Shown here: in pieces, positions 1 through 22,613 of the stretch
Layout: the number at the start of each line of letters is the position of its first letter
Position numbering within the stretch: position 1 is the stretch's first letter
Source of the DNA: Octopus sinensis
Lineage: Eukaryota
NCBI RefSeq assembly: GCF_006345805.1
Contig: NW_021836891.1
Coordinates: 1 to 22,613 of the forward strand
DNA length: 22,613 nucleotides
Direction of reading: 5' to 3'
Program-made: the position numbers and the translations under genes
The notes under the pieces: model-generated
The model's database searches: none
Seen by the model: only the letters and a program-made list of their open reading frames with translations
Told to the model about the DNA's origin: nothing

Positions 1-154
1 TGGGTTCATGTAATATCATATAATAGATACATACTGATAAACATATATATTTACATATATATATATAAATGTATATAAATATATAAATATTGTAAATGTA
101 CAGATATATACTTATAATTATATGCATAAAAATTTACATATATATATATATATA

Positions 155-401
155 CCAGGCTAACAGACGTTGCTACACATCGCTGGTCACAATACGCTTC
201 GCATTGCTTTAGGCTGCAAATGACGCAACCCCGCTAGCTGAGCGACCAGGCCAACAGAGGTGAGAGTGAGATGAAGTTGTGGTGAAAGAATGCAGCAGGG
301 ATTGCTACCACCCCCTGCCGGAGTCTCGTGGAGCTTTAGGTGTTTTCACTCAATAAACACTCACAACGGCCGGTCTGGGAATCGAAACCGCGACCCTGCA
401 A
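155..401 (-). mobile_element. tRNA-derived SINE (family A), 5'-truncated
   Basis: Minus strand begins with a B-box-like GGTTTCGATTCC, then TGTTTATTGAGTGAAAACACCTAAAGCTCCACGAGACTCCG...CTTTCACCACAAC, which is homologous to the body of the 6559-6863 copy; the A box is missing. Confidence 0.8.
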
Positions 402-452
402 CATACATGTGTGTGTGTGTCTGTGTGTACGTATGTACGTATGCATGTATAT

Positions 453-484
<32 letters not shown>

Positions 485-871
485 ATTTATATAAATAGAT
501 ATATGTGTGTATATATTCATACGTTCTATAGACACGCATATATACATTCTCGTAAATAATTAAATACACATTCTTGCATGTATGCGTATATGAATACGCT
601 TACAGTCGGGTGTGCTGTGTTCGTGTCATCATGCCAGCGCGCGCATGCGTACATGAAGGCTGAATGTAAGTAAACATGTGTCTCTTGATAAGTTGGATTA
701 TAGCAGGATAGTCAGATGGTTCACAGTTATTTCCTTCAATGCAGTCAAGTGTGAAATACCATTTCCCTGTCTTTATTTCTAGATTGGGGGAAATATATTC
801 AATTAATGCCTCCTCTCTAATTATGAACCGTTATAAATGCATACAAAACCGTAAATGCTTACTTTCAAGTA

Positions 872-952
872 ACACACACTCACAACCACACACACACACA
901 CACACACACACACAATGCACGCACACACATGCACGCACACACACACACACAT
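872..952. repeat. (CA)n microsatellite
   Basis: Visible imperfect CA run. Confidence 0.95.
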
Positions 953-1367
953 ATGATAATGCATATATGCCTGAACATACGTATTCATAATATATACGTA
1001 TCATGTACAATATCTACAAACGTAATATGTATATAAATTATATATGTAAAATATATATATATATAATATTTATATAAATATATATATTATACATAATATA
1101 TGAACAAACACATGCTCGCGCGTGTGTGTATTTCTCGCGCTCGGAATTTCATTGCAGTTTCCAAAACAGTACACCTATAAAAGGACTTTTTTCCTCCAGA
1201 TGATAAACTGCAGCTTCTGGCTTTTCAACGACACATTAAATATGTCAGATAAATAAAATATTTTACTCTATAAATTCTTCTATTGTATGATAGAAATTTT
1301 AATTCAGCTGTTGTGGCCTCATTACAAATCAATGTCTCGTTTGTACATCGTCTGGATATCCTTCAGA

Positions 1368-1457
1368 CTGGTGGACTCGATTTAGTTTCGTAAGTAACAT
1401 ATGTTCGTGACAATGACATGTCGCAACTTCGACGAAATGTACCTCTTCAGTCTCCCA
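1368..1457 (-). ncRNA. Hammerhead-like motif, kind 1 (decayed)
   Basis: Minus strand: CTGAAGA (1450-1444), long stem II (GTACATTTCGT...ACGAACATATGTTAC), GAAAC (1389-1385), T-AAATCG-A, GTC (1376-1374). Core is intact but stem I pairs poorly. Confidence 0.5.
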
Positions 1458-1598
1458 TAACTTCCAAGGTGATCTCATTTCGACTAGCTTTGCAGTATAT
1501 TATGCCCAAAAAGTCTATTAAGGGATTTTATCGGACGATAAACTGCAGCTGTTGGCTTGTCAGGGATCCACTTACAACAAGTATGTTTTATATATCTA

Positions 1599-1983
1599 CT
1601 AGCAGTATCGCCCGGCGTTGCTCGGGTTTGTAAGGGAAATAACTATATAAGCATTTTTAGAGATGTAAAGTATAATAACCATCTCAATATGGCTAACCAC
1701 AAAGGGGGGGGTGTACTGTAGCTTTTTGCGTTCTGAGATTTAATAATAAAAAACAGTAATATAAAATATGCCAAAAATGCATTAATTATGGGAAGATTGA
1801 TGGTAATTTTTTTTTTAATCGTAGACTCATCGTAGACGCGCGCTAATACCCAGAAAGGCTCGATATGAATCACGACTATTAGACACCCGGTTTTGGTTAA
1901 ACTGCACCGCAAAATGTGGGAGTAGTTAGGAATCTAAATCGTAGGAGACAGACAGCACACATCCTCACTTTTATATATAAAGA
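1599..1983 (-). mobile_element. Non-autonomous Helitron, 385 bp
   Basis: Minus strand starts TCTTTATATATAAAAG and ends with hairpin CCCGAGCAACGCCGGG followed by CGATACTGCTAG; inserted between A and T with no target duplication. Confidence 0.88.
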
Positions 1984-2020
1984 TATAAAGCAAATAAGTA
2001 ACAAGGATTCCGGGTACTAG

Positions 2021-2107
2021 TACATTACGGCCGTTTCAGGCGGCTCCATTGAAACGATCAATGCAAGCATTCCATCCATTTGAATTACACCGCCTTTCTC
2101 TGAGGCA
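2021..2107 (-). ncRNA. Hammerhead-like motif, kind 2 (minimal type I, decayed core)
   Basis: Minus strand: TGCCT-CAGAGAA-AGGCGG...CCGCCT-GAAAC-GGCC-GTA-ATGTA. Stem II is closed perfectly and loop III is palindromic, but the CUGANGA box is mutated. Confidence 0.65.
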
Positions 2108-2446
2108 TAAGAACATATAGGCTTTTTAACACACAGAACACTCCATTATATTTTCTTTAGCAAATTTTTCACCAGAACTAGAGAATAAAAGAATTACATG
2201 ACTGTTGCTTTTATTGTAGCAGAATGAACTTAGGGAGAAAATACCCAACTATAATTTGGAGTGGCCAAAGAGAATAACAATGGGGGTCAGGCGATGTTAA
2301 TAAAGCTACGTTTATCTTTCTCCTTATCACAATCAAAAGATTTAATGCCGCTAGTATTCTAGGGCCACTAAAAGTTAAAACCACTTTATAGACGTTTTGG
2401 GTATAATATACTGCAAAGCTAAACGAAATGAGATCACCCTGGCAGT

Positions 2447-2540
2447 TACGGGTAACTGAAGAGGCACATTTCATAGTCGTTGCGACATGTCAATGTCACG
2501 AAATTATCATCAGCAACTAGACTTAAATGTCAAATCCCAA
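2447..2540 (+). ncRNA. Hammerhead-like motif, kind 1 (decayed)
   Basis: CTGAAGA at 2456-2462, hairpin ACATT/GTCG-ttg-CGAC/AATGT, GAAA at 2500-2503, GTC at 2529-2531; inverted homolog of 1368-1457. Confidence 0.4.
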
Positions 2541-2796
2541 TGGTTTTAATTCTTAATAGATGTAAAATACCAGCTGCATTAGATCTTTTGATTGTGATAA
2601 GGAGAAAGACAAATGTAGGTATATTACCATCTCTTGACCCTTATTGTTATTCTCTTCTGCCATTCCAAATTATATTTGGGGTATTTTCTCCCTAAGTTCT
2701 GCTACAATATTGCAAAAGGCATGTAATTCTTTTATTCTCTAGTTATAATGAAGAATTTGCTAAAAAAATTATAATGGTTTATCCTGTATGATCTTA

Positions 2797-2883
2797 TGCA
2801 TGCGAGGAAGGCGGTGCATTTCAAATTAATGTAATGTTTACACTGATCGATTAAAAGCAGTCGCCTGAAACGGCCGTAATGCA
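2797..2883 (+). ncRNA. Hammerhead-like motif, kind 2 (minimal type I, decayed core)
   Basis: TGCAT-GCGAGGA-AGGCGG...TCGCCT-GAAAC-GGCC-GTA-ATGCA. Stem I (TGCAT/ATGCA) is perfect; the core is 2 substitutions from CTGAGGA. Confidence 0.68.
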
Positions 2884-3153
2884 CTAATACATAGACATCC
2901 TTGTTACTTATTTGCTTTTTATTCAACTTACTTCAAGCTGTGAGGATAATACCGGACTGACTTGGTGACTCATCCTAAGTACCTAATTCAACTGAATCTT
3001 AATTATTTCTTGAGCGCGCGCGCGTATGTGTGCGTGTATGCAGTGGGGAAAAGTATGTGTGTGAGCATGTACGTATGTACTTATATATGTATGTATACAC
3101 GTGAATTTATAAAAATGTCTTCATATGTATCTATGAGGCAGGGAGTACATGAA

Positions 3154-3184
<31 letters not shown>

Positions 3185-3197
3185 TGTGTGTGTGTGT
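3154..3197. repeat. (TG)n microsatellite
   Basis: Visible run. Confidence 0.95.
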
Positions 3198-3727
3198 ACG
3201 TGAGTGTTTGCTAATATTTCTTTTCTTCTCATTACTGTGTACCCGGGAGAATATTCATCCCGGAAGGGAAATTCGGGACAGGACTAGTAAAATATATTTT
3301 CGCTTGATAAACTCCTCATCATAATTTGCACTGATTTTGAAAGACATCTTTCCTTTAAAGCTGATATTTAGGGATGCTTAAGCTTAAGCATAAGTCTGTT
3401 ATGCAACAAACTGTTTCGTATACAAGACTAGTCTTTTGTGTAACTAGATGTGGGCGGTGAAATTCGGATGTTGAACTTGTAACTGTGGGGAATTACAGAA
3501 ATATGTTTAACAAATACTGGATTAATCCGCTTTTGTATGGAAGTAAAGATCCCTGTGGAGGAAATATGTGTAAGTAGGGTGGGTAGGTCTATATTTAATA
3601 AGCACTCACGTGTTTGTCTTAAACATCCACCAGTAAGCAGTGCAAATAACCTTACGTGCAAGCGAGCATATATACACACACGTACACACGAGCACAGTCG
3701 AATATGAGCCTACATGGAACATATGGA

Positions 3728-3735
3728 TGTGTGTC

Positions 3736-3784
<49 letters not shown>

Positions 3785-3819
3785 ATGAGGGTGTCTTTAA
3801 ATATAGATATTATCCTCAT

Positions 3820-3858
<39 letters not shown>

Positions 3859-4025
3859 TATATAATATAGAAGGAGAGAGAGAGAGAGATAAATATATAT
3901 ATATATATATATACACATACACACATACTACACACACACACACAAGCTAGAGCAGAAGAGAGAGCGAGTACAGCGTGGAAGTCCCGTAATCTCCATTCAA
4001 AAACACACAAAAGCTGTGGTATGTA

Positions 4026-4058
<33 letters not shown>

Positions 4059-4100
4059 TATATACATACATACACACAAACACACACACACACACACACA
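3728..4100. repeat. Cluster of (TG)n, (TA)n, (GA)n and (CA)n microsatellites
   Basis: Several compound runs separated by short unique spacers. Confidence 0.9.
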
Positions 4101-4853
4101 CAACAAAGAGACACAGACCGACAGGGAAAAAGAAAAAGAGAAGAATAGTTCAATCCACAGGGTTTTCCATACAATCTGTAAATCCGAGGAAAATCGGATT
4201 AAATCACAATTCACTTTTGAACACCGTGAAAACAACTTTATTCGGGTTTAATATCTTCAAATAAATTTTACGTTTCATTATAGTTCTTTACACACACATA
4301 CACACACACTCACACACACGCACACATACACGAATTTACGAATGCCTCCGTGTTGCGTGTGTAAGAATGAGGTTAAAGACAGAGGGAGAGAGAGCGGGGA
4401 GGGATACCAGTTCATTAACGAATGTGACAATTGCAGTTTATTGGACTTGAAAGTGAAACTGACAATTTAACTTGTCCTAATAGTTTGTAAATTTTACGAG
4501 GACTGTTATGTAAATGTCAACTCTTAGTGAAACGGAATACATCATTACAACAATTGGCAATACGAATTAATATGTCTCTTCAGGCTACAAGCAAAAAGAT
4601 GAGTTTTCTTAAATGATTGTTAGATGTATGATATTTGAAATGGCCATATAATTAGCTCTGGATTCGCCTACCTTTGTACGGATAAAATGACTTTCCCTTA
4701 GAAAGGCAAACTATTATTACAAGTTGAAATTTTGAGGGAATTGAGGTTTATTATTATTGTCGTTGCAACCCGTTTCGACTTTATGAGGTTTATATTATTC
4801 TCTTGAAAGTTCTTGGACGCATTGAGAATTTTTCATATGTATGTTTAGGATCA

Positions 4854-5083
4854 TTTCTTTTTCTTTTATATGTTTCAGTCATTTGACCGCGACCATGCTG
4901 GAGCACCGCCTTTAGTCGAGCAAATCGACCCCAGGACAATCTTTATAAGCCTAGTACTTATTCTATCGGTCTCTATTGCCGAACCGCTAATTGACAGGGA
5001 CGTAAATACGCCAGCATCAGTTGTCAAGCGATGTTGTGGGGACAAACACAGACACACACACATATACACACACACACACACAT

Positions 5084-5124
<41 letters not shown>

Positions 5125-5278
5125 CGACGATCTTCTTTCAGTTTCCGTCTACCAAATCCACTGACAAGGCTTTGGTCGGCCCGAGGCTAGAGTAGAAGAT
5201 ACTTGCCCAAGGTGCCACGCAGTGGGACTGAACCCGGAACCATGTAGTTGGTAAGCAAGCTACTTACCACACAGCCAC
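4854..5278 (-). mobile_element. Composite tRNA-derived SINE (family B) with internal microsatellite
   Basis: Minus: head GTGGCTGTGTGGTAAG...GGTTCCGGGTTCAGTCCC (A/B boxes), body to GGAAACTGAAAGAAG, then (TA)n(TG)n, then GCGGTTCGGCAA...GATAGAATAAGTAC and tail GGCGGTGCTCCAGCATGG...TGACTGAAACA. Homologous to 8661, 15135 and 15905. Confidence 0.92.
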
Positions 5279-5280
5279 CT

Positions 5281-5351
5281 GTTTTATATATCATTTATAT
5301 ATCATTTTATATATCGCTTTATATATTTTATATATCATTTATATATCATTT
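5281..5351. repeat. Minisatellite, ~11-12-bp unit TTT(T)ATATATCA, about 6 copies
   Basis: Visible tandem units directly beside the SINE head. Confidence 0.85.
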
Positions 5352-5424
5352 CACGTATCGTTGCGCCCCTAAAGATTTTCATTTTACAAATGACATCTGT
5401 TACTTCTGAATTGTATTTTTAGTT

Positions 5425-6060
5425 GCGCATTCAAGATTTGCGTCCCTGATCAACATGCTTCTAAGTCACATAAAGGGAGGTATAATTTTCGGAGTTATCT
5501 CAGGAGCTTTATGATCTATCTGCTGCTTTCCAAGGCATAGCTGATAAAGAACAAATGTTTCATCAAGGTTTATAATGAAGCTCTATATGTTATATAATGA
5601 TAAGATTTTATACATAAAAATTGAAAGAGATTTCTCGCTATGTTCGATAATACTGCTGTCATCAGTAAACAAGTAGTCTCTTATCAGAGATAGAAAAGAG
5701 TGTGGTTTAGACTTAAGCCATTAAATATTAAATAGCTTAACAGTTATGAGGTATCGTAGATGAATACAGTCAGAACTGTCTTTGACACATTGCAAAAAAT
5801 ATTGTCAGATAAACGACAAGTGTAGAAGCTGTTATCACCTTGTTTATTACACAGAAAATCAACGATTGAGTTGGGTATTATTCACTAATAATTACACGTA
5901 GCCATATATCGTCGGTAAAGAATATGATAATATTTGTATATCTTTCAAGACATCAAGCATTTCTGTGAAAAGCCTTTGATGAATCAAGATTCAGTAAGTC
6001 AAATACCTGAGTGATATCAATGAAGTAATGATGGAAGGCTTTGCTGAAAGTAGAAAATAT
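5425..6060 (+). pseudogene. Possible heavily decayed hAT (ZMYM1-like) transposase C-terminal remnant
   Basis: Colinear broken peptides SELSQELYDLSAAF, VYNEA, TVFDTLQKILS, EYDNICISFK, xCEK, KYLS, EGFAESRK loosely match LSxxLQ..DLxxA ... FPNI.. SCERSFS .. YLRS .. DFA..K. Many stops and frameshifts. Confidence 0.3.
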
Positions 6061-6150
6061 GTCATACGTTTCTAGTTCAGCTGTCATCTTGACAGAGACT
6101 CGGCAAGAAGTGATACTGCAACGGGTTAGGATGTGTCTATAATCCTTTAG

Positions 6151-6558
6151 TGTTTACTTGTTTCAATCATAGGGTTCCAACAACGTTGGGACACCGCCTT
6201 GAACGGTTGAGTCGAACAAATCTACTCTAGTAGTTAGTTTTTAAATCTGATAATGACTCTATCGGTCTCTTTTGCCGAAACCATTGAGTTACGGTGGACG
6301 TTAAAAACCAAAGCCATCTGTCCTCCGGTAAGGCGGAAGCAAACACAATGAGACTCACATATACGCACATAAACATATACACTTATGCAGACATACACAT
6401 ATCTAAGACAGACTGCCACATAGTTAATGTCTAAAAATTCACTCGCAAGATATTGGTCGGTCTAGGCTATAGTATATGAGATTTGGTCAACGTGCGTTTC
6501 GGTGGGACTGAATTGGAAATCATATGGTTGCAAAGGGATTTTCTTTATAGCAATGAAT
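6151..6558 (-). mobile_element. Family B SINE, old diverged copy
   Basis: Contains TTGTTTCAATCA, CACCGCCTT, CTATCGGTCTCTTTTGCCGAA, TTGGTCGG..GGCTATAGTA and GTGGGACTGAA in the same order as 4854-5278. Confidence 0.85.
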
Positions 6559-6863
6559 GTAGAAGCACATGACCTAGTGGTTAGAGCAACGGACTCACAG
6601 TCGAGGGATCGGGGGTTCGAATCGGAGACTGGGCGATGTGTGTTTTTATGAGGGAAACACCTAAGCTCCACACGGCTCCGCCAGAAGGTAATGGCCAACT
6701 TCTTCTGACTCTTTCGCCACAATTTTCTCTCACTTTTTACTCCTGCATCTAGTAGCTCAGCTGCAACGGACCGGCGTCCCGTCCAGGTGGGGAACCTATA
6801 CGCCAATGAAACCGGAAAACCCGCCCTTACAAGCCATGCATGGCTCGAGACGGAAGAAACAAC
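6559..6863 (+). mobile_element. tRNA-derived SINE (family A), full length with target duplication
   Basis: A box TGACCTAGTGG, B box GGTTCGAATC; flanked by ATAGCAATGAAT (6547-6558) and ATAGCCATGAAT (6864-6875). Confidence 0.88.
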
Positions 6864-7162
6864 ATAGCCATGAATAATTATGCGAAATAGCTTCGCTGAA
6901 TCACGGGGAGAAATGCGACGGTAACTAAAGCACATTCTCTTATCAGCTGAACATATGTGAGAGCAAGAAAAACCTCAGAAATATGAGTTTGAGGTAATTA
7001 CAAAAGAAACCAAAAAAAATTCCTGCAAAATTCCAGTAACGCTTAACTTCTATTATCACGGTTGAATTATGTCTCTGTGAAGATTCTTTGCTACAGAAAT
7101 TGAAAATTAAATCTATACCGCACGTGACAGAGCAATAGTCTCATTTGAAAATATTTGGAGCA

Positions 7163-7364
7163 GCTTACGAACCACATGGTTCCGGGTTCAGTCCCACTGC
7201 GTGGCATCTTGGGCAAGTGTCTTCTACTTTAGCCTCGGGCCGACTAAAGCCTTGTGAGTGGACTTCGTAGACGGAAACTGAAAGAAACCTGTCGTATATA
7301 TGTATATGTGAGTGTGCGTTTGTGGTAAGCAAGCTACTTATCTCACAGCCACTCCTGCGCCTAT
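7163..7364. mobile_element. Rearranged family B SINE 5' half (7163-7322 plus, 7323-7364 minus)
   Basis: Plus part runs from GCTTACGAACCACATGG to the microsatellite. The missing first ~40 nt follow in reverse orientation (TGGTAAGCAAGCTACTTATCTCACAGCCACTCCTGCGCCTAT). Confidence 0.88.
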
Positions 7365-7994
7365 GAAGTATAGTTTATTTGAGAAAGGATTACATAAATA
7401 GAATTCTTTCCCAAATAAATTACACTTTGCATTCGAGGCTATGAGGTGCTATTCACGCACTCAACTATAAGTCCACTGCATTTCATAGGAGAAACAGTTG
7501 TAAGCTAATGATATTCATAAGATAATCCTTTTGTCATCTCTCTGTCTTGTACACACACACACACACACACATACACAGAATTAAAAAAAATTATGTATTT
7601 ATTTATTCATAAGTATACACACACGTAATTATGCAAATATATGAATGATTGTGTACATCTCGAAATGGAGAGAGAGACAGACAGACAGAGAGGGAGAGAC
7701 ACAGAGAGACAGGCAGACAGAGTGGTTGATCGTTTGTCTGTATTCGGAACCATAAGTATAGACTGACAGGTTGATACATATTTGTATTGATCGATATAAT
7801 TAATTATCTATATATCAATCAAGCTATCACGGTGTCGATATATATTTGGCTAATATACATCGTACATATTTCTGTTACATTATTAATGATCTTATTTAGT
7901 TTGACAGAGTAACTTTTCCGAAGCCAACTTATATGTGTCTTTGTACATATGCGTGTCTACGCATATAAGGTGGTTTATACGTCTGTATTTTCTC

Positions 7995-8022
7995 ATATAT
8001 AAATATACATACATATATATAA

Positions 8023-8070
<48 letters not shown>

Positions 8071-8100
8071 TGCAATGTATGTATACATATGCATACGTGT
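7995..8100. repeat. (TA)n-rich microsatellite
   Basis: Visible run. Confidence 0.9.
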
Positions 8101-8660
8101 AAGTGAGTATATACAAGTATATATGTATGAAAGTATTTAGGATATATTTCAAATGTATCCCTGTTCTGAATTCATACCGGTATCTGTCAATGTGACAGGA
8201 TTCTATCGGTATAAACACGACAGCTCTGGGGAAATAGGGATATGCGAATCAGTTAGCGGATGTGTGTGTGTGTGTGTGTGTGTGTGTATCTGTGCATATG
8301 TAGATGAACTTGCTCTCGTGTAATGGGTTCACACACGAGTGTGTGTGTGTGTGTGAATGGTTACCTATTCGTTGTGATAGACATATAGAAATAGGTATTT
8401 GGGGAGAAAGAAGTAGATAGAGAAAGATAGTCTGAAATAGTGAGAGGAATACAGAGACAATTGCGAATGTTAAGGATGTATATCTATCTTTCAGTAAGCC
8501 TAACTAGGACTTAGTCGTCCATTTCTTTTAGATTGACAACGTAAGTACTTCGAAACAGAAATCAAGTCCATTGCAATAAGCATTCCCCTCTGCAATGTAA
8601 GGACGTGTGTGTATGAATGTATGTATGTATGTATGTATGTATATATGTATATATGTATGT

Positions 8661-8827
8661 ATAGGCGCAAGAGTGGCTGTATGGTAAGAAGCTTGCTTCC
8701 CAACCACAAGGTTGCAGATTCAGTTCGACAGGTCATGGCACCTTGGCAAGTGTCTTCTACTATAGCCTCGGACCGACCAAAGCCTTGTGATTGAATTTGG
8801 TAGAAGGAAACTGAAAGAATCTCTTCG

Positions 8828-8862
<35 letters not shown>

Positions 8863-9203
8863 TTTGATTTTGATTTTGATTTTTCCAGTTTCAGCTAATG
8901 AGCTGTGACCATGCTGGGGCACCGCCATTATGTATGTATATATATATGTATGTGTGTGTCTGTGTGTGTGTGTGTATGTGTGTGTGTGTGTGTGTGAGTG
9001 TGTGTGTGTGTGTCTGTATTTGTGCCCCCAACATCGCTTGGTATGTTTACGTCCCCATTACTCAGGCGTTCAGAAAAAGAGACCGATAGAATAAGTACTA
9101 GGCATACAAAGAATAAGTCCTGGGTCGATTTGGGCGACTAAAGGCGCTGATCCAGCATGGCCACAGTCAAATGACTGAAACAAGTAAAAGGTTAAAAGAA
9201 GAA
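8661..9203 (+). mobile_element. Family B SINE, full length, with nested insert
   Basis: ATAGGCGCAAGAGTGGCTG head through ...CCAGCATGGCCACAGTCAAATGACTGAAACAAGTAAAAG tail. Confidence 0.92.
8862..8927 (-). mobile_element. Very short 5'-truncated retroelement 3' end (LINE or SINE tail) with (AATCAA)n terminus
   Basis: Minus: TGGCGGTGCCCCAGCATGGTCACAGCTCATTAGCTGAAACTGGAAAAATCAAAATCAAAATCAAAA, inserted within a (TA)n run. Confidence 0.75.
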
Positions 9204-9204
9204 T

Positions 9205-9226
9205 ATGTGTATTATATATATATATA

Positions 9227-9284
<58 letters not shown>

Positions 9285-9630
9285 TCACACATATGTATAT
9301 ATGCATGTTTTATATTCCCATAAATATATAATAATTTGTATACACATATTTGCATTAATATTTTTATACATAACAGTAAATGCAGATATATATATATATG
9401 CATACATATATGTGTGTGTGCATATATATATATATATATACACATATATAAATTCATACACACACATATGTGCATATGTATATACATAAGCCTATATACA
9501 TGTATGCATGTATGTATGTATGTATAAGAATATGTACGTATATATATATATATATATACATACACATATATTCATACATATGTCTGTAATTATGTATTTG
9601 CTATATACATTTATATATATATGCGTGTGT
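9205..9630. repeat. TA/CA/TG low-complexity tract
   Basis: Includes a long pure (TA)n run at about 9228-9282. Confidence 0.92.
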
Positions 9631-10054
9631 GCGCATATCCGTTTATTCAGTTAGCTGCGTATTTCATGTGCGTATATGTGCGTGTATGTACATACACATC
9701 TGTTCAGTTAGTTACATAATAAACGAGCGTATTTATAGAACTCCACATCAGAGCGTCATTTCCCTTCAGCTATTCCGTCTAGTGATACTAAGAGAACACT
9801 CCCTAAACCCCCACTCAGCCTGAGATTGCTGTAGACATTTTAACACTCACTTCACCTGACTTTCACTGTTTCAATCAAAATAGTTATCTCTGCTTTTACT
9901 AAAACATTCCTTTCTCTCTTTTCATCATTTTATCATCCTTCTTTTATCATTACTCTGTCATTCAACAGACAAATACAGAGTTACCTCTCCCCCACTTCTC
10001 TCTCTCTTCCTTTCTATCTCTTGTCTTTCTTTCCTCACACACTTATGTCTCTGT

Positions 10055-11664
10055 ATAATATACATAAATATATATATATTTATATATATATACATACATA
10101 CAGACAAAGATATATGTACACACACATACACACACATATATATACATACACAGAGACATATAGATATATATATATATATATACATATACACACGCATATA
10201 TATACATGCATATATACACATGCATATATATATACACATACATACATATATATACCATATATTGTACCATATATTATCATATATATATACATACACACAT
10301 ATACATATATATATAAATATATTATACACAATATACAATATATATAGATATATATATACACACATAAATCCATACACTATATACATACTATATATACATG
10401 CATATATACTACATATAATCATACATACATATATCATACATAATACATACATACATATATACATACATATATATATAATATACATATTACATAAATACAT
10501 ACATACATACACTACATATATACGCTACATATATACATACATACATACATAATACATATATACATACATAATATATATATATACATACATATATGCATAC
10601 ATACCATATGTAACTACCATATATACATATATAATAATAATGTGCATACATTATATATACATACATATATGTATACATATATGCATACATACCTATATAC
10701 ATACATACATATATATATAATATATATATATACATACATATATACATACAAACAATATGCATACAAACATATATGCCATATATATATATATATATAATAT
10801 ATATATATACTACATAGGTCTGTACATATATATATACATACATATATATACCTACATATATATACATACATATATATATACCTATATATATACAGACATA
10901 TATATACATACATAGATGCTAACATACCCATATATCATACATATATATATACATACATATATATATATATTCCACATACATCTATAATCACAAAACATAT
11001 GTCATACAAACATATATGCATATATATATATATCTATTCTATACAAAACATATATATATACATACATATATATTACCTACATATATACATACAAACATAA
11101 TGCATACAACACATATGCATATATAGTATATAAATATCTATATATATATACATACATATATATATACATATATATATACATACGTATATATACATACATA
11201 ACTATATACATACATAATATATACATATATAATATACATACATATATATATACATACAATATATATATACATACATATACCTATATACATACATAAATAC
11301 ATATATATACATACATATATATATAAATACATATATACATACATATATATATACTACACATATATATAATACATATATAATATATATAAATATATATACA
11401 TATATATACATATATATATATACATACATATACATTTAAATATATATATATATACCTATATGTATATATATATATATATGTACATACATAAAATATGTAT
11501 ATATATACATACATAAAATATATACATATCATAATATATATATTTACATATAAATATATATATACATATAATATATATTATACATATAATATATATATAC
11601 ATATAAATATATATATACTATAATATATATATACATATAATATATATAATATACATATAAATAT

Positions 11665-11695
<31 letters not shown>

Positions 11696-11920
11696 CAAAG
11701 AAATATATATATATATACATATAAATATATATATATATATACATATAAATATATATATAATTACATATAAATATATATCTATATATATACCATCTAAATA
11801 TTATATATTACCTATAATATATATATATATAAACATATAAATATCTATATATAAACATATAAATATATCTATATTTACATATAAATATATATATTTATAC
11901 ATATAAATTTATATATATAC

Positions 11921-11985
<65 letters not shown>

Positions 11986-12039
11986 ATATATAAGTAAATT
12001 TTCCATGTTAACGGTAAACAAAGGATAATTCATTCATCT

Positions 12040-12094
<55 letters not shown>
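10055..12094. repeat. ~2-kb degenerate (TA)n/(TACA)n low-complexity tract
   Basis: Plus strand is nearly G-free; ATATATAC, ACAT and ACATATAAATATAT motifs recur. Confidence 0.97.
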
Positions 12095-12700
12095 ACGTAT
12101 GAATGTAAGTATAAGCGTGTCTTTGTACTCACGAGTGGAGTAGATTATTTATATTTTATAAAAAACCGGTTGATTATCTTCTCTGTTTGCTACAAGGAGA
12201 TTCATTCACACAAATCTAGTTGTGCTCTCGATTACGAAACAATCAATTCATTAACCTTTATGATTATTATTGTGCATAAGCGGCTTTTGCACATTAGCTT
12301 CCCTGTCTTCACTGCCTTTCATACCGCAGATTCTGATCTAAGGAATATTGGCATAGCATTTTCTCTATATCCGAACCAATTCGTCGAAATTCTTACGTAT
12401 CGTAATGTCGGTTTTCTGGCAGAAGCCCTGAGGTATTGGAAGAATGTGTTTCGATACTTATTCCTCATTCAATCTACATTGTTCCTGTATATCTTTAGTG
12501 AATTTAGACAGCTTTTGACAGTCGCTTCAAAGTTTGAGTGAGTCTAATGTAAAATAGAAACAATGGTTGTCAAGAAACTGTTATTTCCAATTTTTGTTAA
12601 TGGAGGCTATATTTATGGAAAGCAGTGCAGTGTATTTCAAATAAGTATTTCTTAGGTCGCTTCAACTTTATTATATAATAAAGCAGGAAGACAAAACAAC

Positions 12701-12880
12701 AAACTGGCAGAATTGTTAGCACTTCGAAGAAAAATGCTTAGCGGCCTTTTCTTCTGACTTTTTTCATTCTAAGTTCAAATTCTGTCGATGTCAGCTCTGC
12801 TTTTCATACTTACAGGTTTGATAAACTAAACAAGCAGTCAAGTACTGGGGTCGATGTAATCAACTTGTCCCCTTCCATTA
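12701..12880 (+). mobile_element. SINE family C (Nin/Deu-domain-like), diverged
   Basis: CTGGCAGAATTGTTAGCAC...ATGCTTAGCGG...GTTCAAATTC...GCTTTTCATAC...GATAAA...CTGGGGTCGATGTAATC; homologous to 19885-20008 and 22575 onward. Confidence 0.8.
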
Positions 12881-12944
12881 TGGGGAATTGTGTTATTTCC
12901 GAAAACTGAGATGCCAGCTCTAAAAACTCGAGGGCGCAAAGTAA

Positions 12945-13195
12945 TTTTTTCTAAGAATCAGGAGGGCGGAACAACCTGTTGATGAAATTAACGTGCACGT
13001 GGGTATGCACACCTCAGACACGCGTGCTCTCAACGTGGTTTTCAGGGAGATATAGTTTGACAAGACTGGCCCTTTGAATTGCAGGTACATCTCATTTTTG
13101 CTAGCTGAGTAGACTGGAGCAAGGACGCAACGTGCCGCCATGCATCGAACTCACGACTTTACAACCGCGAGCCGAATATCCTAACCACTGAACCA
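12945..13195 (-). mobile_element. tRNA-derived SINE family D (possibly CORE-type)
   Basis: Minus head GGTTCAGTGGTTAGGATATTCGGCTCGCGGTTGTAAAGTCGTGAGTTCGATG has A and B boxes; body TTGCTCCAGTCTACTCAGCT...AAATGAGATGTACCTG. Confidence 0.78.
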
Positions 13196-13249
13196 GAACA
13201 AATAATAAACCAGTATGTAGAAGTTACTGGAAGAATAATCTTTTTAATT

Positions 13250-13750
13250 TTTTAATGGCTAAAACTACATTCGTAAGAACGGAAAGAAATCTTCATCTGA
13301 AAAGACACAACATAGCATCTACAATTGGGGCAATAAACTATTGTACTAAGCCAACTATCCTCTACGAGCAGAACCTTGGATAATGTACAATGCAGGGGAA
13401 AAGAAAAGATTGATGCTTTTGAGATGCAGACCTCGTGCAGATTGGACAAAATATGCTGGAAGGACATTATAGCAGATATCGCATAAATAAAAAAAAAAGC
13501 TCAAGTCCAAAACTCAATTGTTGAGAATCAAGTTCACAAAGCTATCATATTTAGAAAAAATATGCGCCATATGTCATAACCGAAAAACCATCCTGACAGA
13601 AAGGATGGCGAGGAAGAGAGCAAGAGAAGGTGAAGGACGTTTGTGGAATGTTGATATCAAAGAATGAATGGAGAACAAGAGCTTCTATGATTGAATGCAT
13701 GCAAGCACAACACAGACGGCAAAAGTGTCTTGGAAATCCGACCCGGACGA
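13250..13750 (+). pseudogene. RTE-clade LINE remnant (C-terminal to RT domain)
   Basis: Frameshifted peptides LY/AEPW, KKIDAFEMQTSCRLDKICWKD, KLSYL, KTILTERMARKRAREGEGRLWNVDIKE match RTE-type LLYGxETW..KIDAFEMWCxRRxLxIxW..KLxYFGH..GKRxRGR..WxDDIKEW. Confidence 0.8.
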
Positions 13751-13869
13751 AAGAAGATCGATCGCTGCTGGTAAATGAATTGAAATAAGCGAGTCTGATT
13801 TTGAAACAAAGCTAACGCCTTGGGGTTTTTCTGATAGGCAAAGTTAACATTGGCTATGTTTGAAATGAG

Positions 13870-13940
13870 AACGACGACAGCCGTAACTAAATACTGTTAG
13901 GCATTTTGTCCGTTCTGTCTACGATTCAACGAATCCACAA
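13870..13940 (-). mobile_element. SINE family C 5' fragment
   Basis: AAATACTGTTAGGCATTTTGTCCG...ACGATTC is the reverse complement of the family C head. Confidence 0.55.
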
Positions 13941-14397
13941 ACCTATCCTTACCTCAGACGATATCTAATTATACAATGTCGAGACAGCGTGTACACTGTA
14001 AACGAACCAGATGGTTTAATTGCATAATTTCAGCTGCCGTTGGTGTTGTTGCTAAAGCTGCTGTTACTTGTTCTTCGTGATAGACGATCAAAGACAAATT
14101 ATTCCTTTTCAGTAAATTATATCACTACAACTGCAGACGACATTAAAGAGTCTCGATTTTGTTTTTGTTGGTTTGACTGTCATTGATGTTGTTGTTCGAT
14201 ACTCGATTTCAGACATGGAAGAGTAAACCTATGAGTAATGACAATCCACGCATGACCACAAAGTCTATTTGGAGATAATATTTTATCCAACGTGCTTTTT
14301 CTCCACTGTAAGTCAATATGATGGGATTTACAGAATATTTAACTGCTATTACAAGCAGAGCCAGCTACCACACAGAACAATGCAGAGAAATACCTCG

Positions 14398-14530
14398 TGA
14401 GTTAGTGGTTCGACGAAACCGATCTATAGGATAAACACCATCCTTTTATAATAAGCATTGGGTTGATTTGCTGCACTAAACGCTGCAAGGCAGTGCCTCA
14501 CATGTTTGCAGTCCAAAAAGTGAAGCAAGA
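14398..14530 (+). mobile_element. Family B SINE 3' half, highly diverged
   Basis: GAGTTAGTGGTTCGACGAAA...ATAGGATAAACACCA...GGGTTGATTTG...AAGGCAGTGC...GCAGTCCAA...TGAAGCAAG. Confidence 0.65.
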
Positions 14531-14534
14531 ATAC

Positions 14535-14775
14535 GCAGACGAAATTTGAATGCTATTTTCAGCAAATCAAGCATCTGCACAAAGCAGGGTAGAAAAATAT
14601 CTGAAATGAAAAATCGAAATTCGGTTGCTGTTGTTAACAGTTTGAGCACCTGCACAAAGCAGGGTAGAAGAATACCTCAAACGTAGAAAAAAATTTGACT
14701 GCCCCGTCCGGTAAATCAAGCGGCCTCACAGAGCATTGCTCAGAAATAACGCAGATGCAGACGAAATTTTGCCCC
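14535..14775. repeat. Degenerate ~75-bp tandem repeat, about 3 units
   Basis: CTGCACAAAGCAGGGTAGAA at 14575 and 14650; GCAGACGAAATTT at 14535 and 14757. Confidence 0.8.
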
Positions 14776-15134
14776 ATGTAAATATAAGAAGCTCTATGCA
14801 GTTAAAGTCTTTAAAATATTAGAAAACTTAAAGAAAAATTACTTTTGGAGACTGCGGTACAAAACTAATTTAATACATTAATTCTATCCATATGAATTTG
14901 TAAAATTAAAAAGTCAATAGTTTTCTCAGCGCAGATGCATAAGTTATTACGCACTGGCAATTAGCCTCTCAGACTTAAAGTATTCCACAACCCTCATGTC
15001 CATAGATGCTCGGTTATTGGCTTCGAGCCATGTTCTTTTTAACTCTTAAGATTTAATTTTTAAAACATAATTTCCATAAATATAGCACCATGTCAAAAAT
15101 GTATGAAAACTTTTTGAAAGTATTTCTGGACAAA

Positions 15135-15526
15135 CTCTTTTACTTTTTTCAGTCATTTGACTGTGGCCATGCTGGAGCACCGCCTTTAGTCGAGCGAATA
15201 GATCCCACGACTTATTATTTGTAAGCCTAGTACTTTCTCTATCGGTATCTTTTGCCGAACCGCTAAGTTACGGGGACGTAAACACACCAGCATCGGTTAT
15301 CAAGCGATGTTGGGGGGACAAACACAGACACACAAACATGTACACACACATACATAAATATACATATATACGACGGGCTTCTTTCAGTTTTCGTCTACCA
15401 AAACCACTCACAAGGCCCGAGGCTATAATAGAAGATACCTGCCCAAGCTGCCACGATGAGGGACTGAACCCGGAACCATGGGGTTGGTAAGCAAGTTACT
15501 TACCACACAGCCACCCCTGTGCCTAT
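15135..15526 (-). mobile_element. Family B SINE, full length
   Basis: High similarity to 4854-5278 over its length. Confidence 0.93.
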
Positions 15527-15904
15527 AGGCATATGTGCAAATGATTTTCATTTTGCCTCATAATTCAAGGAGAGAACAGGTGTTATGCTTTATATAAGAG
15601 TTGATAGAAATGCATATATTTCCACTTTGCACAGCAATGAGCTAACGATATATATAATTGCACACACACACACACACACACACATACGCATATATATGTG
15701 AATACTTATACACACACGCGTATATATACTTATATATATATATGTTTGCATGTGAGTGTGTTTGTGCATATGCGCGCGTGTGTGTGTGTATGCATGTGTA
15801 TGAGCAAATATGTATATTTGAGTGAGTCAAACAGCAATGAAATCTTCAGGATACTGCAGACACTCATTTAAAAGCCAGAACAAATACATTCAGGGAAATA
15901 AAAC

Positions 15905-16075
15905 ATAGACGCAGGAGTGGCTGTGTGGTAAGCACTTCGCTTACCAACCACATGATTTCGGGTTCGGTTCGACTGCACATGGCAACTTGAGTAAATGTCT
16001 TCTACTATAGCCGCAGGCCGAACAAATCCTTGTGGGTGGATTCGGTAGAGGTAAACTTAAAGAAACCTGACGTAA

Positions 16076-16124
<49 letters not shown>

Positions 16125-16320
16125 TGTGTGTCTGTGCTTGTCCCCCCAGCGTTGCTTGTTGGTGTGTTTACGTCCCCATGAGTTAGCGGTTCGGCAAAAG
16201 AAACCAATAGAATAAGTACCAGGCTTACAAAGATTAAGTCGTGGGGTCCGTTTGTTCGACTAAAGGCGATGCTCCAGCATGACCACAGTGAAATGACAGA
16301 AACAAATAAACAACAAAAGA
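15905..16320 (+). mobile_element. Family B SINE, full length
   Basis: ATAGACGCAGGAGTGGCTGTGTGGTAAG head, internal (TG)n, tail GGCGATGCTCCAGCATGACCACAG...GAAACAA. Confidence 0.92.
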
Positions 16321-16870
16321 ATATGATGGCCCCTAAGCCTAACAAAATGGCGGTTGGTCAGAATACGTTTGCTCTGCCGGAGCAGAGAAGGAAGAACAGC
16401 AACTCCAGTTATTGTTTTCTTTTCACAATCTATTTGCGAAACTATTTTAATCGCCATATTTTCGTTTCCATGGCTATTTGTATATAAATTATTTTTCTCT
16501 AAATGCCTCTAACAGTTGCCTTGACTATAATTACTGTTAAACACTTCTTTCTCTCGATATATCAAAGCTGTCTGCCTTTCTATCCATCCATTCATTTCTA
16601 TCTTCGTAAAGTTTGGCATCGGGCCATTCTATCCATATTCATACCCCTCTCACTCCGTATCTAACTGTTTATTCAGCCATCTAACACAACAGATATCTCG
16701 GCTGTTTATCTACTTATCTCATATCCTAACTTAGTGTTTTATCGTATCTATCTAAGCCGCTCTTTTTTTCTTTCGTTTTGTTGTCTCTGTCTCCCTTACT
16801 TTTCCTCTCAATAGGTATATATATATATCATCATCTATGTAACTCATCACTGCTTTTTCCTCTTCCTCTC

Positions 16871-16923
<53 letters not shown>

Positions 16924-16974
16924 GTATTGTATATATATATATGTGTGTATATATATATATATGTATGTATGCAT

Positions 16975-17300
16975 GAGACAGTCGACCTGCGTCAATTCAC
17001 ATTTACGCTTCAAGACAAAGTGAAAGACAATCTGAAGCGATGAAACATTTGCTTTTCTTCCTAGAAAACAAAGCATCAGAACTCAAGACATAGCGCGAGT
17101 CCTGCTTCTCCATAGTTCAAAAGTTTGAGCCACGTCGACTCCAGCAACGTGACAAACTTCGTGCAAGCATGAAGGCACACTGTCAAAACGCTGCTCCTCT
17201 AAATGGAAGCCTTACTTGTCGTTGTGGTTCTGTCGCACGGAGCAAAACAGGACTTGCCGTCTAGTGGAGAAGACACATAGGAAATGAGATTCAGAAACAC
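16975..17300 (+). pseudogene. RTE-clade LINE ORF C-terminus with decayed zinc-finger-like motif
   Basis: HLRF/DKVKDNLKR*NI..S*/ENKASELKT*RESCFSIVQKFEPRRLQQRDKLRASMK...LTCRCGSVARSKTGLAV*WRRH matches RTE-type RFKD..K..LK..WE..A..R..WR..FE..R...C..CG..S..GL..H.R.H. Confidence 0.8.
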
Positions 17301-17394
17301 CCAAGCTAACTGAATCCTCAACTTGTTCCATTTGTCAAAAGGTTTGCAAGGCATCATCTGGCTTCAAGAGATATATCTGTGTCCATGGAAGATT

Positions 17395-17475
17395 ATCAAC
17401 ACTTTATTTTACCGAACCTCCATATATATACATATATATGATCAACACTATTTTACCGAACTTTCATATGTATGT
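17395..17475. repeat. Short tandem duplication, ~46-bp period
   Basis: ATCAACACT(TT)ATTTTACCGAAC occurs at 17395 and 17441. Confidence 0.85.
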
Positions 17476-17540
17476 GTAATATATAGATATATATATATAT
17501 AATATATATATTATCTATATATATATATCAGTTCATAATA

Positions 17541-18829
17541 CTGGGTCATCCCTTACATAATGCGGTTTTGCTATACTTATTTTATTTCTCAAAATTAAGG
17601 TAAACAAAGATCTTTTTTTAATCTAAAATATATTGTCCTTCATTTTCTACAATGCTCTTCCATCTATCTGGTAGATTTGCAAGACCCTTCTTCCAAAATT
17701 CACTTGTCCGTGACGAAAGATATTCCTCCAGTACTGATCTGACCTCGTCTACAGAATTCAATACTCCTCCAGTACTGTTCGGATCTCGTCTACAGAATTC
17801 ATATTTTTCCCGTCCAAACGATGTTGAAGACTGCGGAATAAATGATAATCAGTTGGGGCAATGTCCAGTGAATATGATGGGAGGGGCATCGTTTACCATT
17901 CAAACTACTCCAGCGTTTAGAATGTCATCCTCGCTGTATGTGGTCGAACATTATCCTAATGGAAGATCACCTATCGTCTTGAAACCAAAGATGGTCGTTT
18001 TTCTTCTAGCGCTGACTTAAGCCGCTGGTTTTAAGAGTTCAGTGTGGACTAAACCGTGCATATCCCACCAAACAGATAGCAACACCTTAAGTGGGTGAAG
18101 ACCTTTACTCTGGGTTGCCGGTGGTTCTCCTTTCACTACCCACTTAGACACTTGACATTTTTATGGAGAACCCATATCCTATCACATAGTCCCTCTTCGG
18201 TCCATAAAAGGTTCATTCGTGAGACTTGACAGCAAAGAAGAGCACACATTCAGTCTCTGCGAACGATCAGACTCGGAAAGTTTATGAGGAACCCATTGAC
18301 CCAATTTGTTGATTTTTTTTCCGACGACATGGAGGTGTCAATGAATAGTTGAATGATCAAATCCAAGCTTCTCTTCTAGTTTCTCAACAGGAAAAATGGG
18401 ATTTTATTCCACCAGGATTTGCAGGACATCCTCGACGAGCTCTACAGATCTTCCAGGATGAGGCTTGCCTTCTAAGCTGTAGTTCCTGCCTCGGAGTTTC
18501 TGAATCCACCGTTGACACTGACTCACGTTTATCGTCTGATCCCTATATACTACATTAATATTCCCCGCACTTTCCGTTCCCGCTTTGTTGCCTTTATTGA
18601 ACTCATAAAGCAAAATATGCCGAATATGCTCCTTTGTCATTTCCATTATAGCTTTGAAAAAATAACTTAAAATCGGCTCTGCACTCTTCAAAACTTACAC
18701 TAAGAATAAGGACAAGGTAAAATGACAACCTGCTTTTATAGCCAGTTGATGCAGGTAGTTTATCCCGTCTACCTCCGACTTTTAGTTCATGCAATTGAAA
18801 ACTCCCGCATTATTTATGACATGAACCAA
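17541..18829 (-). mobile_element. Tc1/mariner (mariner, DD34D-type) transposon, full length, 1289 bp
   Basis: TA at 17539-17540 and 18830-18831; TIRs CTGGGTCATCCCTTACATAATGCGG and reverse-complement TTGGTTCATGTCATAAATAATGCGG. Confidence 0.93.
17618..18646 (-). pseudogene. Mariner transposase pseudogene
   Basis: MEMTKEHIRHILLYEF HTH start, QWVPHKLSE, H*DNVRPH, YSLDIAPTDYHL and C-terminal LPDRWKSIVENEGQYILD*; internal stops and frameshifts. Confidence 0.92.
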
Positions 18830-19185
18830 TATTTTAATGAATAAAAAATGGACGACTTTCTTGTTAATTATAGCGCAAATAACGTTCTCTCTCATTGATT
18901 TGTCTGTTGGGCAATAAGGAACACTTGAATTAGTTAACATTATGGTATTTCAGGAGGCGACAAAAGGGGGTCGTTAGTTGACATGTCTAATGTCATAGAA
19001 TCAACAATTTTGTCGAATTTGCAGTCATTTTCGCATCAGATAGAACGACTGGTCATATTTGTTCCGGTGTAGTTTTTATCAGATATCAATTATTCCAAGC
19101 TATCTATCGGTTATCTAAATTCGAATTAGTTACCTGCCTTCTCATCCAAAAACATCATTAATTTACAAGAACACCTTTTCACAGA

Positions 19186-19380
19186 GTGCTGCTAGTTCTG
19201 CTGCTGCTGCTATTACTACTACTACGACGACGACGCCAACTACTACTACTTCTACTACTTCTACTACTACTACTACTGCTGCTGCTGCTGTTTCTCATTC
19301 TGCTGTTGTTGCTGCTGCTGCTACTATTACTACTACTACCAACCCCACCACCATTACTAGCCTCTCTACTACTATTACTA
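19186..19380. repeat. Compound (CTG/CTA/CGA)n trinucleotide repeat
   Basis: Visible; gives a spurious poly-Leu ORF. Confidence 0.93.
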
Positions 19381-19728
19381 TATATATGTACATTCCTGTT
19401 TCTTCTCCGTCTCTCGCTGATACATAAATAATACTTATAATTATAGTTATAACTACGAAAGAAACATCAACACATGTCCATAGGCGGTGTTCAGTTAAAA
19501 AAGTAAACGCTGAAAAAACAGAGCCGTAACAAAACCAACCAAAAGTGGAAGAGCAAAATACCAGGACCTAATTATTGAATTAAAAACTATAGAAAGTGTG
19601 GATAAAATGTATCTCAGTAGTTATACATGCATTGAGAACTATCCCTAAATATCTGAACAGATGAATAGAGGAAACAAGCATAAAACCCAGTTTTTGTACA
19701 GCTCCAGATAACAGTGTTATAAGGGAGA

Positions 19729-19804
19729 GTTCTTGGCATCTAAGTTTAATTGTTGTAGCCCGATAGGATGGTTCTTGGCATCTATGTTTACTTGTAGCCT
19801 GATG
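19729..19804. repeat. Short tandem duplication, 42-bp period
   Basis: GTTCTTGGCATCTAnGTTTA..TTGTAGCC at 19729 and 19771. Confidence 0.85.
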
Positions 19805-19884
19805 TTGGGATCTTTTTTTCTTTTCCAACAGTCTAATCTGTTGAGTGTATATGAAAATAATAGTGATAATCATTGTGCTGTCAT

Positions 19885-20008
19885 GGGCACAAGACGTAAA
19901 ATTTGGCGTGAGGGGGTAATCGATAACATCGAACCCAGTGTTCAACAGGTACTTATTTCATCGACCCTCATAAGAATGGAATGCGAACTAAACCTCGGCG
20001 GAATATGA
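19885..20008 (-). mobile_element. SINE family C 3' part
   Basis: Minus: TTCCGCCGAGG...GGGTCGATGAAATAAGTACC...CACTGGGTTCGATGTTATCGA...CCAAATTT...CTTGTGCC. Confidence 0.8.
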
Positions 20009-20039
20009 CTACTCCTACTACTACTACTACTACTACTAC

Positions 20040-20086
<47 letters not shown>
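20008..20086. repeat. (ACT)n(AAT)n microsatellite
   Basis: Visible runs. Confidence 0.95.
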
Positions 20087-20867
20087 GGAAGGGGCAGTCT
20101 GGCTAGTTTATGTTCATACTAAAGAGACATTTGAAATACTCTGTATATGTAATACTATTAATTTACGTCTTCAACTTTAAATATCTATTTTTAATTTCAG
20201 TGTTTATAGCAAATAGTACACTCTTTATTAAAGCAAGTTTAATATATAACTAACTTTTATTATGGTTAACAGTCCCTTTGCTTATCATTTCAAACGGCGC
20301 ACAGCTTCTTAACAGTAATCACTTTGTTTGTTATTTAAGTCCACCAGTCTATCCCATGATCAAAAGAGTTGACAACAAAAGCGGTGGTTTCCACTAATTG
20401 ATTGTTGACGTTATAAAGGCTGATGGATCACTAGTAAATTTAAGATAGACTAAACAACTTGAAGGCAACAAACATTTTAGCATTTCGTGTGGCTGATAAA
20501 GTGTATCTTCTCTTTGTGACACTGCAAGGCGACTTCATAATACAAATTTAATTAGATATCCCAGGATATGGCAGTGTAGAATCAGGTATTGGAAAGCTTC
20601 AGAAATTGTTCAAGAATTTGTATGCATGAAAGTAATTTATATTTATATATATATATATTTATATATGTGTGTGTATACTAGCAGAATACCCGTCGTTGAT
20701 CGGATAATTACTTTTACTATTTCTCAGGCCAAGAAACTTGGAAAATGGGTATGTCATATAGAAGAATAGCTTTACGGAATCCACTTGACTTCGTTTTTTG
20801 ATGGTCTTTTTATTGGAGACATTTTTTTAATAGACATATCAATAAGTAATAGTGAAATAAACTGAAA

Positions 20868-20917
20868 TTGCGCGTGTATACTCGGGCACGCATGCGTGCC
20901 CGAGTATACACGCGCAA
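20868..20917. repeat. Perfect 50-bp palindrome, no loop
   Basis: TTGCGCGTGTATACTCGGGCACGCA|TGCGTGCCCGAGTATACACGCGCAA. Confidence 0.98.
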
Positions 20918-21059
20918 AACAAGCGTTGGGGTTGCTAAGCATTGGTTATTGATAAATGGCGGTCCTGTACATGGGGTTGGCTTGTAGCGGTGACCTTAGT
21001 GCAGGTGCTGCAGAGTAACAGCTGGTGCTAAGGTGGTATATATGGGCTGTCAGCAGTCA

Positions 21060-21569
21060 GAGTCCTGAAAGTTGCCAGAAGGGCATATATCAGGTGACAG
21101 CAATATAATAAATCATATTTCTTATTCACGAATACTGCGGGTTGTTGGAGGATATGCAGTTTTCGCGGAGGCAGAGCTAGCTGTTGGTGGGGAGGGTGGG
21201 TGAATATAACGGCGCTCTATGGACAATAGTGGACACTGAGTATTTCCTCTCGGAGATCATGGAATCTTCAGAGAAAATGAGATAGGGAAGGTCTCTCTGT
21301 CTCTGGATCTGAACGAGTGCATATGCTGGGAATATCTTTCCTTGAAATCATTAGCTGACATACCCGTATAGTGGCTACTGATGTCATCGGATGGTGTACG
21401 GGTGGATCTGTATACTACATCCCTTGAAAGACAAGATCCTTCGTGAGGGCACATGGTGGGGTTTGGCCATTATAGGTCGGGTGTTGGGGTAGAGTGGGTG
21501 CATTTTTACATCTGGTGATGCGTCGATGATGTCTACACAGGAGTAGCTCACCATGACATTATAGGGGTT
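21060..21569 (-). pseudogene. Penelope-like element GIY-YIG endonuclease remnant
   Basis: NPYNVMVSYSC ... CPHEGSCLSRDVVYRST...YTGMSANDFKERYSQHMHSFR ... LCLRE/KLHILQ..VNKKYDLLYCCH..LLATF matches the PLE pattern VSYSC..CP..G.CL...VY...YIG....FK.R...H..SF..LCL.EK..I..LNK.SEL...C.H; frameshifted. Confidence 0.85.
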
Positions 21570-22574
21570 TATGTGTGTGTGTATATGTGTGTGTGCGCGC
21601 GCAAACGTTCGGGTGCGCGGTCATGTACAGATGCGCACACTCGCATCAATATACACATGCACGCAAAACGATATGAACATATCTGCACACCCACATATAA
21701 AAGTATATACTTGCACATGCCGTCCCTTCCTACTTCCTCCACCATCCAACAACTTGACCGATTTCCAATGGCCACTTGCTCTATTTCCTGTCCTCCTCGA
21801 GATCAATTTCATGCTCACTATGCTGTATTTTTCAGCTAACTCTTACCGATATACTAATATCAAACCACGATACCGTCTGAGCTTCCTCGGCCATCGCAGT
21901 ACACGTTACGGTAATAACAATCAACTTCTGTCATTGAAATTCGAAATGGCTGACGACTAGCATCACGCTTGAAACTCGAGAGTAGCAACGAATATTAATC
22001 AAACTGTTTTGATTCATACATGTAACTCCCAATAAATTGGTTGAGTGCCCTTCTTTCATTTGTCCACTCACTCGTGTGTGTGAGTGTGCGTAGCTATGTT
22101 TGCGCCGCTTTGTCTTTGTAGGTAGATATATATATTTGTAAGTCTCATAAGAACGACGGCACCGTCAAAATATACGATGTATATTCATCATTTTTAGACT
22201 TGTAACACACACGCGCGCACAAACACAGACACACGCACAAACGTGCACAAAGACACACACACACACATGCACGCATACCCACATATGCATATACACATAA
22301 ACACAAACATACACAAGACTAGCCTTTCGAACATTTATGTCACCTGGAATCGCAGACGCCATCTTGAATGGTCATAACTAAAGTTAAGATGGCTTCATCT
22401 CTCATCCCATCACATATATTTCACTTCAATTTCCCTCACTTTCCAATTGGTTGTTTTTGTACGACCATCCAACCGCTTCGTGCGCACGCGCATGTGATGC
22501 CTGTATGTGTGTGCATATATAACATAAATTCATGGTCATATTCCAATATGTGAATTCGATATTACTCGCAAGAC

Positions 22575-22613
22575 CGTAGTGATGAGCTGGCAGAATCGTT
22601 AAGGTGCGGAACA
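22575..22613 (+). mobile_element. SINE family C 5' end, truncated by window edge
   Basis: GATGAGCTGGCAGAATCGTTA matches the head at about 12704. Confidence 0.7.

Follow-up and report, generated by a model that had tools for sequence, protein, structure and literature searches.

The region at 1150–2925 of the window, that is, of the whole 22,613-nucleotide stretch of Octopus sinensis DNA analysed, is three distinct things and not one array: an inverted pair of multicopy arms, a single-copy flank with its duplicate, and a Helitron-like passenger. With moderate confidence, the locus can be traced to a single old insertion of an end module of Penelope type (family B), in which two head-to-head copies surround an inverted copy of the flank. 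On this reading, the insertion is decayed and of an ordinary Penelope-type kind. The making of the head-to-head Penelope layout is described as unsettled (PMC3846280; PMC11167929), and the locus may serve as a worked example, in which a spacer source lying 70 bp from the insertion site suggests the order in which strands were switched. A further point of interest is that an abundant repeat family carries a hammerhead-shaped motif.

Organization of the locus

The features of the locus are as follows.

1144–1255, no strand assigned: partial direct repeat (the "335-bp period"), a copy of 1482–1596; old, part of the flank and not of family B
1399–1530, minus: A', single-copy flank segment and putative spacer donor, with a decayed hammerhead-like motif (CTGAAGA at 1450–1444)
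1599–1983, minus: non-autonomous Helitron-like element at the left junction, in a short TA tract; 5' TC, 3' hairpin, CTAG
1984–2383, minus: B', left arm, an inverted family B copy equivalent to 2541–2922, in which the outermost 90 bp found in the right arm are missing
2021–2107, minus: B' hammerhead-shaped motif with CAGAGAA core at 2102–2096 and 7-bp stem II; predicted inactive
2376–2383, no strand assigned: head-to-head junction, 8 bases with which A starts and which also form the inner end of B'
2376–2508, plus: A, the spacer, an inverted copy of flank 1399–1530, with CTGAAGA core at 2456
2521–3010, plus: B, right arm, a copy of the multicopy family; inner limit of about 2521 taken from joints in other copies
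2797–2883, plus: B hammerhead-shaped motif with GCGAGGA core at 2802 and GAAA at 2867; predicted inactive

Self-comparison recovers the inverted repeats around a junction near 2360–2383 that the initial annotation had described. In the B'/B pair, 2383→1984 aligns with 2541–2922 at 318 of 402 columns (317/379, or 84% identity), with a score of 467 against a shuffle maximum of 38, and in the A'/A pair, 1404–1530 aligns with 2376–2502 (86%, E 6e-37), extendable to 1399–1530 versus 2376–2507 with 112 of 132 ungapped positions identical (85%). Both duplications are equally diverged (15–16%), the inner ends of the B arms lie at most about 20 bp apart, and a TAAAA microhomology at the head-to-head junction is common to donor and arm. 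This junction is spanned by one contig each of run X2 (2231–2601, 2 differences) and run X7 (2217–2601, 3 differences), so it is no assembly artefact. Both inner junctions are spanned by X2 and X7 contigs with 2–3 differences, the flank–Helitron junction in X7 and the Helitron–B' junction in X2, and no contig runs over the whole stretch.

The two sides of the junction differ in what follows the repeated segments. On the right, B comes after A; on the left, the sequence after A' is unrelated (score 33, shuffle mean 30.6), and on these scores the segment after A' was rejected as a decayed B start. Similarly, B continues into its own tail of about 90 bp on the right, whereas this tail is absent from the left arm and, with a score of 25.5 against a shuffle mean of 23.6, aligns with nothing on the far side of the Helitron. 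None of the junctions (A–B, B–x, A–y) occurs twice within the window, and Tandem Repeats Finder lists no array in 1150–2925. The 335-bp direct period once proposed to reach back to about 1150 comes down to a single incomplete repeat, about 112 bp long, of 1144–1255 versus 1482–1596 (76 of 123 columns, score 76 against a maximum of 40.5 over 300 shuffles), which forms no array. The segment 1150–1598 was also considered as a coding repeat and rejected, as its gaps do not keep the frame and its Pfam search is blank. The lack of an open reading frame is borne out, given that none of 18 read-through frames in B, A and the flank has a Pfam match under E 0.05. No target duplication was found at the junctions, the sole shared word of at least 6 bases lying away from them. 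The repeat does not end at 2925, as had been supposed: family cover continues to 2990, the end of the compared stretch, and the outer limit of the right arm would lie near 3010, where a microsatellite begins.

The spacer is a duplicate of the left flank

To establish copy status, contigs from four of 24 listed runs were aligned to the region at 80% likeness or more; X1 and X3–X6, which have high shares, are outside these four. The X2 depth is 45 at 2442–2503 (A) and 0–28 at 1326–1573 (flank), and X15 gives 0; in all four runs compared, A and 1326–1573 have single-locus depth or are uncovered. Contigs that follow B as far as 2385–2386 (records 17 and 20 of X2, record 24 of X7) run on for another 128–197 letters, none of which match A, and A occurs in no family B contig of the four runs among relatives at least 80% alike. 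Because A is single-locus or uncovered and the B contigs bypass it, A is a local duplicate of the flank that lies outside family B, as far as relatives at least 80% alike are concerned.

The likeness of A to its donor fades at 2502–2508, with 15–18 of 20 positions identical through 2509 and 10 of 20 thereafter, and the end of the copy coincides with the predicted cut site of the A motif (after 2508). Within the flank, 1202–1263 has low multi-locus depth in X2 (209) and X15 (380), next to neighbours that are single-copy or uncovered, a hint that the left flank is itself an older repeat.

Family B

Against about 45 for a single locus, the X2 depth over B ranges from 800 to 43,000. Summed over both arms, in single-locus units and from the inner to the outer end, depth runs 91/155/412/961/751 in X2 and 63/126/378/971/888 in X15, a rough measure that is no copy number and of which the shape alone is used. 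This rise of roughly tenfold toward the outer end in both runs fits copies cut short at the inner (5') end. Both arms appear to have decayed independently from one consensus, since the family letter is carried by the other arm at all 17 comparable majority differences (4 more fall in a gap; 40 of 156 rows).

Head-to-head joints also occur elsewhere in the family, at least four among 15 of 126 joints. At another such locus (X2 record 19), 2767→2611 is followed by 259 other letters and then by the arm in forward orientation, with the same joint in X7, and strand-changing joints within one arm occur at 2521/2561, 2521/2726 and 2818/2872. As a side observation, 2913–2922, where the left arm ends, is a possible recurrent boundary of family B: in another contig of X2, 2913 is directly followed by the end of a Helitron, and loose ends before 2917 are seen in 16 records of X15.

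These data bear on an unlikely alternative, in which a DNA transposon of fold-back or Mutator-like type has B as its long terminal inverted repeat, this copy lost its interior and gained flank DNA in gap repair, and the hairpin is no ribozyme. The arms face each other, the inner positions of inverted junctions vary among other loci, the outer end has the greatest depth, and the hammerhead core is non-canonical, all of which agree with it. Nevertheless, the fixed terminal ends and target duplications expected of a transposon with terminal inverted repeats or a MITE, named by the initial annotation as evidence against its reading, are not seen at this locus: one arm reaches about 90 bp further out than the other, the part that is missing does not turn up beyond the Helitron that disturbs the left end, and no target duplication was found. 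Moreover, a spacer captured from the immediate flank would be unexpected for a transposed copy.

Contigs of family B are also present in X13 (record 4, depth 110), which is RNA by guess only and therefore shows neither transcription nor circles; no RNA data set was listed among those matching the region. An exact-motif scan of viral contigs gave no match to the two B motifs or to the Helitron end, and three exact matches in metagenome contigs were rejected as chance because likeness stops at 19–23 bases. A profile of the frame open in both arms was compared with 1.84 billion proteins and matched one, a tandem-repeat translation of 817 aa whose score sums seven stretches, which was rejected as spurious. 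Neither reverse transcriptase nor GIY-YIG was detected in the 18 read-through frames or in 150 of the 247 stop-free stretches of at least 45 aa in the window.

Hammerhead-shaped motifs

Four hammerhead-like motifs had been reported. Their cores are indeed found at +2456, +2802, −2102 and −1450, with spacings of 346 on the right and, once the Helitron is removed, 267 on the left (652 − 385), as first given. In a scan of 1100–3000 with a structure descriptor allowing up to 3 mismatches and requiring 4-bp stems, the B motifs are the only two to pass on their own letters, and both have 2 mismatches in the core. The search against Rfam proposed in the initial annotation went against the motifs: no hammerhead family matches at E≤10 in 1130–3015 or at E≤1 in the whole window, and what does match is microsatellite-driven microRNA and weak snoRNA only.

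Both B motifs have the three-stem type I topology, with GAAA and UH present and stem I pairing at 5/5 and 4/5 positions. The plus-strand motif consists of stem I TGCAT/ATGCA, a 7-bp stem II extended by a long hairpin, a palindromic CGGCCG and TA, with a predicted cut after 2878, and the centroid fold forms stems I and II; the minus-strand motif has a 7-bp stem II, GAAA, the palindromic CGGCCG and TA, with a predicted cut after 2026. In place of CUGANGA, the cores of the two arms read GCGAGGA and CAGAGAA, and the pooled letters of B and B' still leave one core mismatch (C or A at U4). Stem II is closed by A-U in both arms, and the folding energy is ordinary (z −0.3 and −0.6). A G-C pair of stem II is restored by the family majority letter at 2861. 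The motifs of these two arms are shaped like hammerheads and predicted to be inactive. The U4C change is reported to lower hammerhead activity in vitro and yet to permit viroid infectivity (PMC3088659). An intron-like stretch of 62 nt, judged by eye, starts at the cleavage triplet of the B motif (2876–2937, plus strand), with a CTAAT word and a pyrimidine tract between GT at 2876 and AG at 2936–2937.

With a 7-bp stem II, a stem I of at least 4 and a palindromic stem III, limits chosen after the motif was seen, the B motif is matched by none of 400 dinucleotide shuffles of 2521–3010. These counts are relevant to another explanation, rather improbable in our judgement, according to which B is the 3' end of another retroposon (a SINE or LINE tail) inverted by twin priming, and the hammerhead shape is a chance reading of a hairpin. 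The depth gradient fits it equally, a T-rich stretch at the end of the left arm adjoins the TA tract, and the 25 of 400 shuffles that match without the palindrome rule, together with the blank Rfam result, are in its favor. Twin priming of L1, however, yields non-overlapping pieces, whereas the arms here overlap over 400 bp; in addition, no poly(A) or simple-repeat tail lies inside the family cover, and with the palindrome included no shuffle reproduces the motif.

The A motifs have an exact CTGAAGA core and fail singly in both copies at a stem II of at least 4 bp; the A' motif alone has 2 mismatches and just 2 contiguous stem II pairs. CTGANGA followed by GAA is common by chance, being found in 158 of 1000 shuffles of the flank. 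When the letters of A and A' are pooled, a minimal hammerhead fits with no core mismatch, a bulged base, a G-C closure, 7 stem II pairs with one bulge and stem I at 5/5, and none of 1500 column shuffles does as well, in a test that borrows letters from 2503–2513, where homology fades, and uses limits tuned to A. A looser setting gave a chance match on the opposite strand. Taken together, the odds that A is an older, decayed hammerhead are about even. Another core-like word, the minus-strand CTGATGA at 2513, was rejected because the donor copy does not keep it.

It had been proposed that the locus is a relic of a unit alternating two different ribozymes, which in the form of a retrozyme-like unit of about 610 nt would carry A and B and yield circles. 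The order A–B on the right and B–A on the left, all in sense, and the fit of the pooled A letters are as this proposal predicts. Since no junction is repeated and A lies outside the family, the alternating unit is without support, and it failed already at 80% likeness, A being absent from the family contigs of all four runs. Furthermore, the left arm lacks the most abundant part of the family, there is no tandem array, and the pooled A test draws on columns at or past the end of homology. We consider it very improbable.

The Helitron passenger

The Helitron noticed within the region is confirmed by its ends, A|TC...CTAG|T at 1983/1599; it entered a short TA tract, with A on one side and T on the other. 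Helitrons are defined by a 5' TC, a 3' hairpin with CTAG and insertion between A and T without target site duplication. The ends, the A/T insertion, the lack of a duplication and head-to-tail joints elsewhere (1983→1598) all match non-autonomous Helitrons, a likeness limited to the 385-bp passenger at 1599–1983. Its summed depth reaches 0.7–7 million in X2. The element is very abundant in X2 and X7 and nearly absent from X15, where family B is equally deep; thus, the Helitron burst looks younger than B.

A single Penelope-type insertion as the preferred explanation

In the reading that we prefer, one insertion would account for both arms and the spacer. A Penelope enzyme would nick the TA/microsatellite-rich site and, primed at the right target end, reverse transcribe B from its outer end (about 3010) inward to about 2521. 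The new strand would then switch to the left flank, copy about 130 bp, fold back on its own cDNA via the TAAAA microhomology near the earlier stop, and copy B again outward to about 2922, before being joined to the TA tract at 1598. The Helitron would have arrived after the insertion, and both arms would then have decayed. The family B motif would represent the hammerhead of a pLTR, cleaving as a dimer through the palindromic stem III. The fold-back mechanism would account for two properties of the left arm, which covers no part of B that the right arm lacks and starts near the inner end of the right arm; the order of strand switches is what we infer from this arrangement. In a variant of the mechanism, both target ends would prime synthesis and repair would add the spacer, giving an identical product, and PAc is reported to nick and extend both strands at AT-rich DNA in vitro (PMC11167929).

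For the Penelope reading count the head-to-head layout, the depth gradient, the other head-to-head loci, the shuffles under the palindrome rule and the descent of both arms from one consensus. Against it count the lack of a Penelope protein in the 18 read-through frames and the 150 of 247 stop-free stretches, the lack of an Rfam match, the non-canonical B cores, the A-U closure of stem II, the ordinary folding energy and the one-sided extension of about 90 bp, and also the fact that opposite-strand joints with varying inner ends are expected of a DNA transposon with long terminal inverted repeats as well. On balance, the insertion of B is best read as working like that of a Penelope end module, and family B would be a member of the Penelope group whose canonical core is lacking in these two copies. 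The earlier suggestion of a relic of a Penelope-dependent element or a retrozyme accordingly divides: a Penelope-type head-to-head insertion is the best account of the B arms, and a tandem retrozyme is unsupported.

The same arms could, improbably, stem from two separate adjacent insertions of one Penelope-type family, between which the flank was copied by later repair. PAc nicks DNA of its own ORF–pLTR junction in vitro (PMC11167929), and equal divergence from the consensus is also expected if both copies arose in one burst. However, the equal divergence of A/A' and B/B', the coincidence of the inner ends within about 20 bp and the microhomology overlap of A and B' would then be three coincidences, which a single event explains.

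A joint proposal would make the spacer the footprint of a genomic hammerhead that had cut itself in vivo, and family B a family that spread with a non-canonical hammerhead. A would be an older ribozyme relic, its copy ending at the predicted cut site at 2508, and the Penelope reverse transcriptase would jump to a nascent RNA made locally, at the 3' end left by self-cleavage, before folding back, while family B would have spread to hundreds of loci with U4 changed and an A-U pair closing the extended stem II. The two parts together strike us as quite doubtful.

Other features of the window

Core-plus-GAAA matches number 5 in the window against 0.88 expected. One hammerhead-like string, at 21945–21995 on the plus strand, has an exact CTGACGA, a short stem, GAAA and a palindromic CTCGAG, with neither UH nor a clear stem I, and it may be another decayed Penelope end. 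At 18020–18694 on the minus strand lies a broken mariner transposase with HTH_48 (E 2e-15) in one frame and Transposase_1 (E 3e-13) in another, the sole protein matches among the 150 of 247 stop-free stretches. Two other short repeats are present in several copies, 67–93% alike and in both orientations, at 4850–5265, 7163–7307, 8660–8827, 15136–15527 and 15953–16327.

Comparison with known systems

For hammerhead ribozymes in octopus, Octopus bimaculoides or cephalopods, literature searches listed PMC8557442 only. In Octopus vulgaris, 31 recently active Penelope-like families are reported (PMC13282606); the words "hammerhead" and "ribozyme" are absent from the main text of that paper, whose supplement and Zenodo library may hold family B.

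Non-LTR retrozymes of animals, which are head-to-tail tandems (PMC7229834; 10.64898/2026.07.22.740005), resemble family B in being non-coding, AT-rich and a few hundred bases long, in carrying a type I hammerhead-like motif and in a likely derivation from Penelope-like elements (PLEs). In contrast to them, the locus holds no head-to-tail tandem of 150–450-bp hammerhead-bearing units, an arrangement that was looked for, and the 2026 preprint accepts only loci in which complete motifs occur in two consecutive units (10.64898/2026.07.22.740005).

The pLTRs of metazoan PLEs are described as bearing minimal hammerheads on opposite strands, 100–700 bp apart, with a palindromic helix III, and their consensus has a stem II closed by G10.1-C11.1 (PMC4209133). 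Family B shares with these minimal type I hammerheads the topology, a stem I of 4–5 bp, a stem II of 7 bp and the palindromic helix III, and its motifs likewise lie on opposite strands, 700 bp apart. It differs from them in a core with 2 mismatches per arm (C at U4 in the best pooled version), in the A-U closure of stem II and in a loop II of 44 nt that forms a further hairpin.

An inverted, 5'-truncated copy with a one-sided tail is typical of PLE insertions (PMC8557442), the one-sided extension being about 90 bp here versus 30–40 bp for the published tail. In rotifers, Penelopes are reported to have head-to-head inverted pLTRs, host DNA captured between them, microhomology junctions without target site duplication, and self-priming (PMC3846280). 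Compared with Pen1–Pen3a of Adineta vaga, the locus here is without an open reading frame and with no autonomous partner identified, and its captured DNA is the immediate flank, in inverted orientation. Despite these differences, it shares with Pen1–Pen3a the head-to-head arms, a short junction overlap and host DNA between the pLTRs (PMC3846280; layout, PMC8557442), as well as a microhomology junction without target site duplication, extension at one end and an AT-rich target (PMC3846280).

What the first reader, a model, noticed from the sequence alone, without database searches (positions are those of the whole stretch)
2021..2883. Two mirror copies reconstruct a minimal hammerhead: TGCAT-C(T)GAGGA-AGGCGG...CCGCCT-GAAAC-GGCC-GTA-ATGCA
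Seen: each copy has different core mutations (CAGAGAA vs GCGAGGA), but stems I and II and GAAACGGCCGTA are retained, so the inferred ancestor is a canonical core with a GUA cleavage triplet. Established: a very short stem III with a palindromic loop (GGCC) is typical of PLE minimal hammerheads, which are reported to cleave as dimers. Unusual here: about 46 nt sit inside stem II. Both present copies are probably inactive.
Basis: partly seen in the sequence, partly recalled or inferred. Interest (0 to 1): 0.75.

Follow-up and report, generated by a model that had tools for sequence, protein, structure and literature searches.

The report
Long-armed hammerheads of Penelope-like retrotransposons
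These two mirror-image sequences are the decayed, likely inactive 3' ends of one Penelope-like retrotransposon insertion, and each carries a hammerhead-ribozyme motif with an unusually long second arm, a form that matches about 14,000 places in this genome, is predicted to cut RNA in pairs, and is too long for the published search pattern.

Summary
The inverted copies (1983-2385 minus, 2501-3011 plus, 79% identical) are 5'-truncated 3' ends of one old retrotransposon insertion, and only one arm carries the ~90-nt tail. Upstream, other copies encode RT and a GIY-YIG-type endonuclease with Hydra-clade motifs. Each arm holds a type I hammerhead with palindromic stem III. The 46 nt extend stem II into a long hairpin with compensatory changes.

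Intact-core patterns with 50-80 nt in stem II number 14,217 (control 37); those with 8-38 nt number 8,231. Listed Hydra-clade hammerheads have short stems II.

One correction: the source of this subfamily had CCGAGGA (U4C; C in 34 of 42 copies, with CpG decay), not CTGAGGA. The canonical core belongs to sister families. Both window copies break the C3-G8 pair and are likely dead. Cofolding gives the double hammerhead for 4 of 5 copies; cleavage was not tested.

This is a new variant of a known kind. Open leads are the amplified U4C core and an AAUAAA/AUUAAA hexamer 22-26 nt before the cut site. The scan earlier noted Athena-type hammerheads in another genome, not this family.

The parts
1983..2385 (-). 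Left arm: 5'-truncated 3' end of the Penelope-like element, short end (no tail)
2021..2107 (-). Left hammerhead motif; core CAGAGAA (position 4 = A, G8>A), cleavage-position A at 2026; stem I with one mismatch
2376..2502 (.). Spacer between the arms: inverted copy (86%, 127 nt, no gaps) of flank 1404-1530; not part of the element family
   Evidence: junctions covered by contigs of two runs
1404..1530 (.). Target-flank DNA that is the likely template of the spacer; part of an old, unrelated low-copy repeat
   Evidence: after the self hit, the best genome hit is the spacer (86%); others 67-90%, shorter or over other parts of the query
2501..2922 (+). Right arm: 5'-truncated 3' end of the same element family
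2797..2883 (+). Right hammerhead motif; core GCGAGGA (C3>G; position 4 = C as in the subfamily source)
2809..2866 (+). Extended stem II, 58 nt: basal helix, A/U-rich middle helix, apical 7-bp hairpin
2850..2855 (+). ATTAAA hexamer in the 3' strand of stem II, 23 nt before the cleavage position (possible polyadenylation signal, untested)
2870..2878 (+). Palindromic stem III ACGGCCGT and cleavage-position A
2923..3011 (+). PLE 'tail', about 90 nt, on the right arm only
   Evidence: 3' ends of 94 copies cluster at 2900-2939 (48) and 2990-3019 (35)

Best explanation
The two mirror copies are decayed 3' ends of one insertion of a Penelope-like retrotransposon, likely of the Hydra clade, and each carries a likely inactive type I hammerhead whose stem II is predicted to form a ~58-nt hairpin and whose intact relatives are predicted to cleave as dimers. 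Shown: repeat family, upstream RT and endonuclease remains on the same strand, two 3' end classes, covarying stems, palindromic stem III, and C at core position 4 in the subfamily. Inferred, insertion: the element protein nicked both target strands and reverse-transcribed from two start sites about 45 and 130 nt downstream of the cut site (as shown for the anole element, PMC11167929). The two truncated cDNAs were joined head to head, one after copying 127 nt of the left flank. Inferred, ribozyme: in the source RNA, two hammerheads pair their 8-nt palindromes into shared stems III and cut after GUA, slowly or with protein help. The long stem II is a selected RNA structure, most likely a binding or chaperone site for the element's own protein. 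The U4C source core implies that this lineage amplified with weak cleavage.
For: Family: 552 exact motif copies; 1,435 candidates for the 390-nt arm, 40 scored, dispersed, 75-83% identical over near-full length. Coding link: natural copy L290 holds RT thumb, endonuclease and the whole right arm in order on one strand, about 1.8 kb apart; L289 holds N-terminus, RT and endonuclease with an inverted truncated arm at its 5' end. In 11 of 20 loci fetched for long endonuclease ORFs, a long-stem hammerhead lies 0.6-1.2 kb downstream on the same strand. Clade motifs: CxCX5C in 25 of 25 endonuclease matches; only one Cys between the GIY and YIG equivalents in 24 of 25; DKT in L187/L188. These match the Hydra definition. 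Structure: on 26 aligned copies, 91.9% of cells pair and 13 of 20 pairs change on both sides; slid controls give 29-51%. RNAalifold alone recovers stem I, the apical hairpin and stem III. Loop III is palindromic in 15 of 17 four-nt loops from loci chosen by protein. Dimer: cofold minimum is the double hammerhead for 4 of 5 sequences. Tail: 12 of 13 distinct inverted pairs have one short and one long end.
Against: No cleavage was measured. Pfam does not recognise the protein: GIY-YIG E 0.016, below cutoff, in 1 of 4 fragments, and no RT family in 2 of 2 long ORFs. Clade assignment rests on motifs and on an eye comparison with the published alignment, not on a tree with named references. The 26 aligned copies were hand-picked, related, and 24 were chosen for an intact core; two of the five shuffle measures were not extreme (50/500 and 36/500). 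Stem II of the right window copy folds only modestly (z -1.7). L225 did not cofold into the double hammerhead. Several of the 29 clusters of long matches have stem I of 2 bp or less or no stable fold, so 14,217 counts pattern matches, not working ribozymes. The protein-binding role of stem II has no direct support.
Confidence: 0.88

Rival explanations
1. The long stem II is selected because it hides a polyadenylation signal (AAUAAA/AUUAAA) placed 22-26 nt before the ribozyme cut, so that folding chooses between polyadenylation and read-through to the reverse-transcription start sites. This concerns the function of stem II; the element identity is unchanged.
For: 21 of 26 aligned copies carry one of the two commonest poly(A) hexamers (recalled) at that distance, alternating between both forms; shuffled stems give 3%.
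Against: The copies are kin, so this is one or a few events. The hexamer can be explained as an A/U helix strand. Representatives of unrelated long-stem families such as L073, L089 and most copies of the AAGCTATA family lack it.
Confidence: 0.15
2. The motif is no longer a catalyst in this subfamily, or in the whole long-stem group. It is kept only as a protein-binding fold, and cleavage is dispensable.
For: U4C was fixed in a source that amplified and diversified. About 31 of the first 100 listed copies of a second family also have C4 (counted by eye). Ribozyme mutants did not block insertion of the anole element in vitro.
Against: Canonical-core matches outnumber U4C matches 14,217 to 766 (control 319). 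Stems I and III and the GUA triplet stay intact in the U4C subfamily. A viroid U4C variant keeps enough activity in vivo.
Confidence: 0.2
3. The pair is a fold-back or MITE-type DNA transposon with ~400-nt terminal inverted repeats, and the hammerhead likeness is incidental.
For: Long inverted arms around a short spacer.
Against: Most copies are single and 5'-truncated with fixed 3' ends; spacers differ at each locus; upstream sequence encodes RT and endonuclease; stems covary.
Confidence: 0.02
4. A non-autonomous non-LTR retrozyme (tandem short monomers, circular RNA) rather than the end of a coding element.
For: Type I hammerhead with a short palindromic stem III; tandem hammerhead units occur in other loci (L184, L185).
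Against: The window has no tandem monomer, and the family extends more than 2 kb upstream into an ORF.
Confidence: 0.03

Closest known systems
Hydra-clade Penelope-like elements and their hammerheads (Craig et al. 2021, PMC8557442), e.g. Hydra-1_Obim and Penelope-13_HM
   Same: C-terminal endonuclease, CxCX5C linker, no CCHH, DKT, sense-strand hammerhead near the 3' end, (TA)n targets, inverted 5'-truncated copy. Basal stem II of several families here resembles the TGCC/GGCA type listed for Hydra elements.
   Different: Listed Hydra hammerheads have stem II plus loop of about 10-24 nt, against 48-79 nt here. They mostly have 3-4-bp stems III with 1-3-nt loops, against a perfect 8-nt palindrome. 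None has U4C. Elements there are generally under 3 kb; here the 3' UTR alone is 0.6-1.9 kb and the linker is Asn-rich. The tail is ~90 nt against the usual 30-40.
Metazoan PLE minimal hammerheads (Cervera and de la Pena 2014, PMC4209133)
   Same: Type I, short stem I, palindromic stem III, thousands of dispersed truncated copies, opposite-strand pairs 100-700 bp apart, dimer model.
   Different: Helix II there is 6-8 bp. The published descriptor allows 3-7 bp plus a 3-10-nt loop, so it cannot match these. The 10.1-11.1 pair is often A-U or unpaired here rather than G-C.
Selaginella PLE-X1 hammerheads and Naiad 'HHR_half_core' cases (PMC8557442 File S2 and Methods)
   Same: Precedent for about 30-35 nt inside stem II, and for core halves 35-50 nt apart.
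   Different: Isolated, non-canonical cases in other clades; no conserved covarying long hairpin or large family was described in the parts read.
Viroid U4C hammerhead variant (cited in Perreault et al. 2011, PMC3088659)
   Same: Same core change.
   Different: There it is a viroid variant with low in vitro but sufficient in vivo activity; here it was carried by an amplifying retrotransposon lineage.

Membership tests
Type I hammerhead ribozyme (window copies) | Core CUGANGA with C3-G8 pair | tested here: not met
   GCGAGGA and CAGAGAA; each breaks C3-G8
Type I hammerhead ribozyme (related genomic copies) | Core CUGANGA ... GAAA ... UH | tested here: met
   286 with GGCC loop; 14,217 with RRYY loop
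Type I hammerhead ribozyme (related genomic copies) | Three stems with covariation | tested here: met
   Stem I 4 of 4 pairs and basal stem II 4 of 5 pairs with two-sided changes; selected, related sequences
Type I hammerhead ribozyme | Site-specific self-cleavage after NUH | not testable with these tools
   Only contigs, no raw RNA reads
Rfam hammerhead families | Covariance-model match | tested here: not met
   No hammerhead family at E<=5 in the window; intact relatives were not scanned
PLE minimal hammerhead (Cervera 2014) | Short palindromic stem III allowing a dimer | tested here: met
   15 of 17 palindromic; cofold 4 of 5
PLE minimal hammerhead (Cervera 2014) | Stem II 3-7 bp with 3-10-nt loop | tested here: not met
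   58 nt in window; 48-79 nt in 95 distinct matches to a 45-85-nt pattern
Hydra-clade PLE | RT followed by C-terminal GIY-YIG-type endonuclease | tested here: met
   L181, L182, L289, L290; Pfam below cutoff
Hydra-clade PLE | CxCX5C linker; CCHH absent | tested here: met
   25 of 25 and 24 of 25; the regex required CxC-X3-7-CP
Hydra-clade PLE | DKT in place of DKG | tested here: inconclusive
   DKT in sister-family L187/L188; decayed to QKT in L293 of the window's lineage
Hydra-clade PLE | Insertion into (TA)n | tested here: met
   (TA)3 at 29 of 47 short and 24 of 35 long ends, background 17%
Hydra-clade PLE | Generally shorter than 3 kb | tested here: not met
   About 1.9 kb from ORF end to 3' end in L290 plus an ORF of more than 2 kb; a tendency in the paper, not a strict criterion
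Hydra-clade PLE | Phylogenetic placement with named references | not tested
   Only compared by eye with the published alignment
PLE insertion structure | Inverted 5'-truncated copy; tail on one end only | tested here: met
   12 of 13 distinct pairs
Neptune-clade PLE | CX2-5CxxC linker and CCHH motif | tested here: not met
Non-LTR retrozyme | Non-coding tandem monomers | tested here: not met

The most novel reading that the evidence does not exclude
The most abundant hammerheads of this genome are an overlooked class whose long stem II is a regulatory module: it binds the retroelement protein and masks a poly(A) signal placed just upstream of the ribozyme cut, gating cleavage, polyadenylation and reverse-transcription start. 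U4C then arose independently in two amplifying lineages because fold matters more than cleavage speed.
Probability: 0.15. Interest if true: 0.72.

Novelty: new variant of a known kind. Interest (0 to 1): 0.45.

Why it matters
What hammerheads do in endonuclease-encoding PLEs is still stated as unclear (PMC8557442), and cleavage was dispensable for insertion in vitro in one element (PMC11167929). This genome supplies a natural series to test that: short and long stem II, canonical and U4C cores, and near-intact ORFs (L181, L182). It also shows that published descriptors and Rfam miss a form that outnumbers the short form here (14,217 against 8,231 pattern matches), so animal ribozyme counts may be too low. 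The window copies themselves are fossils without likely function.

Tried and rejected
Neptune clade: my first guess; rejected once the CxCX5C linker and missing CCHH were checked against the paper.

MITE/fold-back and retrozyme readings: rejected.

Canonical CTGAGGA as direct ancestor: rejected.

Searches that led nowhere: Rfam scan gave only microsatellite-driven miRNA and other chance hits. Protein search with the endonuclease alone among longer proteins found none of 68 candidates. PDB sequence search gave only E 0.18 to a group II intron maturase RT.

Expression: no RNA holder listed for a 501-nt intact-core copy, and all four runs laid on the window were contigs. Neither says anything about transcription or cleavage.

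Flank capture as a general rule: I saw no second clear case among 22 other loci, so it is a local event.

Not done: R-scape (not available); covariance model; structure and complex prediction; searches of other animal genomes (none held). Lunse et al. 2017 on dimeric PLE hammerhead variants was not available, and Arkhipova et al. 2017 was not read; either may already show long-stem or U4C variants.

Full report
OBSERVATION. The window is a whole 22.6-kb contig of a 2.72-Gb animal genome, rich in microsatellites. That the host is a cephalopod is my inference and is not established. The mirror copies exist as described and belong to longer inverted arms, 1983-2383 and 2541-2922, 79% identical. 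The right motif has stem I TGCAT/ATGCA, core GCGAGGA, 58 nt of stem II, GAA, the palindrome ACGGCCGT and A2878. The left motif (2107-2021, minus strand) has core CAGAGAA and one stem I mismatch. Each breaks the C3-G8 pair, whose single mutants abolish cleavage in the anole element, so both are likely inactive. Contigs of two public runs bridge the internal junctions.

A DISPERSED REPEAT. The 15-nt motif has 552 exact copies, control 0, and 286 places have an intact CTGANGA 54-62 nt upstream, control 0. Walking upstream through natural copies led through a long A/T-rich UTR into endonuclease and RT remains on the hammerhead strand. One natural copy, L290, holds RT thumb, endonuclease and the whole right arm in order. 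L289 holds N-terminus, RT and endonuclease with an inverted truncated arm at its 5' end. Relatives with long open frames exist: L181 with 709 aa and L182 with 787 aa. Of 20 loci fetched for long endonuclease ORFs, 11 have a same-strand long-stem hammerhead 0.6-1.2 kb downstream. Pfam does not name these proteins above cutoff. Four unnamed homologues score E 3e-45 to 8e-28, and the ESM Atlas places the RT part next to clusters where 12-73% of members carry RVT_1 or HTH_animal.

CLADE. Craig et al. define Hydra by a C-terminal endonuclease, a CxCX5C linker, no CCHH, DKT, hammerheads and (TA)n targets. Here CxCX5C was found in 25 of 25 endonuclease matches, a single Cys inside the GIY-YIG core in 24 of 25, DKT in L187/L188, and (TA)3 at 53 of 82 short or long 3' ends against 17% background. 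By eye the RT resembles the published Hydra alignment, including Hydra-1_Obim. No tree with named references was built. The elements are longer than the usual under 3 kb.

ONE INSERTION. The 3' ends of 94 copies fall mainly in two classes, 2900-2939 (48) and 2990-3019 (35); 11 lie elsewhere. In 12 of 13 distinct inverted pairs, the window included, one arm is short and one long. This is the PLE tail, about 90 nt here against 30-40 nt in the paper. In the anole element it arises from two internal reverse-transcription starts, with both target strands cut and extended. I infer the same here. The spacer 2376-2502 is an 86% identical, gap-free inverted copy of flank 1404-1530 and is its best non-self genome hit, so one cDNA likely jumped onto flank DNA before joining. 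I saw no second clear case in 22 other loci. The subfamily tree is star-like with median end branch 0.09: an old burst.

THE LONG STEM II. Intact-core patterns with an RRYY loop number 14,217 for 50-80 nt between the core halves (control 37) and 8,231 for 8-38 nt (control 34); 39-49 nt was not counted. These are pattern matches, not proven ribozymes. Among 95 distinct long matches in fetched loci, 29 clusters formed. The largest fold as long hairpins (best member z -2.7 to -4.6), while several singletons lack stem I or a stable fold. On 26 hand-picked related copies, RNAalifold found stem I, a 7-bp apical hairpin and stem III unaided. With the basal helix added, 91.9% of cells pair, 13 of 20 pairs change on both sides, and slid controls reach 29-51%. 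The tool warns that kinship inflates such scores, and two shuffle measures were not extreme (50/500, 36/500). Stem II alone folds at z -1.7 and -2.3 in the window copies and -2.8 and -3.2 in L243 and L225. Loop III is palindromic in 15 of 17 four-nt loops from loci chosen by protein. Cofolding gave the double hammerhead with an 8-bp shared stem III and open cores for 4 of 5 sequences; L225 was the exception, and monomer minima mispair the core.

CORRECTION: U4C. In 42 distinct subfamily copies chosen by flanking homology, position 4 is C in 34 and T in 6, and the following G is A in 12, rates like those at other CpG sites. Only 4 of 42 have a canonical core. The source therefore read CCGAGGA, and some 'canonical' copies likely arose by deamination. 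C4 occurs in several sublineages. Genome-wide, 766 U4C patterns were found against a high control of 319. A second, unrelated long-stem family has C4 in about 31 of the first 100 of 163 matches listed (counted by eye); its source state is unresolved. U4C is known from a viroid, with low in vitro but sufficient in vivo activity.

MECHANISM. Shown: anatomy, copy numbers, covariation, palindrome, tail asymmetry, U4C. Predicted: dimeric fold. Inferred: cleavage after GUA in tandem or paired transcripts of intact relatives, slow or protein-assisted as reported for other PLE hammerheads, and a long stem II kept as a protein-binding or chaperone site near the reverse-transcription starts. A lead: AAUAAA or AUUAAA lies 22-26 nt before the cut in 21 of 26 related copies (3% in shuffles). 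That is poly(A)-signal spacing (recalled), but the copies are kin and the hexamer can also pair.

WHAT IS KNOWN. PLE hammerheads, palindromic stem III, dimers and opposite-strand pairs 100-700 bp apart are described. The 2014 descriptor allows at most 7 bp and a 10-nt loop in stem II. The Hydra hammerheads listed in 2021 all have short stems II; two Selaginella motifs have 29-35-nt loops. Seven searches showed no paper on long-stem or U4C PLE hammerheads or on such a family in cephalopods, and a 2026 octopus repeat annotation does not mention ribozymes. The library is limited to open papers.

PAPERS SEEN. PMC4209133: parts 1-2 of 4, passages, and hits in 2 supplement files (file 1 not searched). 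10.1101/2021.04.23.441226: passages and section 11. PMC8557442: passages, supplement hits and supplement part 2 of 59. PMC11167929: passages and part 1 of 2 of the main text. PMC6765202, PMC3088659, PMC13282606: passages. 10.64898/2026.07.22.740005: part 1 of 5, supplements not seen. Lunse et al. 2017: nothing beyond its citation; it or Arkhipova et al. 2017 (not read) may bear on novelty. Earlier scan notes: none for this genome or sequence; one Athena-type note from another genome.

VERDICT. Real, correctly recognised as a PLE hammerhead, dead at this locus, and part of a very large and apparently uncatalogued long-stem-II variant in Hydra-type elements, with a U4C source core. New variant of a known kind; interest 0.45.

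Noticed in passing
window 1586-1990: Very high-copy ~400-nt repeat abutting the left arm in an AT tract; its ends resemble Helitron/Helentron-type non-autonomous elements (recalled, untested).
   Followed up: partly
window 1160-1570: Old low-copy repeat (40 genome matches, mostly 67-80%) with an internal ~50-nt near-repeat at about 1183-1235 and 1520-1570; unidentified.
   Followed up: partly
window 4850-5280, 7163-7324, 8660-9207, 15136-15527, 15905-16327: Two further short dispersed repeats of 150-190 nt, each in about five copies in both orientations; probably SINEs.
   Followed up: no
window 10054-11992: A 1.9-kb degenerate (TA)n tract, 10-20% GC.
   Followed up: no
L184:195-1950: Four tandem ~567-nt units each with a hammerhead (32-nt stem II): retrozyme-like array.
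   Followed up: no
L185:1061-1750: Two tandem 594-nt units with a hammerhead that has a 76-nt stem II and no loop III (GAAACGTA).
   Followed up: no
L272, L276, L281-L288: Second long-stem hammerhead family (stem II starting AGCTATA, loop AGCT), 163 pattern matches, about 31 of 100 listed with C at core position 4; parent element not identified.
   Followed up: partly
L233-L236, L240: Very abundant young short-stem family (16-nt stem II), often as inverted pairs 40-1,700 nt apart; likely a recently active PLE.
   Followed up: no
L181:4324-6450, L182:2481-4841: Near-intact Hydra-type ORFs with a ~170-residue Asn-rich insert between RT thumb and zinc-finger linker, built from (AAT)n-like repeats.
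   Followed up: partly
L001-L004 (G000:C1:8244500-8245350): An inverted hammerhead pair duplicated in tandem as a ~557-nt unit, 95% identical.
   Followed up: no
window 2850-2855 and relatives: AAUAAA/AUUAAA hexamer 22-26 nt before the cut site in 21 of 26 related copies.
   Followed up: partly
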